From the IMG/VR virus record IMGVR_UViG_3300013104_000001, positions 223,407 through 287,406 of that record: a stretch of 64,000 nt of DNA. One strand, written 5' to 3'. Below the pieces are notes generated by a model. That model had not been told where the DNA came from, did no database searches, and saw nothing but the letters and a program-made list of their open reading frames with translations. The position numbers and the translations under genes were made by a program. Below are positions 1 through 64,000 of the stretch, piece by piece; the first letter of the stretch is position 1, and the number at the start of each line of letters is the position of its first letter.

Positions 1-953
1 ACAAGCTGCGTAACTTTGTAACTGCAAACTGCAGCAAGAAACCTGTACCGTTATCAGCGACACTTGAAGGGATGTCTGAAGAGTCATTCCCGAACTGGAT
101 GCTGGCATCGGTTATTGCACGTAAACTCTGTATCAACCATGTACGTCGTGGTGATGAGAACGGGCATCTGGTTGCTGCGGTATTCGCATACATCAACTAC
201 AACATCAAATTGGATGGGAAGTTTGGTGGCGGTGTCATGCCGAAGAAAGAGCGTCGTATGCTCGGGGAAGATGATCGTGAGAAAGCGGTGATCGATAACT
301 GGAAGATGAAAGAAGATGTGGATAAGATTGACATCCTGGCTTGTGCAGTAGGCTATGATGATCCAATCGCTGCAGCTTTGATGATCGAACCAACCCTGGA
401 CACCAACATGTTACTGCAGTGCATGAGTGCGATCCCTAATGCATGGGATTTCAACATGACACCACATCAGAGCATGTTGATCCAGTGGGTAACCGGTGAA
501 GTCCTGCCGCACATCAATGATACTTATACGCCACCGTTGGCGACTGAGTATTACGATTACGATGTGTGTGTGAAACTGGTTGCTATCACACAGGCGATTC
601 TCTGGCATCGTGGTTTCCCGTCTCTGGCTGTATTTGCAGCAACATATCCATCTCAGGTTGAAGAGTCTGGTATGCCAAATGCAATCATTCAGCTTGAACT
701 TAAGATCATGCAAGAGCTCGAAGGTTATTATCAACATATCCGTCTGGGCAAACGCCAAGATAGTTCAGATGGATTAGTGCACAAGACCATCAACGAGTTT
801 GTTAAGTCTCTGCTCGAAGATGACTATCAGGTAGTAGGCCCGGATGATCTCCTGGCTGCGTCGAATGTAGTAGATGCCGAGTATCGAATCGTCATCCCTG
901 AAAGTCTATATTACGATGTTGCTAGCTATATCCGTTATGTCGCTACCCGTTAA
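1..953 (+). CDS. Conserved jumbo-phage protein (phiKZ gp67 position), 5'-truncated by the window edge
   Basis: The frame is open from position 3 through the ATG at 72 to TAA at 953. It lies directly upstream of the nvRNAP gene block. The gp number is from synteny only. Confidence 0.6.
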   Translation, partial: KLRNFVTANCSKKPVPLSATLEGMSEESFPNWMLASVIARKLCINHVRRGDENGHLVAAVFAYINYNIKLDGKFGGGVMPKKERRMLGEDDREKAVIDNWKMKEDVDKIDILACAVGYDDPIAAALMIEPTLDTNMLLQCMSAIPNAWDFNMTPHQSMLIQWVTGEVLPHINDTYTPPLATEYYDYDVCVKLVAITQAILWHRGFPSLAVFAATYPSQVEESGMPNAIIQLELKIMQELEGYYQHIRLGKRQDSSDGLVHKTINEFVKSLLEDDYQVVGPDDLLAASNVVDAEYRIVIPESLYYDVASYIRYVATR

Positions 954-980
954 TTAATTTACACCGTTAGGAGTTGCACG

Positions 981-2495
981 ATGTTACCAAATTATACCAC
1001 TAACAATACAGGTTTCAGTGGGGTCGTAGAGAAAGCAGTTATCTGCCGTACCCCAGGTTATCAGACGATGCAGCGTCGTCCTTATTCCATGAACCTCAGT
1101 GGTAACACATCCCAAGTCATCGGGAACATGAGCGGAGGCGTGGATTATTCTAAAGAGCGTCTGGCACCAATTGCATCTTCTATTATCATGCCGCAGACTG
1201 CAGCCGAATCAGATGCATTGATTCCGAATGCCTGGGGTAATGAACGTTGTATGTTTATCCTGAAGATCGTGCATCAGGTTGATGCTGCTGGTAAGACGGT
1301 TCAGTATCTCAGTGGCTATACTGATCGCATGGGTATGCACCCGGCTATCAATGACATTCATCTTGACGATGACATGCAATTGTATTTCAACATGAGCATG
1401 GTCTATAAAGAAACCACCACGATCAACGGCTATGGCATGCCGCAGGTTTCTATCATCCCGATGATGGCAAGTCAGTTGGTCATGGGTCAGCAGGGTGGTG
1501 TGTATGGTCAGAACGATCGTACTATGCGTCCTGAGGATATCTATTCATCTATTAACTCTGGTCTGCTTACCGCGCAGAACAATCAGTGGAACAATGGCAA
1601 CGGTCAGGCAACGAACCAACAACGACTGTATGATGGTCGTGTACAGTTCCAGCCAAACCAACCGTATAAAGTCTCGGCCATGCAGAACCTGATTCCATCT
1701 AACTATCTGTCGCGTGTACTTGAAAGTGCTGCAACAGAAGCGATGGTGTATCAGGATGTCGGCAGTCGTCCAAACCCAACCGATACCTCCAACAGCATTG
1801 CAGCTTCTCTGAATGACGGTTATCTTAACAATGACCTGACGTTAGAAATGATCATGCATCGTACTGGTCTGAAAGAGAACTGCTGGATCTCCTGGCGTGA
1901 CCTGCGTACGCTGATGCCGAATATCATGTCTCCTGGTATTCTGCATAAAGCGGGCATGGAAGGTATTCAGACAGGTACCGTTGAAGGTGCTGTTGGCGGT
2001 GCGGGTTCAGAGTACATGAATGGTGCTAACTACGAAACAGTTATCGCTAACATGCTGAACAACGTTTGTAACGCACTGATGATGGACATGCTCATGGGTG
2101 AAGTCATGATCAGTGGCGACAACATGACCGGAACCAGTCACACGATGGGAATGGTCAGTGGTCAGTTTAATCTGAACATTCTGAATGCGACTTCGTTCGT
2201 TGATGGTCGTGATGTTCGTATCATGGGTGAGTCGTTTAAACAACGACTGGTTCGTGAATTCCTGTCAGGCTTTACTGGTCACAACCATGTGCCACTTGGC
2301 TTTAGCGTCAAAGCAAGCCTGATGGGCGAGAACGTCATCGATATCTCGTACAACGGTCAGCCTCGCACCCGTTTTGTATTCCCGTGCTTTGCAGCCTCGG
2401 CGTATACACCAATTCTGACTGGTAACCAAAACCAGTTATCTGAAATCGCAGTCCATACCCGCGCGCTGGTTGGTCAGTTAACAAACATCTTCTAA
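981..2495 (+). CDS. Non-virion RNA polymerase promoter-specificity subunit (phiKZ gp68-like)
   Basis: 504 aa with an AGGAG RBS. Size and position (three genes upstream of the beta C-terminal subunit) match gp68. No diagnostic motif was verified. Confidence 0.6.
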   Translation: MLPNYTTNNTGFSGVVEKAVICRTPGYQTMQRRPYSMNLSGNTSQVIGNMSGGVDYSKERLAPIASSIIMPQTAAESDALIPNAWGNERCMFILKIVHQVDAAGKTVQYLSGYTDRMGMHPAINDIHLDDDMQLYFNMSMVYKETTTINGYGMPQVSIIPMMASQLVMGQQGGVYGQNDRTMRPEDIYSSINSGLLTAQNNQWNNGNGQATNQQRLYDGRVQFQPNQPYKVSAMQNLIPSNYLSRVLESAATEAMVYQDVGSRPNPTDTSNSIAASLNDGYLNNDLTLEMIMHRTGLKENCWISWRDLRTLMPNIMSPGILHKAGMEGIQTGTVEGAVGGAGSEYMNGANYETVIANMLNNVCNALMMDMLMGEVMISGDNMTGTSHTMGMVSGQFNLNILNATSFVDGRDVRIMGESFKQRLVREFLSGFTGHNHVPLGFSVKASLMGENVIDISYNGQPRTRFVFPCFAASAYTPILTGNQNQLSEIAVHTRALVGQLTNIF

Positions 2496-2507
2496 GGGAA
2501 GAATATC

Positions 2508-3977
2508 ATGTCTGATGTACTCGATTATTACAATGGTTTCCTGGACTCCACTAACAACCCGCGTGATGAGCATGGCGTGGTGTTGTACGAAAGCAACACC
2601 GGTGATTTAAAGCCGGTGATGATTGACGGTAAGAAACTGATCGTTCCAACCAAGGAATTCCAAAAGAAACCTGACTGGACTCAGTTCGTGGCATTCCATC
2701 CGTTGTCTGAGTCAATCGCTCGTGGTGAATCTGAAGTACTGCAGAAGGCACGTACACTGATTGGCCTGCGTCTGTTCTACAAATACATCGAACTGTCTGA
2801 AGCGTTACTGATGCTGGCGGTAGATAGCAACGCACAGGCGAAGCTGACACCAAGCACCATGAAACTGCTGGAAGGCCTGGGTGATGCTGATGCGAAGACT
2901 GTTGAGAACTTCTCAAAGATCATTGCAAAAGCGAAAGTCAACTTTGATGGCGGTGAAAACCGCTGTCTCATCTCTCTGTTCTTAAAACGCGGCGGTACCA
3001 TGAACGGTACGAAGTTTGCCCGTTTGTGTGTAGCAAGCTTCCCGTATTACGAAGCGCTGCAGAAGATCGAAGATGAAGCGGCTGATAAGCGTCAGGTGTT
3101 TGGTGTGCCATTGCGTGCTAAAGACATCAAAGTGCTGAAACGCCTGCATGAAGTGATTCTGCCAAACAGCGATGACGGCGTGTATTCAATCGGTACCAAC
3201 TCACAGATCGCTCCTTACTGGGGTGCGCTGATGATGACGTATGTCAATCTGTTGAATCAGTTCAACAGCCTGGTGAAGCCGTTCTCTAAAGTGATCAAAT
3301 CACTGAAGACCGTCAACACTGACTGGGATGTGGGTGACGAACTGCAGAAGTTCCGTAACCAGATTCCACCGATGCCGTATAACGAAGGTGCGGATGCAAC
3401 AACTCCACCACCTGAAGCGCAGCAGCAGCCGGCAGTACAGCAGCAGGTTCCTCAGGCACAACCGCAACAGCTAACGCAGCAACCAGTTGCTGTTCAACAA
3501 CCGCAGGCACAGCCACAGTACGCACCGCAGTATACGCCAGCGGCAGCGGTACATCCGACACCTGCTCCGGTAAACCACACTAAGACCAGCAATTCAAATG
3601 GTATTAGCTTTGGTGATGCGCTGAGTAAGTCGCCGGTAGCTATGGCGGTACCGCAGATGTATCCACAGATGCAACAAATGCCGCAGATGGCACAGATGTA
3701 TCCACAGATGCAAATGCCACTGCAGATGGCAATGCCGCCAGTAGCAGGCCAACAGATGTATCCGCAAATGATGCTTCCACAAGGTCACATGCCGATGCCT
3801 CCTGTCGGTGGTCAGCCACAGCAGCCGATGTATCAGCAACCACAAATGCCAATGTACCAACAGCCGCAGATGCAAATGTATCCGCAGCAGATGCCAGGGA
3901 TGCAGCAGATGTATCCTCAGCAGCAAATGATGCAACAGCCAATGATGCAACCTGGGATGTTCCAGTTCCAGCGTTAA
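2508..3977 (+). CDS. picA: Probable phage-nucleus protein import factor (PicA/Imp1, phiKZ gp69 position) with a Q/M/P-rich C-terminal tail
   Basis: 489 aa. It sits between the gp68-like and gp70-like genes. A globular N-terminal ~295 aa is followed by a low-complexity tail. Confidence 0.55.
   Translation: MSDVLDYYNGFLDSTNNPRDEHGVVLYESNTGDLKPVMIDGKKLIVPTKEFQKKPDWTQFVAFHPLSESIARGESEVLQKARTLIGLRLFYKYIELSEALLMLAVDSNAQAKLTPSTMKLLEGLGDADAKTVENFSKIIAKAKVNFDGGENRCLISLFLKRGGTMNGTKFARLCVASFPYYEALQKIEDEAADKRQVFGVPLRAKDIKVLKRLHEVILPNSDDGVYSIGTNSQIAPYWGALMMTYVNLLNQFNSLVKPFSKVIKSLKTVNTDWDVGDELQKFRNQIPPMPYNEGADATTPPPEAQQQPAVQQQVPQAQPQQLTQQPVAVQQPQAQPQYAPQYTPAAAVHPTPAPVNHTKTSNSNGISFGDALSKSPVAMAVPQMYPQMQQMPQMAQMYPQMQMPLQMAMPPVAGQQMYPQMMLPQGHMPMPPVGGQPQQPMYQQPQMPMYQQPQMQMYPQQMPGMQQMYPQQQMMQQPMMQPGMFQFQR
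3657..3974 (+). repeat. Coding low-complexity repeat: five MYPQ and two MYQQ units in a Q/M/P-rich tail
   Basis: Read directly from the translation. CAGATGTATCC recurs in the DNA. Confidence 0.9.
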
Positions 3978-3988
3978 TCTAAACTGAT

Positions 3989-4028
3989 CGGCATAACGGG
4001 AGGGACTTCGGTCCCTCCCATTTATCGA
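3989..4028. terminator. Bidirectional hairpin terminator with CGGCATA on its left flank
   Basis: GGGAGGGAC-TTCG-GTCCCTCCC lies between convergent genes. Confidence 0.85.
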
Positions 4029-4032
4029 TGCA

Positions 4033-4368
4033 TCATTTTTTATTTAAGTTGTAAAGATCACGAATACTCGAGAGCATGCTATCGTTTTCATCGATGAGTT
4101 TGATTTTATCAACTATCATATCCCACTTAAAGGGATTTACGATACCATTCAATCGCATAATTAACCAATGCATGTGATACGCAACCCTTGCGTTCAATAA
4201 CACCATGCGAAAGTCACCGCGTTCTTCATACTGCGCAAGAGCAGTAGGCGGAGTATAATCAGTTGCCCGTGCTCTTAATAAATCAAGATGGTGAATTAAC
4301 ACCTTACGAAAGCCAGGGTCTTGATAGATGGCAATTGTAGGATGCACGATCTCGTTGGATACTTGCAT
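4033..4368 (-). CDS. Small conserved protein (gp70 position), possibly LysM/T4 gp53-like baseplate wedge fold
   Basis: 111 aa. The segment HWLIMRLNGIVNPF resembles the W-I-N-I-P signature of gp53/tail-X LysM proteins. Confidence 0.45.
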   Translation of the reverse strand: MQVSNEIVHPTIAIYQDPGFRKVLIHHLDLLRARATDYTPPTALAQYEERGDFRMVLLNARVAYHMHWLIMRLNGIVNPFKWDMIVDKIKLIDENDSMLSSIRDLYNLNKK

Positions 4369-4387
4369 GGAAATATACCTATACTTG

Positions 4388-4403
4388 TTTAAGCCTATAT
4401 TAT
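4388..4403 (+). promoter_or_regulatory. Putative early (virion RNAP) promoter, TTTAAGCCTATATTAT
   Basis: The same motif recurs at 15735, 23474 and 63391, each upstream of a + strand gene start. It resembles the phiKZ early TATATTAC-type consensus. Confidence 0.65.
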
Positions 4404-4436
4404 CATTGTGCAGTTAGGTTGATAAAAGGAACAGCA

Positions 4437-6536
4437 ATGAATCACATTACCGAAGCAAGTGAATTATCTCCCGATATCTTAGGCGGTATTCTTTGTTTGA
4501 ACCCTACCTTACATGGTGATAGCAGCCCACGATCTGCTATGTTTGGTGGTCACGCAGGACAAGCGGTTACCATTGAAGGTAGTACACCGCGAATGTTGAA
4601 GACCGGCATGGAGTACGTGTATGGTCGTCCAACATTTAAGATTGAAGCTCCGTGTCAGATGTTGGTCATTGGGGTTATCAATCGCTTTGCGACTAATCAC
4701 GTAGGTGCAGGCGGTATTCGTGAGAACCCCGAACGTTATGTGATCTATCAGAACGTAGAGCGCAGTAATGTCCCGACCTTTGGCATTATGTGTATTCCAA
4801 CTTACCATACGCGTAATCACGCATTAGGTTTTAAGTACAAGCCTCATGCGCGTAATATCCAGCGTCTGTATAATGAGAAAGAGTATTTCCAGAAAGGCGA
4901 TATCTTTGCAATCTCACCAAACTTAACGGAAGGTGGTGATTATAAGTACGGTCGTGAAACGAACGTTGCTTTCATGTCACTACCAGAGGTCGAGCAGGAC
5001 GGCATGGTGGTCACCGAATCGTTTGCCAAGGCGATGGCGTGTACCAAGATTGAAAACCGCATTGTACAATGGGGTGATGATTATGTGTTGTTGAACCTTT
5101 ATGGTGATGACACCACGTATAAAGCATATCCAGATATCGGTGAAAAGATTCGTGATGATGGCATGCTGTATGCCATGCGTCGAATCATACCGGGCACGGG
5201 TATTGTGAACATGACGCCAAAAGCATTGCGTATCTTCGATCCAGAGTTTGACAAACCTGTTTATGCAGAAGCAGGCGCTACCGTTATTAACGTAGCAGTG
5301 AACTCTGACCGTATGCGTACAGGTCGTGCTGAAGTTCAGTTCTATGATAAACAGACTGAACGCTATGAACGTGCTGCTCGTGAGTTCTCCAAACAACTGC
5401 GTAACCTGTATGACAATCTGTATCGTCAGTATGGTGCGGGTATGGTGCTGGAACCAGAACTCAACCGAATGATCACTGATGCGATCTCTGACACAGGTGG
5501 TATGGATCGTAAGATCAATAACCAAGGTCAGATCATGTCTGTCGATAAAGGTACCCAGGTTTATAACAAGGTACCGATTGGCGACTGGCGTGTGAAGATC
5601 ACCTTTGTTAAGCGTATCGAAGCCGGTGTACGTTTCAAGATCACTGATACCCATGGCGGTAAAGGTGTTATTGTAAATGTGATCAAGGATGAAGATGCAC
5701 CAACGGATGACTTCGGTAACCGTGCTGATGTAATCATGGATGATGTGTCGATCACCAAACGTATGAACTTAGGCAAACCAGTTGAGCAGTATATCAACGG
5801 GGCATCTGTCTATGCGACTAAGGTTGCGCGTGAGCTGGTTGCGAAGGGTGACACAGATGGTGCATGGAATCACCTGATGAGTTATTACGAAGCCGCAGCT
5901 TTTGAACAGTACGAGCTGATGCAGAATGGCATGTATAATGACAAGCCTACTCGTGACATGCATGTTGCTCATGTCTGTGCGAATGGCGTGCAGTTGTTTG
6001 CACCAACCAATCGTCGCTTCTATGGTGCTGAGCAATGTCGTCGTATCATGAAGAAGCATGACTTCCCGATCAGTCCAGTGCGGTATCGTGCACCTAATGG
6101 TGAAATGGTTCGTACGCGTGACCCGGTGATGATTGCACCAATCTACATCATCCTGCTGGAGAAGATGGGCGAGTATTGGGCGTCGTGTGCAATTCCAAAG
6201 CTCACGCACTTTGGTACACTCTCATCTCTGACGCAAGCAGACAAATACGCACTGCCATGGCGTAATACACCGACTCGTTTCGGTGAGTCTGAATTGCGAC
6301 TGTTCCTGGCGGCCTGTCGTGGTGTTTATGCTAACCGTCTACAGAGCATGGCGAACACGCCTGCAATGCAACGTGAAGCAGCATTGATGATGTTACGTCA
6401 TCAGACACCAATGAACATGGATAACGTGATTGACGAACGTAAAACACCATTGGGTCGTGCACGTCCGCTACAAATGTATAAGCACAACCAAAGCTGTCGT
6501 GGTATCGAGTTTGAAACCACTACACTTGCGAGCTAA
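4437..6536 (+). CDS. rpoB: Non-virion RNA polymerase beta-like subunit, C-terminal part (phiKZ gp71-73-like), uninterrupted
   Basis: Motifs include KITDTHGGKGVI (beta GDK..RHGxKG), KRMNLG and TRFGESE (QRFGEME). The ATG at 4437 follows an AAGGA RBS. Confidence 0.9.
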   Translation: MNHITEASELSPDILGGILCLNPTLHGDSSPRSAMFGGHAGQAVTIEGSTPRMLKTGMEYVYGRPTFKIEAPCQMLVIGVINRFATNHVGAGGIRENPERYVIYQNVERSNVPTFGIMCIPTYHTRNHALGFKYKPHARNIQRLYNEKEYFQKGDIFAISPNLTEGGDYKYGRETNVAFMSLPEVEQDGMVVTESFAKAMACTKIENRIVQWGDDYVLLNLYGDDTTYKAYPDIGEKIRDDGMLYAMRRIIPGTGIVNMTPKALRIFDPEFDKPVYAEAGATVINVAVNSDRMRTGRAEVQFYDKQTERYERAAREFSKQLRNLYDNLYRQYGAGMVLEPELNRMITDAISDTGGMDRKINNQGQIMSVDKGTQVYNKVPIGDWRVKITFVKRIEAGVRFKITDTHGGKGVIVNVIKDEDAPTDDFGNRADVIMDDVSITKRMNLGKPVEQYINGASVYATKVARELVAKGDTDGAWNHLMSYYEAAAFEQYELMQNGMYNDKPTRDMHVAHVCANGVQLFAPTNRRFYGAEQCRRIMKKHDFPISPVRYRAPNGEMVRTRDPVMIAPIYIILLEKMGEYWASCAIPKLTHFGTLSSLTQADKYALPWRNTPTRFGESELRLFLAACRGVYANRLQSMANTPAMQREAALMMLRHQTPMNMDNVIDERKTPLGRARPLQMYKHNQSCRGIEFETTTLAS

Positions 6537-6546
6537 GGGGAATTAA

Positions 6547-8514
6547 ATGCAACAATATCATTGGCGCGAACTGATAGCCATGTCTGAAGAACAGATCTGG
6601 CAATTAGATCCTGCAATTAATAACCCAACCGTTCAGGTAACCGCCGAAGACATGGTTATCAAGATCCCCGTTCGACAAGTTATTGCCAGTTGGTATTGCT
6701 GGCCATTCCAGAAACTCTATAAGGACATGGTTCTGGAGAAACGTCACTTCATCACGGCGTTTCGTTTGTCGAACAAATCAATCCTGGGTGTAATGACCCA
6801 GGGTTATCGGGATTACGATAAGCTTATCAACGGTCAGCCGTTTGATGTGGTAGCAATGAACAGTCTGATCGCGAAGACAGTTAACCGCATCAATAATGCA
6901 TTCGTTGTAAAGATCCCGCAGTATGTCACGACGTCATCGATCAAGCAGTATATCCAGATCGTTGATGATCCTGACTTCAAAGCGATTCGTTCTGCCATGG
7001 AACCTAATCAGAACTCCATTCGTGAAGGCTATGATCAGTCTTACTCGATGCTGATGGATCCAAATAAGTTTGTGGGTAACCAGGTCGCTGAGTATGTCAA
7101 GCAAGGTTCTGCCTCTGCTGGACAGGCACTGCAATGTCTGGTTGTCCGCGGCTATCTGACCGACCATAACTCCCGTATCTTCGTACGACCGGTTATGGGT
7201 AACTATGTGGAAGGTCTGGGCAAGTTCTACGAATCGTTTGTGGAATCACGTTCTGCAACCAAAGCATCGCTGTTTACCAAGAAACCGCTTGAGGACTCAG
7301 AGTGGTTTAACCGTAAGATGCAGTTGGTTGCACAAGCCATCCAGAAGATCCATCTGGGTCAGGATTGTGGATCTACTCAAACGGTACCAATTGTCATGCG
7401 TCGTGGTTGGGCTTCCGGCATGGCCGGTAAGTATTATCTCGACGAAGACGGTTCGTTTAAAATGATCAACGAAGATGACAAGCATCTGGAGAACCGCCTG
7501 TTACATGTGCGCTCTCCAATGTATTGTAATCATCCTGACCGTACCGGCGTCTGTGAGCGTTGTTATGGTAAGCTTGCGGTAAGTATCCCGTATTTCAACG
7601 TACTGGGTAAGATCGGGGATAATGAAGTTATTGCAGGTCATGTGTCAGCAACAGAAATCGGTGAGGATCTCTCGCAGAAGATGTTGTCAACTAAACACCT
7701 CGATACCTCCTCGACTGTTGATCCCTTTATTGTCCGCCGTTCAGATATGTTATACGTGAAGCCAGGTCAGCGCGAGAACGCCATTCGCCTGAACCCACGT
7801 TTACGTAATGAGAAAGTGGTGATGAAGGTAAGTTTCGACAAAACTACCGCATTATCTGATATCGCAGTTGCCGAGAACTTAGATGAGGTCGCAACGCGTG
7901 TTTCTGGGTTCAATGAAATCGTGCTGGAGTTTGAACGTGAAGATGGGGGTAAAGAAGCAATCCCTATTAACACAACGCAGGGTTCTCGTCAGGGTCAATT
8001 CACTGTCGAGTTCTTACGTTATCTGCAGCGCGTAAGCTGGACGAGTGCTGATAAAGATTATATCGCAATCAGACTGGATCAGTTTGACTATGAATGTGAC
8101 GTCGTGGAACTGCCGTTAGTGCATGAAGACATGATGGCCTATCAGAAGCAAATCGAATCCTACATTCGTTTTAGCAAGGAGTCAGCGAACTGGAAAAACA
8201 AGTTTGTTACGCCTGATGAAGTCGGTGTGGTACTGGATGAATTCTATTCCCTGTTGCGTCAGCGTTTAGGTGTGAACATTATTCATGCCGAGATGATGTT
8301 GTATGCAGTGATGACCATGAATCCAGGTCAAGGCGATTATCGTCTGCCACGGGCATATGAACCACGGCAGTTTAGTTCTTATCACGAATGTATCGAGTAT
8401 CGTTCTCTCTCTGTACAGCTCGTGTATCAGGAACAAGCAGCAGTGATGCTCAAGCCATCGACCTTCTTGAATGACAAGCGACAACCGCACCCGATGGATG
8501 AGATCTTCAAATAA
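6547..8514 (+). CDS. rpoC: Non-virion RNA polymerase beta'-like subunit, C-terminal part (phiKZ gp74-like)
   Basis: Bridge-helix-like ESRSATKASLFTKKPLEDSEWFNRK, Zn site DCGS...RSPMYC...VCERCYG, and trigger-loop-like IGEDLSQKMLSTKH. Confidence 0.9.
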   Translation: MQQYHWRELIAMSEEQIWQLDPAINNPTVQVTAEDMVIKIPVRQVIASWYCWPFQKLYKDMVLEKRHFITAFRLSNKSILGVMTQGYRDYDKLINGQPFDVVAMNSLIAKTVNRINNAFVVKIPQYVTTSSIKQYIQIVDDPDFKAIRSAMEPNQNSIREGYDQSYSMLMDPNKFVGNQVAEYVKQGSASAGQALQCLVVRGYLTDHNSRIFVRPVMGNYVEGLGKFYESFVESRSATKASLFTKKPLEDSEWFNRKMQLVAQAIQKIHLGQDCGSTQTVPIVMRRGWASGMAGKYYLDEDGSFKMINEDDKHLENRLLHVRSPMYCNHPDRTGVCERCYGKLAVSIPYFNVLGKIGDNEVIAGHVSATEIGEDLSQKMLSTKHLDTSSTVDPFIVRRSDMLYVKPGQRENAIRLNPRLRNEKVVMKVSFDKTTALSDIAVAENLDEVATRVSGFNEIVLEFEREDGGKEAIPINTTQGSRQGQFTVEFLRYLQRVSWTSADKDYIAIRLDQFDYECDVVELPLVHEDMMAYQKQIESYIRFSKESANWKNKFVTPDEVGVVLDEFYSLLRQRLGVNIIHAEMMLYAVMTMNPGQGDYRLPRAYEPRQFSSYHECIEYRSLSVQLVYQEQAAVMLKPSTFLNDKRQPHPMDEIFK

Positions 8515-8527
8515 GTAAGAGGTAGCG

Positions 8528-10075
8528 ATGCGCAATACGGCGACCATCACTCTTAATAGTCACGGTTTTACAGTCAGTGATTATAATAGTGAGTTCTATG
8601 AAAAGTTGAAAATGTATTGCGCTCGTTTCACCAAATACAAAATGGTTCCTACGATGATTCATGGTCGAAAGATTATGAAGAAGGAACCAGATGTTCAATT
8701 TGGGAGCGCTTTCAAGAATCGACGTGAAGTTCGTCTTCACATGAACTGCTATCAAGAGTTCAGACGTTTCATGGAACAATGGGGTTATAACACTTCACGC
8801 TTCAAAGAAGTCAAAGCCGATATCCCGATTGGCAAGGACGCCAGCTTTGAATTTAAAATGGAAGGGATTGGTCCACGTGATCATCAGGTAGAATGGTTGC
8901 AATACCAGCTTGAGCGAAACCAGGGTGATATCACAACGAAGATCAATACCTTGCAAACAGGTAAAGGGAAATCGTTCTGTGGTATTTACAACATGGTTAA
9001 GCTTGGCAAGTTAACGGTGATTGTATTAATGCCGAAATACATCAATGGTTGGCTGATTGCACTAAACGACTTTGTGAAACTGTCTGAGACAGATATCATG
9101 GTTGTGCAGGGCTCGGGCGAACTTAATGGGTGTATGAAGCTTGCGAGTGAAGGTAAACTTAAATCTCGCATTATTATCGTGTCGCTTCCAACGTTCCAGT
9201 ACTTTATGAAAGAGTACGAAACGCAGGATGGTGTAATGACACATTACGACTATACGCCTGATGACTTCTGGAAATTAGTACAGCCTGGATTTATGATTGT
9301 CGATGAAGGACATGAATCAATCCACGCTCTGTTTAAATTCGATCTGTATACCAACGTCCGTAATAAACTGGTATTGTCAGCAACACTTGAGGCCGACGAT
9401 GCCTTTATTAATGACATGTACTTTGTCATCTACCCGAACAAAATACGGTTCAAGGGTGGTGCGTATGATAAGTACATTGAAGCAGTTGCACTCATGTATG
9501 GTCTTGTCAATGGCAAGAAAGTAAAATGCAAGGGCTTTGGTGGTTCGTATAACCATGTGAAGTTTGAGCAGTCCATCATGAAAGACAAACAATTGCTGGC
9601 CTCTTACTTAGGGCTGATTGAGCGAACGTTCAATTACTTCTTTAAGAGTAAGATGGAACCAAACCAGCGATGTTTGATTTATTGTGCAACGGTTGAAATG
9701 TGTCTTTACGTAGCGGATTACCTGGACAGGAAAAACCCTGACCTGATCGTTCGCAAGTACACACAGGAAGACCCCAAATCTACCCTGTATGAATCTGATG
9801 TCAGTGTATCTACATTGAAGTCAGCGGGCACTGGTGTAGACATCCCTGGTCTGAGAACCTGTATCATGACGATTGCCATTGGTTCTCGTCAGGCAAGTGA
9901 TCAGGCATTGGGTCGTCTGCGCAGATTGAAAGATTATCCAGATACTACCCCAACCTTTGTGTACTTCTGTTGCACTGGTATTGAACAACATGTTTCTTAT
10001 CATCGTAAGAAGCTGGAGCTCTTCCCAGTTAAGACATTAAGTCTCAAAGAGATGAACAGCAACTTCTCGTTGTAA
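8528..10075 (+). CDS. Superfamily 2 DExH helicase (phiKZ gp75-like)
   Basis: Walker A LQTGKGKS, Walker B IVDEGH, motif III SAT, motif V TGVDIP and motif VI QALGRLRR. Confidence 0.9.
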   Translation: MRNTATITLNSHGFTVSDYNSEFYEKLKMYCARFTKYKMVPTMIHGRKIMKKEPDVQFGSAFKNRREVRLHMNCYQEFRRFMEQWGYNTSRFKEVKADIPIGKDASFEFKMEGIGPRDHQVEWLQYQLERNQGDITTKINTLQTGKGKSFCGIYNMVKLGKLTVIVLMPKYINGWLIALNDFVKLSETDIMVVQGSGELNGCMKLASEGKLKSRIIIVSLPTFQYFMKEYETQDGVMTHYDYTPDDFWKLVQPGFMIVDEGHESIHALFKFDLYTNVRNKLVLSATLEADDAFINDMYFVIYPNKIRFKGGAYDKYIEAVALMYGLVNGKKVKCKGFGGSYNHVKFEQSIMKDKQLLASYLGLIERTFNYFFKSKMEPNQRCLIYCATVEMCLYVADYLDRKNPDLIVRKYTQEDPKSTLYESDVSVSTLKSAGTGVDIPGLRTCIMTIAIGSRQASDQALGRLRRLKDYPDTTPTFVYFCCTGIEQHVSYHRKKLELFPVKTLSLKEMNSNFSL

Positions 10076-10084
10076 TCTCGTAAG

Positions 10085-10125
10085 AGGCCGGAGGGTGATA
10101 CCTCTGGCCTTTTATGCGGTTTTTT
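10085..10125 (+). terminator. Hairpin terminator followed by TTTATGCGG and a T-run
   Basis: AGGCCGGAGG-GTGATA-CCTCTGGCCT just after the helicase stop codon. Confidence 0.8.
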
Positions 10126-10155
10126 CCTTTTCTTTTTGTTAAGGATTCACAGCTT

Positions 10156-10488
10156 ATGACTACAGAGCCAAGACTTGTTGTTATCGGTGCCGGCTATCCA
10201 ATTAGCACTGCATCTCTCATCGAACGTTTGACGGGTTTTTACGAACGCGTAGAATTATGGTCATTGGAAGACTTCCATCGTCGTCACGCAGGGCCGGGCG
10301 GGTACATGCATGAGCTCACCCAGGCATTACTGCAAAAGACCATGCAACGCCAGAACATGGGCAAGACCACAGAGTACTGGTACAACTTCATTGAGATGCG
10401 TGACCGTGAAGTCGAGCGTGGTTTGCATCGCCCACCAAAGAAAGCGCATTGCACTACTCGCCGTCGTGGGAGGAAATGCAAAAAATGA
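10156..10488 (+). CDS. Hypothetical protein with a basic C-terminal tail
   Basis: AAGGA RBS before the ATG at 10156. The protein ends PPKKAHCTTRRRGRKCKK. Confidence 0.65.
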   Translation: MTTEPRLVVIGAGYPISTASLIERLTGFYERVELWSLEDFHRRHAGPGGYMHELTQALLQKTMQRQNMGKTTEYWYNFIEMRDREVERGLHRPPKKAHCTTRRRGRKCKK

Positions 10489-10826
10489 ACATCGCCGATC
10501 GTGATCTCCGGTACTGCTTGATTAAAGTGAGTCGTCGGTTACGTGATGGCGACAGTCGTAATGCATCGCGCTGCATGATGCGCTATGTCGAACAGAAAGT
10601 GGTTGAACATGACCTCCCCGCTATTGATCGTCTTTTAATAGCTTGCTTGGAAAAGCACGTAGCACTAAAAGAGATCAACAAGGTTGTCTTGCTCAGAACC
10701 TGTTGGCGTTTACGTCACAGTTTGGAATGGTATCCTGAAGCTTTGAGTCGTTGGCGGAATGAACTCAAAGAAGCGGGATTAGAGAATCTATTAATAGGAA
10801 TGAGTGATGACCGATTATACCAGTGA
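10485..10826 (+). CDS. Hypothetical protein
   Basis: GGAGG RBS and an ATGA overlap with the upstream stop codon. Confidence 0.65.
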   Translation: MNIADRDLRYCLIKVSRRLRDGDSRNASRCMMRYVEQKVVEHDLPAIDRLLIACLEKHVALKEINKVVLLRTCWRLRHSLEWYPEALSRWRNELKEAGLENLLIGMSDDRLYQ

Positions 10827-11175
10827 CCTTTATAAGGCGATCAGTTGTAAGACCCCAACCAAAGGCAGTGAGTTTTATGTCGATGACTTCGGTGATCTGT
10901 GGTTACTGATTCCTCGTCTCAACCGTTTTGGTGAACAGTCGGTATTTCGTCAGTATGCGGGTAATCTGACCATCCAGGGTAAAGCTGGCGGAATGTACAG
11001 CAATGCGACGTATATCGGCCAGTTCATGCCGACCTACCATTTGTTCCTGCAGCAGCAGACCACAGCGATCGACATAGCCGCTCTACAACGCTATGTAATG
11101 ACGCGTGCAGCAAAAGTGGTAGCGCGTTACCAACGTAAAGCAAAACCTTTCCAGGAGGCTTACAATGGCCGATAA
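10807..11175 (+). CDS. Hypothetical protein
   Basis: Overlapping, operon-style ORF of about 122 aa. Confidence 0.65.
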   Translation: MTDYTSDLYKAISCKTPTKGSEFYVDDFGDLWLLIPRLNRFGEQSVFRQYAGNLTIQGKAGGMYSNATYIGQFMPTYHLFLQQQTTAIDIAALQRYVMTRAAKVVARYQRKAKPFQEAYNGR

Positions 11176-11536
11176 TCCATTCCTTCTTCCTGATGGTACG
11201 GTGGATATCCTCGCTGTGACCAATCGTTCTAAAAGGCATAATACACCGATTGAAGGTGAGCTGATCAGTAAGGACCCATGCACTGGTCTGCTGGAAGATT
11301 TTGGTAAAGTAGTTGAGCGTGATCTGACCCAACGGTTAACACCAATAGAGGGCGAGGTCATCACACCGGCGGATGAGGCAAAAGAACGGTCTGACAATGC
11401 AGCGATGATCGTTGAAGTTGGTCTCGCTGTTCTTGCTACGGGTAACTACGTTGCACTGCCTCCTATCTGGGATGGTAGTGATGTCGAAAAGGAAGTCAAA
11501 GACATCACCGCATTACAAATTGAAAAGAAGGATTGA
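11165..11536 (+). CDS. Hypothetical protein with an internal TPIEGE repeat
   Basis: GGAGG RBS. Contains both TPIEGELI and TPIEGEVI. Confidence 0.65.
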   Translation: MADNPFLLPDGTVDILAVTNRSKRHNTPIEGELISKDPCTGLLEDFGKVVERDLTQRLTPIEGEVITPADEAKERSDNAAMIVEVGLAVLATGNYVALPPIWDGSDVEKEVKDITALQIEKKD

Positions 11537-11539
11537 TTG

Positions 11540-12229
11540 ATGAACTGGTTACAGAAACTGGTAAGTAAAGTGTTTGGCGTTAGGCGGTATAAACCAGTCA
11601 CTTTTGATCGTCCGGCTAAATCAGTTGGCTTTGAAGCAGCGGGACAAAAGGTAGTGGATGAAGCGAAAGTCAATACGCCCTGGGAAGATGCTGCTGAAAC
11701 AATCCGAAACAATCGAATGTTCGGAACTATACCGCCTGTCGCACAGAAGCCCGCAACTGTACAACTAAGGCCAATCGATGTTATTGGCCGGCTACCACCC
11801 GGTACCTCTGTTGAGCAGTTCTTGGCGATGTATAAAGATCTTAGCCAATACGATACGGTGTTTATTGCCGACATGATGTGGGCTTGGATAGATGGTAAAT
11901 GGGTTAACATGACCGGGTCACCTAAAGGTAATGTGTCAAAGACAGTTAACCGCACCAATCACTGCTCTCGTCCGATGATGTCGCCAGCCCGTCGTGATGA
12001 TCGCAATGATCACGATCCCTTGCTTGATACATTGATTATAACGCAGGCTGTTTCAGACAACACGTCTTACCGTAATTCGCATTCTCGTCAGGATTCACAT
12101 CGTTATGAAGATTCATCTCCGACGCATCATCACACGCCGTCACATTCCCATAGTCACGATCACAATCGTCATGACGATAACAGTGGTTATGACAGCAATG
12201 GATCTGATAACGGCGGTTCGTCTGATTGA
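11540..12229 (+). CDS. Hypothetical protein with an H/S/D/G-rich disordered C-terminus
   Basis: About 229 aa. It ends ...HHHTPSHSHSHDHNRHDDNSGYDSNGSDNGGSSD and begins with an amphipathic NWLQKLVSKVFG. Confidence 0.7.
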   Translation: MNWLQKLVSKVFGVRRYKPVTFDRPAKSVGFEAAGQKVVDEAKVNTPWEDAAETIRNNRMFGTIPPVAQKPATVQLRPIDVIGRLPPGTSVEQFLAMYKDLSQYDTVFIADMMWAWIDGKWVNMTGSPKGNVSKTVNRTNHCSRPMMSPARRDDRNDHDPLLDTLIITQAVSDNTSYRNSHSRQDSHRYEDSSPTHHHTPSHSHSHDHNRHDDNSGYDSNGSDNGGSSD

Positions 12230-12268
12230 TCAACTAAATTAACCCTCTGTTATAAAAGGAAGAGCAAC

Positions 12269-13036
12269 ATGTCACAGAAGAACAGCGCTCCAAAAATTAA
12301 CTTAATCGATATTTTAGACGGCGAAGGTAGCTTCTATATTCCGAACGCTAATGGTCGTCGTTACGATCCTACTGCGCTTCGTAATGCACTGGATAAGCTT
12401 CGGATTGACAGACGTTATTTCAATTCATTCCAGAGTCATCCTTACCCTCGCAAGAGTCTGCTGGTAGAGTACGGCACTCTTTTACGGGAAGAACCTGGCT
12501 ATCGCGGCACGCCTGCATGCCGCCATCCGTTCATGCGCGAGATGGCATTACGATTTGGTGTGGCACTGGAGTCGGCCAGCCTCAGCGCACATCGTCAGAC
12601 CGGTAAGTCGAACTTTATGTTTCATCGCATGGCGCAGTACCATACCTGGTATCTGAATGAAGCGGCTGATATAAAGGCAAGCAAGCCGGTCCCTATCGAC
12701 CTTACCTGTTACCTGAAACTAATAACAGGTAAAGATGTCTGGGAGCCGGATTGGTTAAGTGGGACTGGGGTGTCGTGGTCTTATCCAATGGAATTACTAA
12801 GAGCTGGCGTGGGTAAATCAATGCTCTATTCGATGGCATCTGGAATGAAACTGCATCTGAAAAGTAATCAGCGTAAGCACTGGGCTAGTCCATGGATCTA
12901 TCACGATAATGTCAATCGTGGACCTGCGGGTTTCTGGCCAGACACAATAGAGTATGGCATGGCAAGCAACGGTCCAGCTATCACCGCGCAGTTCAATCGT
13001 GAGCGTCAGGGCAAACCTAAGAGAGGGAGAGCGTAA
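12269..13036 (+). CDS. Hypothetical protein with two P-loop-like peptides and a basic tail
   Basis: 255 aa with an AAGGA RBS. Contains HRQTGKS and RAGVGKS and ends RQGKPKRGRA. Confidence 0.7.
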   Translation: MSQKNSAPKINLIDILDGEGSFYIPNANGRRYDPTALRNALDKLRIDRRYFNSFQSHPYPRKSLLVEYGTLLREEPGYRGTPACRHPFMREMALRFGVALESASLSAHRQTGKSNFMFHRMAQYHTWYLNEAADIKASKPVPIDLTCYLKLITGKDVWEPDWLSGTGVSWSYPMELLRAGVGKSMLYSMASGMKLHLKSNQRKHWASPWIYHDNVNRGPAGFWPDTIEYGMASNGPAITAQFNRERQGKPKRGRA

Positions 13037-14226
13037 TGGCTTTAGATCAAGAGTATTACGAAAAGGCATTAGGGATCTTGACATCTAAAGGTTTCTCTGA
13101 TAAAGAAGCTGACCAGATTGCCACGACACTCTCTGTGTATTTGCCGATGCGTTTCATCAAAGCTGATGATTGGGCGACCATGCCTTACGATCAACATCCC
13201 GCTAATCCACTGGCATTTAAGCACATGCCCTTGCTTGACAAGATACCTGAATTAAAGAAGCCAGTGATCCTTCGGATGCCAACGGATTTCACTTACACCA
13301 CCTACGGGCAGGAGTACTGTCCTGGTCCAGATGCACCTACCTATACTACTGGGCCTGATGGCTACACCCATCATCCGGTTGGCTGGACAAGTGGGATTGT
13401 TGGGCCAACAGGTGTTTCTGGCGAGGCTGGCTTTGAGGAAGTTGATGATCTCGAAGTCAGTGACTTAACCTTTAACTTCACAAACCGACAGCGCGATGAT
13501 GCTGGATTCCGTCTGCCTGTTCAATCACTAATCAGTCAGTTCACTATCGTGGTGGCTATTGGCGGTAAGGCAACTGAAATGACATTGGAAAGCTTCATTC
13601 AGAAAATGGGAGGTTATGACAAAATCCCTGCTTCTGCACGAGCCGCTATCGACCACGTCATGGAGCACTATCACAACACCCCTGTGGAATTCGGCGGCAC
13701 GCTTGAAGGCGCAATGCCGTCAATGTCGATACGCGAACTACCGGGCGGTGTATCACCAAAGGAAGCTGAGTATCTAAAGCTTAATGACCTCAGTGATATC
13801 GAAGGGATCAAACGTGCTTATCCGAATATAGATGAAGAGACTGCTCAAAGTCTGTCGGATCTGCAACGTAAGATCGATCAGCGTCTGGGCCGTCACTGCC
13901 ATGAGCCAGCTGACGTTGAAATGTTTGGTCTACCTCGGGTCTTACCTGAAGTGGTTCAGCAAGCTCAACGTCAGTATCGTGGCAGTCTGTTTGAGAAGTT
14001 CTTAGCCGATGAACCAATCGAAGAACCTCATGACGCCATCGTGAAGATCCTGAGGCACTCTGTTCGCCACCTGGGTCATGGATTCCAGATTACCACCCCG
14101 TTGTTTGGCCAGTCCTACAAGAACCCTACCGGGCCACAGACCATGCCAGGTTTGGAGAAAGGCCCGAACGGCAAACCACATCGTCGTAAGAAAGGAAAGG
14201 GGAAACGCTATGAGCGCGGATACTGA
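13036..14226 (+). CDS. Hypothetical protein with a basic C-terminal tail
   Basis: 396 aa with a TAATG overlap. It ends GPNGKPHRRKKGKGKRYERGY. Confidence 0.75.
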   Translation: MALDQEYYEKALGILTSKGFSDKEADQIATTLSVYLPMRFIKADDWATMPYDQHPANPLAFKHMPLLDKIPELKKPVILRMPTDFTYTTYGQEYCPGPDAPTYTTGPDGYTHHPVGWTSGIVGPTGVSGEAGFEEVDDLEVSDLTFNFTNRQRDDAGFRLPVQSLISQFTIVVAIGGKATEMTLESFIQKMGGYDKIPASARAAIDHVMEHYHNTPVEFGGTLEGAMPSMSIRELPGGVSPKEAEYLKLNDLSDIEGIKRAYPNIDEETAQSLSDLQRKIDQRLGRHCHEPADVEMFGLPRVLPEVVQQAQRQYRGSLFEKFLADEPIEEPHDAIVKILRHSVRHLGHGFQITTPLFGQSYKNPTGPQTMPGLEKGPNGKPHRRKKGKGKRYERGY

Positions 14227-15016
14227 TAAAACTGGACCTATTCCAGATATGCGTACTGTACCATGGGCTGAGCAAAGTGATCAGAACTTGCTTTGTCGTA
14301 ACGGCGAACCCATGCACTACGTCATTGTCGATTACGGTATAGGTGGCGAAGCCAAGGCGTATGCCGAGCTGATGGAAATCAATAAACGTTTACCGACTGT
14401 GACGGCGGAGTTGGTTCAGGCACGTGATTTCACACACGCTTATAAGGCACAGCTGTATGCCTCTGAGCGTAATTGGATCCTGGTGCATATTTGTAATACG
14501 TTAGCCTGGCGCGGGCACGGGATGTGGATTACTCGTCATACCGGTGACATCGTGGCTTATCACGGTGGTTCAGGCGACAAGGGCTGGTGCGCACCTATGG
14601 ACCCAGGGATGGTTTACAGTAACGATTACGCCAATCCTCAGCTTAGTAAGCATAGTTTCATAAAGGGACTGGAGGAGACTTTGGAGCATGGTTCTCCTTT
14701 GGATTATCCTAAACAGATCTTTGTGGCGGAGAATACCACCGACGATAAGGATTTCCGTAAGTTTGTTGATCGCATTAAGACATTGGTGAAACAGTACGAT
14801 ATCAAAGTCATACTGAAGCCGTATGAACAGTTAATCATGCAAGCGCCAGATACCTGGTCTAATGTCTTCCTCGGTTTGGAAAAGGACCGTGCACAACACG
14901 AGTCTATTTTGCAAATCATGTCCCTGAAAGTAAGAAAGGAAATCAAAAATGGACCTAAGAAACCTCTCGAAGGACTCAAAGGTGATACCGGTTACCATGG
15001 ACGATCACGGCGTTAG
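14210..15016 (+). CDS. Hypothetical protein
   Basis: The ATG at 14210 follows an AAGGGG RBS. About 268 aa, ending KNGPKKPLEGLKGDTGYHGRSRR. Confidence 0.7.
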   Translation: MSADTDKTGPIPDMRTVPWAEQSDQNLLCRNGEPMHYVIVDYGIGGEAKAYAELMEINKRLPTVTAELVQARDFTHAYKAQLYASERNWILVHICNTLAWRGHGMWITRHTGDIVAYHGGSGDKGWCAPMDPGMVYSNDYANPQLSKHSFIKGLEETLEHGSPLDYPKQIFVAENTTDDKDFRKFVDRIKTLVKQYDIKVILKPYEQLIMQAPDTWSNVFLGLEKDRAQHESILQIMSLKVRKEIKNGPKKPLEGLKGDTGYHGRSRR

Positions 15017-15245
15017 TGATCGCGATACCATCGAGCATCAAATTATCGTAGCCAATCGTTATGAGGGGTCAACCGATGATTTGGTTCAGCAAGTGAAAGA
15101 TCGTGTAGCACGTGGTGGATTGGTATTTAACACCGGCGACGACATTGATCAAAGCAGCTGGACACCTGAGAAAGTGGCTGAGTTGAAACGCGTCGTTCAA
15201 CACATCCGTGACTCAGAACAAAGCGTCAAACATGGCCAGGGGTAA
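14949..15245 (+). CDS. Hypothetical protein
   Basis: 98 aa with an AAGGA RBS, followed by a terminator. The start could instead be 14997. Confidence 0.55.
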   Translation: MDLRNLSKDSKVIPVTMDDHGVSDRDTIEHQIIVANRYEGSTDDLVQQVKDRVARGGLVFNTGDDIDQSSWTPEKVAELKRVVQHIRDSEQSVKHGQG

Positions 15246-15262
15246 TCCCTGGCTTTATGCCA
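15235..15262 (+). terminator. Hairpin followed by TTTATGCCA
   Basis: GCCAGGG-GTAAT-CCCTGGC-TTTATGCCA. Confidence 0.7.
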
Positions 15263-15280
15263 TCCATTGGAGATAGTTAA

Positions 15281-15724
15281 ATGGACGCAAGCAATATGGT
15301 TACGGCAGGGTTATTGTTCCTAGCATTTATCGTTATTGGAGCCTCCTGTCTTTGTCGTTATTTGGTGCATGATAATGACCGGTATGCAATCGGTTCGCGT
15401 AGAGCACTGTGTCGTTTAGCAAAGAAGCTGAACCACGCAATCCATCTGCCCCGCACATCGACTAACTTAGGTCCAGTTGAAATGGCCTTGGGAACATCAT
15501 TGTCTCACTTCGAGGATATCACAGGTAAGATAAAGGATGACGCGGCACGGGCTCAGGTAGAACTTAGCTTCATGGTTGTCCGCGGTGCTATGCCTGGTCT
15601 TCCTCTTCGTATCTGTGTTGATGACACCATTTTCTGTTTCGATGAAGATGGTTATAATCAACAAGCCGTATTGAAGTCACTTAAGGATTTTAATAACTCT
15701 TTAAGTAAAGTCAGTAAAAGTTAA
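15281..15724 (+). CDS. Hypothetical membrane-anchored protein
   Basis: 147 aa with a GGAG RBS and an N-terminal hydrophobic helix, VTAGLLFLAFIVIGASCLC. Confidence 0.7.
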   Translation: MDASNMVTAGLLFLAFIVIGASCLCRYLVHDNDRYAIGSRRALCRLAKKLNHAIHLPRTSTNLGPVEMALGTSLSHFEDITGKIKDDAARAQVELSFMVVRGAMPGLPLRICVDDTIFCFDEDGYNQQAVLKSLKDFNNSLSKVSKS

Positions 15725-15734
15725 TCGCAAATAG

Positions 15735-15751
15735 TTTCAAATCTATATCAC
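15735..15751 (+). promoter_or_regulatory. Putative early promoter variant, TTTCAAATCTATATCAC
   Basis: Resembles the motif at 4388, 23474 and 63391 and lies upstream of the gene at 15803. Confidence 0.5.
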
Positions 15752-15802
15752 GTCGGAGAATGACCTCTCACTATTTAACCAAACTGTATTAGGGAAATAA
15801 AG

Positions 15803-16243
15803 ATGAAACTGACTATTTGGGTGGCGATCGTTTTTGGTGTGTTGTTTGCAGGATGTGTGCGAGCAGAAGACAGTACGCGAGAAGTGGGTGGTTGGTATGC
15901 TGAGTACAACACAGCATCGGTGCACTACTCGACCGCAAATAAGAAAGAACAGGAACTCACCATGGAATGCCTGTTGGGTGACTGGACGTTTGCGTATGCA
16001 GATAAGATGGGCGAAGAAACAAATTCCGTGGATGACAAAATGACAATCGTGGTCGACGGTGCAGCTTATGCTGTGCCGAAGACCCAGAAACAACGTGATG
16101 TCCTTTATGCCGCAATTGCCCATGCGAAGAAAGGTATTCAGTTCCGTACTCACCAGTTTGGTGATTCGGATGTCTTCCCGGTAAAAGGTTTAGCAGTATT
16201 ATTCCAGGACTTGCCGTTTGAAGTGAGTCCTTGCATTAGTTAA
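15803..16243 (+). CDS. Exported protein or lipoprotein
   Basis: Signal peptide MKLTIWVAIVFGVLFAG-C, with a lipobox-like FAGC or a signal peptidase I site at VRA. Confidence 0.7.
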   Translation: MKLTIWVAIVFGVLFAGCVRAEDSTREVGGWYAEYNTASVHYSTANKKEQELTMECLLGDWTFAYADKMGEETNSVDDKMTIVVDGAAYAVPKTQKQRDVLYAAIAHAKKGIQFRTHQFGDSDVFPVKGLAVLFQDLPFEVSPCIS

Positions 16244-16286
16244 TCTTTCTGTATAACCACTCATTCAGTTTATTAGGAGTATAATC

Positions 16287-16991
16287 ATGATTACCGTTAC
16301 TGATGCTGTAAAGCGTCGTTTTCGTTTAGAGCGTATTATTGCCAACGTTCGACGTGATGGCTGGACAGGCAAGGACATCGAGTTCGTTATTAAGAGCGAT
16401 GATAGCGCCTCGATCAATGACACCACCCGTGGCGGCCCCAACCGCATGACAGCGACTTACCTGATCATGGGTAACCGTGCTGAAGTGAGTGTAACCGTTC
16501 ATGCCGAAACGAACAGCCACGACGGTATCAAAGATATCTGCGCGACCATCCGTGATGCTCAGGGTAAAGAGCTCGAAATCAGTGACGTGCGTTTCGCGGT
16601 GACAACTGAACTACAGGAATGCATGCTGCGTGTTGAACAGACACCGGCCTCTGTGCTTGATGGTCTGGTAGGCGGGCCGATGGGCGATCCAACGCATATG
16701 TTCATCATCGACGAAAGCTACAACGTATTTGTCGGTACCGAGAACGATACCCAAGCCGACTATACCTTGGCTGGTTGTCTGATTGCTAATCTCAGTTCTC
16801 ACAATGCCGAGGCCAATGGCATGGAAATCATCGGGAGTTATCCTGATGAAGATGGTCACCATCACTATGTTTCAATCTACTGGGATGCACCGTTTGTTTC
16901 TAACGTGACACCTAGTGAGAAAGATGCATGGTTTAAACATCTGGATGCATTAGTCACACTACTGCTGGAAAAGATTAAAGTTTCAGTGTAA
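16287..16991 (+). CDS. Hypothetical protein
   Basis: 234 aa with an AGGAG RBS and a terminator downstream. Confidence 0.75.
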   Translation: MITVTDAVKRRFRLERIIANVRRDGWTGKDIEFVIKSDDSASINDTTRGGPNRMTATYLIMGNRAEVSVTVHAETNSHDGIKDICATIRDAQGKELEISDVRFAVTTELQECMLRVEQTPASVLDGLVGGPMGDPTHMFIIDESYNVFVGTENDTQADYTLAGCLIANLSSHNAEANGMEIIGSYPDEDGHHHYVSIYWDAPFVSNVTPSEKDAWFKHLDALVTLLLEKIKVSV

Positions 16992-16999
16992 GTAATATC

Positions 17000-17032
17000 A
17001 GGTAGGGGGCATACTCCCTACCTTTATTTTTT
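17000..17032 (+). terminator. Classical intrinsic terminator
   Basis: AGGTAGGG-loop-CCCTACCT followed by TTATTTTTT. Confidence 0.85.
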
Positions 17033-17107
17033 GTGGTAATCTGCCACAGAAAAACTGTTGGTAATACTACCGACGGTATTCACTCAATAAACTGCGAGGA
17101 ATAAACG

Positions 17108-17713
17108 ATGTCTAAATTTGATGATCGGGTTAAAAGGTTACAGGAGTTCGGCAAGAATGCAAGACCTAGCTTTGTTGAAAAGCTGGATGACGTAACCAAG
17201 ATTAAACACGGGTGTCTCGATATAACGTACAAACGCTATCCGACGCCTGATGCAGAAATAGAGATTTTCTATAAAGAGAAGATTCTCTTAGCGCGTAAAC
17301 CCAATCTGACCGAAGCATTAGAGTACGCTTATGTCGGTGTTACCCTATCTAACCCGCTACTGGGCGACTGGTGCTACGGATATGAGAAGGATGATGTGTT
17401 ATCACATATCACCGATATGTTGAAAATGTTGGGGGTAGAGGTACCGCGTCCAAATGTAGACACCCGTCTCATCACAGGTATCCATCGTAGCATTCAGTTA
17501 CGCACTGAAGAGGGTTACCTTCATCCTAAAGAAGAAGACATCCGGGTAACAGTGCATCGTTGCATCCCTGCGAACTGGGGCGCACTAGTCACAACGATCT
17601 CGTTATCTAACTGGAATGTGACTATCAGTCAGAAGTTCAATGAATATGGTCATGACGGTCTGATCAACTTGGATGAATTGGCGCGTAAGTTATATGCGAA
17701 ACACTTTGAATAA
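17108..17713 (+). CDS. Hypothetical protein
   Basis: 201 aa with a GAGGA RBS. Confidence 0.75.
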   Translation: MSKFDDRVKRLQEFGKNARPSFVEKLDDVTKIKHGCLDITYKRYPTPDAEIEIFYKEKILLARKPNLTEALEYAYVGVTLSNPLLGDWCYGYEKDDVLSHITDMLKMLGVEVPRPNVDTRLITGIHRSIQLRTEEGYLHPKEEDIRVTVHRCIPANWGALVTTISLSNWNVTISQKFNEYGHDGLINLDELARKLYAKHFE

Positions 17714-17723
17714 CGAGGTTAAG

Positions 17724-18125
17724 ATGGGCAACGCATATTGTAAAGTCGTAGCGATTCACGGCATCTATGTCCATAGTGCGGCAATGGAAGCAATTTCAGC
17801 GAAGTATAAAAAGTGCTTTCGTTTGGCATACAACTTCGTCAATGCTACCCAGCTATCGCAGCAACTCAAGTTAGCGTCACGCAACAGCGAGATCCTGATC
17901 GTTGATACCAGCGAATTCACCCGCCGGGCATTGGTCAATTTGGATGAGCAGTTCTATTGCATCTATCCAGGTGGTGAGCAACCCACCGAAGCTTCACAGA
18001 AACACCAACGTGGTTGCCGTATGACGCCTCACTGTATGCATATTGAAATCGGCGATATAAACGATTTTGAGAGCCTTAAGTGGGAAATACGACCTGATGC
18101 TGGTATTCGCATCACACGTCCTTAG
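17724..18125 (+). CDS. Hypothetical protein
   Basis: The ATG at 17724 follows a GAGGT RBS. 133 aa. Confidence 0.7.
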   Translation: MGNAYCKVVAIHGIYVHSAAMEAISAKYKKCFRLAYNFVNATQLSQQLKLASRNSEILIVDTSEFTRRALVNLDEQFYCIYPGGEQPTEASQKHQRGCRMTPHCMHIEIGDINDFESLKWEIRPDAGIRITRP

Positions 18126-18127
18126 GA

Positions 18128-18166
18128 CGGCATATAACCCCTCCGTAATGGAGGGGCTTTTATGAC
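18128..18166. terminator. Bidirectional terminator, CGGCATA-hairpin-TTTTATGAC
   Basis: CCCCTCC-GTAAT-GGAGGGG between convergent genes. Confidence 0.85.
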
Positions 18167-18182
18167 ACTGCTTTTTTTTTTA

Positions 18183-18579
18183 TTACAATACCAACCCCTG
18201 AGCGAGCTGGGAACTATATTGAGTGACATGATAGTTCGCAGATTTCTCAAGCTGTTCGGTACAGCGATAAACACGCGGTTTCATTAACGGAATTCCAGCC
18301 GCCGTTAATACCCGTTGGTTGTCGGTATTCTCGTCAACTTTGATCGTGACCTCCGTTGTTTGAAAACCGAAGACTTCACGTTTGACCGCACGGTACTCTG
18401 CATCAAGACAAACAATCTTGTTATTCAGAACCAACCGTACACAAACAGGGTACGTGGTAGTAAAACGACTACCCAACCCAGATAAGGCAACCTTAAGCAA
18501 AGCTTGTTTCATTGTTTGCAGCATGTGTGTAGTTTCCACGAATGATGGAAGAAGTAATGTAATGGGGGAAAGTATCCAT
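18183..18579 (-). CDS. Hypothetical protein; the best start (ATG 18579) is out of frame by one base at a C5 run
   Basis: The ORF 18539-18183 has no clear RBS. The GAGGGG RBS with ATG at 18579 joins it if one C is removed from 18564-18568. Confidence 0.5.
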
Positions 18580-18598
18580 CTTGTCCCCTCATAATAAT

Positions 18599-19069
18599 TT
18601 ATTTGCCGGCCAACTTTGCAAGTTCTTCATGTAACTTTTTCATTTCTTTCTGACCGTCAGGTAACTCTTTGTTGAAGTCAGCTAATCCGTACATAAGTTC
18701 TTTACGCTTACAGTACGGGTACTTCATCCATTGCTGGAATGATAAACCGAATTTGCCCAGTATATCACATCTTAGATATTCTAAAACATAATTTCGGTAT
18801 CCGACCAGATCCAGACTGTTCTCCTGCTCTGACTGCATCACGAGAGAGAAAGGCGATGTCTCTGCGTCATGATCGACAATACCAAAGGTATCGTCGTAGA
18901 GTTCAGTCATACGGATCAACGGATATTCCCGATGGGCCGTCAGGAACTTGGGATCATCTAATGCCTTATCCCAAGCATCACTGCGATCAGTAACGTCTAA
19001 ACCGAAATCCCAATGGATTAGATGTCGGCTTGTTCGAACGTCTGATTCAACGTATTCACCATGAGGGTA
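18599..19069 (-). CDS. -1 frame extension of the gp77-like protein (gp76 position); tail/baseplate assembly chaperone 'GT/E-prime'-like domain
   Basis: The frame is open from a TAA at 19081-19079 to 18599, with no ATG/GTG/TTG for about 50 codons after the slippery run. The C-terminal FGLSFQQWMKYPYCKRKELM resembles P2 GpE'/T4 gp51-type motifs. Confidence 0.7.
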   Translation of the reverse strand, partial: YPHGEYVESDVRTSRHLIHWDFGLDVTDRSDAWDKALDDPKFLTAHREYPLIRMTELYDDTFGIVDHDAETSPFSLVMQSEQENSLDLVGYRNYVLEYLRCDILGKFGLSFQQWMKYPYCKRKELMYGLADFNKELPDGQKEMKKLHEELAKLAGK

Positions 19070-20664
19070 AAAAAAACTTTACCGACGTTCAGCGGCGTGT
19101 ACGCAGGGAACATGTTGTTCACCATCGGCTGTCTGGTTTCACAGACTGGGCATTTCCAACGCGGCATTGCCATCACGCCAATAGTCACCCGGTTAATGAA
19201 TGCACCGACCTGATCGTTGAACGCTTTACGGATATCCTGCACGGCACTGAACTGTTTCAGCAGGCTAGCGATGTCTTCTTCGCTATCAACATATTTGCCA
19301 TCATCAAATTCGATACGTGCAATCCAGTGTGCGTAACCACGCATAGAGGAGAGAGCAGCTTGTTTGTTGATGTACTCCTCACGCTGTTCACGTGTGAGAC
19401 TGTTGTTAAACGTTTCAGCAACCGCCTGCTCGATGGTGTTGATCCAGTCCTGACCAGCATCAGTTTTCTGTTCGAGAGATGGCACGCGCAGATAGTACTT
19501 AACGCCAGCGACTTCGAAGGTATTGTCTTTCAGAACTTCGAAGGCGGTTTGGTAAGCAATAACCTGTTCAGCCGTGCGAGCAGAATAATGCGACATGTGT
19601 TCGCGCTGTACACTGCTCAGACGTGAGTTGTCGATGATTGTCAGACGAGCGATGTTAACTTTAGCCGCTTCGATGTGGTTACATTTCTTCGGATCAACAA
19701 CGCAACCCTGAGCGATCTGATAACCAGATTTGAAACGTGCACCGAGATAGGCCGCAGCCAGCAGATCCAGATCAGGTTCTTTGATCAGACCACGCAGGAC
19801 TTTCTTATCGGTGGTGCCGATAGATGAATCGGTGATCATACCCAACAGGAAGTCAGCCATGTGTTTGCGCACAATGACATCGAGGTTGTTGAATACAATA
19901 CCGTTAGTACGACGACCGATGGTGACCTTTTCATTCATCAATGAAGTTTGCATATCAACAAACTCATCGTCACCGGCAATCAGGATGGTGACCCACAGAC
20001 CGGAATGCGGCAAAGGCAGATGGACATAGTCACCCATGTTCATAACTGAACGCGCACGCATAACTGCCTGCTGGCCAGTTAAACGACCATCTTCGCTGAC
20101 AGATTTCTTAACCGGTGGTTTAGAGATACCCTGGACCGTACCGTTTGGTAACAGGATGCCCTGCAGCCATTCAGCACCGCTGTAAGTAATGGTGTCGCGT
20201 AACCCATCTTTATAAGACAGGTTAGAGATTGCAGCACTGACCAGAGCCAGCCAAATAAAGGCGCGTTCCTGGCCGTGCAGGCTGATGATCTCTTTCAGTA
20301 ACTTAGTGTCACCTGAAGCATCATCAAGTTCATTCATCATCGCAACTGCTTCATCGTAGTTGCTGTGAATGATCGACATCACGCCGCCATCAGTAGCGTC
20401 TTTGATATTAGCAAACGCTTTGATGATCGGGTTCTGGTTTCTGTTAGAGATCGGCTGTTCAACACGCAGGTCTTCCTGCTCAGTTACTTCAGCCTCTGGC
20501 AGCACACCCGGCCCGCTTGCAGGTTGGTCTTCATCAACAGGGGTAGGCGCTGGTGCCGGCGCTGACTTTACATCAACACGTGGTGAATCGGGATCAACAG
20601 CAGGAACAGCATTGACCACTTCTTCGTTCTGCTGTGAAGCAGTGACGTTGTTATCATCGGACAT
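19018..20664 (-). CDS. Conserved protein (phiKZ gp77 position), T4 gp26-like tail/baseplate-hub assembly chaperone
   Basis: 548 aa with an acidic disordered N-terminus. The later architecture is DLDLL..C-x6-C..LRVP..WI..CPVC..FF. GGAAGGA RBS. Confidence 0.65.
   Translation of the reverse strand: MSDDNNVTASQQNEEVVNAVPAVDPDSPRVDVKSAPAPAPTPVDEDQPASGPGVLPEAEVTEQEDLRVEQPISNRNQNPIIKAFANIKDATDGGVMSIIHSNYDEAVAMMNELDDASGDTKLLKEIISLHGQERAFIWLALVSAAISNLSYKDGLRDTITYSGAEWLQGILLPNGTVQGISKPPVKKSVSEDGRLTGQQAVMRARSVMNMGDYVHLPLPHSGLWVTILIAGDDEFVDMQTSLMNEKVTIGRRTNGIVFNNLDVIVRKHMADFLLGMITDSSIGTTDKKVLRGLIKEPDLDLLAAAYLGARFKSGYQIAQGCVVDPKKCNHIEAAKVNIARLTIIDNSRLSSVQREHMSHYSARTAEQVIAYQTAFEVLKDNTFEVAGVKYYLRVPSLEQKTDAGQDWINTIEQAVAETFNNSLTREQREEYINKQAALSSMRGYAHWIARIEFDDGKYVDSEEDIASLLKQFSAVQDIRKAFNDQVGAFINRVTIGVMAMPRWKCPVCETRQPMVNNMFPAYTPLNVGKVFFTLMVNTLNQTFEQADI
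19069..19076 (-). other. Slippery site GTT-TTT-TTT-ACC (U UUU UUU), putative programmed -1 frameshift
   Basis: A T8 run on the coding strand, correctly phased as X XXY YYZ. The -1 frame opens immediately upstream of the run. Confidence 0.7.
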
Positions 20665-20681
20665 TATGTAGCATCCTTCCC

Positions 20682-21155
20682 TTATTTAAGCTTCTTATTG
20701 AGATCGACCAGCGTAGGCTCATCGATTTTATCTTTTGCTGCAGCTGCTACGCCGTGAGCGTGTGCTACATCAGACGACGCCAGGATAGGAGCGCAGTGGT
20801 TCTGCATGACGTCCATCAACTTTGCTTGTTGCTGTACATAGAGCTCATGGATGCGCAGGAATTCAGACAGGTTATTAACATCCATGGCATAACCGGTACG
20901 GCCAGCATGTTGCGCTTTGATGTTCGGCAATTCAGCATCGACAGCTTTGGTTGCTTCCAAGGCTTTTTCGATATGCATGCTCAGCGCAGTTGGGTTTGGA
21001 TGAAAACGCACGATGTTGTTGTTAACTGCCAACAAACAGGTGTTATTGATTTCATTACGCAAATTAATCGTATAACTTGCGACATCGTTTAGATATTCCC
21101 AAAAATGGTCCGGCTGATGTACTTCCGGTGCCGTTGGGGGTTTATGTCCAGACAT
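20682..21155 (-). CDS. Conserved hypothetical protein (gp78 position)
   Basis: 157 aa with an AAGGA RBS. A TATG element lies upstream at 21190-21197. Confidence 0.7.
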   Translation of the reverse strand: MSGHKPPTAPEVHQPDHFWEYLNDVASYTINLRNEINNTCLLAVNNNIVRFHPNPTALSMHIEKALEATKAVDAELPNIKAQHAGRTGYAMDVNNLSEFLRIHELYVQQQAKLMDVMQNHCAPILASSDVAHAHGVAAAAKDKIDEPTLVDLNKKLK

Positions 21156-21244
21156 AAGAGGTCCTTGAGGTGGCTTTACTTGAGGCTTACATATATTGAC
21201 GCGAAAGATGTCGACAATTACAACGTTTTATAAAAGGAAAGGAC

Positions 21245-22153
21245 ATGAGTCAAATTACCGATTTAACCGCAGAGGATCGTAAACTTACCCCACTCTCTGC
21301 CGATGATAGTCAACCTGACGTAGGTGACTTCAGTGATCTTAATGATTACCTCATGTCAGTGGTTGCCGACGTCCGTCGTGAAAAGATCATTGAGCTGTGC
21401 CAGAACTTAGCAGCATTGCAAAAGCATCAGGTCCAGCCCGACATCGACCGCCTGTTAATGATGGCAAACGATGGTGAAGCACCAGCTGTTCTCGATGACA
21501 TTACCCGGTTGTTATTTGAACACGCTTATGATCTGACAAAAGACATGGGGTTCAACTGGGCAGACGACATCGAGTTTGATCAGCTGTTCTTACTGGCGGA
21601 TATCATTGAAGGTGCTATGCTACTTGAAGGCATGGAAGACTACGGTGATATCTCCTCTATCCTTGATGGCGATGATTCTATCGAAGAGAAGGTTGTCGAT
21701 ATCTGGGGCTTTATCCTGGATAAAGATATGCATCATCTCTTTGATCAGATTGATTCAATTGAGGAAGCGACACTGGATGGTATCAATCGTGTGATTACCC
21801 GTCCATACGCACCGACCGCTTATGAAGATAACCAAGCACCACTGCCATTCGTGGTAGAACGCTTGATTGCTCATAAGGAAATCATGCGAAAAGATTCTAT
21901 CGCTTATGGGCATGTTTCCAATGGCGGGGCATTAGGCGTCACGTTAGACTCCTTAATCACGCTGTATACCACCGAACTGCAACAGGTTACTGATGTCAAA
22001 TCATTAGTCGATGAACTGGTCTATTTCACGTTGATCAGTGATACCCCTGATGGCTTGTGTAACTCGGCCGCTAAGAAACTCGCTGAAGCGTGGATTGATG
22101 ACATTCAACAGGTTAACGTTGTTGGCTCACAAATTGACAGGATGCTGCCATGA
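21245..22153 (+). CDS. Acidic helical protein (gp79 position)
   Basis: 302 aa with an AAGGA RBS. It overlaps the virion RNAP gene at ATGA. Confidence 0.75.
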   Translation: MSQITDLTAEDRKLTPLSADDSQPDVGDFSDLNDYLMSVVADVRREKIIELCQNLAALQKHQVQPDIDRLLMMANDGEAPAVLDDITRLLFEHAYDLTKDMGFNWADDIEFDQLFLLADIIEGAMLLEGMEDYGDISSILDGDDSIEEKVVDIWGFILDKDMHHLFDQIDSIEEATLDGINRVITRPYAPTAYEDNQAPLPFVVERLIAHKEIMRKDSIAYGHVSNGGALGVTLDSLITLYTTELQQVTDVKSLVDELVYFTLISDTPDGLCNSAAKKLAEAWIDDIQQVNVVGSQIDRMLP

Positions 22154-23460
22154 ATATCCGTGATTACTTACTACTGGCCTTTAAGAATAAAGCATATCGA
22201 CACCGTCAGTGGGTGCTGAGTGTCATGAGTATGGTCGGTACTCCTGATGGCGCAACACAGACCAGAGAGAATGTGCCTTATCAATGCCAACTAATCCGCA
22301 CCGGCGAAATCCTACAATGGTGCTACTGGGATGACTATGAAAAAACCTTTGTTCCAATCGACGACATCGATGTTAACTTCCCCGTCTTCAGACCAGAAGA
22401 CGAATTTATTATTAATGCTGGCGAGTTCCCTAATGTCAGTGAAACGCTTGTTACTACTTTCGGGCGTATTCTGGCTAACCATTATTATTTTGTCGATGTA
22501 CTTGACGATCGGGTTCCTTACCAGAACGTAGAGTTCAATCGCGGGATGCTGGAAAAGATCTTCAAAGCACGCGTGTTGGAAAACGATGAAGATCTGCGTC
22601 GCTCTGATAGAAGTTTTATCACTGTCGATGAGTTCAAGCGTTGCATCGATAATGGCTATGCATTAGGTGGCCTGTCGAAACTCTGTGTACCAACCGCTTG
22701 TCCTGAAACTATGTATCCGCCGAAGTTTATTATTGAGATGCGTGATCGCCTGTTTGCTGAGCACGCGGACGAACTCAATAACCCGGTAGTGATGGGTCGT
22801 ATTCAGGACCAGCTGTTAACCGAATACCGTAAGTTCTTAATGGCAACTCCGTCTGCGAAGTTCTTCGTTATTAAGAAGACCATCGACCAGGCATTCAACG
22901 CCATGTTCTTAACCGGTGGTATCGCAGGTGCATTCGGTGGCAACACGGTTATTACCAACTCGCTCTATGAAGGTTGGAACCTGAAGAACTTCCCGGCGCT
23001 GGTTAATGGATCTATCGAAGCTTCATTCGACCGCGGTGCTGCAACAGCTGATGGTGGCGAAAAGGTTAAGATCCTGATTCGTGCAACACAGAACATCAAT
23101 ATCACTCCTGATGACTGTGGTGTGAAGATCGGGGTTCCGTGGGAGATCCCAGAGTCGATGAAGACACGCTTCATTAACTCCTACATTTTCCAAGGTGACC
23201 AAACGGTATTGTTGACACCTGAGAACATCGATCAGTTTGTCGGTAAGCCGTTGATGGTGCGTTCTCCTGACTTCTGCCAACAGTCACATGGTGATACCTG
23301 TCAGTACTGTGCAGGTGCACACAACGCAACCAACACCCGCGGGATGTCATCCGGTACATCCAAGATCGGTTCTACCCTCATGCTGTTATCGATGAAGGCA
23401 ATGCATAAAGGTAGTAAGATCGATCTGATCAAATACGACCTCGATGAAGTCTTCAACTAA
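22150..23460 (+). CDS. rpoC: Virion RNA polymerase beta'-like subunit, C-terminal part (phiKZ gp80-like)
   Basis: Bridge-helix-like ASFDRGAATADGGEKVK, then DDCG, RSPDFC..TCQYCAG Zn site, and trigger-loop-like IGSTLMLLSMKAMH. Confidence 0.85.
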   Translation: MNIRDYLLLAFKNKAYRHRQWVLSVMSMVGTPDGATQTRENVPYQCQLIRTGEILQWCYWDDYEKTFVPIDDIDVNFPVFRPEDEFIINAGEFPNVSETLVTTFGRILANHYYFVDVLDDRVPYQNVEFNRGMLEKIFKARVLENDEDLRRSDRSFITVDEFKRCIDNGYALGGLSKLCVPTACPETMYPPKFIIEMRDRLFAEHADELNNPVVMGRIQDQLLTEYRKFLMATPSAKFFVIKKTIDQAFNAMFLTGGIAGAFGGNTVITNSLYEGWNLKNFPALVNGSIEASFDRGAATADGGEKVKILIRATQNINITPDDCGVKIGVPWEIPESMKTRFINSYIFQGDQTVLLTPENIDQFVGKPLMVRSPDFCQQSHGDTCQYCAGAHNATNTRGMSSGTSKIGSTLMLLSMKAMHKGSKIDLIKYDLDEVFN

Positions 23461-23473
23461 CTAAGCGCATACA

Positions 23474-23491
23474 TTTACAAACCTACATTAT
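23474..23491 (+). promoter_or_regulatory. Putative early promoter, TTTACAAACCTACATTAT
   Basis: A copy of the recurrent motif, heading the accessory island. Confidence 0.7.
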
Positions 23492-23530
23492 ACAGGGGAT
23501 AGTATAATCCCTAATTAATTGAGGTGTGTG

Positions 23531-24151
23531 ATGGACATTGTATTAAAAGCTGAGTTAGTGGCAGTGACTGCCCATGATGCGGTTGGACAGAAACGCAAGT
23601 TCACGGGTGAGCCGTATTGGACTCACCCGCAGAAGGTTGCCGACGTTGTTGCACAGCGCCAAGACGACCATATGTACTTTCAGTACTATGACTGGGACCT
23701 GGTAGCCGCAGCTTGGCTACATGACGTTGTTGAAGACACTCAGATATCCCAGGACTTTATCGTAAAACATTTTGGTCCTGATATTGCTCAGTTTGTTTTC
23801 GATGTGACTGAGCAGAACGTCTACGGTCCTAAATCTCAGAACGCATTACATGAGATCAATCGTTTAAGCAAAGTGTGTGATAAGAGTAAGTTCTTAAAGC
23901 TCTGCGACATCTATTGTAACGTGAGCGATATCTGCGTTGAGAGCGGCGAGCAGTTCATCGGCGCTTGGGTACCAACTAAGATCGCAACCGTATTGGCGAT
24001 TGGTAATGAGTCGCCAATGTTCCAAGGATTCGGGAAGGATATTCTGGATGTGATCGAAACAAAGATCAAGTCAGTCTATCCAACTCTCGATTACGGTAAG
24101 TTGTTCAAGGAAGCAATGAGCCGGTTAGAAAAAGCGAAAGGGCTTTCATAA
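23531..24151 (+). CDS. RelA/SpoT-type (Mesh1/small alarmone hydrolase-like) HD-domain hydrolase
   Basis: Motifs AH.GQKRK.TGEPY..HP, AAAWLHDVVEDT and LKLCDIYCN. GAGG RBS before the ATG at 23531. Confidence 0.85.
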   Translation: MDIVLKAELVAVTAHDAVGQKRKFTGEPYWTHPQKVADVVAQRQDDHMYFQYYDWDLVAAAWLHDVVEDTQISQDFIVKHFGPDIAQFVFDVTEQNVYGPKSQNALHEINRLSKVCDKSKFLKLCDIYCNVSDICVESGEQFIGAWVPTKIATVLAIGNESPMFQGFGKDILDVIETKIKSVYPTLDYGKLFKEAMSRLEKAKGLS

Positions 24152-24180
24152 GCAGTACCCTCTCTGTACCCGAGATATGA

Positions 24181-24378
24181 ATGACAACAAACCCGCAGTT
24201 TTCTTTTGCAGCTCAAATTGTTGAAGCCGCACACAGCTCAAGCAAACTGGAAATAGGACGTGAGACCGATACGCAAAAGAACCTGTTCGTTCTGCGTAAA
24301 GGTATTCCGTTCGACTTCTCGTTTATCATGTCTGAAGAAGCGATTTACCAACTTCGACAGGCAGGGCATATCAACTAA
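24181..24378 (+). CDS. Small hypothetical protein
   Basis: 65 aa ORF filling the gap in the operon. Confidence 0.55.
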   Translation: MTTNPQFSFAAQIVEAAHSSSKLEIGRETDTQKNLFVLRKGIPFDFSFIMSEEAIYQLRQAGHIN

Positions 24379-24393
24379 ACTGCTGAGGTAAGT

Positions 24394-24822
24394 ATGACTA
24401 ATAAATCGGAGATCTCACACGGTGGCGGCGATCAACCAGTCGACAAAGAGCAGAGTCATCTCTCTGTACTGGTGAATTACTCAACTGGCGTGATGGAAGG
24501 TGATCGTTTCAGTTACTCGGTAGCACTGGCCCTTGTTAAAGACGGGATCAAGGTCAAGCGTGAAGATTGGAATAATGCATTCCTTGTCTTCGTGCCGGGT
24601 ACGCAGAATGTAGAACTGCCCAAAGGGTCACCGTATGAAGTCGCACTCCACGGTAAGAAGACGGTTGCCAATATTCGTCCGCACATTGACCTGTACACGG
24701 AGTACGGTGAGTTCGAGGTCGGCTGGGTTCCTTCTCAGCAAGACCATCATGCACAAGACTGGATGATTGTGCTTGAACCCTCCGTCGATGAAAAAGACGA
24801 TAAAGAAAAAGATAAGCCATAA
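24394..24822 (+). CDS. tad2: Tad2-family (DUF2829) anti-Thoeris nucleotide-sponge protein
   Basis: FSYSVALALVKDGIKVKREDWN ... IDLYT..GEFEVGWVPSQQDHHAQDW matches the DUF2829 pattern F..AL..lK.G.kv.R.gWn ... GW.pSq.D.lA.DW. Confidence 0.8.
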   Translation: MTNKSEISHGGGDQPVDKEQSHLSVLVNYSTGVMEGDRFSYSVALALVKDGIKVKREDWNNAFLVFVPGTQNVELPKGSPYEVALHGKKTVANIRPHIDLYTEYGEFEVGWVPSQQDHHAQDWMIVLEPSVDEKDDKEKDKP

Positions 24823-24826
24823 TCCC

Positions 24827-24856
24827 AGGGTGTCCGAAAGGGCACCCTTTATGCCC
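24827..24856 (+). terminator. Hairpin followed by TTATGCCC
   Basis: AGGGTGTCC-GAAA-GGGCACCCT. Confidence 0.75.
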
Positions 24857-24871
24857 ATTAGGAGTTTTGCC

Positions 24872-25234
24872 ATGTCAGAGAACAAAGTAATTAATGTCGT
24901 ATTCGATACTCGCGAACAGGAAGAAGGTAAAGCCTGGTACTCATTAATCAATCAAGTCAATGCCGTATTGGCAAGCGGTGGTCAGTATCGTGATATCAGC
25001 ATCACACAGTGGGAAATGTACCGCGAAGGCGCAGTGTTCAAATCTGACAAGGGTGTCAACATCCCGTTCTATCGCCACTTCTATCATAACGCAGGGAACA
25101 ACACTCTGGGCGGTGGTTTCCTGCTGTTTGAAGTCATTGAAGATCTGGAGCGTTTTTACAATCCGCTGGCAACACCAGAAGAGGATCTGGATGATGTGCA
25201 TATGTCATTCACTGTCACAGTGACATTGGTCTAA
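24872..25234 (+). CDS. Hypothetical protein, ITxW paralog 1
   Basis: AGGAG RBS before the ATG at 24872. Shares motifs with the next two ORFs. Confidence 0.7.
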   Translation: MSENKVINVVFDTREQEEGKAWYSLINQVNAVLASGGQYRDISITQWEMYREGAVFKSDKGVNIPFYRHFYHNAGNNTLGGGFLLFEVIEDLERFYNPLATPEEDLDDVHMSFTVTVTLV

Positions 25235-25244
25235 GAGGCACGTG

Positions 25245-25601
25245 ATGGAAAAAGCATTTGAAGTCACCTTTGACTCCCGTTCTCCAGCAGATGCGGGCTA
25301 TCTGTTAAAACAGCGCTTGACCAACTTCACTCACAGTGGTCGGTTGATGCGTGACGCTGCTATTACCAAATGGCAACTCTTCTCAGATGAGAAACCGATC
25401 GCAGGTGATGACGATGTACACATCTCTATCCTGCAGCACTTCACCTATGACGTTCAGTCAGGCACGGTGAGCTGTGATGTTAATACCCAGTCGGCATTGC
25501 GTGACATCTATCGTTGTTACGGCCCTGACTCCCCATTACCCCCTATCAGTAAAATACCAGGTGCGATTGACCTGGTTGTAACTATTGTTATCTTCTATTA
25601 A
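25245..25601 (+). CDS. Hypothetical protein, ITxW paralog 2
   Basis: GAGG RBS. Pattern V.FD.R...ITKW...V.I...HF...V(T/I)V at the C-terminus. Confidence 0.7.
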   Translation: MEKAFEVTFDSRSPADAGYLLKQRLTNFTHSGRLMRDAAITKWQLFSDEKPIAGDDDVHISILQHFTYDVQSGTVSCDVNTQSALRDIYRCYGPDSPLPPISKIPGAIDLVVTIVIFY

Positions 25602-25618
25602 CTACAGGTGATTTTATC

Positions 25619-26035
25619 ATGTCGATCAAAGCTAAAGATTTCCGTCTGCCATTACGTTCTAAGAATGGTGCGTTCTCCCTGGATGTTGAACTCAATCACA
25701 AACACTGGGACCGTGATGTCGCGGATCTGCACGTTGACGTTGCAAACATCGTTAGCTGCAAGCGTCACATTGAAAAGATCGTGATTACCAAATGGGTGTG
25801 CTATGACGAAGAAGGTATTCGTCGCGGTAGTAATAAAAACATCTCTTTGAATATCACCGAGTGGTTCATGAGTCTGAAAGGTCCGATCAATAACGACAAG
25901 ATCAAGCCGATCAGCTTCGCCCATGCAATTAACCAGCTGCCATCGGTACGCACTCCCTGGGTCAAAGATGTTCGCATGGATGTTGAGCTGACCATCCACT
26001 ACAGTGTTAACCCCGCTCAAGACTCACGTCATTAA
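25619..26035 (+). CDS. Hypothetical protein, ITxW paralog 3 (more divergent)
   Basis: AGGTG RBS. Contains VITKWVCYDEEG and a C-terminal strand MDVELTIHY. Confidence 0.7.
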   Translation: MSIKAKDFRLPLRSKNGAFSLDVELNHKHWDRDVADLHVDVANIVSCKRHIEKIVITKWVCYDEEGIRRGSNKNISLNITEWFMSLKGPINNDKIKPISFAHAINQLPSVRTPWVKDVRMDVELTIHYSVNPAQDSRH

Positions 26036-26160
26036 TTAACGTTAAGATATAATCGGCATATATCTTGTCTCGTTAGCGTAAGCTCGCTAAAAACTCTTTT
26101 AAAGTTTTGTATAACAAACTATCAACTTTGTAGAAAGATACTAAAAGGAAATTAACCAAC

Positions 26161-26874
26161 ATGTTACATGAAAACTTCGAAGCCCTGGTAGCGAACATCA
26201 GTGCTCAGATCAACCTCCTATTACCGGAAGAACTCCCTACCCTGATACTTACTAACAGCGGGCTTTATATTGACGATAAGCGCGTTGAACGCACAGGGAT
26301 GTTGTTGAGTTTGTTGACCCCTCAACCAGGGCATACTTTCGACGTGACCTTTGATAAAGAACTGCAGGATGCGTTTGCTCACAACAACCTGGAATTTATC
26401 AAAGTAGGTGAGGGGATTGCCTACGGCCTTCTGCGAAAAAGTACTGTGAATAATGATCCAGCGGTGTTCTGGATTCAAGTGACTAATGACGCAGACGTGC
26501 CACACGTGGTAGAGCAAGCCCGTTCGATTATCAGTGATCTTAAAAAGAATGCAGGTTATCCGCAGGCGTACAACGTAGACCAGCTTGATATAGACTGGAA
26601 TGCCATGAATTGGAGACAGTTGCTGGCGTTGTTAATAGATCGTGTTGACCCAGACCACCGTTTCCGCTTGGCTGGTAATGAACAGTATGACTTTGTTTTA
26701 TCAAGCAACGCGATTAAGTACTATCGCGAGACAACCAGTAAACACCCTATGTCTCCAGTCGCTTATCTGAATGGTGTCAATCTGTTCAGTGCCAATGACT
26801 TTAATGAGTCTCTTATCCATTGGTCTATTGCGCCGTCAGGTAGCAATCGTCCGGTTGTGGAGGCATCTGTTTAA
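26161..26874 (+). CDS. Hypothetical protein
   Basis: 237 aa with an AAGGA RBS. Confidence 0.75.
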   Translation: MLHENFEALVANISAQINLLLPEELPTLILTNSGLYIDDKRVERTGMLLSLLTPQPGHTFDVTFDKELQDAFAHNNLEFIKVGEGIAYGLLRKSTVNNDPAVFWIQVTNDADVPHVVEQARSIISDLKKNAGYPQAYNVDQLDIDWNAMNWRQLLALLIDRVDPDHRFRLAGNEQYDFVLSSNAIKYYRETTSKHPMSPVAYLNGVNLFSANDFNESLIHWSIAPSGSNRPVVEASV

Positions 26875-26929
26875 TTCGACACACGATCTAGATGTTATAC
26901 ACGTAATGTAACGTCTGGAGTTTTCGTAG

Positions 26930-27205
26930 GTGACTATCCCGCAATTACCCGATGAAGAAGGCGTTGATGCTGACTTCCAATCCCTGCAAGCTCGTCACGC
27001 TGCAATGTTGATGAGCTTTCTTGATTTAACTGCCCGCCTTGATAAAGAGGAGGTGTCGATCACTGACATCAGTGATTTCTCCGTAGGTATGTCTAACATT
27101 ATCTGCGACCACATGCGTACTGATCCTAAACGCGATAGTTACAGGAGCACTATGGTTGAGAAACTCGAACAGGTTCTGTCTCGACACCTGCTCAAAAAGG
27201 GGTAA
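26930..27205 (+). CDS. Hypothetical protein
   Basis: 91 aa with a GGAG RBS and a GTG start. Confidence 0.6.
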   Translation: MTIPQLPDEEGVDADFQSLQARHAAMLMSFLDLTARLDKEEVSITDISDFSVGMSNIICDHMRTDPKRDSYRSTMVEKLEQVLSRHLLKKG

Positions 27206-27245
27206 GTGACGGAACACCCTAGTCTGTGATGAAAAGGAAAGCAAA

Positions 27246-28025
27246 ATGATTTTCGAAAAAGAAGGGGATACGTTGCACATCGTGCGACTGAGGACAAAGC
27301 CCTGGTTTCACATGACCGTGACCAGCGACCCGGATGCAAGTATGGAGATTGTTAATACCAATCTGCGACAAGGGACGTTTACGGATCCACATTTCCAACA
27401 CCAGTACGATATTGCTAAAAAGGAGATGGGCAATGACCCTGATCCACATGATGTTGTCTTTCATCAGTTTTTAACTACTGATAGTCAAAACGGGTACCAA
27501 TCAGGCCATTGGCTCATTCGTGACCATATTGCCAAAGGTTTCTCGTTAAAGCATATTACCAATATAGGCGATTGGTGGTCAACACAAGCGTACTTCTATG
27601 GTGCCGAGGATACTCCTGATCCTGACGATGCCAATAAGAAATACAAAGTGACCGATCTTGGCAAATACTTCTTTGATTCAGGTCTTTATGAATTGGGTAA
27701 GTTCCCGATGTATTTCCTGCCAGGCGAAGACGGGGCGGATACTTACGACGAACTCATTGAGACTCATCGTTTACCCCAACCCTCATTCGGTTACTCCTGT
27801 GTTGCCATTAAAAGTGGAATGGCGTTTAGTTTATTAACGTATAACAATTCAAAGCGTGCTCTTTCGGAAGATGAAAACCTTAAGGCGTGCCAGATACCAG
27901 TTAAGGCGAATGGGTTGTTATACAGTTCGGTGATGGAATTAGCAATGGCCAAGAACACTCCAGTTTGGTTTGTCCTGGAGATGCTCGAAACCGCGACTGA
28001 TCCCGAATGGCATTTTGTTAATTGA
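27246..28025 (+). CDS. Hypothetical protein
   Basis: 259 aa with an AAGGA RBS. Confidence 0.75.
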   Translation: MIFEKEGDTLHIVRLRTKPWFHMTVTSDPDASMEIVNTNLRQGTFTDPHFQHQYDIAKKEMGNDPDPHDVVFHQFLTTDSQNGYQSGHWLIRDHIAKGFSLKHITNIGDWWSTQAYFYGAEDTPDPDDANKKYKVTDLGKYFFDSGLYELGKFPMYFLPGEDGADTYDELIETHRLPQPSFGYSCVAIKSGMAFSLLTYNNSKRALSEDENLKACQIPVKANGLLYSSVMELAMAKNTPVWFVLEMLETATDPEWHFVN

Positions 28026-28036
28026 CCGTTGTGGGG

Positions 28037-28045
28037 AATCCTATG
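28037..28045 (+). promoter_or_regulatory. Putative late promoter, AATCCTATG
   Basis: An identical 9-mer occurs at 33711 ahead of the head-protein operon. phiKZ late promoters have a TATG core. Confidence 0.5.
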
Positions 28046-28101
28046 CAATTGCAAAGTGATGTACCTACAACCACTCGTAAAATGATTTAAGGAGAGATTA
28101 A

Positions 28102-29688
28102 ATGAGTGAAGATAAAAACGTAGTAGAGACGCACGGTGATCTGCCAAAGAACGCCGAAGTCGGCGAACGCTTCACCGTTAAAGAAGATGCGATCGTTTAC
28201 GAGTACCAAAAGGACGGTACCTGGAAAGACGTAGACATCGATGAAGTTATCGATGCTGAAAACGACCAGGCGCAGACTTCCGATGACCAGGTACACTCTG
28301 CCGATGACAATCAACAGACCGCGGATCATAACGAGTCTGGTGCAAGCGATAATGCACAGCAGGGACCGGCAAGCGATACGCCGGCTGATGAAGACAATAC
28401 TAAGGTTGACCAGCAGAACACTGCCAACGGTGGCGAACGCCCAATCGATGTGCAGAACCAAACTGACAACCAGAACCCGTCGACTGATTCTGCCAAAGCT
28501 GTAGAAACGGCAGAACAGCAGGAAGAAGCCAAACAGGCCGATCCTGATCAGGAACTGCCATCTGATGATGAGCAGCGTAATCTGGAAAGTGGCGAAACTA
28601 CTCCGCGCCAGGAATCAGCCGTTAATGAAGTTTCTGACGAGAAACAACAAGATGGCGTAGTTCCTCCAACTGCACCTGCAGCTCCGCCGGTCGAAGATCG
28701 TCCACGTGCTGAAGTCAATCCAGAAGCGCCACAGTCTACTCCTGAGGCAAAGCCGGATGAAGTTAAAGTTGCAGCTGCACAGCAGCAAGCGCTGAACGAA
28801 GACAAAGCCCGTGATCAGATCGATGAAGCCGGTGCCGATGCCACTGCTGCAACCACTGCAGAACCAACCCCGGCCGGTGAGCAGAAAGCCGAAGCTGAAG
28901 CGCAGCAACAAGCTGCTGCTGATGATGCGGACAAACCTGCAGAAGCGACTGAAACCCAGCATCCAAACTCGGGTGTAGCGGATGATGTCAATATCGGTAA
29001 ACCACGTAATGATCAAACCTACATCGGTGATCAGAACGCGGCTAACACACCGTCACCTGCCACCGTGCAACATCAAGAGAACCATACTGCCGAAGAGAAC
29101 CCGGTGGTTAGTCAGGAAGAGACTGCGGTACAAAACGCAACTGATCCTGATGCACCAACGATCATCCCGGCAGAAGCGACCTCTGAGTCAATGAACCATT
29201 CGCCAGCTAATCCTACTCAGGAAACTGTGTATGTGAAGCAGGACGAAAACGTTGATCCAGAAGTGAAAGTCATCCGTCAGCGTATTGAAGAATACATTGC
29301 ACAGATGGGTCGTAATGGATCTCACCGTCGCGATGAAGGGCCAAAGCATCAGGCGCGTCTGTATAAGACACTGCATGCTATCATGGCGCTTGAACCGATC
29401 AAGTTCAAACAAGCGATGGACTACCTGCTGGATCGTGTGTATGAAGAACGTGCTGGTGCATTCTCTGATGTGTACGTGCGCCGTTACTTCGACATGCTGT
29501 CACCACAGCATCTGCAGGGTAACCAGGTGAAAGAGTTTGACAATATCCTGTCACTCGTCGCCAATGTTGGTTACTCGAAGAACCGCAGTCGTGCTCTGCA
29601 GGATATCGATCTGCAGCGTGCTCTGAAGAACATTCAGGATGCGGGTAAGCAACAGCGTATGGCAGCGTACTTCTCTGCTCTGCGTTAA
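28102..29688 (+). CDS. Protein with a ~330-aa acidic disordered region and a helical C-terminal domain
   Basis: 528 aa with an AAGGAG RBS. The middle is D/E/Q/A/P-rich and the last ~145 aa look folded. Confidence 0.8.
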   Translation: MSEDKNVVETHGDLPKNAEVGERFTVKEDAIVYEYQKDGTWKDVDIDEVIDAENDQAQTSDDQVHSADDNQQTADHNESGASDNAQQGPASDTPADEDNTKVDQQNTANGGERPIDVQNQTDNQNPSTDSAKAVETAEQQEEAKQADPDQELPSDDEQRNLESGETTPRQESAVNEVSDEKQQDGVVPPTAPAAPPVEDRPRAEVNPEAPQSTPEAKPDEVKVAAAQQQALNEDKARDQIDEAGADATAATTAEPTPAGEQKAEAEAQQQAAADDADKPAEATETQHPNSGVADDVNIGKPRNDQTYIGDQNAANTPSPATVQHQENHTAEENPVVSQEETAVQNATDPDAPTIIPAEATSESMNHSPANPTQETVYVKQDENVDPEVKVIRQRIEEYIAQMGRNGSHRRDEGPKHQARLYKTLHAIMALEPIKFKQAMDYLLDRVYEERAGAFSDVYVRRYFDMLSPQHLQGNQVKEFDNILSLVANVGYSKNRSRALQDIDLQRALKNIQDAGKQQRMAAYFSALR

Positions 29689-29701
29689 TTGATCTTTTGA
29701 T

Positions 29702-29740
29702 CAGCATAGGGAGAGGGCAAACGCCCTCTCCTTTATGCCG
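29702..29740. terminator. Bidirectional terminator, CAGCATA-hairpin-TTATGCCG
   Basis: GGGAGAGGGC-AAAC-GCCCTCTCCT between convergent genes. Confidence 0.85.
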
Positions 29741-29759
29741 TCTATTCTTTTTTTTTTGT

Positions 29760-30263
29760 TTAAACTAAGCTACCATTGAACGCGACAACATCATTTCCAA
29801 TAAATGGATTATATCTCACCATCGAACCTAGCGTGTAATCGTAATAGATGAAGTCAATGCACTGGGCGCCATTGTAAGTAGTGTATGCTTTTGATGTGAA
29901 CCCATTACGGTTTAATGCAATGTAAGACGGTCGACTACTTATCGCAGTAAACCTCAGCAGGACCTGTTTTTGGTTGGTAGTGTTATCGTTAAACACGGGT
30001 AATGATGGATGCGCGTGTCTAGCGATAGTACACATCCATGAATCCCAAGTGAACCACTCTTTGTACGGAGTACCGTACATATTGTTGGATGCATCTAAAG
30101 TAGTATTGACATACGTACCTGCATACTTCTGCATTGCAGTTCTGCCGTCCGCTACCTTCGTGTATTTAGCCGCATTGTTATTGAGCCATGTCAAGAATTC
30201 GGCATAGCTCATCTTAGCCCCAATGCTGGGTTGATGTTTACCACCGATCAACATTTCTAACAT
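29760..30263 (-). CDS. LCCL-like domain protein (MLEML family), paralog B
   Basis: MYGT....FTWDSWMCTIARHA ... SYIALNRNGFTS fits the LCCL pattern vyGt..Yt.dS.iC.AAvH ... Y.gs.rNGi.S. Confidence 0.65.
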   Translation of the reverse strand: MLEMLIGGKHQPSIGAKMSYAEFLTWLNNNAAKYTKVADGRTAMQKYAGTYVNTTLDASNNMYGTPYKEWFTWDSWMCTIARHAHPSLPVFNDNTTNQKQVLLRFTAISSRPSYIALNRNGFTSKAYTTYNGAQCIDFIYYDYTLGSMVRYNPFIGNDVVAFNGSLV

Positions 30264-30275
30264 GATTATTTTCCC

Positions 30276-30785
30276 TTAAACAAGCGTACCATCAAATACA
30301 ACCGGAGTACTTGCAATGGACGGATTCCAACGCATCATGATACCTGTGGCATTATCATGATAGATAAAGTCAATTAACTGTCGACCGCCGAATGTAGAAT
30401 ATGAAATACTGTTATATCCATTTCGGTTGATGCCAAGGAAAGATGGGCGAGAAATATACGTCCCAAGTTTTATTAAGCAAAACTGTTTATTAGCCAGCAT
30501 GTAATCGAAGACTGATTGAATAGGGCAAGAGTGTCTAATAAACCTGGCGAAAGGTGAGTCGTGTGTAAACCAGTTGTTATACGGAGTACCCCACATGTTC
30601 CCGCCATCAGCAGTCATCGCTATACTGACATACGCATTCTGGTAATTAGATGAAGACGTGGTGATGGCAGGACTCGTTGTCAAAGCAGTGTATTTAGCTT
30701 TGTTATTGTTAAGCCAAATAACGAAATCAGAGTACGACATCCCCGTAACTTTCTTCTTACCTCCTGCCAATAACATTTCTAACAT
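30276..30785 (-). CDS. LCCL-like domain protein (MLEML family), paralog A
   Basis: MWGTPYNNWFTHDSPFARFIRHS ... SFLGINRNGYNS. An obvious full-length paralog of 29760-30263. Confidence 0.65.
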   Translation of the reverse strand: MLEMLLAGGKKKVTGMSYSDFVIWLNNNKAKYTALTTSPAITTSSSNYQNAYVSIAMTADGGNMWGTPYNNWFTHDSPFARFIRHSCPIQSVFDYMLANKQFCLIKLGTYISRPSFLGINRNGYNSISYSTFGGRQLIDFIYHDNATGIMMRWNPSIASTPVVFDGTLV

Positions 30786-30835
30786 ACATATACCTCGGTA
30801 CGAATTTCGTTTTTGACGGTGTCTATATCATTTCT

Positions 30836-30846
30836 CCCCCCCCCCC
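30836..30846 (-). repeat. Homopolymer G11 (C11 on +) abutting a putative promoter of the LCCL genes
   Basis: The minus strand reads G11-AGAAATGATATAGACAC. Confidence 0.8.
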
Positions 30847-30871
30847 TGCAAACCGCATGCCAACTTTTAGA

Positions 30872-30901
30872 CGGCATAAACGGGACAGCAACTGCCGCCC
30901 C
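30872..30901 (-). terminator. Hairpin followed by TTTATGCCG on the minus strand
   Basis: The minus strand reads GGGGCGGCA-GT-TGCTGTCCC-GTTTATGCCG. Confidence 0.7.
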
Positions 30902-30931
30902 AGATCCTGGTATCGAGTTGTAACTGGCGCG

Positions 30932-31867
30932 TTATAGTATCGTTTTCTGATCTAAAGTATTCTGATCAGGGAAGCCACGGCCTACTCCCCAAATAATACG
31001 AACTGCTCCGTTACCGCCAGCTCCCAGCCAGCTTGTCCCGTCACTACGATACTGAGTGGCTCCGCCGCCTCCAAATCCACCGCCCGAGATCACCGCAGGA
31101 TAACCAGCACCTGATCCTGGATTGTCCTTAATCCTACCCATAGGTCGAATTCCTCCGCCCCCACGTCCTGTGTAGGTATTGACAAGGTTTGCTGTTACCA
31201 TGGATACCGTTCCGCCATAACCAGCGCCAGTATCATTCGGCATCTTCTGAGCCGCTCCATAGGTCGCACCAACACTTCCATCACCTAAATAGCCACCTGC
31301 CCCTCCTCCGCCAACTGCACGTGCGAGAAGCGTTCCTGTGGCCCCTATGCCACCATTACCGCCACCGATGAGCGGTGCTGCTAAATCATGGACAAGGGTA
31401 TCTGCTGCTCCTAGTACTCCGGCAACGGCTGTGAGTAAATAATCAAGGTGCGATCCAACCTGACCCCCAAGCTGTACTTTGACGTTAATCAAAGAACTCA
31501 GTGACAGATCTTCACCTCCTCCTGTAGCTCGGAGTATGTAGACTCCATTGTGCAGTATTCCAGAACTCAGTCCTTTGGCCCCTGCATATACTCCTTTCGT
31601 ACCCGCGGTGAGTCCATCGCCACCTTTCCCAACAATCACAGAAAGATGCTCACCTGGTCTGACCGGTATCCAGTTTCGATACCGTAATGCGCCTCCTGTA
31701 CCACCCTGATGCTGTAACAATGTGTTACTGGCCGATTGACCTCCACCTACCGCGACCGCACTCATCCGGTTTACTCCTTGCGGAACAACAAGATCTTGAG
31801 TACCTGCAGTGGTAAAGGTTTGTTGACCAACAGCATGGGGAGCTGTGACTAACAATAACTCAAGCAT
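30932..31867 (-). CDS. Glycine-rich virion/adhesin-like protein (MLELL family)
   Basis: 311 aa with VP.GV..MSAVAVGGG, many GGGGAGG motifs and a C-terminal GGNGAVRIIWG, typical of phage glycine-rich tail domains. Confidence 0.7.
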   Translation of the reverse strand: MLELLLVTAPHAVGQQTFTTAGTQDLVVPQGVNRMSAVAVGGGQSASNTLLQHQGGTGGALRYRNWIPVRPGEHLSVIVGKGGDGLTAGTKGVYAGAKGLSSGILHNGVYILRATGGGEDLSLSSLINVKVQLGGQVGSHLDYLLTAVAGVLGAADTLVHDLAAPLIGGGNGGIGATGTLLARAVGGGGAGGYLGDGSVGATYGAAQKMPNDTGAGYGGTVSMVTANLVNTYTGRGGGGIRPMGRIKDNPGSGAGYPAVISGGGFGGGGATQYRSDGTSWLGAGGNGAVRIIWGVGRGFPDQNTLDQKTIL

Positions 31868-31927
31868 AGGCTATCCCTTTACTTTGAGTACCTATTTGAC
31901 ACACCACTGTGTCATAGCATTTCTAAA

Positions 31928-31971
31928 CGGCATAGAGGTGTGGACACCCTGACCTAAGCCAAGATGTCCAC
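31928..31971 (-). terminator. Hairpin followed by TATGCCG, downstream of the DNA polymerase gene
   Basis: The minus strand reads GTGGACATCTTGGC-TTAG-GTCAGGGTGTCCAC-ACCTCTATGCCG. Confidence 0.75.
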
Positions 31972-31979
31972 GTGGTGCG

Positions 31980-33701
31980 TCAAGCCGCAGCCATAAAATC
32001 GATAACGATATTTTTCTCTTTCATGAAGTCTTCAAGGAGCGTTACTGTATCTGGCGCTTTATAAAGTATACGTGCTAACTCACCCGCATTGTTCATACCG
32101 CCTGCCGCCAAGTTCACAGCGACCTGTCGGTACTCAGTGTCATCCAATCCTTCTATCTTCGTCATCTCGATCCACGTAGTCTGTTTACCTACGTTCATGA
32201 TAACGGTACCAGTTGGATATGCCCCTTCTACGTCAATGTCGTTTGTACCAATTCGGACATAAGACTTAACTTTAGGGAGTTCTTTAAACATCGCTTTGCC
32301 GTTAAGCGCAACAAGCTCTGTTGGCAACATAACGATCCAGCCACCCAAGCCCTGGATATGATCATCCAGCTCAGTACGCATCTGGTCAGAGGTCGTGCCC
32401 CAGATATAACCTTCTTTCATTACATCGTAATGCATCGCTTCTGCAATACGTGTTGGCTGTGAAATAAAGTTACGGTAATCAGATACACCACAGAAGACAG
32501 GCACTGCTGCTGATAGATCAGAGGTCTTCTCATCCATCATTTCTACTACAATGCAGTCGAAGATGTTATACATCACATATTCGTACTTGTAGTTAGCTTG
32601 CATGAACTCATGCCATTCTGCACCGTGGTAACCTTCAGCTTCACTGAACTTCATCTTCGTTACACCGAGGACCTTCTCAGCGATCGAATCTAACTTATAG
32701 TTCAGTTCTTTACCACCACCGATACGCAGGTAGTAGTAAGCACACATGGAGTCAGCCCAACGGAAAGAAGCAGGCGCATTGACATACGGCCATTTCTCAT
32801 AGTTAGCTAATGAGGTTTTCGTGACGTTCTTACCGTCATCTTTGACCTTGTGTGTTTTGCCTTCATAATAGAAGACATTGCGATACTCAGGCGGAACAGA
32901 AGGATCACAGATCACGTCAGCAATGTTAATGCCAGCGTTAGCCAGAGTTTGTGCCACAACTTTATAGTCGAACTCTAATACGTTCCAGCCCGTAATAAAG
33001 TCAGGCTTCCATTCATGCGCACGCTTAAAGGTTTCGACAAAGCCATCAGCTGGGTTATCAACTAATACAAACTCAGGTGATTTGATCCCACGCTTCTCAG
33101 CATATTCGCCCAGGTACTTAAACCAGGCTTCGGTAAGCTTCTGATGAATACGTTCGTCAGACTCACCCCCGAAGTAACGACGATCAATAAACGTGAAGGT
33201 ACGATCTTTAAAGGTCAATGACCCCATGATCGCTTCACCCTTACGTGACTCATCATTCATTTCGGTTTCGATATCGAACACGCTCACCGTGTAAGGTGTC
33301 ATGTTGCCAGGGAACTTTGCTTCGTACATCGCTTTGACAATCGAGGTAGGTTCGATGTCAGCACCGTATACATAAGGTGAGCGGTTAACACGACGCAGGG
33401 GCAAGTCCGTTGCTCCCTTGCCCAGCATCTTAGAGATATGGTTAGCCAGATCCCATTGCGGACAGGTGAACTTCTGCAGCTTACTGACTTCTTCGTAGTC
33501 TTTCTTATCGTTGTGATCACGGTAAGCCGGCTTGGTTAAATAATAGTCACGCTTCATATCTTTCAAGATACGCGTATGAGGTGTCGAGTTTCCATTCTCG
33601 TCGATGATATTCTCTTTTACGAACAGAATATCAGACTTGCCTCTTAAGGACAGGGCATATGTCGCAAACTTGCATTCAAGTCTAACGTTACTTTCACTCA
33701 T
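31980..33701 (-). CDS. Split B-family DNA polymerase, 3'-5' exonuclease plus motif-A subunit (phiKZ gp82-like)
   Basis: ExoI FDIET, ExoII GWNVLEFD, ExoIII YNIFD and polB motif A DVEGAYPT are present. Motifs B and C are not. Confidence 0.85.
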   Translation of the reverse strand: MSESNVRLECKFATYALSLRGKSDILFVKENIIDENGNSTPHTRILKDMKRDYYLTKPAYRDHNDKKDYEEVSKLQKFTCPQWDLANHISKMLGKGATDLPLRRVNRSPYVYGADIEPTSIVKAMYEAKFPGNMTPYTVSVFDIETEMNDESRKGEAIMGSLTFKDRTFTFIDRRYFGGESDERIHQKLTEAWFKYLGEYAEKRGIKSPEFVLVDNPADGFVETFKRAHEWKPDFITGWNVLEFDYKVVAQTLANAGINIADVICDPSVPPEYRNVFYYEGKTHKVKDDGKNVTKTSLANYEKWPYVNAPASFRWADSMCAYYYLRIGGGKELNYKLDSIAEKVLGVTKMKFSEAEGYHGAEWHEFMQANYKYEYVMYNIFDCIVVEMMDEKTSDLSAAVPVFCGVSDYRNFISQPTRIAEAMHYDVMKEGYIWGTTSDQMRTELDDHIQGLGGWIVMLPTELVALNGKAMFKELPKVKSYVRIGTNDIDVEGAYPTGTVIMNVGKQTTWIEMTKIEGLDDTEYRQVAVNLAAGGMNNAGELARILYKAPDTVTLLEDFMKEKNIVIDFMAAA

Positions 33702-33801
33702 TTGGATGATAATCCTATGTCAAAACACTCTATGTCAGGCCAGTGTTGAATACGCGTTATAACATCAGGCATGCAACTACATTTATACAAAGGAGATCAT
33801 C

Positions 33802-35052
33802 ATGATCATTTCCAGCGGGTTGGAAGCAATCGCTGTCCAAAAGAATCCGCTCTTTTACAATCTGCTAACCGCAGAGTTCGCTCGCCTGATGGAACTGTCC
33901 AAAGAAAAAGGCAAAACAACCAAAGAGATGATGACCGCGTCCAAGATCGCACAGATCACCATGGATTGCACCGGTATCAAGGTTGAACCAGGCGTGGATG
34001 ACTATAACCGTTGTAACGCTTATGTTCTGCTGCCTTCATTGAATTCATATCATGTCTTCTTTGATGATTGGCGTCGTGCTTATATCGGCTACGGTGATGC
34101 TTTCGAGCTGTTCCGTAAAATGAACAATGCGTTAATCGGTACTGTTGATCTGCAGACATCTAAAGTCGGCGGTGTCTTCTCCATGATTAATTTCCCTATC
34201 TGTCTTTCATTTGACCTGATGGTGAAATATGACCTGACGCCAGGTATGGTAGCCGCGATCTTCATGCACGAAGTTGGCCATGCCTTCACGATCCTTGAAT
34301 GTGTTCATTATACTGCAACCACTAACCTGGTACTGCAGGCGGGCATCGAAGCAATCATCAAAGCCGAAACATCGCGTAAGCATGCCATTCTTACGGATGT
34401 TCAGAACTCCCTGGGTATTGTGGTTGATGATCCAAAGACACTGATCGAAACCAACCGCTACGAAGACTACGCCATCACGATTCTCAGTAAGTACAACGAC
34501 AAGATCGTGTCAGCGTTAGGCGGGGCAGCTTACGACGAATCAATGTCTGAGCAGATGGCTGACATGTTTGCTGTGCGTCATGGTGCAGGTCTGGACCTGG
34601 CCAGAGGCTTGTCTAAAATCCAAGGTGCATATCGTAAACCTGGTTTACTGCTGCGTACATTCGTATTTATCTTCACCACAATCATGTCACTGGGTATGAA
34701 CCTTATACTGGGCACACTCAGCACTGTAATGATCTCCATGCTGGGTAATGCTTTCGGCGGTACATACGACCGCGGCAAAGATCGTTTCATCCGTATGCGT
34801 AACGAAGCTGTCATGGCGCTGAAAGATGAAAACATCGAACCAAAGATGCGCGGATTAGCACTCGAAGCTATTGCGGGTATCAATGAAGTCCTGGCTGATA
34901 AAAAGAACGAACTCTATCAGGTTGAGAAAGTTGCCTTCATTCTGCGTTCCAGTCAGCGTCAGCGGTATCGCAGTAAGGTACTGCAGCAAGACCTGGAAGC
35001 GTTATTAAATAACCCGCTGTATATCAGCTCGGCTAAACTGAAAACACTGTAA
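33802..35052 (+). CDS. Virion head protein with an HExxH zinc-metalloprotease motif and a hydrophobic segment (gp84 position)
   Basis: HEVGH at 34267-34281, EQMAD at 34549, hydrophobic LLLRTFVFIFTTIMSLGMNLILGTLSTVMISML, and an N-terminal SGLE processing motif. Confidence 0.7.
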   Translation: MIISSGLEAIAVQKNPLFYNLLTAEFARLMELSKEKGKTTKEMMTASKIAQITMDCTGIKVEPGVDDYNRCNAYVLLPSLNSYHVFFDDWRRAYIGYGDAFELFRKMNNALIGTVDLQTSKVGGVFSMINFPICLSFDLMVKYDLTPGMVAAIFMHEVGHAFTILECVHYTATTNLVLQAGIEAIIKAETSRKHAILTDVQNSLGIVVDDPKTLIETNRYEDYAITILSKYNDKIVSALGGAAYDESMSEQMADMFAVRHGAGLDLARGLSKIQGAYRKPGLLLRTFVFIFTTIMSLGMNLILGTLSTVMISMLGNAFGGTYDRGKDRFIRMRNEAVMALKDENIEPKMRGLALEAIAGINEVLADKKNELYQVEKVAFILRSSQRQRYRSKVLQQDLEALLNNPLYISSAKLKTL

Positions 35053-35066
35053 TAAGGATCTCTGAA

Positions 35067-35570
35067 ATGATCATCGATGTAGCAGAATTAAAGAAACAAG
35101 TAGTCAACGTTCGTTCTATTGCAGAGATCCCTTCTGGTCTGCGTGCTAAACTGATCGAAACTGGCCTGGCCCGTGCTGTGGCATATGGCGTTGATCTTCC
35201 CACTGCGCCGGTTGGTAACCCAATCACTTATTTCGCGAGCAATGGTAAAGAGGCTAAGGCCGCTCTGTCTGCGATCAATGAAACCAACGTGATCGATATC
35301 TCCCGCATCCTGTCTCTGGCAACCACTGTCTGGATGGCGCGTTATAATGCTGTCTTTGTGCCGTCTACCCGCGAATCAATGGAGCAGACTGCTCAGGCGT
35401 TGATTGCTCAGAAAGAGTGGCTGTTCGATGCCTCTCAGCAGGAGTTCCTGGCAGCGACTGAAGGTGACGGTCAGGTACAGGACGCACTGAAGATGGCGCT
35501 GGTTAACTTTACTGCCCCTGCGGTAATTGGCATGGGTCAAATTACTGCCCCTGTTGTAACTGAGGAGTAA
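35067..35570 (+). CDS. Virion protein (gp85 position)
   Basis: 167 aa with an AAGGA RBS. Assignment is by synteny. Confidence 0.65.
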   Translation: MIIDVAELKKQVVNVRSIAEIPSGLRAKLIETGLARAVAYGVDLPTAPVGNPITYFASNGKEAKAALSAINETNVIDISRILSLATTVWMARYNAVFVPSTRESMEQTAQALIAQKEWLFDASQQEFLAATEGDGQVQDALKMALVNFTAPAVIGMGQITAPVVTEE

Positions 35571-35572
35571 TC

Positions 35573-37036
35573 ATGTCATTAGACCTTATTAACTCCTTTG
35601 TTGATGACAGTGGTTCAGTGCCGAAGACTGCGCTGACTGTGGTCAGTAAAAAGGATGATGACATCAATGCACGTCTCCCCAAAGAGATGGCAATGATCAA
35701 AGCCTCTACTGAAGAGATCGTTGAACTTCAGTCCGTGCTTGAGCGCATCCGTAAAGAAGGCATGAGCCGGGCCCTGGCTGAACGTGTCATGCAGGTAGCA
35801 CCAAGTGCCATGCCTGTGGGCTACGGCGTTGAGAGCTTCACTGTGGTACCTTCTCGCATCTGTATGTCGGCTGGCATGGAATCAATCGTCGGTTACATCA
35901 TCGAAGGTGTAAAACGTCTGATCGCTTTCTTGTTTGATAAAGTCAGAACAGCAGCGACATGGGTTGTTGATACCTATAAACGTTTCACCGGTATTTCACC
36001 TACCGCCTACAAGCTTGAGCGCCGTGCTGTTTACATGCAGCAGATGTCAGCTGAGTTTGCTAAGCACTTTGGTAGCGATATCGCCGCTCTGCTGGAAGAT
36101 GAGATCAAAGAAGGTTTCGTTGATATCAATGCAACGCGTGTTACCATGACCGGGATGTTTGCAGACGCCTCTGTTCTGCAGCAGGACTTGTCTAAATACG
36201 CCAAGCCAATCAACCAGATGTCGAGCCAGATCGAAGGCTTACTTTCTGACATCCCACAGCGTGCTGCGCGTGTGAATGCGATTGCCAACGACATCACGGT
36301 ATCTCGCGATGGTAATGCTGATCGCAGCGTTGAAATCCTGCGTTACATTGATACGGCTAAACTCGATGCGCTGATTAGCTCACTGCGTACTGTTGCTAAA
36401 ATGTTGGCCAGTTCTCCGATGTATAAATCACCGGGCGTTGGTAAAGATGGTAAGCTTAAGCAAACCATCGTTGAGCAGCTGAATAGCGATGGCTTCCGTG
36501 ACCTGATGTCTGGTCTGTCCATGGCGGCTAATGCCGGCGTATCACACACCATGAACATGTCTGATGCATCTGCGGTTATCCGCTCGCGTAATCTGACACA
36601 AGCTGTGAACGAACTCACTAATTACAATGAAGTGAAGAAGCGTTCATTGGATGAGCTTAAATCGGCTGCGACTTCGGTCAATACCAATAAGTACATCCAG
36701 GCTGCTGAGAAGGCACCAGGTGACGACCCAACCACGAATGCACTGGTTCAATTCGCTCAGTACTTCGATGACGTCACCACTGCGGTTAAACTGGCACAAG
36801 ACATTACTGCTTCGTATGCAGAAACCGTCTTTAAGCTGCAGATCTTTGCAGTTAAGTGTCAGGACTTCGCATTGATCCAATGGAGCGAGTCTCCAGAGAC
36901 CCGTGCGTTGCGTCAGATGAATGAGTCAACCGAACAGGCCCAGGCGATGATCAAGCGGTATATCGACAAAGTGGTGAAGAACACTGCTGGTCTCGGTAAT
37001 GCGTTAAACGATCTGAACAAAGCGTTAAGCGCATAA
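35573..37036 (+). CDS. Processed head/inner-body protein
   Basis: 487 aa. An AGMES cleavage-type motif is followed by an amphipathic helix. Confidence 0.7.
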   Translation: MSLDLINSFVDDSGSVPKTALTVVSKKDDDINARLPKEMAMIKASTEEIVELQSVLERIRKEGMSRALAERVMQVAPSAMPVGYGVESFTVVPSRICMSAGMESIVGYIIEGVKRLIAFLFDKVRTAATWVVDTYKRFTGISPTAYKLERRAVYMQQMSAEFAKHFGSDIAALLEDEIKEGFVDINATRVTMTGMFADASVLQQDLSKYAKPINQMSSQIEGLLSDIPQRAARVNAIANDITVSRDGNADRSVEILRYIDTAKLDALISSLRTVAKMLASSPMYKSPGVGKDGKLKQTIVEQLNSDGFRDLMSGLSMAANAGVSHTMNMSDASAVIRSRNLTQAVNELTNYNEVKKRSLDELKSAATSVNTNKYIQAAEKAPGDDPTTNALVQFAQYFDDVTTAVKLAQDITASYAETVFKLQIFAVKCQDFALIQWSESPETRALRQMNESTEQAQAMIKRYIDKVVKNTAGLGNALNDLNKALSA

Positions 37037-37045
37037 GGAGCGAGC

Positions 37046-38299
37046 ATGGATCCATTATTGACAACAATTCGTGAAACCACTGAGATGTGTGACGCACTCC
37101 TCTCATTGGCACAACGTGTTGAACTACTGGGTCCCATTGCTGCTGAACAAGAGAACTTCAATACCATCAAACAGAAAATTGACCGCAAGGTAGAAATGAT
37201 TGCGGCCTCGATGGAATCTATTGAGTCCTCTGGGATCAACCAGGAGGCAGTGCAGGAAATCAATGCATTGCTCCCTGGGATCATTCCAGCTAACTTACCT
37301 CTTAACGGGTTTACTCGTGAGCGCAGTGCTTTTAACAAAGGTGCTGCCCTTGAGGCGTTAGCGGAAGGCAAAGCAGTAATGGTGTCAAGTTCGGCATCCG
37401 GTATCCTTGCGATTATCGTGAAGCTGTTCCGCTGGATCGTCATGACCGTGAAGTCTTATTTGAAGTCACGTCGTGATATCAATCGATTGGGTGTAGGCAC
37501 TACATCTAAGATCAATAGCGCTGGTTCAATCAATGAGTATCTCTTGGCAGAGCTTGCAAAGACCCAAGAGTACAAGATCGCTCGTCGTGGTTATGAGTGG
37601 ATCTATTCGATTGGCCGTCCTACCCAGGCGGTCTACAAGTTCAATGAACAGGCGATGATTCAATGGTGGCCTGAACTCATCAATGAGCTTGAGTACGAGT
37701 ATGCTGAGGTCAATAAAGCATTCACTGCTTTACGTCAGGGTCAGTACTATACCCCGAACATTGCCAAAGCAACTCAATCACCTTCTATGCTGCGTTTCTT
37801 TGAAGCGCTGCCACAGGGGTGTGATCGTAGCGGTAAGCTGTTTGATATCGATCAAGCCCGCAGCCAGTACCAGGAAAACCCACAGCGTGCTCTGTTCCAG
37901 TTGGCTGAGCGTCTGCGCTACATGATCATGAAAGAACCGAGTATTAAAGGTGAAGAGTTCTGTAGCAGTGCTCTGTCGTTAGGTCGCAGTATCGAGACCT
38001 ACACCAACGTTGATCGTTTAGTGTTTGATCAACTTAACACCTTTGACACCGGTGGTCGTTTAGGTAAGCTGGAAGAGTCTTTCACGCACCTGTATAAGTC
38101 TGTACAGAATGCGCGCTACAACGTGGATAAAGAAGTCGTAGACGAGTTCGTGAATTACGTTAACCGTTATTCAGAGAAACTTAACTGCTTCGTCCAATTG
38201 ATCACTGTCGTGTCCTACCTTGACACCTGCAGTTATCAGATCCTCGAAGATCTCTCGAAGTTTACTTTGAAATATGTAGACATCGCTGCGAATAATTAA
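37046..38299 (+). CDS. Processed head/inner-body protein
   Basis: 417 aa with ASMES and AALEA motifs. The N-terminal part resembles the preceding gene (FT..PS/RS..). Confidence 0.7.
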   Translation: MDPLLTTIRETTEMCDALLSLAQRVELLGPIAAEQENFNTIKQKIDRKVEMIAASMESIESSGINQEAVQEINALLPGIIPANLPLNGFTRERSAFNKGAALEALAEGKAVMVSSSASGILAIIVKLFRWIVMTVKSYLKSRRDINRLGVGTTSKINSAGSINEYLLAELAKTQEYKIARRGYEWIYSIGRPTQAVYKFNEQAMIQWWPELINELEYEYAEVNKAFTALRQGQYYTPNIAKATQSPSMLRFFEALPQGCDRSGKLFDIDQARSQYQENPQRALFQLAERLRYMIMKEPSIKGEEFCSSALSLGRSIETYTNVDRLVFDQLNTFDTGGRLGKLEESFTHLYKSVQNARYNVDKEVVDEFVNYVNRYSEKLNCFVQLITVVSYLDTCSYQILEDLSKFTLKYVDIAANN

Positions 38300-38300
38300 T

Positions 38301-38352
38301 CGGCATAAAGGCCTGGTCCCCCGCAAGGAGGACCAGAGCCTTGTTTATGCCG
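38301..38352. terminator. Bidirectional terminator, CGGCATA-hairpin-TATGCCG
   Basis: AAGGCCTGGTCC..GCAA..GGACCAGAGCCTT flanked by perfect inverted heptamers. Confidence 0.85.
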
Positions 38353-41302
38353 TTAGTGACGATGTTGCAGAAGTGTGTTTCAGGAAGGTGATAGAGATAT
38401 CCTCCTTCACAGTCAGTGTACCATCAGAGGCCACATCCAAACGTTTCTTAATTGCACAACGCATGGTGTCGTCTTGAGCAGTCAATACACTGATATCCTG
38501 TTTAGGACCCAATCCTTTGAATTCTACATCGACCACATCTGAAGTACGATAATCACGCAGTGACTCAACCAGATCCGTGTTACCAAATGTCGCGCGTTCA
38601 ATGACCGAGGCAATAGCTGTACTGACCTTACCTGACAGGTTGGTACGCAGGGAATTGTTCTTATACCCATTGTCCGTCATGTAGAAGGTGATGTCGAATC
38701 CAATCGCCGCTGGAATCTGACGTGCTTCTTTCGCATTGGCGGTGATATTGATCAGACCCAGTGTCTGTTTAGGACGCAGATTAACCGTCGTCTTCTCCAG
38801 TAACTGTTTCTTCACTTCCGCCATGTCATCCGTTACCCAGTTGACCAGATCACCAATGACTTCGCTGACATACGCTTTGTCCAGGGTGTTGGTACTGAAG
38901 TAATAGGTACCATCTAACCCAACGATATCCACCTCACGCACAACAACACGTTCGTTCAATGGAATTGGATTACCTTGGTCATCAGACTTGATATCACCGA
39001 TACGATAGCGATAGATGATAGCACCGTCAGCGTCATACATGATGTCGCCTTTGGTATGCAACACAATCGGATTGTTATTACTATCAAATACCAACTGGTT
39101 TGTCTGAGGGTCACGCTGGTAGATCGTCTCTGCATAACGCCATGCAACATCAACATCATACTTCTGATATTCGATGTTGGAAGTAATAGAACGCGAACGC
39201 TGATAGAGATAGGTCAATGCAGAACCCAGCACTACATCGTAAGACTGCTCAGTTACCACGACGAATGGTTTGCTCAGATAGAACCCGCCCAGCTTCTTAT
39301 CACTGTCACTGTAGACAATGTCGTTTGGTGACTTATCAGCAGCAATACAGTTCAGCAGTGTGAATTGCTTCTCCAGTACAGAACGCAGTTTAGACGGAGC
39401 ATTACCAAACTGACCGAATGATGTCAGGATGATTTCGTCATCTGCGGTGATGTCCAGGTTACTGTCAACATCAAACTGCCAGATACGTTCACGGGTTTTG
39501 GTTCGACCGAGCAGCTTACCGTTCAAGTAACCGTAGTTCGATTCCCCTTCTGGCATGAACAGCAACTGACAGGCAACGTCTGCATCAGCCAGGTTCTTGT
39601 AGAAGTCCTGAGACGAGGTCACCACTGTCACGCTGTAACCATTAGCGGATTTCTTCAACGTGAAGCTGTCTGCGTTGAGCTGCACACCTAATGAGTTGTT
39701 CTCATAGGTGAAGACACGGTACGGTACTGAAGGGCGATCCAGGTCATACACGCGGGTTGTAAACGCATCGTTGTTCGCATCGTACACGGTGTAGAATGGC
39801 GAGTACATAAACACATCGTTGTTTACAGTAAGCGCACGTTCTTCCAGAGACGAAGCATTGATCGCAGCAAGTTCACCATCGGAGATCATCCGATAGATCC
39901 CGCCATCCAAACGATACACTGCCGACGGTGTTACGGTTAGTCGCAGGTTGTTGTCCTTCACCGCACTGTTAGTAATCAACTGCGCCATAGAAGACTGCAA
40001 CGTCACGATACCGGTACCGATCGGAGTAGTGATGTCTGACTTGTTGGTTTGTGGGTTAAGCGCACGTGTTGCCTGATAGATACGGTTAGTTACCATGTCT
40101 TCAGATTTCAGTGTGCCGTACCCCAAGTCAGAAAGCGTTTTAGATACCTGGTCAGAAGTAATCGGCAACGTTGTCTGGTTAGCAGCATAAATGACATCTT
40201 CACGCAAATCGTTTAATGACTTACCATCACTGCCACCGCTAACACTTGTGGTGATCGAGATAGTCTTCTCATTAAACACGGTCAGTGGCGTTGCATACTT
40301 ATCCAGCGTACCGTTATCGTAGTTGAAGTCCTGGAACACCGCAATGATGTTTGCCGCTTGTAAAGAAAGGGTTTCAATAACCAACTTACCTTTACTGGTG
40401 TAAACATCGATACGTACCTGGCGACCTGTACCGAGATTATTAGAAACATAAACCTCTGGCAGCATTATCTTTACCGAGTCTTCTAAGACTTGGGCAACAA
40501 AGGTAAGCTTGTTGTTGTCGTACACCAGATCGTCATGGGTTACATACGCTTCAACCCACGGGTTGTTCACATTGGTACGTGTAAAGACACGGATGTAATA
40601 GAACTGATCACCGTTCAATGGGAACTTGTTATTGAAGCCGGAGATGTTCGTAATCGTACTGGTATAAGACGTCGCTTTAAACTGACGCATCGGTACCGTG
40701 ATGTACAGCATCTCTTCATTATTAAAGACGACTTCTTTCCAATCGAGCTGGTTAGACTCAACGGTCATTAACGGTGTCGGCTGTGAAACATCATACACCA
40801 CCACAAACCCACCGTGCTTCATGACACGGATCTCGATCGGGTATTCCAGACTGAAGGTAGTATCCATTGCAGTGATCTGCGTGTTACGTGGAATCACCAT
40901 CTTCGAATAGATACTGTCGATGTCGTCGTTGCCACCGCTTTCAACTTGAACGGCACGAGCACGAACTTCGTCGGCATTGAAGATCAAGTTAACCGTCAGA
41001 CGCGCAGGCGTGCAGAACCGGTTCTTGTAGTCTTCATCACTCATGTTACGATACAGATCTTCATAAGACGCAGAAAGCTTAGGGTAGAACTGCGTGATGA
41101 GATCCTGGTGGTTTTGCATAATTGCCGAACCCATGAGTGCGTTGAGTTCAAACGCAAACATTGCTGGGTTGGTTGCATTGACGATATCTACCGTACCATC
41201 CATTGCCTGATCCAAAAGATCCAGCGAGTAATCGACCATCAAAGAAGGATCATTACGAAGATCAATCATCTTCTGTTTGATGTCATTGGTGCTGTCAGCC
41301 AT
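38345..41302 (-). CDS. Large baseplate wedge-type structural protein (phiKZ gp87 position)
   Basis: 985 aa. SGGSDGKSLNDLRE resembles the gp6/baseplate-J GG.D.E...lR motif. GAGG RBS. Confidence 0.65.
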   Translation of the reverse strand: MADSTNDIKQKMIDLRNDPSLMVDYSLDLLDQAMDGTVDIVNATNPAMFAFELNALMGSAIMQNHQDLITQFYPKLSASYEDLYRNMSDEDYKNRFCTPARLTVNLIFNADEVRARAVQVESGGNDDIDSIYSKMVIPRNTQITAMDTTFSLEYPIEIRVMKHGGFVVVYDVSQPTPLMTVESNQLDWKEVVFNNEEMLYITVPMRQFKATSYTSTITNISGFNNKFPLNGDQFYYIRVFTRTNVNNPWVEAYVTHDDLVYDNNKLTFVAQVLEDSVKIMLPEVYVSNNLGTGRQVRIDVYTSKGKLVIETLSLQAANIIAVFQDFNYDNGTLDKYATPLTVFNEKTISITTSVSGGSDGKSLNDLREDVIYAANQTTLPITSDQVSKTLSDLGYGTLKSEDMVTNRIYQATRALNPQTNKSDITTPIGTGIVTLQSSMAQLITNSAVKDNNLRLTVTPSAVYRLDGGIYRMISDGELAAINASSLEERALTVNNDVFMYSPFYTVYDANNDAFTTRVYDLDRPSVPYRVFTYENNSLGVQLNADSFTLKKSANGYSVTVVTSSQDFYKNLADADVACQLLFMPEGESNYGYLNGKLLGRTKTRERIWQFDVDSNLDITADDEIILTSFGQFGNAPSKLRSVLEKQFTLLNCIAADKSPNDIVYSDSDKKLGGFYLSKPFVVVTEQSYDVVLGSALTYLYQRSRSITSNIEYQKYDVDVAWRYAETIYQRDPQTNQLVFDSNNNPIVLHTKGDIMYDADGAIIYRYRIGDIKSDDQGNPIPLNERVVVREVDIVGLDGTYYFSTNTLDKAYVSEVIGDLVNWVTDDMAEVKKQLLEKTTVNLRPKQTLGLINITANAKEARQIPAAIGFDITFYMTDNGYKNNSLRTNLSGKVSTAIASVIERATFGNTDLVESLRDYRTSDVVDVEFKGLGPKQDISVLTAQDDTMRCAIKKRLDVASDGTLTVKEDISITFLKHTSATSSLTA

Positions 41303-41311
41303 TATAACCTC

Positions 41312-42337
41312 TTATTTCGTTTCTTTTGGAACCCACCACTGAAACTCGTTGGTCATGGGATCGATATATGGATAGCCGATAAAGTTAGTGCGCTGCATTT
41401 CAGATGGCGTGATCTTACGGTAAAATGAATTACGGTTAGCTGCCTTCATTTGCGGGTTAAAGATTTCTACACAACTATTGAAATCAAGAATCAACGATTG
41501 TGTATTGTACCGCCAACCAACGCACGACCAGTTACAACTGATTTGGTTATTGTTCTTAATCAGAGGACTTTCTCGGGTCGTGTTAAAGTCAAATGCATTA
41601 CCAATTGGGTTGGTTGTGCAGATCGCTGCATAGGGCGCACCAATCTTTGTAACATAACGATAAGTCTGGTCCAGGATGATGCGATAGAAACGCATGGTGT
41701 AATCAATATAGTTGTTAACAATGGCTTCCCAATAAGGAACCATCTCACCAAGGTATACTGAAGACGAATAAGTTTGCAGCAAATCGAGGATCATGGTAAT
41801 CGGGTCACCGGAGATGTTCGTGTGTGAAGACGTTATTTGATACGCTTCATTATACTCCGATTGTCCATCAACCATGGTCCAGGTTTCTTTACGTGCACCC
41901 GGTGGGGCGGTAAAGGTATCGATTACAATATCAGGGAAACCCGTCATTGATTCTAAGGTGTTTGATAAAATCGGCACAAAAGCCTGTTGGTTATCAAACA
42001 GCGCAGAATACGATTTTCGGTCAATTGTGCCCTTTGCATCGAACATCGAACGGATAGCGCCTGGGATGGTATTCGGGTTATTTGAACCCAGTGCCAAGAG
42101 CTTTTCTTGCCGCATTAGATTATCGTATGACAGGTTAAGGATTGGGCGTGTGAAAAAGGTATACCCCATGACGTCTTTATTGATTGGTAAGAAGGCGCTG
42201 CGGTTACTGAATTTGTTCAAACCCCAATACTGATGTGCAAGCGATGAGGATACACTACCGTACCCCGATTCCCTCGCAGCCGAGTCAATGCTATCGGTCC
42301 ATAACCCAGGATTGTATTCGTCGTTGTTATCGGTCAT
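41312..42337 (-). CDS. Virion structural protein, possibly a tail-tube-like baseplate subunit (gp88 position)
   Basis: 341 aa with a GAGGTG RBS. Assignment is by synteny. Confidence 0.6.
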   Translation of the reverse strand: MTDNNDEYNPGLWTDSIDSAARESGYGSVSSSLAHQYWGLNKFSNRSAFLPINKDVMGYTFFTRPILNLSYDNLMRQEKLLALGSNNPNTIPGAIRSMFDAKGTIDRKSYSALFDNQQAFVPILSNTLESMTGFPDIVIDTFTAPPGARKETWTMVDGQSEYNEAYQITSSHTNISGDPITMILDLLQTYSSSVYLGEMVPYWEAIVNNYIDYTMRFYRIILDQTYRYVTKIGAPYAAICTTNPIGNAFDFNTTRESPLIKNNNQISCNWSCVGWRYNTQSLILDFNSCVEIFNPQMKAANRNSFYRKITPSEMQRTNFIGYPYIDPMTNEFQWWVPKETK

Positions 42338-42386
42338 TACTCACACCTCTTTAAAAAATAAATATCCGTTGAATCAAGGAGTCAAT

Positions 42387-43547
42387 ATGTTACCAGTTGT
42401 TATTACGGGGGCGATTACACTGGCCAGTTCGCTTGCGCTTGTCGCAGAGCGAATTCTCGCTGCGAAACAAAAAGCAAGTGAGATCACCGGTAGTGTTGAC
42501 AAAACCCTTACCACTTTAGGTCAGATGGGTACCCGCGACCTGATTACTTTCACTAAAGTGACCCGTATGGAACCTCTGGTGTTAGTAGACGAGCGTTTAA
42601 AGTTCGACCCCTCTACACCGGAAATCCTGCAGGTGTTGACCAGCCTGATTGCTGGCTATTACACACAAGCTTTCGCCATGCTCGGTCAGGTTGACGGCAT
42701 CGATGTTGTTGGCACGCTGGATAAGCTTAACCCAGCGCGTACTGGTATTGGTCTGAATAACTTCGATGGTGATGACAGCGGTTACCATAAGTTTCCTAAT
42801 CAGTCAAACACCCCTCTCTATAGTATCGGGCTTGAGGCCTTAGAAACTGTAGTGGGTGAAGCCAAGCCGGTTAAAATCCAGACTGATAAAAATGTCATTG
42901 CTGATATCAGTTCACCGACTAACCTGGCGATCGGTAAAATGATCAAGGTATCACTGTCATCTAACGGTAATGTGGTTGAGATCCCAATCACCATCCGTGT
43001 GAAACCAGTCACTACCACCGCTGAAGCCGTTACGGCTATTCTTGGTATCGGTACCACCAAGAACTCTGTATCTGAGCGCTGGAACCGTTTCAAAGCAGGC
43101 GAGCTGACTTTCACCAACCTGGCAACAGGCGATGACGTTATCCGTCAGCACAAGAAAATCCTGGTTCAGGACACTTCCGGCTTCTATGCTGAGATCGTTC
43201 GTCGCGCTCGCGGTAACGCGAAGAAAGGCATGATCTCTGGTAACCTGTCTCTGGCAACTGATTCTAACTGTATCCTTATTAGCTCCGATACTGCGCTGGA
43301 TGTATCGCGTGAACTCGGCGGCACACTGGATAACTTTAAAATCCGTGAAGCCATGTTCTCGAAAGTTTATTCTAATATGCTGATCATTGTTGATCAGATG
43401 CGTGGAATGGTTTCTTTCTATTACCGTGGCGAGCAGTTACCGACCCGTCTGTCACTGCAAGACATTAAACTGCATAATAAAGGCAGTGGTCCAGACATCA
43501 TGTCTATCTTCACTGCGTTTGCCGAAAACAAAATCCCGTCGCTTTAA
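42387..43547 (+). CDS. Head/inner-body protein (gp89 position)
   Basis: AAGGAG RBS before the ATG at 42387. Contains an IGLEALE processing-type motif. Confidence 0.7.
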   Translation: MLPVVITGAITLASSLALVAERILAAKQKASEITGSVDKTLTTLGQMGTRDLITFTKVTRMEPLVLVDERLKFDPSTPEILQVLTSLIAGYYTQAFAMLGQVDGIDVVGTLDKLNPARTGIGLNNFDGDDSGYHKFPNQSNTPLYSIGLEALETVVGEAKPVKIQTDKNVIADISSPTNLAIGKMIKVSLSSNGNVVEIPITIRVKPVTTTAEAVTAILGIGTTKNSVSERWNRFKAGELTFTNLATGDDVIRQHKKILVQDTSGFYAEIVRRARGNAKKGMISGNLSLATDSNCILISSDTALDVSRELGGTLDNFKIREAMFSKVYSNMLIIVDQMRGMVSFYYRGEQLPTRLSLQDIKLHNKGSGPDIMSIFTAFAENKIPSL

Positions 43548-43559
43548 GGATCCCGTTCG

Positions 43560-44465
43560 ATGAACATTTTTCAATATGTCAATAATCTCTTCGGCGCTGT
43601 TGACAAACGCGACGTGTTAGGTGAGATCGACAGCTTGCGTGATGAGCTGACTCGCTTCACCATCGGCAACTTTAAGAAAGCTATCGATGCGGGCGTTAAC
43701 ACTCAGGGTGCTAACTACTACACTAAGCAGCTTTCCCGCGAGTTTGATCGCGTACGTCAGTCAGATCGTCTGCGTGGTAATAACCTGATCGAGCAGACTT
43801 ATATTGCGTTAAACCAAACCACCATGACGCTGGAATGGCTGCGCAAACAAGTCGAGCGTGAATTCGGTGGTAAGCTTGTGCGTGAAGCAGTTGACTTTAA
43901 ACAAGCCAACTTCCTGCGCTATATCGACTCAATCGATTTCTACCTGCGCTACGCTCGTTCGATGTTGCTGGTTGTAACCAACCTGCAGATCAATCCAAGC
44001 GAAGACATCACCAAGCACTTCACCATGCATGAGATCAAATTCCTGGCTGATACAGCGAAGCATTTCGTTTATCTGACCTCGATGTTCTCTCAGCCTGTGA
44101 GCGTGACTGAAAAGGTTTTCGAAGCTGTCCCATCGGTTGTGGTGTCAGACGCGGATCAGCAAGCGATCGAAGCCGTACTGGGAAGCGCAAAAACCGACCC
44201 AATGCAATCAGGTTTCCTTTCACTTGATTATAACCCATTCTTCCTCATCGGTCGTCGTCGTGCAGAGCGTCGTGTAAAACGCCTGCGTGCTGCAGAAGCT
44301 GCGGCCATTGCTACAGAGCTGACTTTGAGCAAACTGCTTGAAGCACAGGCTGGCGGCAATAACGACCCTGCAGTTCAGAAACAGATCGACTACTACACCA
44401 ACCAGCTGAATAAGCTGAACAATGAAGTAGATCAGATTAACGCTGAAGTCGCGGTAGAGGCATAA
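43560..44465 (+). CDS. Head/inner-body protein (gp90 position)
   Basis: 301 aa with a C-terminal coiled coil. Assignment is by synteny. Confidence 0.7.
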   Translation: MNIFQYVNNLFGAVDKRDVLGEIDSLRDELTRFTIGNFKKAIDAGVNTQGANYYTKQLSREFDRVRQSDRLRGNNLIEQTYIALNQTTMTLEWLRKQVEREFGGKLVREAVDFKQANFLRYIDSIDFYLRYARSMLLVVTNLQINPSEDITKHFTMHEIKFLADTAKHFVYLTSMFSQPVSVTEKVFEAVPSVVVSDADQQAIEAVLGSAKTDPMQSGFLSLDYNPFFLIGRRRAERRVKRLRAAEAAAIATELTLSKLLEAQAGGNNDPAVQKQIDYYTNQLNKLNNEVDQINAEVAVEA

Positions 44466-44475
44466 GGAGCCCGTC

Positions 44476-45015
44476 ATGGCAGATAGAGTTTCTACTGGTG
44501 CTGAACTTATCTACGGCACCGGGTTTACCTCCCATGGCGGTCCAGGCCAGAAAGGCATGAAGATCAATGTCGATAATAAGACTATTGATCTTTATCAGCA
44601 ACTGAATGCCAACATTGCGTTGGTTGATAACTTTGCGTTTAAACGTGAAGTTTGTGTTGCGGCCTCTCGTCTGATCCTGCCTTTGGCAAACTGGCTTCTG
44701 GCAACCCGTGCCAATTACCTGCATTCAAAGCACGCACTCTTGTTTGCACGTGACTTGGCATTGGTCGCGATGGGCAAAGAACCACAGATGAGTATCATGA
44801 CGCGCATGCGTCTGTTCTCACCTTCTGCGGTGAAATCCAACCCAGGTGAACTCAATGCAACGAACTTCGATGCACTGGATATCATCTCGAACAGTTTTAT
44901 TGATGAAGTCCGCACTTACAGTAATGGTAAGCTGCTGGCAAACCTGACCCGCGACTCACAACGTACTCGTGATCTGGTCACTTCATTATATGTCATGTTT
45001 GGTTCTGTTGAATAA
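44476..45015 (+). CDS. Virion protein (gp91 position)
   Basis: 179 aa with an AAGGAG RBS. Confidence 0.7.
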   Translation: MADRVSTGAELIYGTGFTSHGGPGQKGMKINVDNKTIDLYQQLNANIALVDNFAFKREVCVAASRLILPLANWLLATRANYLHSKHALLFARDLALVAMGKEPQMSIMTRMRLFSPSAVKSNPGELNATNFDALDIISNSFIDEVRTYSNGKLLANLTRDSQRTRDLVTSLYVMFGSVE

Positions 45016-45053
45016 CGGGCCGTATAAAATCGGAATAAAAGAGGAAGAAATAA

Positions 45054-46667
45054 ATGGGTAATAATTACCTCGGTTTGCTGCTGTCAGCGGGCAACAATGC
45101 GTTTGATGAAAACGGCGAGCCAGCCCAACCAGTTCTGGTTGATGCACCCGTTGTTCCAGAACCAGTGGTCGACGTCCCTGTTGTCGATCCTATCGTTGAA
45201 CCTGTTGTCGATCCAGCACCAGATGTCGAAACTCCACCGGTTGTTACTGCTGATCCAGTTGAACCTCAGCCTGAGACCCTGTCTATTGTGCTGGCGATTA
45301 ACGAAGATGAGCAAGAGCTCGTTGCTGCATCTAGCGCTGCTGCTCAGGCAGAAGTCGCGCTGATTGATGCTGATTGCGTTCTGGATGATTCAGAGACCCA
45401 GCTGACCGAACAGGCGCAGGTTGTTTCTGAAGTTGAAAACGTAGTCGCTTCAATGGAAAGCTTTATCGGCTCTCCAATGTCAATGCAGGATGCGGTTGGT
45501 CTGCAGAAATGGGTTGTAAGTGCTACCCGTGGCGAATACGATCAGTCTAAAGTTGTCGGCTCTCTGGAATCATTCGGTAATGACGTTGCAACTGATGATG
45601 CACTGTCTGCTGGCCTGGAAGGTATTGGCGAATTCCTGAAAGCGGCCCGTAACAAACTGAGCGACATCCGTAAAGTGATGGTTGCTAACTGGGCGAACTT
45701 CTTCAAAGAAGCTTTCCTGGGCTTTGATAAAGTTGCACGTCGCGCTGAAGCACTGGCGAAGATCGCTAAGAACACCGCTGGCGAATCCAACTCTTCTTCT
45801 ATTCAGCTGCCGCTGGATACTGCATGGCGTCTGGTGAAAGATGGTAAGGTTTCTCAGAACCTGCCAAAAGATCTGGGTGATCTCGGTAAGTTCACTAAAC
45901 TGATCTTCAAAGACAACGCCGATGCGCTGGTCATTCATCGTAAGAAACTGGTTGACATCGCAATTCGCCTGTCTACCGCTGAATACGACGACGCAGTTAA
46001 GATCGCCAAAGAACTGGTGAGCTATGAACTGCCAGGCGTTGCAGTTTGTAAGATCAAAGTGCAGTCCAACTCTAATACCGTTGACCTGTACCGCTCTGAT
46101 GAAGTCCTGGGTGGCGTAGCAGTAACCTTCGCTAAACCAGTTGACAAAATCAATGCGCAGCTTCCACTGACTCGCCAGCTTAACGACAAATGGAACAACG
46201 TCATCCGTACCGACGTCTCTGTTGCCGCGACTGGTAAGAAAACGCCGAAGCTGGATGTTGCGATCGATACTCTGCAGCCTGCTGAAATCGCGAAGCTGGC
46301 CGATGATGTTTCTGCCATCCTGGGCGATGTGAAACAGTATCGCACCAACTACTCCGACTGGTATGCAAGCAATACCGATCTGGATCGTGCTATCGCTGTT
46401 CTGGCTAACGTACCGTGGTCTGGCGACAACGGCACCACTGTCGTTGATAGCAATACCGATGCAAATGGCAACAGCGTATCCGTTGTTAGCATCATCGGTC
46501 TGAACCAGGACATCGCTGATGTTGTTGATGCGATCCATGATCAGTACAGCTACCTGACTGTCGCGCCTATCCGTGCGTTCACTGCTGAACTGCTGCCAAT
46601 CCTGAACCGTGTGCTGGAAGTCGGCGAACGTTCACTGGCAACGTACAGCGACAACAACCTGTCCTAA
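45054..46667 (+). CDS. Internal head protein (phiKZ_IP/gp93-like paralog family)
   Basis: Acidic V/P-rich propeptide with ASMES, GSLES and AGLEG motifs. Confidence 0.75.
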   Translation: MGNNYLGLLLSAGNNAFDENGEPAQPVLVDAPVVPEPVVDVPVVDPIVEPVVDPAPDVETPPVVTADPVEPQPETLSIVLAINEDEQELVAASSAAAQAEVALIDADCVLDDSETQLTEQAQVVSEVENVVASMESFIGSPMSMQDAVGLQKWVVSATRGEYDQSKVVGSLESFGNDVATDDALSAGLEGIGEFLKAARNKLSDIRKVMVANWANFFKEAFLGFDKVARRAEALAKIAKNTAGESNSSSIQLPLDTAWRLVKDGKVSQNLPKDLGDLGKFTKLIFKDNADALVIHRKKLVDIAIRLSTAEYDDAVKIAKELVSYELPGVAVCKIKVQSNSNTVDLYRSDEVLGGVAVTFAKPVDKINAQLPLTRQLNDKWNNVIRTDVSVAATGKKTPKLDVAIDTLQPAEIAKLADDVSAILGDVKQYRTNYSDWYASNTDLDRAIAVLANVPWSGDNGTTVVDSNTDANGNSVSVVSIIGLNQDIADVVDAIHDQYSYLTVAPIRAFTAELLPILNRVLEVGERSLATYSDNNLS

Positions 46668-46685
46668 TCCGCAAAAGGCAAAGAG

Positions 46686-48143
46686 ATGACTATTCATCAA
46701 CAGCTCCTCTCTGCCGGCCTGGAGGCGTTCGAAGCGCCTCCTGCTCTTGCAGATGTAACACCGCCTCAGCTCCAGCAGGTATTTGGTGGTAGTGACCCAG
46801 TTCCACTCGAGACTCCACCTCCGGGTGTTGAACTCTCTGTGGTTGCACCGAGCCCATTTGATGCGGGCTACGTTGAAACACCAGAACTCCTGCGACAGGA
46901 GATCGAAGCACGTCAGGTCATGGTTGAACTGATTGAAGAAGAACGTCAGGCACAAGAAGCGCGTCAGTATGTTGAAGAGATGCGTCGTGCGGGTGATGGT
47001 CTGGAAGGGCTGATGGTTGAAATCCAAAATGTCAACAACCCTGAAGAACCCACTGAAGACGAAATGGCGATGCTGCGCTCTACGGCATCACTGGTGCGTA
47101 AAGAAGTGCTGGATGAAGACGACCAACAGGTTGTCATCGATCTGGAAAATGGTGTACTGGTTGGCTCACAAGAAGGCCTTGGTGATGCAATCTCCAATGT
47201 CACGACAAAGATCAAATTCGCGCTGGGTAACGCTGCGAAGAACTTTGCCTCTTCTGGCGAGAAAACCAAAAAGCCATTAACGTATCATCGTAACAATGCC
47301 AAAGAATTGAAAGATCGTATCGGCGCACTTAAAACTGCAGTCTTTGCGTTTACTCTGCCAGCGGCATTGGTTAAAAGCGTTGCGGTAGCGGACAGCGGCA
47401 AACTCGATTTGGTCAATGACATCAATTCACTGATCACCGGGTTAGAACACTGGTACGCACAGCCGTCTGCAGACGCTGCAGGTTACTTCGATAAACACGA
47501 AGCAATCCTCAAGGCATGTCTGGCAACCGATTCTTTGGAAGCTTTTGATAAAGCGTACGATGCGTTTAAATCACTGAAAGCACCACTGCCATCTTCTGCG
47601 AAGAAGGTCGAGCCGATCAATGCCAAAGAGTATGTGTTCGACGCGCATTGCGACGGCACCGCAATGGCAGGCGTTTCACGCTGGTACTACATTGCCCGTC
47701 CTAATGGTCAGGATGCAGAAGAAGCAGTACGTGCAATTCGTGCCTTCAATGCAGGCCTCTTCCCATATGTCGCCATCGCCGATCGTAAAGGTGCGGATAC
47801 TGAAGTTTCACTGAAGAAAGCTGAGTTACTCGGTCTGCTGGACGTGATCACGAAAGGTTGTGTCATCATGGATCAATTCCTTGGTCGACTCAACATCATG
47901 AGCTCGTTCGATAAGCGTTACGATGTGTTGGTTGATGATTACAACAAAACCTTCACAAAGAAAGACTGGGTCAATCGTGATGCGCAACGTAAAATGATCG
48001 TTGCAATTCAGGCGCTGGATTCGTATTACGCTTACGGCTTCTCTTACACTAACATGGCATTCTTCTTGTTTGATGTCATCGTGAAGGTAGTGAAGAAAGC
48101 GGTGTACAAATCCGATCTCAGTAAAACCGAAGAAGATAAATAA
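46686..48143 (+). CDS. Internal head protein paralog
   Basis: AGLEA, DGLEG and GSQEG motifs in an acidic propeptide. Confidence 0.75.
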   Translation: MTIHQQLLSAGLEAFEAPPALADVTPPQLQQVFGGSDPVPLETPPPGVELSVVAPSPFDAGYVETPELLRQEIEARQVMVELIEEERQAQEARQYVEEMRRAGDGLEGLMVEIQNVNNPEEPTEDEMAMLRSTASLVRKEVLDEDDQQVVIDLENGVLVGSQEGLGDAISNVTTKIKFALGNAAKNFASSGEKTKKPLTYHRNNAKELKDRIGALKTAVFAFTLPAALVKSVAVADSGKLDLVNDINSLITGLEHWYAQPSADAAGYFDKHEAILKACLATDSLEAFDKAYDAFKSLKAPLPSSAKKVEPINAKEYVFDAHCDGTAMAGVSRWYYIARPNGQDAEEAVRAIRAFNAGLFPYVAIADRKGADTEVSLKKAELLGLLDVITKGCVIMDQFLGRLNIMSSFDKRYDVLVDDYNKTFTKKDWVNRDAQRKMIVAIQALDSYYAYGFSYTNMAFFLFDVIVKVVKKAVYKSDLSKTEEDK

Positions 48144-48153
48144 CGGAGTAAAC

Positions 48154-49518
48154 ATGTCCGCACTCGACAGGTTCCTTTTTGACGCGGGCATGGAGGGGTT
48201 TAACGACCCCTCCTCTATACCGCCCGTTGGTATAGTCGTGCCCTTTTTTGGCGTAGAGGAGTTTGCAGAAGCTGATGAAGTCTCCCGTGTTGTCATGGAA
48301 GATATGAATCGCCAAGCAGACGCTGTCTATAAACTGCAAGAGACGTTGGTGTACATTAATGCCAATCGTCCTAACTTTGATCGCGGTAATGCCGAGCATG
48401 TAATTCAGGCGCTGGGTGATGTGCAGGTGCTGATGCCTAATATGGAAGACCCAGTGACTATCATGGGTTCTCTTGAGCACTACACTCCGTCTTACTCCAG
48501 TCATCTGCTTGGTCACGGTACCGAGTCGATCACAGGTATGATCACTGCAGCTATTCAGAAACTGATTGAACTTCTGAAGAAAGGCGTTGGCTGGTTGGTC
48601 AATGCCATGCGCAGCGCGTCGATGGTGCTGGGTAAACAGAAGCGCGAAGTGACTGAGTTAAGCGCTTGGTTAAAAGCAAACAAAACTACCGCACCTACTG
48701 TTGTAAGCGTGCCGGATAACTTCATCCTGATAAGTAAGTTATCTTACTTCTATTTGCCAGGTGAAGATAAGCCAGTTACGGCCGATCGCATCCCGTATGA
48801 AATTCGTCGTCTTAGCAGGTTCTGTCGAAATGTTAACGATGAGTTCATCGCCAAATACATCATGCTTGGTCGTATGTATTTGAAAGTGATCAACAACATT
48901 GACTTATCTCAGCCGTCAAGTGTGTTGTTCCGCCAAACCTTTAAAGGTCAACCGGTCTTCACAATCGGTGGCAGGCCATTAAGTCGCCGTAGTAATGGTG
49001 ACGATTCTCTTGAGCAAGCTGACTTTATCGGTGGTATTGGTTTCTGTGCGCCTAATGTGCATAAAAAGATCACCTCGCCAGTTGGGCTAGCCGATGATGG
49101 TTCCGAACAACAGAAGTATTTTAATCTGTTGAAGAACATGGAGCAGTTTGAGTTCAACAACGGAATGTGGATGGATCGTAATCTGCGCTTTGTCCAACCT
49201 ACCCCGTGTAGCATCCAAGAAGGCATTGTGATCACTGATGAACTCGATAGCCTCATTGACAGCATTATTACTAACGACATCAGTAATGAGGTTACTAGTT
49301 TTAATAATGAAGTTAGAGCGACTATCGAGATGCTGCGTCGTTATCAGTTATCAAGTGTCCGTAGCAACTTGCCAAATGACGATTACATGAACACCATTGG
49401 GTTTTCTTTATTCGCCATGGCTAACGCGATCAGTCGCTTGCCGTATGAGATCACACGTGAAGTGAATAACTTTACTAACGCCATGCGCGAGTACGTGACC
49501 AAGTCAGTTAAGTCTTAA
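48154..49518 (+). CDS. Internal head protein paralog
   Basis: AGMEG, GSLEH and HGTES motifs followed by an amphipathic helix. Confidence 0.75.
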   Translation: MSALDRFLFDAGMEGFNDPSSIPPVGIVVPFFGVEEFAEADEVSRVVMEDMNRQADAVYKLQETLVYINANRPNFDRGNAEHVIQALGDVQVLMPNMEDPVTIMGSLEHYTPSYSSHLLGHGTESITGMITAAIQKLIELLKKGVGWLVNAMRSASMVLGKQKREVTELSAWLKANKTTAPTVVSVPDNFILISKLSYFYLPGEDKPVTADRIPYEIRRLSRFCRNVNDEFIAKYIMLGRMYLKVINNIDLSQPSSVLFRQTFKGQPVFTIGGRPLSRRSNGDDSLEQADFIGGIGFCAPNVHKKITSPVGLADDGSEQQKYFNLLKNMEQFEFNNGMWMDRNLRFVQPTPCSIQEGIVITDELDSLIDSIITNDISNEVTSFNNEVRATIEMLRRYQLSSVRSNLPNDDYMNTIGFSLFAMANAISRLPYEITREVNNFTNAMREYVTKSVKS

Positions 49519-49611
49519 TTATTATATGTACAAAGGGCTCCCAGGAATGCGAGCCCTGTCGCGACAAACGATCGTTTTAAATCTCATGAGAAAATGGAGT
49601 ACCGAAAGATT

Positions 49612-51009
49612 ATGTCTATGAACATGTTCCTTGGTCTTGGCGCTGAAGCGTTCGAAGATCAACCAGAAGTACCAGTGGTCGAAACCCCACCAGTGGTAGC
49701 TGCTCCGGTTTCTGAAGAAGTGATTGCGCTGATCGCTGAACGCGATGATTCTGACGCTGCGGTTGAAGTTGCAACAGCCGGTGCTGAGATTGCTGCAAGT
49801 GTTCGCCAGATCGATCAGTACGCTGATGCAATTGAGCGTATCGAAAACGTTCAGGCATCAATGGAACACTTTATGGAAAACGGCATCACGCCAAAAGCTG
49901 CTGCCATGCTGCACGCTCAGATCAACGGTCTGTATGCATCTATGGGCAAAGGCGCTGAAGGCGTAGGTAGCGGTCTGGAAAGCTTCGATAACGAAGACAC
50001 TTCTATGGCTATCCTGAACGCCGGTATGGAAGCGCTGAACAGCGAGAAAGCTTCTCTGGGCGAACGCATCCGTGCGGCCTGGATCGGTTCTGCTGATTCA
50101 ACCAACAAGTTCTTCACCAAATGGCTGACTCGTGCCGGTGCTCTGAAACGCCGTGCGCAGAATATCGTTAAAGCTGCTCAGGGTAAATCTGGTTCTGCCG
50201 AGGTTACTCTGAAGAGCCGTTATCTGACTGTGAAAGGCGGTCAGGCTTCAACTAACCTGTTGGCCGATATCACTGCGTTCCAGAAGTTTGCTGAAGACGG
50301 CGCTGCCCGTTACTTCAAAGACGGCGGTGCATGGCTGAATGGTGAACTGATCACTGCTGTTAAGAAAATGGCAGCTGTTTCTACCGTCGAAGAAGCTGGT
50401 AAAATCGTTGACAGTCTGAAATACCCAGGTTACCCAGGCGCGACTATCGCCGTTCAGGATAAACCTGCATTCACCATCAAACGTACCGAAGTGGTACTGG
50501 GTGGTTACGCGGTGTTTGATCTGCAGTACAAAACTACCGGCGGTAGCACTCAGCCTGAAATCATCCATGAGCTGAAAGCACTGGGTAAAAACCGCGTGCA
50601 TGTGAAACAGGCGCCGGATGAGAAAGGTAAATCTGAATTCAGCATGTCTGTTTCTGCTGCTGACGCTATCGCTATCGCCAACGCAGTAATCAAACTGGCT
50701 GACATCGGCGCGCATCTGGAGAAGAACATCAAATGGATGGATCCGTTCACGAAGAGCATTCTGAACGGCGCTAACGCCAGCCGTGCTGCGATGACCCGTA
50801 ACGACAATGCTGAGAAAGGCGTTGCTGTTATCCTGGATTACCTGGCTCGTGCTCCTACTGGTGTATTCCAGTCAGTACAGTCTCTGACCTGGGAACTGTC
50901 ACAGGCAATCTTCAACGTAGCTGATGCTGCGCTGAAAGTAGCGAACAAAGTTGCTAAGACTTCTGAGTCTGGCGAAGCGGCCGGCGGTTCTGAACCTGCA
51001 ACAGCTTAA
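49612..51009 (+). CDS. Internal head protein paralog (abundant; strong codon bias)
   Basis: GGAG RBS before the ATG at 49612. LGAEA, ASMEH, SGLES and AGMEA motifs. A TATG element lies at about 49525. Confidence 0.75.
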   Translation: MSMNMFLGLGAEAFEDQPEVPVVETPPVVAAPVSEEVIALIAERDDSDAAVEVATAGAEIAASVRQIDQYADAIERIENVQASMEHFMENGITPKAAAMLHAQINGLYASMGKGAEGVGSGLESFDNEDTSMAILNAGMEALNSEKASLGERIRAAWIGSADSTNKFFTKWLTRAGALKRRAQNIVKAAQGKSGSAEVTLKSRYLTVKGGQASTNLLADITAFQKFAEDGAARYFKDGGAWLNGELITAVKKMAAVSTVEEAGKIVDSLKYPGYPGATIAVQDKPAFTIKRTEVVLGGYAVFDLQYKTTGGSTQPEIIHELKALGKNRVHVKQAPDEKGKSEFSMSVSAADAIAIANAVIKLADIGAHLEKNIKWMDPFTKSILNGANASRAAMTRNDNAEKGVAVILDYLARAPTGVFQSVQSLTWELSQAIFNVADAALKVANKVAKTSESGEAAGGSEPATA

Positions 51010-51031
51010 GTTATACCTTAACGTATAGCCG

Positions 51032-51064
51032 AGGGGAGGGGGATTCCCCTCTCCTTTTATACCG
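51032..51064 (+). terminator. Hairpin followed by TTTTATACCG
   Basis: AGGGGAGGGG-GATT-CCCCTCTCCT followed by TTTATACCG. Confidence 0.75.
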
Positions 51065-51081
51065 ACCAAAAGGTGAAATGC

Positions 51082-53397
51082 ATGACCAGCATGAATACAT
51101 TGGGTCCAGCACAGTCAACGTTGCTTGCTGATGAATCAGACGGTAAACAAAAAAAGAAAGTTACCGACAACGCCAAAACCGAATCTACCGAGATGTCAAT
51201 TGAGATCTTGAAGAAAACCAGTAAAGAGAAACCTGAGACTACCGAGGGCGACGAACCTGCTTTCGGGTTTGGTAGTGAAGGCTACGCAATGCTGGACAGT
51301 ATGTCGTTTGACTTAACCGAACACAGCGACAAATATATCCAAGAGCTTCTGGATAAAATTACCACCATCGTGATTGAAGCCAACGGCGATCTTAATAAGA
51401 AAGACCTGGAGAAGATCCGTAACGTCGGTCTGGAAGATTACCGTGATCTGGCACAAGCTGCTATGAAGCGCATCATGCAGTTTATCCGTTGGTCTATTAA
51501 CCAAGGCAAAGAAGGGATCAAGCGTGTCGCTGATCGTCTGGGCCGGTTAGGTATGAAGTCGATGTATGTTGAGCGTAAACTCGATATCTCAACTGACAGT
51601 TCATTGCCTACGGATAAGTTTGTATTAGCACGTTCTTTCCCATTGTTGATGCTTGCTGATAAACCGCCAGCGAATGCAATGGATGTGCTGAACTCGTTGA
51701 ATAAAACCAAGTATCTATTCACCTTGGTCCACAACGATTATCAGAACTACCAGAACCTGTTTAAACAAGCTGTTGCAACTGGCTCACGTTCTGAAACGCT
51801 GGAGATGATCAATAACTATTTGAATTCACTCTCAGGTCGTTTAGGCGCTAAGCCCAATCCGCAGTTTAATAACAACCTGAGCTTTAACTATCTGCCAGGT
51901 GGTTATCGTCTGGTGTTCTCAACGGGCGATTCATTTGCCGATTGCTCTGCGATACTTGTGCGCGTACCTGGTCAGTATAGTGTTGCGCCGTCTGCACCGC
52001 GTCCTGATAAGTCGAGCCTGGTTCGCTTGATGGCTGAGATCAAACAGTTCCTGCGCACCATCAATGAGATCTATGGAAAAGTCTCTAGTCGTTTGGAGTC
52101 TGACTTCCGTAATATCTCCCGCAGTGCTGAACGCGATATTAAGACGTTTGACTCGTCTGTTGATATCCGTACTGCATCGACAACCGTTGAATGGTTTGTT
52201 GAACAGCAGTCACGTATTTTCACTCGTACGATGATGTTGTCATGTTCGGTATTGAATGCGTGCCTGGACTACTGTATCGCTGCTATTGGCGGTAAGCCTG
52301 CTGCCGGTATGGAAGACTTCGATGACAGCTACACTATCGAAGCGCTCGGTGAGCAACTGGATTCCATTGATGATCGTCTACGTAGTATTGAAGTAGATGC
52401 ATCGGTTATTCAATCTATCGGGGACAACAAAGACCTGGTTGACTGTGATAACGATTATGTAATCCGTCAGCTGATTGAGACCAATGCAACCGAACCATTC
52501 ACGCCGGGTTACGGTATTGATAACCTGCGTAACATGTGGCATTTGGTACGAGCCGGTAAAACCACTGAAGTGATTACCCGTCGTTTAGGTGCGATCATGG
52601 ATGCGACATCCGATCTGGATACTTCGGTAAAATTCATGAAGACGCTCTTCACTGAAGGTCGTTTATTTGAATGCCGGACAACGGATGATTACATTGCTGA
52701 CTTTACTGCCGGTCATCCACTGTGTTCATTCCTGCACCGTGCTGAGCGTGAATCATTAGGTTCAGCGCAGATTGCTAACTACCTCGAGCAGAACGTTGAT
52801 AAGGTCAGTGCAACAGTCACGACACTTATGGTCTTTGCTGAAACACTGAGCGATACCGTTGTTGATGGTGAGTTTACCGTTAGTCGGTTGAAGGAGTTTA
52901 TGTTGAACGCTCCTCAATTACCATTTACATCAGCGATGCTTTGCGGCGGGTATGAGATCAAGGAACGTTCAGAAAAGCTTGCAGGTTTAGTTGTACGCAG
53001 CTATACACTGGAACACGTCAAAGACTTGTCACCAATTGAAAGCTTTGATGGTCATGACAGTGAAATGAATGGGTTCATTGATCAGCAGGTTAAACGGTAC
53101 GAAGCAGAGTACGCTCGCTTAGCACGTATCGTTGAATTGCTGCAAGTGGGCACAGGTCATCTGCGTTATATCACTGCAGCGGTTGTCGATAACCTTAACG
53201 CCGGTGGTTTGAAAGGTGAAGGGGATAACTGGGTGTATTCAGCAATGGAGTACTTGACTGTTGCGACTCGCCAGTACCGTTGGATGTATCGCATGACAAT
53301 CCAGCTCGCTATGTATAACCGACTGACAATTGAGGCTGCGAATCAGTATATGGCAGGAGGGTTCTATGGAAACGACGAGCAACAAGAGTCTGTATAA
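51082..53397 (+). CDS. Large internal head protein, apparently two modules joined by an internal processing site
   Basis: About 771 aa. FGSEG and VGLED occur near the N-terminus and AGMED internally at 52303-52317. Confidence 0.7.
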   Translation: MTSMNTLGPAQSTLLADESDGKQKKKVTDNAKTESTEMSIEILKKTSKEKPETTEGDEPAFGFGSEGYAMLDSMSFDLTEHSDKYIQELLDKITTIVIEANGDLNKKDLEKIRNVGLEDYRDLAQAAMKRIMQFIRWSINQGKEGIKRVADRLGRLGMKSMYVERKLDISTDSSLPTDKFVLARSFPLLMLADKPPANAMDVLNSLNKTKYLFTLVHNDYQNYQNLFKQAVATGSRSETLEMINNYLNSLSGRLGAKPNPQFNNNLSFNYLPGGYRLVFSTGDSFADCSAILVRVPGQYSVAPSAPRPDKSSLVRLMAEIKQFLRTINEIYGKVSSRLESDFRNISRSAERDIKTFDSSVDIRTASTTVEWFVEQQSRIFTRTMMLSCSVLNACLDYCIAAIGGKPAAGMEDFDDSYTIEALGEQLDSIDDRLRSIEVDASVIQSIGDNKDLVDCDNDYVIRQLIETNATEPFTPGYGIDNLRNMWHLVRAGKTTEVITRRLGAIMDATSDLDTSVKFMKTLFTEGRLFECRTTDDYIADFTAGHPLCSFLHRAERESLGSAQIANYLEQNVDKVSATVTTLMVFAETLSDTVVDGEFTVSRLKEFMLNAPQLPFTSAMLCGGYEIKERSEKLAGLVVRSYTLEHVKDLSPIESFDGHDSEMNGFIDQQVKRYEAEYARLARIVELLQVGTGHLRYITAAVVDNLNAGGLKGEGDNWVYSAMEYLTVATRQYRWMYRMTIQLAMYNRLTIEAANQYMAGGFYGNDEQQESV

Positions 53398-53713
53398 TGC
53401 TGCCCGTATTCCGGTGTTATACGAGTATCCCTTTGACTTTACACCTCACGCTAGACTGTTAGCTAACGAAAACGTTAATGAGCAGCCTTCTCAGGCGTTT
53501 GCTGAGATGTTTGCAGCCATGACAGGGGATGCGTGGTCGCTCACGCCTAAGACACCTTACACGCTGTATGGTGCGAAGGTTCTTTATATTGGCACCACGA
53601 AGAAAGAGTTCCCAACCAGTAAACGGTATCCGTATACACTGGTGTTGCAACTAAGTAGTCGTTATAACTTCAGAAAGTTGTACTTAAGTTTCAAAGTGCT
53701 TTCAAGTAGCTGA
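53366..53713 (+). CDS. Small hypothetical (possibly virion) protein
   Basis: GGAGG RBS before the ATG at 53366. 115 aa. Confidence 0.65.
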   Translation: METTSNKSLYNAARIPVLYEYPFDFTPHARLLANENVNEQPSQAFAEMFAAMTGDAWSLTPKTPYTLYGAKVLYIGTTKKEFPTSKRYPYTLVLQLSSRYNFRKLYLSFKVLSSS

Positions 53714-53714
53714 T

Positions 53715-53759
53715 CGGCATAGAGGGAGGAGCGATGCTCCTCCCTCATGCTTTATGCCG
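53715..53759. terminator. Bidirectional terminator, CGGCATA-hairpin-TTTATGCCG
   Basis: GAGGGAGGAGC-GAT-GCTCCTCCCTC between convergent genes. Confidence 0.9.
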
Positions 53760-53765
53760 CTTTAA

Positions 53766-54467
53766 TTATGCTGCAGGTGTTTCTGGTTCAGTCGGCGCCG
53801 GCGTCGGATTGAATGTTGCTGGTACCGCTGGCAATTCTTCCAGTGTAGTCGCATTCGCTACATCAGATTTGAACTGCCAGTATTTTTCCAGATAACCGTT
53901 GTAGACTTCAAGAACATCTTCAACGAATTCAATGACGTCAGCGGGATCAGCCTGGAATGACTGGTTGTCAGCTTTACGAACAGTGAACACTGTATTATCA
54001 GAAGCATTAACACGCTTCTCAGCAACAATGCGCAGGCCCATTAAGTTAACACGCTCTTCAGCGGTCATGATCAGCTTAACTTTGTCGCCACTTGTTTTAA
54101 GCGTGACTTCTAAGCCTTCGGTCAGATCGTTACTGAGAACCTGTTTAGCATTCTGCAGTGCGTCATCACGACCATAACCCAGACGTTCAGCAAGCTCCTG
54201 CTCGTTGAACGGACGAACATCCCAATGCTGATACCATTTACCGTCATCTTCGTTTAATACTGGGTCACCTTCGGCAACAACATCACCAGTAGGCGGATCA
54301 ACCAGATAAACGTAAGCATACGGGTTAGGGAAGTTATAGAGCTTCTCAGATTCGATAGTACTACCGAAGCTGTTCTGCATGTTGTCCTGACGCATGTCGT
54401 ACAGGTACTTTGGATACGCCTTATCCTTTAAACGAATAAGACGCGTAGAACTGTCTACAGTTGGCAT
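53766..54467 (-). CDS. Tail-fibre assembly chaperone (DUF4376/Tfa-like)
   Basis: EG.P....GKW.Q.W.V motif, RKADN and a C-terminal K..V..ATTLEEL. It lies directly downstream of the fibre gene. Confidence 0.7.
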   Translation of the reverse strand: MPTVDSSTRLIRLKDKAYPKYLYDMRQDNMQNSFGSTIESEKLYNFPNPYAYVYLVDPPTGDVVAEGDPVLNEDDGKWYQHWDVRPFNEQELAERLGYGRDDALQNAKQVLSNDLTEGLEVTLKTSGDKVKLIMTAEERVNLMGLRIVAEKRVNASDNTVFTVRKADNQSFQADPADVIEFVEDVLEVYNGYLEKYWQFKSDVANATTLEELPAVPATFNPTPAPTEPETPAA

Positions 54468-54516
54468 TTGTACTCCTTAAAGGATACTGGGGCTTTCACC
54501 CCAGTACAGAACGAGA

Positions 54517-57500
54517 TTAGGCAGACATGCCTACCTGGCCAATCAGCTGGGAGCCAGTCCACAGCAGCGTGATGATGGTGAGGTTATCACCCAATGCTAC
54601 TGCTTCACCACGGGACCATAGAATGGTGTTGGTCCAGCTCATGTTACCGCCTTTACCAGTTACGATCAGAACGATCGGCTGAGTACGAGCAGATGCTGGC
54701 AGGTTGGCGAAGGTGATGCCTTTATCAGAGGTACCAGTGAAGCGGAAGACGTTGTTCTTGCTCACGTCCAGCGACAGGGTGGTACCAGTGACATCGAGGG
54801 CTGCTACGTCGTAACGATCAAAGACAATCGCGAGATCGATCCACTGACCATCTTTACGGACTTTCGCTTTACCATCGAAGTTAGCATCGAAGACGTTACC
54901 GCCACCCAGGGTACCTAACTGTGACCAAGCGGTCGTAGAGGTCTTCTGGAAGAACGCCTGGCTAGAGGAGTTCAGGAAGTAGTCGCCTACTGCGCCATCA
55001 GCGGAACTTGGGTCACGGGCAAAGACGATCCACTTAGTACCTGGGTCACCTTTATCACCTTTGTTACCTTTGTCACCCTGATCACCCTTCGCACCAGTCA
55101 GACCACGCGCACCAGTGTCACCTTTCGGTCCTTGGATTGGGCCAACGTTCACCCACTGCGTGCCATCCCATGCGTAGAAGTTAGTGCCGACCATGTAGCC
55201 GTCACCTGCGGTGTTACCAGAAGCAGGCAGATCACCTGCGGTTGCTTTGGAACCAAGGATCTTGATACCTGCACCGATATCACCCTTCGCACCGGTTGCA
55301 CCAACATCACCCTGCGGACCACGAATAGAACCTGCAGCTACCCATGCCGTGCCATTCCAGGAATAGATCAGCATGTTGTCGGTAACGGTGTAGGTTGCGC
55401 CAATCAGGTTACCGGTTGTTGGTAACTGGTTAGCCGCATCAACATGACCACGGATAATGATGGAGTTACCTTGCGGACCTACATCACCCTGGACACCCTG
55501 ATCACCTTTAACACCAGTTGCACCAGTGTCACCCTTGGCACCTGTAGCACCGATGTCGCCTTTATCACCTTTGACACCTTGGGCACCAGACATATCGCCC
55601 ATGTCGATCCAGGCGGTACCGTTAGACATCCATGAGTGCTTGGTGTCAGCAGTTGTGTAATACCAACCGGTGTTACCCGCAGCTGCAGTAGGTAATGCAG
55701 ACTGAGTTGCTACCTGGCCTTTAGGGATAACTGCTGTACCGGTATCACCTTTGTCGCCCTTCGCACCCGTGGCTCCGATATCCCCTTTCGCACCTGTCGC
55801 GCCAGTGTCACCTTTCGGCCCACGGAACGGTCCGGTGTTGGTCCAGGTACCAGAGAGGTAAACATACAGGTTATCACCAACTACGTAAGCGTCACCTTCT
55901 GAGTTACCCGTGGTAGGCAGTGAACCAGCGTCGGCAGCAGAACCTTTAATCATCAGGCCCTGACCAGTGTCGCCTTTATCACCTTTTGCTCCGGTTGCCC
56001 CGGTGTCGCCTTTAGCGCCAGCTGCACCAGTATCGCCTTTGGCACCAACATCACCTTTAGCGCCTGTAGCACCCGTATCACCCTTCGCACCCTGTGTACC
56101 TTGTGCGCCACGTACATCACCCTGATCTACCCAGGTAGTGCCGTTGTAGATGAACTGATGACCGGCAGAAGTACCGCCAGTGACATTGTACAGCCAACCG
56201 GTAACAGGAGAAGCAACTGAAGCCAGATCTTCGAACGCTGCTACAGTACCACGTGGGCTGACAGAAGTACCTGGGTCACCTTTGTCGCCTTTGTCTCCTG
56301 TATCGCCTTTGGCACCGGTTGCACCGATGTCACCTTTTGGACCCTGAATAGGACCGAGGTTTTCAAAGGCACTGCCCGTCCAGCCCCAGAAGTTACCATT
56401 AATCAGATAACCCTGACCTAACGTACCAGTTGCAGGGAGCGCACTCTCATTATCGAGTTTGCCCATGATCTGGACGCCTGCGCCCATATCACCTTTCTCA
56501 CCCTGGTCGCCTTTGTCGCCTTTGGCACCAGTCGCACCAATGTCGCCTTTAGCACCAGTTGCGCCGGTATCACCTTTGTCGCCTTTAGCGCCGGTGTCGC
56601 CCTTATCGCCTTTCTCGCCTTTAGCACCTTGCGGGCCAACTTGACCGACGATAGACCATTGGGTACCATCCCAGACATACATCTGCTGGTTGATGATGTA
56701 CGCGTCACCATTGACTTGACCAGACTGAGGCAGGTCGTTGGTTGTAGCGAACGAACCACGGATCTGCAGACCGATGCCATCAGCACCTTTCAGTGAAGTC
56801 TGGTAATCTTCTACCGTGCCGGTATTGCCGTCATCCAACCACAGTTGGTAAGCAGATTTACCGTCTGGACCTTGCATGTTACCGAGGTCAACGAACGCCC
56901 CGTTAGACAGTGTCCAGTAGTGACCTTTGATAACGAAGGTATCGCCTTCGGTATAATCGGCCGGATCAGGCAGCTGTGATTTGTCATCAAGCTGATCGAT
57001 CATTTTGATACCAAGGCCAGGGTCACCTTTAGCACCGGCATCACCCTTATCACCTTTAGCACCTACTGCGCCGGCATCACCCTTCGCGCCAGTTGCACCC
57101 GTGTCGCCCTTGGCTCCGGCAGCACCGGTGTCTCCTTTGTCACCCTTGTCACCCTTAGCGCCTTTTACAACACCGAGTTTAACAAAAGTAGGATTGCCGT
57201 TGTTATCGGACCAGACATAGATTGCACCTTCATCCAGTGCGATGTAAGTATCACCCGGTGCATTACCCTGTGTTGGCAGAGCTGCGAAGTTAGCAACTTC
57301 ACCTTTCGGAGTGAAACCAATGCCATCTTTACCATTGGTACCAGCTGCACCAGTATCGCCTTTATCACCTTTGTCGCCTTTGGCACCAGTATCACCTTTA
57401 GCGCCGTTAGCTCCAACGACTTTACCCATCTTAACGAAAGCAGTACCTTTATAAACGTACAGGTTACCATCTTCCGTAACAACGTAGGTATCGCCATCGG

Positions 57501-57816
57501 TGTTGTTTGTGCTCGGCAGGTTAGCGATCAGATCGATATTGCCTTTTGGTGTAAAGCTAATACCGTCTTTACCATCTTTACCGTCAACACCATTAGTGCC
57601 GTCAGCACCGTTGGCTCCGGCATCACCTTTAGCGCCCGTAGCGCCGGTGTCACCTTTAGCACCGGTTGCACCGGTATCACCTTTCTGGCCCTTCAGTGCA
57701 CTGGCAGGGATCTTAACCGTCTTCCCTAGCTGTACAACTGGGACCAGTTCGCTACCATCAATAGCAACACCGGCAGGCAGACCACTAATCGGTAGTGGAG
57801 TATTTGTATCGGCCAT
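54517..57816 (-). CDS. Collagen-like fibre protein with ~11 interspersed globular repeats and a foldon-like trimerisation motif
   Basis: (G-X-Y)n blocks such as GAKGDTGATGAKGD alternate with ~45-aa G..KG..LP..GD.Y..W.G..W..G units. DGKAKVRKDGQWIDL lies at about 54832-54876. Confidence 0.85.
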   Translation of the reverse strand: MADTNTPLPISGLPAGVAIDGSELVPVVQLGKTVKIPASALKGQKGDTGATGAKGDTGATGAKGDAGANGADGTNGVDGKDGKDGISFTPKGNIDLIANLPSTNNTDGDTYVVTEDGNLYVYKGTAFVKMGKVVGANGAKGDTGAKGDKGDKGDTGAAGTNGKDGIGFTPKGEVANFAALPTQGNAPGDTYIALDEGAIYVWSDNNGNPTFVKLGVVKGAKGDKGDKGDTGAAGAKGDTGATGAKGDAGAVGAKGDKGDAGAKGDPGLGIKMIDQLDDKSQLPDPADYTEGDTFVIKGHYWTLSNGAFVDLGNMQGPDGKSAYQLWLDDGNTGTVEDYQTSLKGADGIGLQIRGSFATTNDLPQSGQVNGDAYIINQQMYVWDGTQWSIVGQVGPQGAKGEKGDKGDTGAKGDKGDTGATGAKGDIGATGAKGDKGDQGEKGDMGAGVQIMGKLDNESALPATGTLGQGYLINGNFWGWTGSAFENLGPIQGPKGDIGATGAKGDTGDKGDKGDPGTSVSPRGTVAAFEDLASVASPVTGWLYNVTGGTSAGHQFIYNGTTWVDQGDVRGAQGTQGAKGDTGATGAKGDVGAKGDTGAAGAKGDTGATGAKGDKGDTGQGLMIKGSAADAGSLPTTGNSEGDAYVVGDNLYVYLSGTWTNTGPFRGPKGDTGATGAKGDIGATGAKGDKGDTGTAVIPKGQVATQSALPTAAAGNTGWYYTTADTKHSWMSNGTAWIDMGDMSGAQGVKGDKGDIGATGAKGDTGATGVKGDQGVQGDVGPQGNSIIIRGHVDAANQLPTTGNLIGATYTVTDNMLIYSWNGTAWVAAGSIRGPQGDVGATGAKGDIGAGIKILGSKATAGDLPASGNTAGDGYMVGTNFYAWDGTQWVNVGPIQGPKGDTGARGLTGAKGDQGDKGNKGDKGDPGTKWIVFARDPSSADGAVGDYFLNSSSQAFFQKTSTTAWSQLGTLGGGNVFDANFDGKAKVRKDGQWIDLAIVFDRYDVAALDVTGTTLSLDVSKNNVFRFTGTSDKGITFANLPASARTQPIVLIVTGKGGNMSWTNTILWSRGEAVALGDNLTIITLLWTGSQLIGQVGMSA

Positions 57817-57874
57817 TACGAACCTCTTTTAGTAAACGATTTGCTGTTTAATGTGTCTTGTACTAATACTGCTA

Positions 57875-58402
57875 TTAAACTTCAATAGCCAATGGCTGAC
57901 CGTCTTCGGTAGTCAACCGCATGCCGTCTTCCGTCAGAAGTGTTCCTTCCTGCGGCGCGGCACCTGGATTTACGATAACAGTAAAACTGCCTTCGTATAC
58001 CAGACAGCTATCTTTAAATGTGATGAGCTGCGTAATGGAACCGTCTGGGCCAACTGCACTGAGTGCAACATCATTGATTTCAGCTGGAGTAATCTGAAGA
58101 CCATGGCGTGCATTAATAGCCGGTAATAGATCCGCGGTTGTTGCTGGACTTGCGACAACAAGAATTGGAATATAATTGAGAAACAGTAGCTCACCTTTCA
58201 GTCGGTCCAGGTTAACTATGTTACTCCCCACGTACCCTTTGCCCACAACGGCCGTGACTGGAATATCGGTATCACGTTTACCGGATCCTGTTACGGGTGA
58301 AGGGACACCAAAGTTAACTTGATCAATTCGGAACGCAAGTACGTTATCCTGATTGATCTGATCAACAATGATCTGGGCCGATGGCTGATTCAGGATGGTC
58401 AT
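57875..58402 (-). CDS. Virion structural protein (Ig-like, phiKZ-type decoration/fibre adaptor)
   Basis: 175 aa with Y.GS......R..L...LLP.IN.R.GL.I...EI and a C-terminal LLTEDG..LTTEDG repeat. Confidence 0.6.
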   Translation of the reverse strand: MTILNQPSAQIIVDQINQDNVLAFRIDQVNFGVPSPVTGSGKRDTDIPVTAVVGKGYVGSNIVNLDRLKGELLFLNYIPILVVASPATTADLLPAINARHGLQITPAEINDVALSAVGPDGSITQLITFKDSCLVYEGSFTVIVNPGAAPQEGTLLTEDGMRLTTEDGQPLAIEV

Positions 58403-58434
58403 ACTTTTCTCCCGTAAGCGCCTTTTCTGATGAT

Positions 58435-58447
58435 CATATAATAATTT
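58435..58447 (-). promoter_or_regulatory. Putative late promoter, AAATTATTATATG
   Basis: An AT-rich TATG element heading the fibre operon. Similar elements occur at 18590-18600, 21190-21197, 31913-31924 and 49519-49528. Confidence 0.5.
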
Positions 58448-58517
58448 CTTTTCTACATAACTTACCTAATGATGAAATCGTATAGACATTAAGAGTCGGG
58501 TAATTGAGGAAACTAAC

Positions 58518-60068
58518 ATGCCCATCGTGACCAGGCCAACACCAGAACAACATAAGTCGATTATCCGACCAGTAGTAATTCAAGTTGTCAATCAGTTACT
58601 CCCTATCATGCAGTTAGACCGAGAGGCACCTGATGATTTGATCTTCAATGGGTTTGCTGAGATCGCCATGCTTTCTAATACTGAGATTGGTATTAACCGT
58701 AATCCCGAGTCTCCGATTCGTGCACCCGGTCCAACTCAGATCATGGTGAATATCGAAGAAAGGCCCACCTCAGTGACTTCACCTGAAGTTTCGGTGATGT
58801 ATCCTGAGAACCGTTTCATTATGCATGATGCACGCTTAGGGATCGGTATTCGTCCTGTGCGTCGTCCTGTTGAAATCACCATCAGTTTCAATAAACGTTT
58901 CCGTTCCAAGGCAGCAGCTGATCGCTGGCACTCAAACATGGAACAACTCATGGCGCGTTATGTACAGGACTATATCCACACCCTGGATTACCATTACAAC
59001 ATCCCTGATGAGATGATTGTCATGTTACATGAGTTCTGGAAGCTACGTGAATCTCGTGCACCTTATAATGAGAACTTCGGTCAGTGGTTATCGAGCTGCA
59101 TGGCGCCGTACCAAACCGTTACCACTAACCAGTCTGGTAGCGCTAACGAACTCTCATTTGCAGAAGGTCTGGATAACGTTCAGGGTAACTGGGATTTTGA
59201 TGTGGTGCCCTATCCGGTACGTGAGAATACCCGTGGTAACTGGCAGGTCAGTTTCGATTATAAGTTTGAGTTCGGTAAGGTTATTGATCTGGTAATGAAC
59301 TACCCGATTATTATCCATAACCAGCTGCTTGCCCGTGAATTGATTCCAACGCCACGTAATCCACGCTACCGTAATAAGGTATACCAGAAGAACGCCATGA
59401 TGTATCGGGCTGAGTCGAACATGCAGGAAGTTCAGCCAACCGATTATCAGCTGCGTGATTATCTGTGTTTCCCAGAGTGGGATGATTGGATCCCTGAATA
59501 CATTCCTCCTTATCAAGCGGTTCAGTATACGGCACAATTGGAACTCGATCAAAATGATCCCAAGGCACTCTTTAATCTTAAAGAGATTGGTGACTACGAG
59601 TTTACCCCAATTGCGATTGCTTATCTGAGCTATGTGCGTAATCGCATGTTTGCCAATACCCGTTCTGTGATTCAGGTTAAGGTATACGAAGAAGAGATCC
59701 TTATTGACTCCGATCAGTTATCGGTCGATGAGCAACTCAACGTAACTACGCTGTTTACACCGAATGATCGTAAGTCGTATCACTTGATGGTGACTATCGA
59801 TAAAGATCTGGCGAAGCTTGATGAACATACGGTTGCGGAATTGAAAGAGGATGGGTGGTTTACGGAGAATGTGCTTGAGGTGATCTACCCTCAATACAAA
59901 GGTACACCTGTCTGGCCGACACCGAATGACCGGGGTGAGATCTCTAACCTTGCGTGGGATCGTTTTGTTGCGGCACTGTATCCGACCAGTCAGTGGTATC
60001 GTAAACCTGACATCGCACAGATGACCATTGGGCAGTTTACCATTTTTGCTAAGAAGAGAGACATTTAA
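58518..60068 (+). CDS. Conserved virion structural protein (gp98 position)
   Basis: 516 aa with a GAGGA RBS. Assignment is by synteny. Confidence 0.65.
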   Translation: MPIVTRPTPEQHKSIIRPVVIQVVNQLLPIMQLDREAPDDLIFNGFAEIAMLSNTEIGINRNPESPIRAPGPTQIMVNIEERPTSVTSPEVSVMYPENRFIMHDARLGIGIRPVRRPVEITISFNKRFRSKAAADRWHSNMEQLMARYVQDYIHTLDYHYNIPDEMIVMLHEFWKLRESRAPYNENFGQWLSSCMAPYQTVTTNQSGSANELSFAEGLDNVQGNWDFDVVPYPVRENTRGNWQVSFDYKFEFGKVIDLVMNYPIIIHNQLLARELIPTPRNPRYRNKVYQKNAMMYRAESNMQEVQPTDYQLRDYLCFPEWDDWIPEYIPPYQAVQYTAQLELDQNDPKALFNLKEIGDYEFTPIAIAYLSYVRNRMFANTRSVIQVKVYEEEILIDSDQLSVDEQLNVTTLFTPNDRKSYHLMVTIDKDLAKLDEHTVAELKEDGWFTENVLEVIYPQYKGTPVWPTPNDRGEISNLAWDRFVAALYPTSQWYRKPDIAQMTIGQFTIFAKKRDI

Positions 60069-61339
60069 TGCCAATCGGAAAGGTACCTCCAAAGAAACCC
60101 GAGAACACGGTATTAGCACCGGTTATCAAATCACCTGATGTCTTGAACGAAGTCATTGATACACGCTACACACCGCGTAAGTCATTGATGACGTATGTTG
60201 GCGGTAGCCCATGGGTGGTTGACTTCTATCAGCAGATCCTGGGGCCTGGTAGTGAACCTATGGCCCTGCAGCACGATGAACAGAATACCACGCAGCAGTA
60301 TCGTCGTATTCGTCGCATGGTGGTTAAGGTAAGTACTGATCTGCAACATAACCCTGAGAAGGACCAAGGTCAGATGGAAGTAACGGGCGCAGGTTTCCTG
60401 ATGCCTGGAATCATCCCTAACCAAGGCGATATGTTTATCGCTGATATGGGCGACGGTCGTGGTGGTCTCTTTACCATCAACGATGTCGAGATCATGTCCA
60501 TCTATAATGACACGGCTTACCAGATCACTTATGAGCTCACGGACTTTTGGGATCAGAGCATCCAGAAGTTGCTGGATGACAAAGTGGTTGAGTCGTGTGT
60601 CTATGACATGGATTATGCCCGTACTGGCATGAACCCAATCATCGCATCAGATGAGTTCTTTAACCGCGAGAAACTGACCGGCCTTGAACTGTCATTGATT
60701 GAACACTTCTTTGGCACGTTCTACGATGGCGAGTACGAAACCTTTATTGTTCCTGGTCAGCTGAAAAGTACGTACGATCCTTACTTCGTGCGTTTCATCG
60801 ATAAGCTGATTGATTATGAGCAGCGTCCTCGTCGTCAACGTGTCTGGCAGTTTGATGAGTCATTGAAAGGTTATCAGCGCCCAACGACTATCTGGGATAT
60901 GTTAGTGGGTCAAGACCCGCACATGTTCAAATATGTCCAACGTCAGATGCAAGTCGTGCCTGCGAGTTATTTCCGTAGCTCGACAGCGCTCTATGGTGGC
61001 ATTGCTTACTCGGGTATCTTTAACGTCGTCTATCCAGTAAGTGATCGCATCGTGATTAACCTGGATATTAACTTACCTACCGTGCCAATTGATTCACGCT
61101 TATTCAAAGAGATCTCAGTGTACAAGACATATGTCTTGAGCGAGGCCTTTTACGAACAGCGTCAAGTTGACATGACCGAACTTGAGCGGCAGGTTTATAA
61201 CCTAATTACCGGCGCACCCATTAATGTGGAGAAAGTTGCTGATCTGATTGATGTGTATTTCTCATCAACTGGACTTGTACAATACTACGCATTTCCTTTA
61301 TTAGTGTGTCTGTGCCGTACCGCACGTTATCGCCTATAG
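60068..61339 (+). CDS. Conserved virion structural protein (gp99 position)
   Basis: 423 aa with a TAATG overlap. Contains PNQGDMFIADMGDGR, a neck/head-closure-like P..GD motif. Confidence 0.65.
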   Translation: MPIGKVPPKKPENTVLAPVIKSPDVLNEVIDTRYTPRKSLMTYVGGSPWVVDFYQQILGPGSEPMALQHDEQNTTQQYRRIRRMVVKVSTDLQHNPEKDQGQMEVTGAGFLMPGIIPNQGDMFIADMGDGRGGLFTINDVEIMSIYNDTAYQITYELTDFWDQSIQKLLDDKVVESCVYDMDYARTGMNPIIASDEFFNREKLTGLELSLIEHFFGTFYDGEYETFIVPGQLKSTYDPYFVRFIDKLIDYEQRPRRQRVWQFDESLKGYQRPTTIWDMLVGQDPHMFKYVQRQMQVVPASYFRSSTALYGGIAYSGIFNVVYPVSDRIVINLDINLPTVPIDSRLFKEISVYKTYVLSEAFYEQRQVDMTELERQVYNLITGAPINVEKVADLIDVYFSSTGLVQYYAFPLLVCLCRTARYRL

Positions 61340-61347
61340 GTGTTACC

Positions 61348-61983
61348 ATGACCCAGCCAATTATCCACAATACGGAATTTCTCAAAAGTGAGATCAAACG
61401 TCTGCAGACGGTGATCTTTGAATGCACGTATGAATGTCGTATTAAGCAACGCGATCTCTACGATATCGACTATCTGCAGAAAGTGGGTCTTCCAACATCG
61501 GGTATTGGCTGGCTTGACCAAGAACTCGATAACCAAATGGTTGATGTACACATGACCATTAACCGGATGACTCACTGCGTATCGGAAGGGTATAACTTTT
61601 ATATCCTCTATCCTGAAACGTACGTTGGCATCATCTATAAAGCGATTGTTGATTACATCCGTTATTACGGTGAGCTCTCAGATCGTTTCCCGAACTTGCC
61701 GCTGCCTGATCAAGAAGACTTCGAAGTTCTTGATGCGCTCGCGACTAAACTGTACACCATCTATCGTAACTACGAGAAGCCGGAAGATACAGCAGGGATG
61801 GTTGGTCGTATTCGTCGTCTGCGTCGTCGTACCTTTAACAACGCGCCAGAAGAGCTCAACCTCGAGAAAGAGACCGACGAGATGGGCAACGTCATTAACC
61901 GAGAACATACGTCGCTGATGGATCTGTTCGCAGACCGTATGGCCGTTAAGAAGATTCCTAACTATGATTCTAGAGAAGAGTAG
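61348..61983 (+). CDS. Conserved hypothetical protein (gp100 position)
   Basis: AGGTG RBS before the ATG at 61348. Confidence 0.65.
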   Translation: MTQPIIHNTEFLKSEIKRLQTVIFECTYECRIKQRDLYDIDYLQKVGLPTSGIGWLDQELDNQMVDVHMTINRMTHCVSEGYNFYILYPETYVGIIYKAIVDYIRYYGELSDRFPNLPLPDQEDFEVLDALATKLYTIYRNYEKPEDTAGMVGRIRRLRRRTFNNAPEELNLEKETDEMGNVINREHTSLMDLFADRMAVKKIPNYDSREE

Positions 61984-63331
61984 TCTTTATAACGAAATTA
62001 TGGCGATCGCCAGTAAGTCGGGGCGCACATCGTTTCGCATGAGGGCAGAGATCTTCTTCGACACTACCGTGTGTTCGGTGTTTCGTGTCAGAAGTCTTAA
62101 TCGCTTCTCTGATTACATGGAAACGTATTACGAGGAGACCAGTATCGAAGTCGCTATGTCAGAGGGGGTGTACAACCAACAGATCATCCCTAATGTTCAG
62201 CGTCTGAAAATGCACCTCCTTATTACTGCGTATCCACCCGGTGGTGGCGAGCCTGAAACCACCAAGTACACCATGCGGGTATTCCCAAAGACGGGTTATG
62301 ATCCGCAGATGACACAGCAGCGTGCTTCAGATATCAATCAGAAGGCCATCGCTGATACCTCAATGCAATTCTATCAGTTCCAGTTGATGGACTCTGCAAT
62401 CGAGCAGCTGCGTGTTGTACCTGCCGGGGGAATTAACCCAACGACGTCACCAGGATCGTTGATCCGCACCATGCTAGGTGGTATCTCTGAAAGCTTAGAG
62501 TTACCATTGGAAGAGAAACCACTGGGTATGAACATGTATCCAGCGGATGCAGTGACACCAGATGGTAAAGAGATTATTAAGAATCACATTGTGGTGAACC
62601 ACCGTGTGCTCTTGGTCGACTTACCAGGTTATCTGCAGCATGAGTACGGCATCTACAAAACGGGTATCGGGTATTTCTATCATCGTCAGTACTGGTACGT
62701 TTGGCCGTTGTATAACACCAAGCGGTTTGAACTGATGAAGCAAACCATGATCATCGTTAACGTACCACGGGATAAGTTCCCAAGTATTGAACGAACGTTT
62801 GAAATGCGTGGGAATTCATTGTGTATTCTGGCAACCGGCGATACCACAATACATGACCAATCTAACCTGGCTCAGTATAACCAGGGGAACGGGGTTCGTG
62901 CACAGCGGTCATCCTCAGTCAGTGGCGATGAAGGATTGGAAGTTAAAGGCGGGGAAGCGATGTTGCAACGTGGGGCATCGAACTCGGAGTTTATCACCAG
63001 TCAACGCCCTAACGGCATTAACTACGCACCGATGACAGCTGAAATCACGGATAACAGTTATCGCATGGTGAGTAAGAACGCGGTTAACAATGGTGCAACG
63101 ATTCAGGTAACGTGGGAGAATGCTGACCCTGAATTGATCGTACCTGGCATGCCTGTGAAATATCTCTATCAGCGCGATACGGGTGTTGAGCAACGTTACG
63201 GTACATTGATCATGGCTGAGTGTCATTATCGCATGGCACGTGATGGCATGATGGATGACGTGATGATGTGTGACATGGCATTAACCCTCTTCATTGATAA
63301 CGTCGACGAACAGAATAACTCCTCGTTGTAA
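61964..63331 (+). CDS. Virion structural protein, possibly baseplate hub (gp101 position)
   Basis: 455 aa with a hub-like C-terminal segment, I.PGMPVKY. Assignment is by synteny. Confidence 0.6.
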   Translation: MILEKSSLYNEIMAIASKSGRTSFRMRAEIFFDTTVCSVFRVRSLNRFSDYMETYYEETSIEVAMSEGVYNQQIIPNVQRLKMHLLITAYPPGGGEPETTKYTMRVFPKTGYDPQMTQQRASDINQKAIADTSMQFYQFQLMDSAIEQLRVVPAGGINPTTSPGSLIRTMLGGISESLELPLEEKPLGMNMYPADAVTPDGKEIIKNHIVVNHRVLLVDLPGYLQHEYGIYKTGIGYFYHRQYWYVWPLYNTKRFELMKQTMIIVNVPRDKFPSIERTFEMRGNSLCILATGDTTIHDQSNLAQYNQGNGVRAQRSSSVSGDEGLEVKGGEAMLQRGASNSEFITSQRPNGINYAPMTAEITDNSYRMVSKNAVNNGATIQVTWENADPELIVPGMPVKYLYQRDTGVEQRYGTLIMAECHYRMARDGMMDDVMMCDMALTLFIDNVDEQNNSSL

Positions 63332-63346
63332 TTACCGACATTCACG

Positions 63347-63380
63347 CCTAGTCCTATGAGCTTTTGGCTCATAGGCTAGG
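63347..63380 (+). terminator. Long hairpin after the structural operon
   Basis: CCTAG-T-CCTATGAGC-TTTTG-GCTCATAGG-CTAGG. Confidence 0.7.
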
Positions 63381-63390
63381 GTGGATATTT

Positions 63391-63407
63391 TTTCAGACCT
63401 ACATTAT
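63391..63407 (+). promoter_or_regulatory. Putative early promoter, TTTCAGACCTACATTAT
   Basis: A copy of the recurrent motif, lying upstream of the ATG at 63444. Confidence 0.7.
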
Positions 63408-63443
63408 CGAGTCGAATAAACAGTAATTATAAGGACCTTATAG

Positions 63444-64000
63444 ATGACTGGTAATTTTACAATAACGACTTTGATTGCCGTTTTGCAATCAGAGCTTAAC
63501 TGGCACGCTAAGAATTGGGTTGAAACACAAAAGAAAGTCAAAGAGCTGACCGACCTGGCTGTTACAGGTAAGCTCGACGAGTATCAGTTTGAATCGTTCT
63601 TTAGCGGGATCACTTATAAGCACAACATGCCACGCGGTAATCACGAAACGCGTCGTGCTCGCAACTGCCTGTTTATGCAGTTCTCACTGCCGGTAAACCG
63701 CGATCTGTTTAACGGTCAGGATGTACAGGCACTTAACGGTGATTTTCATGCTGGGTTTGCTAACCGTAAAGATATCAACGAGCGTGTTATCTCGGAACTG
63801 TTGCGCAGTAGTGGTAATGAAATGCTTTGGCGACATTACTCCAACTATACCACGCCGAAAGAGGCGCCGTGGGATGGCGGGATGCAACGTTTTGATACAT
63901 TGCAACAGATAGCAGAAACTGCATCACGAACGCATCCATCCGGTCTGCAGATTTTGATAAACGAGCCGCGCTTGACCGACGAATACTCAACTGAACTCTA
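63444..64000 (+). CDS. Hypothetical early protein, 3'-truncated by the window edge (absent from the ORF track)
   Basis: AAGGA RBS and ATG at 63444 (MTGNFTITTLIAVLQSELNW...). The frame stays open to the end of the window. Confidence 0.7.
   Translation, partial: MTGNFTITTLIAVLQSELNWHAKNWVETQKKVKELTDLAVTGKLDEYQFESFFSGITYKHNMPRGNHETRRARNCLFMQFSLPVNRDLFNGQDVQALNGDFHAGFANRKDINERVISELLRSSGNEMLWRHYSNYTTPKEAPWDGGMQRFDTLQQIAETASRTHPSGLQILINEPRLTDEYSTEL

What the first reader, a model, noticed from the sequence alone, without database searches (positions are those of the whole stretch)
23474..28025. Early anti-defence island: alarmone-type HD hydrolase, Tad2 sponge and unknown genes
Seen: directly after the virion RNAP gene, an early-type promoter heads an inserted run of nine genes. 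The first has SpoT/Mesh1 HD motifs (GEPY..HP, LHDVVEDT). The third has the DUF2829 signature. Established: Tad2 proteins sequester Thoeris gcADPR signals, and some also bind CBASS cyclic dinucleotides. Small alarmone hydrolases degrade (p)ppGpp/(p)ppApp and neutralise some toxSAS toxins. The phage nucleus blocks DNA-targeting defences but not nucleotide-signal abortive infection. Inference: this is an island against nucleotide second-messenger immunity, and the co-located unknowns (24181, 24872-26035, 26161, 26930, 27246) are candidates for new anti-defence proteins.
Basis: partly seen in the sequence, partly recalled or inferred. Interest (0 to 1): 0.72.

Follow-up and report, generated by a model that had tools for sequence, protein, structure and literature searches.

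The report
Early accessory operon with alarmone hydrolase, Tad2
Just after a virion RNA-polymerase gene, a nucleus-forming jumbo phage related to Erwinia phage RAY carries a predicted early operon whose first three genes include an alarmone-type hydrolase and a Tad2-like signal sponge; these two are likely counter-defence genes of known kinds, and the other genes have no known function.

Summary
The sequence facts hold. Nine + strand genes follow the vRNAP beta-prime gene. Gene 1 is a RelA/SpoT-type HD hydrolase (Pfam HD_4, E 5e-11) with every catalytic residue kept. Gene 3 is a Tad2/DUF2829 protein (E 1e-13) that keeps most gcADPR-contact residues and is predicted to self-assemble. A 38-nt motif at 23467-23504 matches about 25 intergenic copies in the genome, all on the + strand, one of them upstream of chimallin. 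It is very probably the phage's early promoter.

"Inserted" is wrong. Genes 2-10 are syntenic in Erwinia Agricanvirus phages. The locus is a variable region between conserved anchors (beta-prime on one side, g9/g10 on the other). In RAY the HD gene was replaced by a g9 paralog, leaving a 60-nt remnant of the HD gene.

A conserved terminator-like hairpin follows the Tad2 gene and another follows g10. Only HD-g2-Tad2 is clearly promoter-proximal.

Among the unknowns, g4-g6 are a clade-restricted paralog family. g5 gives a confident model with no known structural relative. g9 ends in an I-TevI-like helix-turn-helix. The RAY ortholog of g10 is abundant in lysates.

Anti-defence is plausible for two genes and only guilt by association for the rest. 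Verdict: new members of known kinds.

The parts
22150..23460 (+). vRNAP beta-prime subunit gene (left anchor, context)
   Evidence: phrog_2962 RNA polymerase beta subunit, E 4e-152. 77% aa identity to RAY gp270, which is vRNAP beta-prime subunit 2 (PMC10299810).
23467..23504 (+). Predicted early (vRNAP) promoter; core CCTACATTAT at 23482-23491
   Evidence: Leave-one-out PWM 29.6 bits, rank 21 of 574,738, 0 in shuffles. About 25 copies, all + strand, intergenic, 13-80 nt upstream of start codons. The same motif lies upstream of chimallin and of an RNAP beta gene. The core is conserved at the same spot in RAY, L006 and L007.
23531..24151 (+). g1: single-domain RelA/SpoT-type HD hydrolase (small alarmone hydrolase-like), 206 aa
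   Evidence: PF13328 5.4e-11. TIGR00691 5.9e-16. PDB matches Lmo0812, Mesh1 and Rel hydrolase domains. R22 H32 H64 D65 E68 D69 D126 N130 are invariant in four chimallivirus homologs.
24181..24378 (+). g2: 65-aa protein of unknown function
   Evidence: phrog_11788 4.5e-38. 80% identical to RAY gp272. No Pfam, NCBIfam or PADLOC hit.
24394..24822 (+). g3: Tad2-like (DUF2829) protein, 142 aa; core residues 37-126 with a 36-aa N-terminal extension and a charged tail
   Evidence: PF11195 1.1e-13. ModTad2, SptTad2 and SPO1 Tad2 structures at E 3e-5 to 3e-3. W59 N60 W111 S114 D117 align with gcADPR contact residues. Four-copy model scores 0.86 against a best control of 0.01. RAY ortholog gp273 was detected by MS (PMC6690015).
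24827..24856 (+). Hairpin (dG -17.1) followed by TTATGCC: terminator-like unit boundary
   Evidence: The same element sits after the Tad2 ortholog in RAY (L005:12903). The family has about 50 intergenic copies, many of them with no nearby downstream gene on the same strand, including between convergent genes.
24872..25234 (+). g4: paralog family member (phrog_6658), 120 aa
   Evidence: Homologs in L007 and pEa_SNUABM_37 are directly preceded by the early motif.
25242..25601 (+). g5: paralog of g4, 119 aa; confident model with no known structural relative
   Evidence: AF2 pLDDT 87.8, pTM 0.80. No match in PDB or AFDB clusters. An exhaustive profile search found only 3 full-length representative clusters.
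25619..26035 (+). g6: 138 aa, basic; probable third member of the g4/g5 fold family
   Evidence: phrog_11644. The g5 model matches a 130-aa RAY protein (the length of gp276, the g6 ortholog) at TM 0.69/0.64, E 1.6e-3. hhalign pairs the shared IT-x-W motif, E 0.008 but probability only 4.9%.
26161..26874 (+). g7: 237 aa, unknown
   Evidence: phrog_11471 1.8e-108. Six homolog clusters, all from the same phage clade. The Atlas search gave no lead.
26930..27205 (+). g8: 91 aa, unknown (GTG start)
   Evidence: phrog_11459 1.1e-24. 54% identical to RAY gp279.
27246..28025 (+). g9: 259 aa, conserved right-hand anchor; C-terminal I-TevI-like helix-turn-helix
   Evidence: Orthologs in RAY, L006, L007 and pEa_SNUABM_37. 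Only the C-terminal 205-259 is modelled confidently. Best PDB match is the I-TevI DNA-binding domain 1t2t_A, Z 5.3, rmsd 1.3 over 43 aa. Weak Pfam I-TevI_DNA-bd hits in relatives. Paralog of RAY gp271.
28102..29688 (+). g10: 528-aa acidic low-complexity protein with a conserved C-terminal ~140-aa domain
   Evidence: phrog_11399 4e-157. The C-terminal domain is conserved in L003, L006 and L007. RAY ortholog gp281 ranked sixth in lysate MS (PMC6690015).
29708..29760 (+). Hairpin (dG -20.6) + TTATGCCG + T-run: terminator-like end of the + strand unit
   Evidence: Conserved in RAY (L005:18128). Minus-strand genes converge from 29760.

Best explanation
The locus is a promoter-defined accessory operon of an Agricanvirus-like, chimallin-encoding jumbo phage. 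A copy of the phage's early promoter motif sits immediately after the vRNAP beta-prime stop codon. This is inferred from the motif class, which is shared with the chimallin gene. It drives a first unit, HD-g2-Tad2-like, which is closed by a conserved hairpin-TTATGCC element. In that unit, g1 is a catalytically intact, single-domain RelA/SpoT-type Mn-dependent 3'-pyrophosphohydrolase (shown by homology and residues). It most likely removes 3'-pyrophosphate from (p)ppGpp, (p)ppApp or pyrophosphorylated tRNA (inferred). That would blunt toxSAS/CapRel-type abortive infection, the stringent response, or both. g3 is a Tad2-family protein that probably forms the Tad2 tetramer and sequesters a TIR-derived ADP-ribose-type signal (inferred from conserved pocket residues). 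That would block Thoeris-type immunity, against which the phage nucleus gives no protection. The second unit, g4-g10, consists of clade-restricted proteins with no assignable function. It holds a tandem paralog family (g4-g6), an I-TevI-like helix-turn-helix protein (g9) and an abundant acidic protein (g10). It is expressed by read-through or from unrecognised promoters. Across relatives the stretch between beta-prime and g9/g10 turns over, and the promoter-proximal slot was swapped in the RAY lineage from the HD gene to a g9 paralog.
For: Homology and catalytic residues of g1. Stand-alone phage small alarmone hydrolases neutralise every toxSAS tested (PMC7229694), and one is used to detoxify CapRel during overexpression (PMC9712102). 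Homology, pocket residues and predicted self-assembly of g3. The RAY ortholog of g3 is made. Promoter motif statistics, its presence upstream of chimallin and its conservation in relatives. Published statement that such motifs mark early vRNAP promoters in RNAP-encoding jumbo phages: PMC7598289. Unit boundaries. Variable content and the swap remnant. Precedent for a Thoeris sponge in a nucleus-forming phage, phiKZ Tad1 gp184.
Against: There are no expression data for this phage. The only RNA-library hits are short contigs of a 92-95% identical relative, and these may be DNA carry-over. No biochemical data exist for any of these proteins. Substrate and ligand cannot be read from sequence. Tad2 homologs differ in ligand (gcADPR, His-ADPR, N7-cADPR, cCMP/cUMP, cGG). 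Two pocket positions differ here (WNN for WNG, Q116 for T). HD homologs occur in 317 phage records of many types, which fits a general physiological role as well as a counter-defence one. The self-assembly score may reflect memory of solved Tad2 tetramers. Whether the hosts carry Thoeris or toxSAS systems was not examined.
Confidence: 0.55

Rival explanations
1. Host-takeover operon rather than counter-defence. The hydrolase keeps (p)ppGpp low so that the infected cell stays in a high-translation state. The DUF2829 protein binds a housekeeping nucleotide signal such as c-di-GMP, or has an unrelated role.
For: HD_4 homologs are widespread in large virulent phages of unrelated hosts, including phiKZ gp246 and 201phi2-1. 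This points to a general function. One Tad2 homolog binds c-di-GMP with picomolar affinity.
Against: The HD gene was dispensable enough to be lost in the whole RAY group. The locus is variable between relatives, as expected for arms-race cargo. The gcADPR pocket residues, not the dinucleotide insertion, are what g3 retains.
Confidence: 0.25
2. One reading: all nine genes form one coherent island against nucleotide second-messenger immunity, and the seven unknowns are new anti-defence proteins.
For: Co-location behind one early promoter. Variable content between relatives. g4/g5 homologs have their own early motif in two relatives. The tandem paralog expansion and the lack of any known structural relative for g5 are typical of fast-evolving phage-host interface genes.
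Against: A terminator-like element separates Tad2 from g4-g10. g9 and the g10 C-terminal domain are conserved anchors, not variable cargo. g9 looks DNA-binding. The g10 ortholog is one of the most abundant lysate proteins, which is atypical for a small inhibitor. No anti-defence or defence model hits any of them.
Confidence: 0.12
3. Homology without the inferred function. g1 is a generic HD phosphohydrolase of nucleotide metabolism, and g3 is a DUF2829 domain used for something other than signal sequestration.
For: Pfam HD_4 aligns only to profile positions 5-78 of 156. The C-terminal third of g1 has no annotated match. g3 carries a conserved 36-aa N-terminal extension and a charged tail that are absent from characterised Tad2 proteins.
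Against: The best matches are specifically RelA/SpoT hydrolase domains. The R, H, HD, ED, D and N positions characteristic of that family are all present. PDB alignments extend to residue ~134 and include the distal Asp and Asn. The Tad2 pocket tryptophans and the S/D motif are conserved.
Confidence: 0.08

Closest known systems
Stand-alone phage small alarmone hydrolases (PaSpo of Salmonella phage SSU5, PbcSpo of PVP-SE1) and Mesh1/Lmo0812-type SAHs
   Same: Single HD_4 domain of about 200 aa with no synthetase domain. Full set of RelA/SpoT hydrolase catalytic residues. Phage-encoded.
   Different: Subfamily not assigned. Only 28-51% identical even to other chimallivirus homologs. Has an 8-aa insertion between the HP and HD motifs. 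Substrate untested. Sits at the promoter-proximal position of an early operon in a nucleus-forming phage.
Tad2 (DUF2829) Thoeris sponges: SPO1 Tad2 (8SME), ModTad2 (9EIB), SptTad2 (8WJD), HgmTad2/AcrIIA7 (8KBI)
   Same: Pfam Tad2-like domain over its full length. Conserved W-N and W-x-P-S-x-x-D pocket motifs. Short SPO1-type core. Predicted homo-oligomer.
   Different: 142 aa rather than about 90-100. Conserved disordered N-terminal extension and K/D/E-rich tail. WNN instead of WNG, and Q instead of T in the ribose-contact motif. Lacks the long insertion that makes the cyclic-dinucleotide pocket. Ligand unknown.
phiKZ Tad1 (gp184)
   Same: A signal sponge against TIR-based immunity, encoded in the non-essential accessory region of a nucleus-forming jumbo phage.
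   Different: A different, unrelated protein family (Tad1, not Tad2) at a different genomic location.
I-TevI-type homing endonucleases (for g9 and RAY gp271)
   Same: Similar length. C-terminal strand-strand-helix-turn-helix that superposes on the I-TevI DNA-binding domain. Weak Pfam I-TevI_DNA-bd hits in paralogs. A paralog replaced a neighbouring gene.
   Different: No GIY-YIG Pfam match at E below 5 in any of 13 members. The N-terminal 200 aa are modelled poorly. No evidence of nuclease activity or mobility.

Membership tests
RelA/SpoT-superfamily small alarmone hydrolase (SAH) | HD_4 (PF13328) domain above the curated threshold | tested here: met
   42.9 bits against a cutoff of 27.2, E 5.4e-11. 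TIGR00691 N-terminal region 5.9e-16.
RelA/SpoT-superfamily small alarmone hydrolase (SAH) | Metal ligands H...HD...D, plus the ED diad, the conserved Arg and the distal Asn | tested here: met
   H32, H64-D65, D126, E68-D69, R22 and N130 align to Mesh1, Lmo0812 and Rel. They are invariant in four chimallivirus homologs.
RelA/SpoT-superfamily small alarmone hydrolase (SAH) | Single domain with no synthetase domain | tested here: met
   206 aa. The only Pfam hit is HD_4.
RelA/SpoT-superfamily small alarmone hydrolase (SAH) | Mn-dependent hydrolysis of (p)ppGpp, (p)ppApp or 3'-pyrophosphorylated tRNA; neutralisation of toxSAS toxicity | not testable with these tools
   Needs enzyme assays and toxicity-rescue assays.
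RelA/SpoT-superfamily small alarmone hydrolase (SAH) | Assignment to a named SAH subfamily (PaSpo, PbcSpo, Mesh1 and others) | not tested
   The subfamily HMMs of PMC7229694 were not available.
Tad2 (DUF2829) immune-signal sponge | Tad2-like domain (PF11195) above threshold, and similarity to solved Tad2 proteins | tested here: met
   51.9 bits against a cutoff of 25, profile positions 2-73 of 73. ModTad2 3e-5, SptTad2 4e-5, SPO1 Tad2 2e-3.
Tad2 (DUF2829) immune-signal sponge | gcADPR pocket residues (SPO1 W25, W73; HgmTad2 W21 N22 G23, W87 L88 S90 T92 D93) | tested here: inconclusive
   W59, N60, W111, V112, S114 and D117 are conserved. N61 replaces G and Q116 replaces T (alignments; residue roles).
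Tad2 (DUF2829) immune-signal sponge | Homotetramer whose interfaces form the pockets | tested here: inconclusive
   Four copies of residues 34-130 score 0.86 against a best control of 0.01. The mark was reached by 21 of 30 solved homo-pairs and 0 of 23 single chains. This is a prediction only and may reflect solved Tad2 tetramers.
Tad2 (DUF2829) immune-signal sponge | Long beta2-beta5 insertion that forms the cyclic-dinucleotide pocket (HgmTad2/SptTad2 subtype) | tested here: not met
   The core is 90 aa and aligns without the insertion. There are gaps against SptTad2 and only a partial match to HgmTad2.
Tad2 (DUF2829) immune-signal sponge | Binding of a TIR-derived signal and inhibition of Thoeris | not testable with these tools
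   Needs binding assays and plaque assays.
Phage anti-defence island / accessory locus | Early expression | tested here: inconclusive
   A strong early-motif copy precedes g1, of the same class as the one upstream of chimallin. There are no transcript data. A terminator-like element follows g3.
Phage anti-defence island / accessory locus | Gene content varies between related phages at a fixed position | tested here: met
   Between beta-prime and g9/g10 the genes differ in RAY, L006, L007 and pEa_SNUABM_37.
Phage anti-defence island / accessory locus | The unknown members inhibit defence systems | not testable with these tools
   No homology to any known anti-defence or defence family.
GIY-YIG / I-TevI-type homing endonuclease (g9) | C-terminal I-TevI-type helix-turn-helix DNA-binding domain | tested here: inconclusive
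   1t2t_A Z 5.3, rmsd 1.3 over 43 aa, which is below the noise level quoted for the tool. Pfam I-TevI_DNA-bd 3.8e-4 in the L006 paralog and 0.059 in one family member, both under threshold.
GIY-YIG / I-TevI-type homing endonuclease (g9) | GIY-YIG catalytic domain | tested here: not met
   No PF01541 hit at E up to 5 in 13 family members. The N-terminal model is of low confidence.

The most novel reading that the evidence does not exclude
The tandem g4-g5-g6 family is a new family of early-expressed inhibitors or sponges used by nucleus-forming phages against cytoplasmic immunity. RAY probably has a fourth copy, gp277. g5 gives a confident model with no relative in PDB or AFDB clusters. The family is restricted to this phage clade, and its homologs carry their own early promoter motif in two distant relatives. 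A separate point is that the promoter-proximal slot after the vRNAP gene acts as an exchange site, where an I-TevI-like gene displaced the alarmone hydrolase.
Probability: 0.2. Interest if true: 0.7.

Novelty: new member of a known kind. Interest (0 to 1): 0.45.

Why it matters
Nucleus-forming jumbo phages shield their DNA from nucleases. They remain exposed to abortive-infection systems that act through small molecules or on translation. So far only Tad1 of phiKZ is a documented answer to that exposure. This locus gives concrete, cheap-to-test candidates in the Erwinia/Pantoea jumbo-phage group: an intact alarmone-type hydrolase and a divergent, extended Tad2. It also gives a defined early promoter motif and a terminator-like element that can be used to annotate temporal classes across the genome. 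The HD-to-g9-paralog swap, with its remnant, shows how such slots turn over. The g4-g6 fold family is a reasonable place to look for new inhibitors.

Tried and rejected
- Sigma-70 promoter reading of 23474-23503: 9 of 12 matches, and the number of such sites in the region equals the shuffle expectation. Rejected in favour of the phage-specific motif.
- PADLOC scan of all ten proteins: no hit.
- ESM Atlas searches for g9, g7 and the g10 C-terminus: scores at chance level or no model.
- AF2 model of g9: mean pLDDT 50, usable only for residues 205-259.
- Fold searches with the confident g5 model in PDB (Foldseek and VIA-align), AFDB clusters and ESM Atlas: nothing above noise. Best was Z 5.3 / TM 0.56 to the hydantoinase/acetone-carboxylase C-terminal domain.
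- Exhaustive profile search for the g4/g5 family: three full-length relatives, plus spurious multi-stretch hits in very long proteins.
- hhalign of g4/g5 against g6: E 0.008 but probability 4.9%. Not accepted alone.
- RNA evidence: two 2026 RNA runs with the same organism label held no reads. A leaf-litter metatranscriptome gave three contigs of 150-285 nt from a 92-95% identical relative over the HD 3' end, g2 and Tad2. That run was found with these genes as bait and may contain DNA, so timing stays inferred.
- Rfam and tRNA scans of the region: nothing.
- Not attempted: presence of Thoeris or toxSAS systems in candidate host genomes; SAH subfamily assignment.

Full report
**What the genome is.** The window is the last 64 kb of a 287,406-bp contig. 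Its DNA is about 80% identical over parts of this region to Erwinia Agricanvirus phages such as RAY, Ea35-70 and Special G. The genome encodes a chimallin ("nuclear shell protein", phrog_4795, E 2e-207). It is therefore a member of the nucleus-forming Chimalliviridae, as RAY is (PMC10299810).

**Gene map.** The + strand carries, in order:
- gm1 (21245-22153)
- g0 (22150-23460)
- g1 (23531-24151; the ATG start is supported by a GAGGTG ribosome-binding site and by alignment to homologs)
- g2 (24181-24378)
- g3 (24394-24822)
- g4 (24872-25234)
- g5 (25242-25601)
- g6 (25619-26035)
- g7 (26161-26874)
- g8 (26930-27205)
- g9 (27246-28025)
- g10 (28102-29688)

g0 is 77% identical to RAY gp270. RAY gp270 is vRNAP beta-prime subunit 2.

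**The two annotated genes.**

*g1.*
- It matches Pfam HD_4 at E 5.4e-11, above the gathering score.
- It matches the N-terminal hydrolase part of TIGR00691 spoT_relA at 5.9e-16.
- It matches the solved structures Lmo0812, Drosophila and human Mesh1, and Rel hydrolase domains at 1e-9 to 1e-6.
- In these alignments R22, H32, H64-D65, E68-D69, D126 and N130 fall on the Arg, metal-binding His/His-Asp/Asp, Glu-Asp diad and Asn of the RelA/SpoT hydrolase site.
- All eight residues are invariant in the homologs from L006, pEa_SNUABM_37 and phiKZ gp246.
- It is a 206-aa single-domain protein, so by sequence it is a small alarmone hydrolase.

*g3.*
- It matches Pfam Tad2-like (PF11195) over the whole profile at 1.1e-13.
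- It matches the solved ModTad2, SptTad2 and SPO1 Tad2 proteins.
- W59-N60 and W111-V-P-S114-Q-Q116-D117 align with the residues that contact gcADPR in SPO1 Tad2 (W25, W73) and in HgmTad2 (W21 N22 G23; W87 L88 S90 T92 D93).
- Two pocket positions differ: N61 for G and Q116 for T.
- The core is of the short SPO1 type. It lacks the insertion that builds the cyclic-dinucleotide pocket.
- Four copies of residues 34-130 are predicted to assemble: score 0.86, best control 0.01. The mark was reached by 21 of 30 solved homo-pairs and 0 of 23 single chains. This is a prediction that may lean on solved Tad2 tetramers.
- The 36-residue N-terminal extension is conserved in RAY (81% identity over residues 1-141), so it is translated.
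- RAY gp273, the ortholog, was detected by mass spectrometry of lysates (PMC6690015).

**The promoter.**
- K-mer enrichment in intergenic DNA of the whole genome gave CCTACATTAC.
- About 25 copies share a longer consensus, CnAnAnnATnTCAnnCCTACATTACnnAnGTGnT.
- All copies are on the + strand and intergenic, 13-80 nt upstream of start codons.
- The copy at 23467-23504 scores 29.6 bits with a PWM built without it. It ranks 21 of 574,738 positions, and no shuffled genome reached that score.
- Other copies precede the chimallin gene and an RNAP beta subunit gene.
- The literature states that RNAP-encoding jumbo phages have such a bioinformatically detectable, roughly 10-nt AT-rich motif at about -10 of early genes, recognised by the virion RNAP (PMC7598289).
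- The core is perfectly conserved at the same place in RAY, right after the gp270 stop. The motif also follows the beta-prime gene in the more distant L006 and L007.
- "Early-type promoter" is therefore well supported in silico, but not by transcripts.

**Unit boundaries.**
- A second enriched element is a GC-rich hairpin followed by TTATGCC(G), with about 50 intergenic copies.
- Many copies have no downstream gene on the same strand for kilobases, and some hairpins sit between convergent genes and carry TTATGC on both sides. The simplest reading is a terminator.
- One strong copy (dG -17.1) lies at 24827-24856, five bases after the g3 stop. The next on this strand (dG -20.6, followed by a T-run) lies at 29708-29760, after g10.
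- Both positions are conserved in RAY.
- The run therefore consists of unit A (g1-g2-g3) and unit B (g4-g10).
- How unit B is expressed is unknown. It could be read-through, or a middle or late promoter, and those classes cannot be predicted for these phages.
- Homologs of g4/g5 in L007 and pEa_SNUABM_37 are directly preceded by the early motif.

**Not an insertion, but a variable slot.**
- RAY and Special G have orthologs of g2-g10 in the same order, with 40-81% aa identity, plus one extra gene, gp277.
- They lack the HD gene. In its place sits gp271, a 238-aa paralog of g9 (phrog_6749).
- DNA homology between the window and RAY runs through the beta-prime 3' end and the promoter core, then breaks. 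It resumes inside the last 60 nt of the HD reading frame.
- In RAY that stretch is non-coding and carries a premature stop. The HD gene is therefore ancestral and was replaced in the RAY lineage.
- More distant relatives keep beta-prime, g9 and the g10 C-terminal domain as anchors. They differ in between:
  - L006 has a g9 paralog and an HD gene (50% identical).
  - pEa_SNUABM_37 has a g4/5 homolog and an HD gene (41% identical).
  - L007 has a g4/5 homolog and neither an HD nor a Tad2 gene.
- Tad2 is confined to the Agricanvirus group and this genome among jumbo phages of this clade.

**The unknowns.**
- *g4 and g5* are paralogs (25% identity, both phrog_6658). An exhaustive profile search of 1.8 billion representatives found only three further full-length clusters.
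- *The g5 model* is confident (pLDDT 87.8, pTM 0.80). It has no significant match in PDB, AFDB clusters or the ESM Atlas.
- *In BFVD* the g5 model matches its RAY orthologs. It also matches, at 10-17% identity, a 130-aa RAY protein (the length of gp276, the g6 ortholog; TM 0.69) and a 114-aa Simmy50 protein (the length of gp277; TM 0.58). g4-g6, and gp277 in RAY, are therefore probably one tandemly expanded fold family. The sequence-level support for g6 is weak.
- *g9* models poorly except for residues 205-259. That segment superposes on the I-TevI DNA-binding helix-turn-helix (Z 5.3, rmsd 1.3 over 43 aa). Sub-threshold Pfam I-TevI_DNA-bd hits in paralogs and the Atlas structural neighbours point the same way. 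No GIY-YIG domain is detected.
- *g10* is an acidic, low-complexity protein with a conserved C-terminal domain. Its RAY ortholog gp281 ranked sixth in lysate mass spectrometry.
- *g2, g7 and g8* gave no lead.

**Interpretation.**
- The best-supported reading is that unit A is an early module that quenches nucleotide-based host responses.
- Stand-alone phage small alarmone hydrolases neutralise all tested toxSAS toxins, and this has been proposed as a phage counter-measure (PMC7229694). One is used to detoxify CapRel (PMC9712102).
- Tad2 proteins sequester TIR-derived signals, with ligand range varying between homologs.
- A nucleus-forming phage is known to carry a Thoeris sponge (phiKZ Tad1).
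- What g1 hydrolyses and what g3 binds is inference.
- A stringent-response or host-takeover role for g1 is a serious rival, because homologs occur in 317 phage records of many kinds.
- For g2 and g4-g9 the anti-defence idea rests on position only. For g9 and g10 it is weakened by their conservation and features.

**Novelty and score.** Both annotated proteins are new, divergent members of known families in a phage group where they have not been studied. The operon architecture, the swap with its remnant and the g4-g6 fold family are useful details rather than new principles. Interest 0.45.

Noticed in passing
genome-wide; window copies at 3996 (-), 15255 (+), 24850 (+), 29733 (+), 30879 (-), 38308 (-), 53752 (+): A GC-rich hairpin followed by the conserved word TTATGCC(G) occurs about 50 times in intergenic DNA. 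It often sits just upstream of an early-promoter motif. Sometimes one hairpin carries TTATGC on both sides between convergent genes. It is probably the phage's terminator. The conserved TATG resembles the phiKZ late-promoter initiator, so a dual role is possible.
   Followed up: partly
window 4395, 15743 (weak), 23483, 63399; about 21 further copies elsewhere in the genome: Copies of the early-promoter motif, all on the + strand. One lies 80 nt upstream of the chimallin gene (genome 205807) and one upstream of an RNAP beta gene (window 4419-6536).
   Followed up: partly
RAY locus L005:11325-12210 versus window 23461-24151: In RAY-type phages the HD gene is replaced by gp271, a paralog of g9. 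The last ~60 nt of the HD reading frame survive as non-coding DNA with a premature stop.
   Followed up: yes
window 27246-28025 (g9), residues 10-26: The family consensus LHxVRFR...YMTTTDD resembles a degenerate GIY...YIG pair, and the protein has roughly the length and C-terminal domain of I-TevI. This is my reading only. Pfam GIY-YIG does not hit and the N-terminal model is poor.
   Followed up: partly
window 28102-29688 (g10): About 380 residues of D/E/Q/A/P-rich low-complexity sequence cause an AT skew of 0.30 at 28001-29000. They precede a conserved ~140-aa C-terminal domain. The RAY ortholog is among the most abundant lysate proteins. Function unknown.
   Followed up: partly
window 29760-30263 (-) and 30276-30785 (-): Two tandem paralogous genes (167 and 169 aa, both starting MLEML) converge on the operon. 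They correspond in position and length to RAY gp282 and gp283.
   Followed up: no
window 24042-24816: A leaf-litter metatranscriptome run (X39) holds three short contigs, 92-95% identical, over the HD 3' end, g2 and the Tad2-like gene. This shows that a close relative occurs in that habitat. It does not prove transcription.
   Followed up: partly
window 26887-26919: A 13-bp imperfect inverted repeat in the g7-g8 gap contains the reverse complement of the TTACATTAC promoter core. It does not score as a promoter on either strand.
   Followed up: no

Follow-up and report, generated by a model that had tools for sequence, protein, structure and literature searches.

The LCCL domain (Pfam PF03815; cochlin, CRISPLD1/2, Limulus factor C; solved structure 1JBI) is a fold of about 100 residues in which a central α-helix is wrapped by two β-sheets, with four conserved cysteines forming two disulfides and a conserved histidine within the motif YxxxSxxCxAAVHxGVI (PMC10892792). 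It is known from animal innate immunity, where LCCL proteins, CRISPLD2 and cochlin among them, are reported to bind lipid A or bacterial surfaces (PMC10892792, PMC3683062). On the phage side, the phiKZ gp83 family (EL gp155, 201phi2-1 gp452 and gp456, PhiPA3 gp080-083) comprises multiple paralogues with a short N-terminal head (MFELLL, MLELML or MIDLML) followed by a flexible linker. Modular phage receptor-binding proteins attach to the particle by a constant N-terminal part, as in tail-fibre and tail-spike adaptor domains, while the variable C-terminal parts bind the host. In T4, a capsid targeting sequence of roughly 10 residues is shared by the otherwise unrelated internal proteins IPI, IPII and IPIII, directs them into the prohead core and is cut off after a Glu by the prohead protease. 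Finally, the DUF7941 (PF25613) baseplate-filament proteins of chimalliviruses are proposed host-recognition accessories held on by peptide-in-groove contacts, with docking of a linker to the N-terminal domain reported in preprint 10.64898/2026.04.21.720040.

The locus studied here lies within a window of 64,000 nucleotides (positions 223,407 to 287,406 of IMG/VR record IMGVR_UViG_3300013104_000001), which is the last 64 kb of a 287-kb phiKZ-like jumbo phage related to the Erwinia Agricanvirus phages. The original prediction, made from sequence alone, described three adjacent minus-strand genes with a common MLE[ML]L start but different payloads, two of them AT-rich paralogues with LCCL-like motifs and one glycine-rich. 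This observation was confirmed and turned out to be part of a larger set. All three ORFs are present on the minus strand: D at 29760-30263 (167 aa, MLEMLIGG), E at 30276-30785 (169 aa, MLEMLLAGG) and F at 30932-31867 (311 aa, MLELLLV). D and E are 43% identical (BLASTP E 7e-45) and both carry M(Y/W)GTPY..W(F)T.DS....(A/I)RH and SRPS(Y/F)....NRNG..S. Their base composition, 42.5% GC for D and 40.8% for E against a gene mean of 46.5 +/- 2.7%, puts them at the 8th and 2nd percentile, whereas the 52.2% GC of F fits its glycine codons.

The three genes are not the whole set, since a search of the genome for the shared start found five further head-tagged genes outside the window. In all, eight of about 335 genes begin M[LIF]E[LM][LMF][LMIF], against 0.013 expected from composition (Poisson P about 2e-20), and the motif does not occur once internally in 88,429 residues. 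The payloads that follow are of five kinds: LCCL-like (D and E), Gly_rich_2 (F and one more), LamG, phiKZ-gp83-like and possibly Kelch-like. A common promoter or leader was rejected as the source of the shared start, because the upstream regions have in common only a Shine-Dalgarno sequence and synonymous codons vary, which indicates selection on the peptide rather than on the DNA.

Gene D (29760..30263, minus strand; phrog_6409 at E 1e-69) consists of the head MLEMLI (residues 1-6; codons ATG TTA GAA ATG TTG ATC at 30246..30263, minus strand), a Gly/Lys-rich linker (residues 7-17), a helix (20-29), an LCCL-like core (33-138; 29850..30167, minus strand) and a C-terminal β extension. The core includes the central helix carrying S75-C78-A81-H83 and the R119-N120-G121-x-x-S124 loop, and G64, H83, R119, N120, G121 and S124 are at least 90% conserved across 125 family members. 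Gene E (30276..30785, minus strand) lies 12 bp upstream of D, and its head plus linker, MLEMLLAGGKKKV, is followed by an LCCL-like domain. The first 13 residues of E match 11 of 13 with protein C (137962-138669 of G000, the handle for this genome), which has an unrelated payload. Gene F (30932..31867, minus strand) has the head MLELLL followed by a glycine-rich domain which passes the gathering threshold of Pfam Gly_rich_2 (PF21722; 29.7 bits against a cut-off of 24.3, E 8e-7, profile positions 1-225 of 226). A paralogue of F with the head MFELFMGG lies at G000 100922-101704, and homologues with MFE/MLE heads occur in PVP-SE1 (gp19) and in Certrevirus F1M1E. Upstream of F on the same strand is a DNA polymerase gene (31980..33701, minus strand; phrog_3011), which marks the syntenic spot where phiKZ carries the head-tagged gp83 in the order gp80-81-82(pol)-83-84-85-86; the PhiPA3 gene order was also compared. 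At the other end, a perfect 9-bp GC-rich hairpin (GGAGAGGGC-GTTT-GCCCTCTCC, 29710..29731) was read directly from the sequence between D and the convergent gene 28102-29688, although a consensus scan did not list it. It is T-rich on the + strand side and is therefore a likely terminator closing the cassette.

The LCCL assignment holds at the level of the predicted fold. A first structure prediction of D with only 9 close homologues was poor (pLDDT 61.5, with the motif regions below 50), whereas an AlphaFold model built on a 125-sequence alignment was of high confidence (pLDDT 93.4, pTM 0.87), except that pLDDT averaged 57 over residues 1-10, so that the head is free or disordered on its own in the monomer model. 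LCCL domains were the best matches of this model in four libraries: AFDB Swiss-Prot (cochlin, CRISPLD1/2, vitrin, Limulus factor C, DCBLD1/2), AFDB clusters, the PDB by Foldseek, and an exhaustive VIA-align search of 48,161 chains, in which model residues 33..138 matched the cochlin LCCL domain 1JBI at Z 9.9 and rmsd 1.9 Å over 90 of 100 residues and the next unrelated chain scored 3.3. Look-alikes from the ESM Atlas, with scores around 0.7, were noise. The histidine motif of D, F71-x3-S75-x2-C78-x-I-A81-R-H83, has S/C/A/H spacing identical to that of the LCCL consensus S-x2-C-x-A-A-V-H (PMC10892792), and D-S is in the family consensus, although this was matched by eye against the published motif and not by a residue-level structural alignment. 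In contrast, sequence profiles did not reach LCCL: the Pfam model gave no hit for D or E at E<=1 and none in the whole genome at E<=10, only 1 of 125 family members hit, at E 0.095, and a profile of the family found no PDB sequence at E<=10. No cysteine column is conserved in the 125-member alignment, and E lacks the Cys of the SxxC motif.

The head persists in other phages where payloads are 25-30% identical or unrelated. It recurs in phiKZ gp83 and gp298 (MFELLL), PhiPA3 gp080-083, 201phi2-1 gp452 and gp456 (MIDL variant), PhiEaH1, a metagenomic contig (L018), and the rV5-like phages PVP-SE1, F1M1E and POP15; a tblastn search with P0113, meant to find the member of Cronobacter phage PBES 02, did not find it. 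At least 38 of 115 stand-alone LCCL-like representatives start M-[LIF]-E-x-[LM]-[LM], while other sub-groups carry other recurrent short heads, such as M[LF]P[FL]P..NT and MSRL.RR, and one podovirus member lies inside a P22-like structural module. In other phages the LCCL-like domain is fused to DUF7941 (six representative proteins), to a GP38 adhesin domain, to LamG and to C1q, and head-tagged genes sit next to tail-fibre genes in PhiEaH1 and L018.

Evidence for a virion location is only indirect and comes from homologues with other payloads. The records of 201phi2-1 gp452 and gp456 read 'identified as virion protein by mass spectrometry', phiKZ gp083 and gp298 are annotated as virion structural proteins, and all four are encoded outside the main structural modules. 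However, the RAY orthologues of this cassette (gp282-284) were not among 44 proteins detected by mass spectrometry of crude lysates, although the neighbours gp281 and gp287 were (PMC6690015); the RAY and Deimos-Minion data both derive from crude lysates. The recent cryo-EM atlas of phiKZ, the phiKZ capsid paper and the Goslar preprint neither place nor mention gp83-type proteins. CB7_55, a virion protein encoded outside the structural module, proved to be homologous to the FN3-headed PhiEaH1 gp086 and not to an MLE-headed protein.

D, E and F belong to a dispersed set of at least eight head-tagged accessory proteins of this phage. Each has an almost invariant N-terminal hexapeptide, M-[L/F]-E-[L/M]-[L/M/F]-hydrophobic, a short flexible linker rich in Gly, Lys, Pro and Ser, and one of several unrelated β-rich, lectin-type payload domains. 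The hexapeptide most likely works as an address or docking peptide that inserts into a hydrophobic site of a virion component, and in that way small, monomeric, interchangeable surface-binding modules would be tethered to the particle, where they would help it recognize the host envelope (LPS, EPS or other glycans). Of this model, our analysis establishes the architecture, the fold, the selection on the head and the fusion partners of the payloads, while the docking step, its acceptor and site on the virion, and ligand binding by the phage LCCL-like domain are inferred, the latter from fold and by analogy with animal LCCL proteins. The original interpretation, that a short shared N-terminal peptide docks interchangeable receptor- or LPS-binding modules onto the virion, is thus partly supported: its LCCL call at fold level and its modular architecture stand, but docking and binding of LPS or cell surfaces remain inferences. 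Six residues make a very small interface, the disulfide cysteines that define LCCL are missing, and 'structural head protein' in the phiKZ RefSeq note for gp083 fits a head location better than a fibre location. We regard this explanation as about as likely as not, although it is better supported than any alternative considered.

The head could act in other ways. First, it could be a capsid-targeting signal like that of T4, with the tagged proteins carried in or on the head as packaged, ejected or decoration proteins rather than on the tail or baseplate. The RefSeq note for gp083, the position of the cassette among homologues of phiKZ gp84-86, of which gp85 and gp86 belong to the inner vertex-binding complex, and the T4 precedent favor this possibility. 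However, MLE does not fit the S/A/G-x-E cleavage motif of the phiKZ head protease, the payloads are lectin-type folds which in other phages are fused to baseplate filaments, a GP38 adhesin domain and C1q- and fibre-like proteins, phiKZ gp298 is noted only as 'structural protein', head-tagged genes flank tail-fibre genes in PhiEaH1 and L018, and the phiKZ capsid structure does not include gp83; we consider it unlikely. Second, and less likely still, the tagged proteins could be soluble or released factors, for example proteins that bind host surface debris or play a part in superinfection, the conserved start then serving expression, stability or another intracellular purpose. The lack of RAY gp282-284 in lysates, the location of the genes among replication and nucleotide-metabolism genes (DNA polymerase, thymidine kinase and tRNA regions) and the AT-richness of D and E, as in accessory genes, would agree with this, whereas the virion annotation of four head-tagged homologues, the amino-acid-level conservation of a head that never occurs internally, and the payload fusions to virion fibre modules argue against it. 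Finally, our own idea that the head mimics the inter-protomer linker of DUF7941 proteins (consensus I-D-L-x-E-L-I-x-D-P, or P-x-[LF]-x-D-[LIV]-[YW]) and docks on a free DUF7941 N-terminal domain, so that tagged modules cap or decorate the baseplate filament cloud, is disfavored, because, although the linker resembles the hydrophobic-hydrophobic-acidic-hydrophobic-hydrophobic head pattern, the LCCL-like domain is found fused to DUF7941, and this genome encodes five DUF7941 proteins (including an N-terminal-domain-only and a C-terminal-domain-only form inside the window), PVP-SE1, F1M1E and POP15 have head-tagged proteins but no DUF7941 while Goslar has 10 DUF7941 genes and no E-type head, the single complex prediction (0.00, reported as 'no answer') weighing neither way.

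A broader reading, which we offer only tentatively, is that a six-residue address peptide (M-hydrophobic-E-hydrophobic-hydrophobic-hydrophobic) shared by large myoviruses of two families, phiKZ-like chimalliviruses and rV5-like Vequintavirinae, is enough to load unrelated small binding modules onto the virion, one of them a disulfide-free LCCL fold. This would be a general plug-in system for accessory host recognition, of which we found no description in the searchable literature. The analysis names a predicted fold for a large unannotated phage family of 303 representative clusters which carries no Pfam family and is 'unknown function' in PHROGs, and it takes the LCCL fold into bacteriophages, on the opposite side of the host-microbe contest from cochlin, CRISPLD2 and factor C. 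A hexapeptide start appears to mark virion accessory proteins wherever they are encoded, a testable rule which would help annotate the many 'hypothetical' virion proteins of phiKZ-like phages, would explain why some structural proteins are encoded among replication genes, and suggests how such phages swap host-recognition modules. If the tag really addresses cargo to the particle, it would also be a compact handle for studying or labelling jumbo-phage virions.

Compared with the DUF7941 filament proteins, which carry the same kinds of payload, D, E and F have no DUF7941 module. The T4 capsid targeting sequence is similar in being a very short N-terminal peptide shared by otherwise unrelated proteins, but no cleavage motif or processing is known here, and the payloads look like external binding modules. 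With the anchors of receptor-binding proteins, including the T2/S16 gp38 adhesins docked on gp37, the set shares a constant N-terminal part, several alternative modules per genome and glycine-rich adhesin payloads; the known anchors, however, are folded domains of roughly 50-150 residues, usually in trimers, whereas here the constant part is six residues plus a linker on small and probably monomeric domains of unrelated folds, and the genes are scattered outside the tail module. D, E and F fit the gp83-type start, M-[LIF]-[ED]-[LM]-[LM]-hydrophobic followed by a flexible linker, and share the syntenic position beside the DNA polymerase, but they show no similarity to gp83 or to proteins B and C, the true gp83-type members of this genome, beyond the first 13 residues, and lack the gp83-type payload (GPG..L..G...GYFGEV...W(L)KF, with or without a Kelch-like propeller). 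The LCCL-like domain of D, in turn, shares with the animal LCCL domain its predicted fold, the spacing of the histidine helix (S-x2-C-x2-A-x-H), a YG(T) motif and an (R)NG-x-x-S motif, and like LCCL it occurs next to LamG, C1q and other adhesive modules, yet it differs in its missing cysteines, in three extra residues between YGT and DS, in an extra N-terminal helix and the C-terminal β extension, and in being made in the cytoplasm by a phage, without a signal peptide.

The 64-kb window forms the last part of a 287,406-bp virus record with direct terminal repeats, and its DNA polymerase region is 76-79% identical to the Erwinia Agricanvirus jumbo phages AH06, Ea35-70, RAY and Rebecca, so that it belongs to a phiKZ-like jumbo phage (chimallivirus). 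The same three-gene cassette exists in those phages, as gp282, gp283 and gp284 in RAY and gp284-286 in Rebecca, whereas AH06 has only one small paralogue plus the glycine-rich gene; all of these are annotated as hypothetical.

The observation behind the original prediction, three adjacent genes with a common start but different payloads, proved correct. Gene D (29760-30263, 167 aa) begins MLEMLIGG, gene E (30276-30785, 169 aa) begins MLEMLLAGG and gene F (30932-31867, 311 aa) begins MLELLLV, and they run co-directionally downstream of the DNA polymerase gene (31980-33701). The cassette ends at a perfect 9-bp GC hairpin at 29710-29731, facing a convergent gene. At 28102-29688, on the plus strand, lies a 528-aa protein whose first roughly 370 residues are acidic, of low complexity and rich in Q, A, E, D and P (AT skew 0.30); by synteny and length it is the homologue of RAY gp281, one of the most readily detected proteins in RAY lysate mass spectrometry, and it occupies the position of phiKZ gp81 ("virion structural protein"). 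D and E are 43% identical and both belong to phrog_6409 ("unknown function"), while F passes the Pfam model Gly_rich_2. D and E were also said to be AT-rich, and with 42.5% and 40.8% GC they lie at the 8th and 2nd percentile of the genome's genes, respectively; F is GC-rich because of its glycine codons.

A scan of all ORFs showed that the shared start is a genome-wide feature, with five more genes outside the window, for which we give coordinates on the whole-genome record (G000). On the plus strand these are 102367-103083 (MLEMMMAS, with a Pfam Laminin_G_3 payload), 100922-101704 (MFELFMGG, Gly_rich_2) and 58552-59499 (MFELLMLKK, phrog_9022 with a weak Kelch_3 hit), and on the minus strand 137170-137856 (MLELLMVG) and 137962-138669 (MLEMLFVGGKKK; protein C), both with phiKZ-gp83-like payloads. 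In total, eight of about 335 genes begin M[LIF]E[LM][LMF][LMIF], where composition predicts 0.013 (P about 2e-20), and the motif never occurs internally in 88,429 residues. The upstream DNA shares only a ribosome-binding site and synonymous codons differ between heads, and selection therefore acts on the peptide. E and the gp83-like protein C share 11 of their first 13 residues although their payloads are unrelated. A 174-aa ORF at G000 179992-180516 (positions 3993-4517 of locus L014) begins with the head-like start MLEKLLAETPPGG but has no PHROG or Pfam hit; it is a possible ninth member and was not counted. An ORF at 2079-2495 of the window, on the plus strand, begins MMDMLMGE but matches only the C-terminal part (359-490 of 510) of phrog_3141, and this start is probably an internal Met of a longer gene rather than the head of a tagged protein.

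The head recurs in other phages. PhiPA3 gp080-083 begin MFELLLGA, MMESILGT, MLELMLSLG and MFELLLSSG, with the gp082 start lying upstream of the annotated one, 201phi2-1 gp456 and gp452 begin MIDLMLSL and MIDLLMTTGG, and phiKZ gp083 and gp298 begin MFELLL. PhiEaH1 has a four-gene tandem cassette beside thymidylate kinase, with MLEMVMGGKKK (Gly-rich), MIEALLMGRRK, MQELLLAGKK (gp83-like) and MLEAILLGKK (LamG), and two more tagged genes beside its tail-fibre gene. A 143-kb metagenomic chimallivirus contig (L018) has MLEALLISGGG, MNEILTMS, (V)SIEALLFG (LamG) and (V)IEALLMKGRR (LCCL-like) downstream of two DUF7941 genes and a 1200-aa fibre-like gene. Outside chimalliviruses, the head occurs in the rV5-like Vequintavirinae, in PVP-SE1 gp19 (MFEMMLATS, Gly-rich) and gp179, in two tandem Gly-rich genes of Certrevirus F1M1E and in POP15_047 (MLEILMAD, gp83-like). 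The 100-aa PVP-SE1 gp179 (MFEMLLGG) is directly followed by about 2.2 kb without any annotated feature (PVP-SE1 116552-118792; locus L032, 4553-6793), so that the gene may be truncated or the region under-annotated. Goslar has none of the E-type heads. Several public annotations give wrong starts for head-tagged genes, namely Rebecca gp285, PhiPA3 gp082, 201phi2-1 gp452 and PhiEaH1 gp199, gp197 and gp085 (in the phage loci compared, L001 3389-3931, L011 6001-6672, L012 5899-6651, L025 2374-3207 and 3920-4750, and L028 3659-4936), and in each case the conserved M-L/I-E/D-L start lies inside or upstream of the annotated CDS. The gp83-like payload also occurs behind a different constant N-terminal module, an FN3-like domain of about 85 residues (M..L.W.........IYR), in PhiEaH1 gp083, 084, 086 and 087 (L028), at L018 5858-7810 and at L012 10736-11701. 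These genes are interleaved with the MLE-headed paralogues next to the tail-fibre gene, and the virion protein CB7_55, verified by mass spectrometry, is a homologue of this type.

No sequence method linked D or E to Pfam LCCL, the domain suggested in the original prediction. A profile search found 303 representative clusters of the D/E family, most of them stand-alone proteins of 155-180 aa, and with a 125-sequence alignment AlphaFold gave a confident model (pLDDT 93.4, pTM 0.87) in which only residues 1-14 were uncertain. Every structure library searched with this model returned LCCL domains first. In AFDB Swiss-Prot these were cochlin 27-122, CRISPLD1/2, vitrin, Limulus factor C 324-423 and DCBLD1/2, at E 2e-4 to 1e-3 and rmsd 3.0-3.7 Å over about 110 residues; in AFDB clusters nearly all of the top 30 are "LCCL domain-containing protein"; and Foldseek against the PDB returned 1JBI and the LCCL-like Rxt3 chains. 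VIA-align matched residues 33-138 of the model to 1JBI at Z 9.9 and rmsd 1.9 Å over 90 of 100 residues, with Rxt3 at 7.8 and 6.5 and the next chain at 3.3 among 48,161 chains. The published LCCL signature YxxxSxxCxAAVHxGVI (PMC10892792) is mirrored in D as F71-x3-S75-x2-C78-x2-A81-x-H83, and H83, G64 and R119-N120-G121-x2-S124 are at least 90% conserved across the family, although the four LCCL cysteines are not conserved. We therefore regard the predicted fold as LCCL-like, probably a distant and disulfide-free relative, and not as a member of Pfam LCCL. A literature search found no paper linking LCCL to phages.

The modules to which the LCCL-like domain is attached elsewhere vary. Six longer representatives carry an N-terminal DUF7941 module followed by the LCCL-like domain, one has DUF7941, then a GP38 tail-fibre adhesin domain and then the LCCL-like domain, one has an MLE head, then LamG and then the LCCL-like domain, and one has a C1q domain. 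DUF7941 was recently described as a chimallivirus-specific module that forms long filaments anchored at the peripheral baseplate and carries carbohydrate-binding domains (preprint 10.64898/2026.04.21.720040). The window itself has two truncated DUF7941 genes, one with the N-terminal domain only (57875-58402, minus strand, 175 aa), ending in a repeated LLTEDG...LTTEDGQPLAIE tail, and one with the C-terminal domain only (53366-53713, plus strand, 115 aa), which could act as end-pieces of the baseplate filament system; the RAY homologue of the first is annotated as a putative virion structural protein. In a P22-like podovirus contig, the LCCL-like gene, with the different head MSRLARR, sits inside the structural module next to the gp10-type gene. 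Other sub-families carry other recurrent short heads: one sub-group (among family proteins P0037-P0132) starts M[LF]P[FL]P[IK](L/I)(F/S)NT, or more loosely M[LF]P[FL]P..NT, and its gene at locus L007 lies in a phage contig full of small early-type genes, while others start MSR[LV].RR or MTMQAHILRAAG. This pattern fits lineage-specific anchoring peptides.

Evidence for a virion location comes from relatives and not from D, E or F themselves. The 201phi2-1 record states that gp452 and gp456 were "identified as virion protein by mass spectrometry", and phiKZ gp083 and gp298 are annotated as virion structural proteins, with the notes "structural head protein" and "structural protein", respectively. 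However, the RAY orthologues of the cassette were not detected in crude lysates, and recent cryo-EM work on phiKZ and Goslar does not place gp83-type proteins.

The best-supported reading is that the hexapeptide plus flexible linker is an address or docking peptide that tethers small interchangeable binding modules to the particle, be it at the head, the neck or the baseplate, with D and E presenting an LCCL-type surface-binding fold and F a glycine-rich module. Of this reading, the architecture, the selection on the peptide, the modelled fold and the fusions are shown, and virion location is supported only indirectly, whereas docking, the acceptor and the ligand are inferred. The original interpretation is thus supported in part: the LCCL inference is right at fold level, and the idea of a shared head with different payloads is strongly supported and much broader than first proposed, while docking on the virion and LPS binding remain hypotheses, although readily testable ones.

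A head-targeting signal of the T4 capsid-targeting kind remains a serious rival, because of the phiKZ gp083 note and the head-gene neighbourhood. A non-virion role for the tagged proteins is less likely. Finally, our own proposal that the head mimics the DUF7941 inter-protomer linker (IDLxELIxDP) and docks on a DUF7941 N-terminal domain is disfavoured, since three Vequintavirinae have heads but no DUF7941 and Goslar has ten DUF7941 genes but no E-type head (a prediction of the complex gave no answer).

We found no description of this arrangement in the literature that could be searched, but both of its elements have established counterparts. The first is the modular receptor-binding protein, here with a hexapeptide head shared by unrelated payloads, and the second is the LCCL fold, here predicted in a phage protein family in which the four LCCL cysteines are not conserved.
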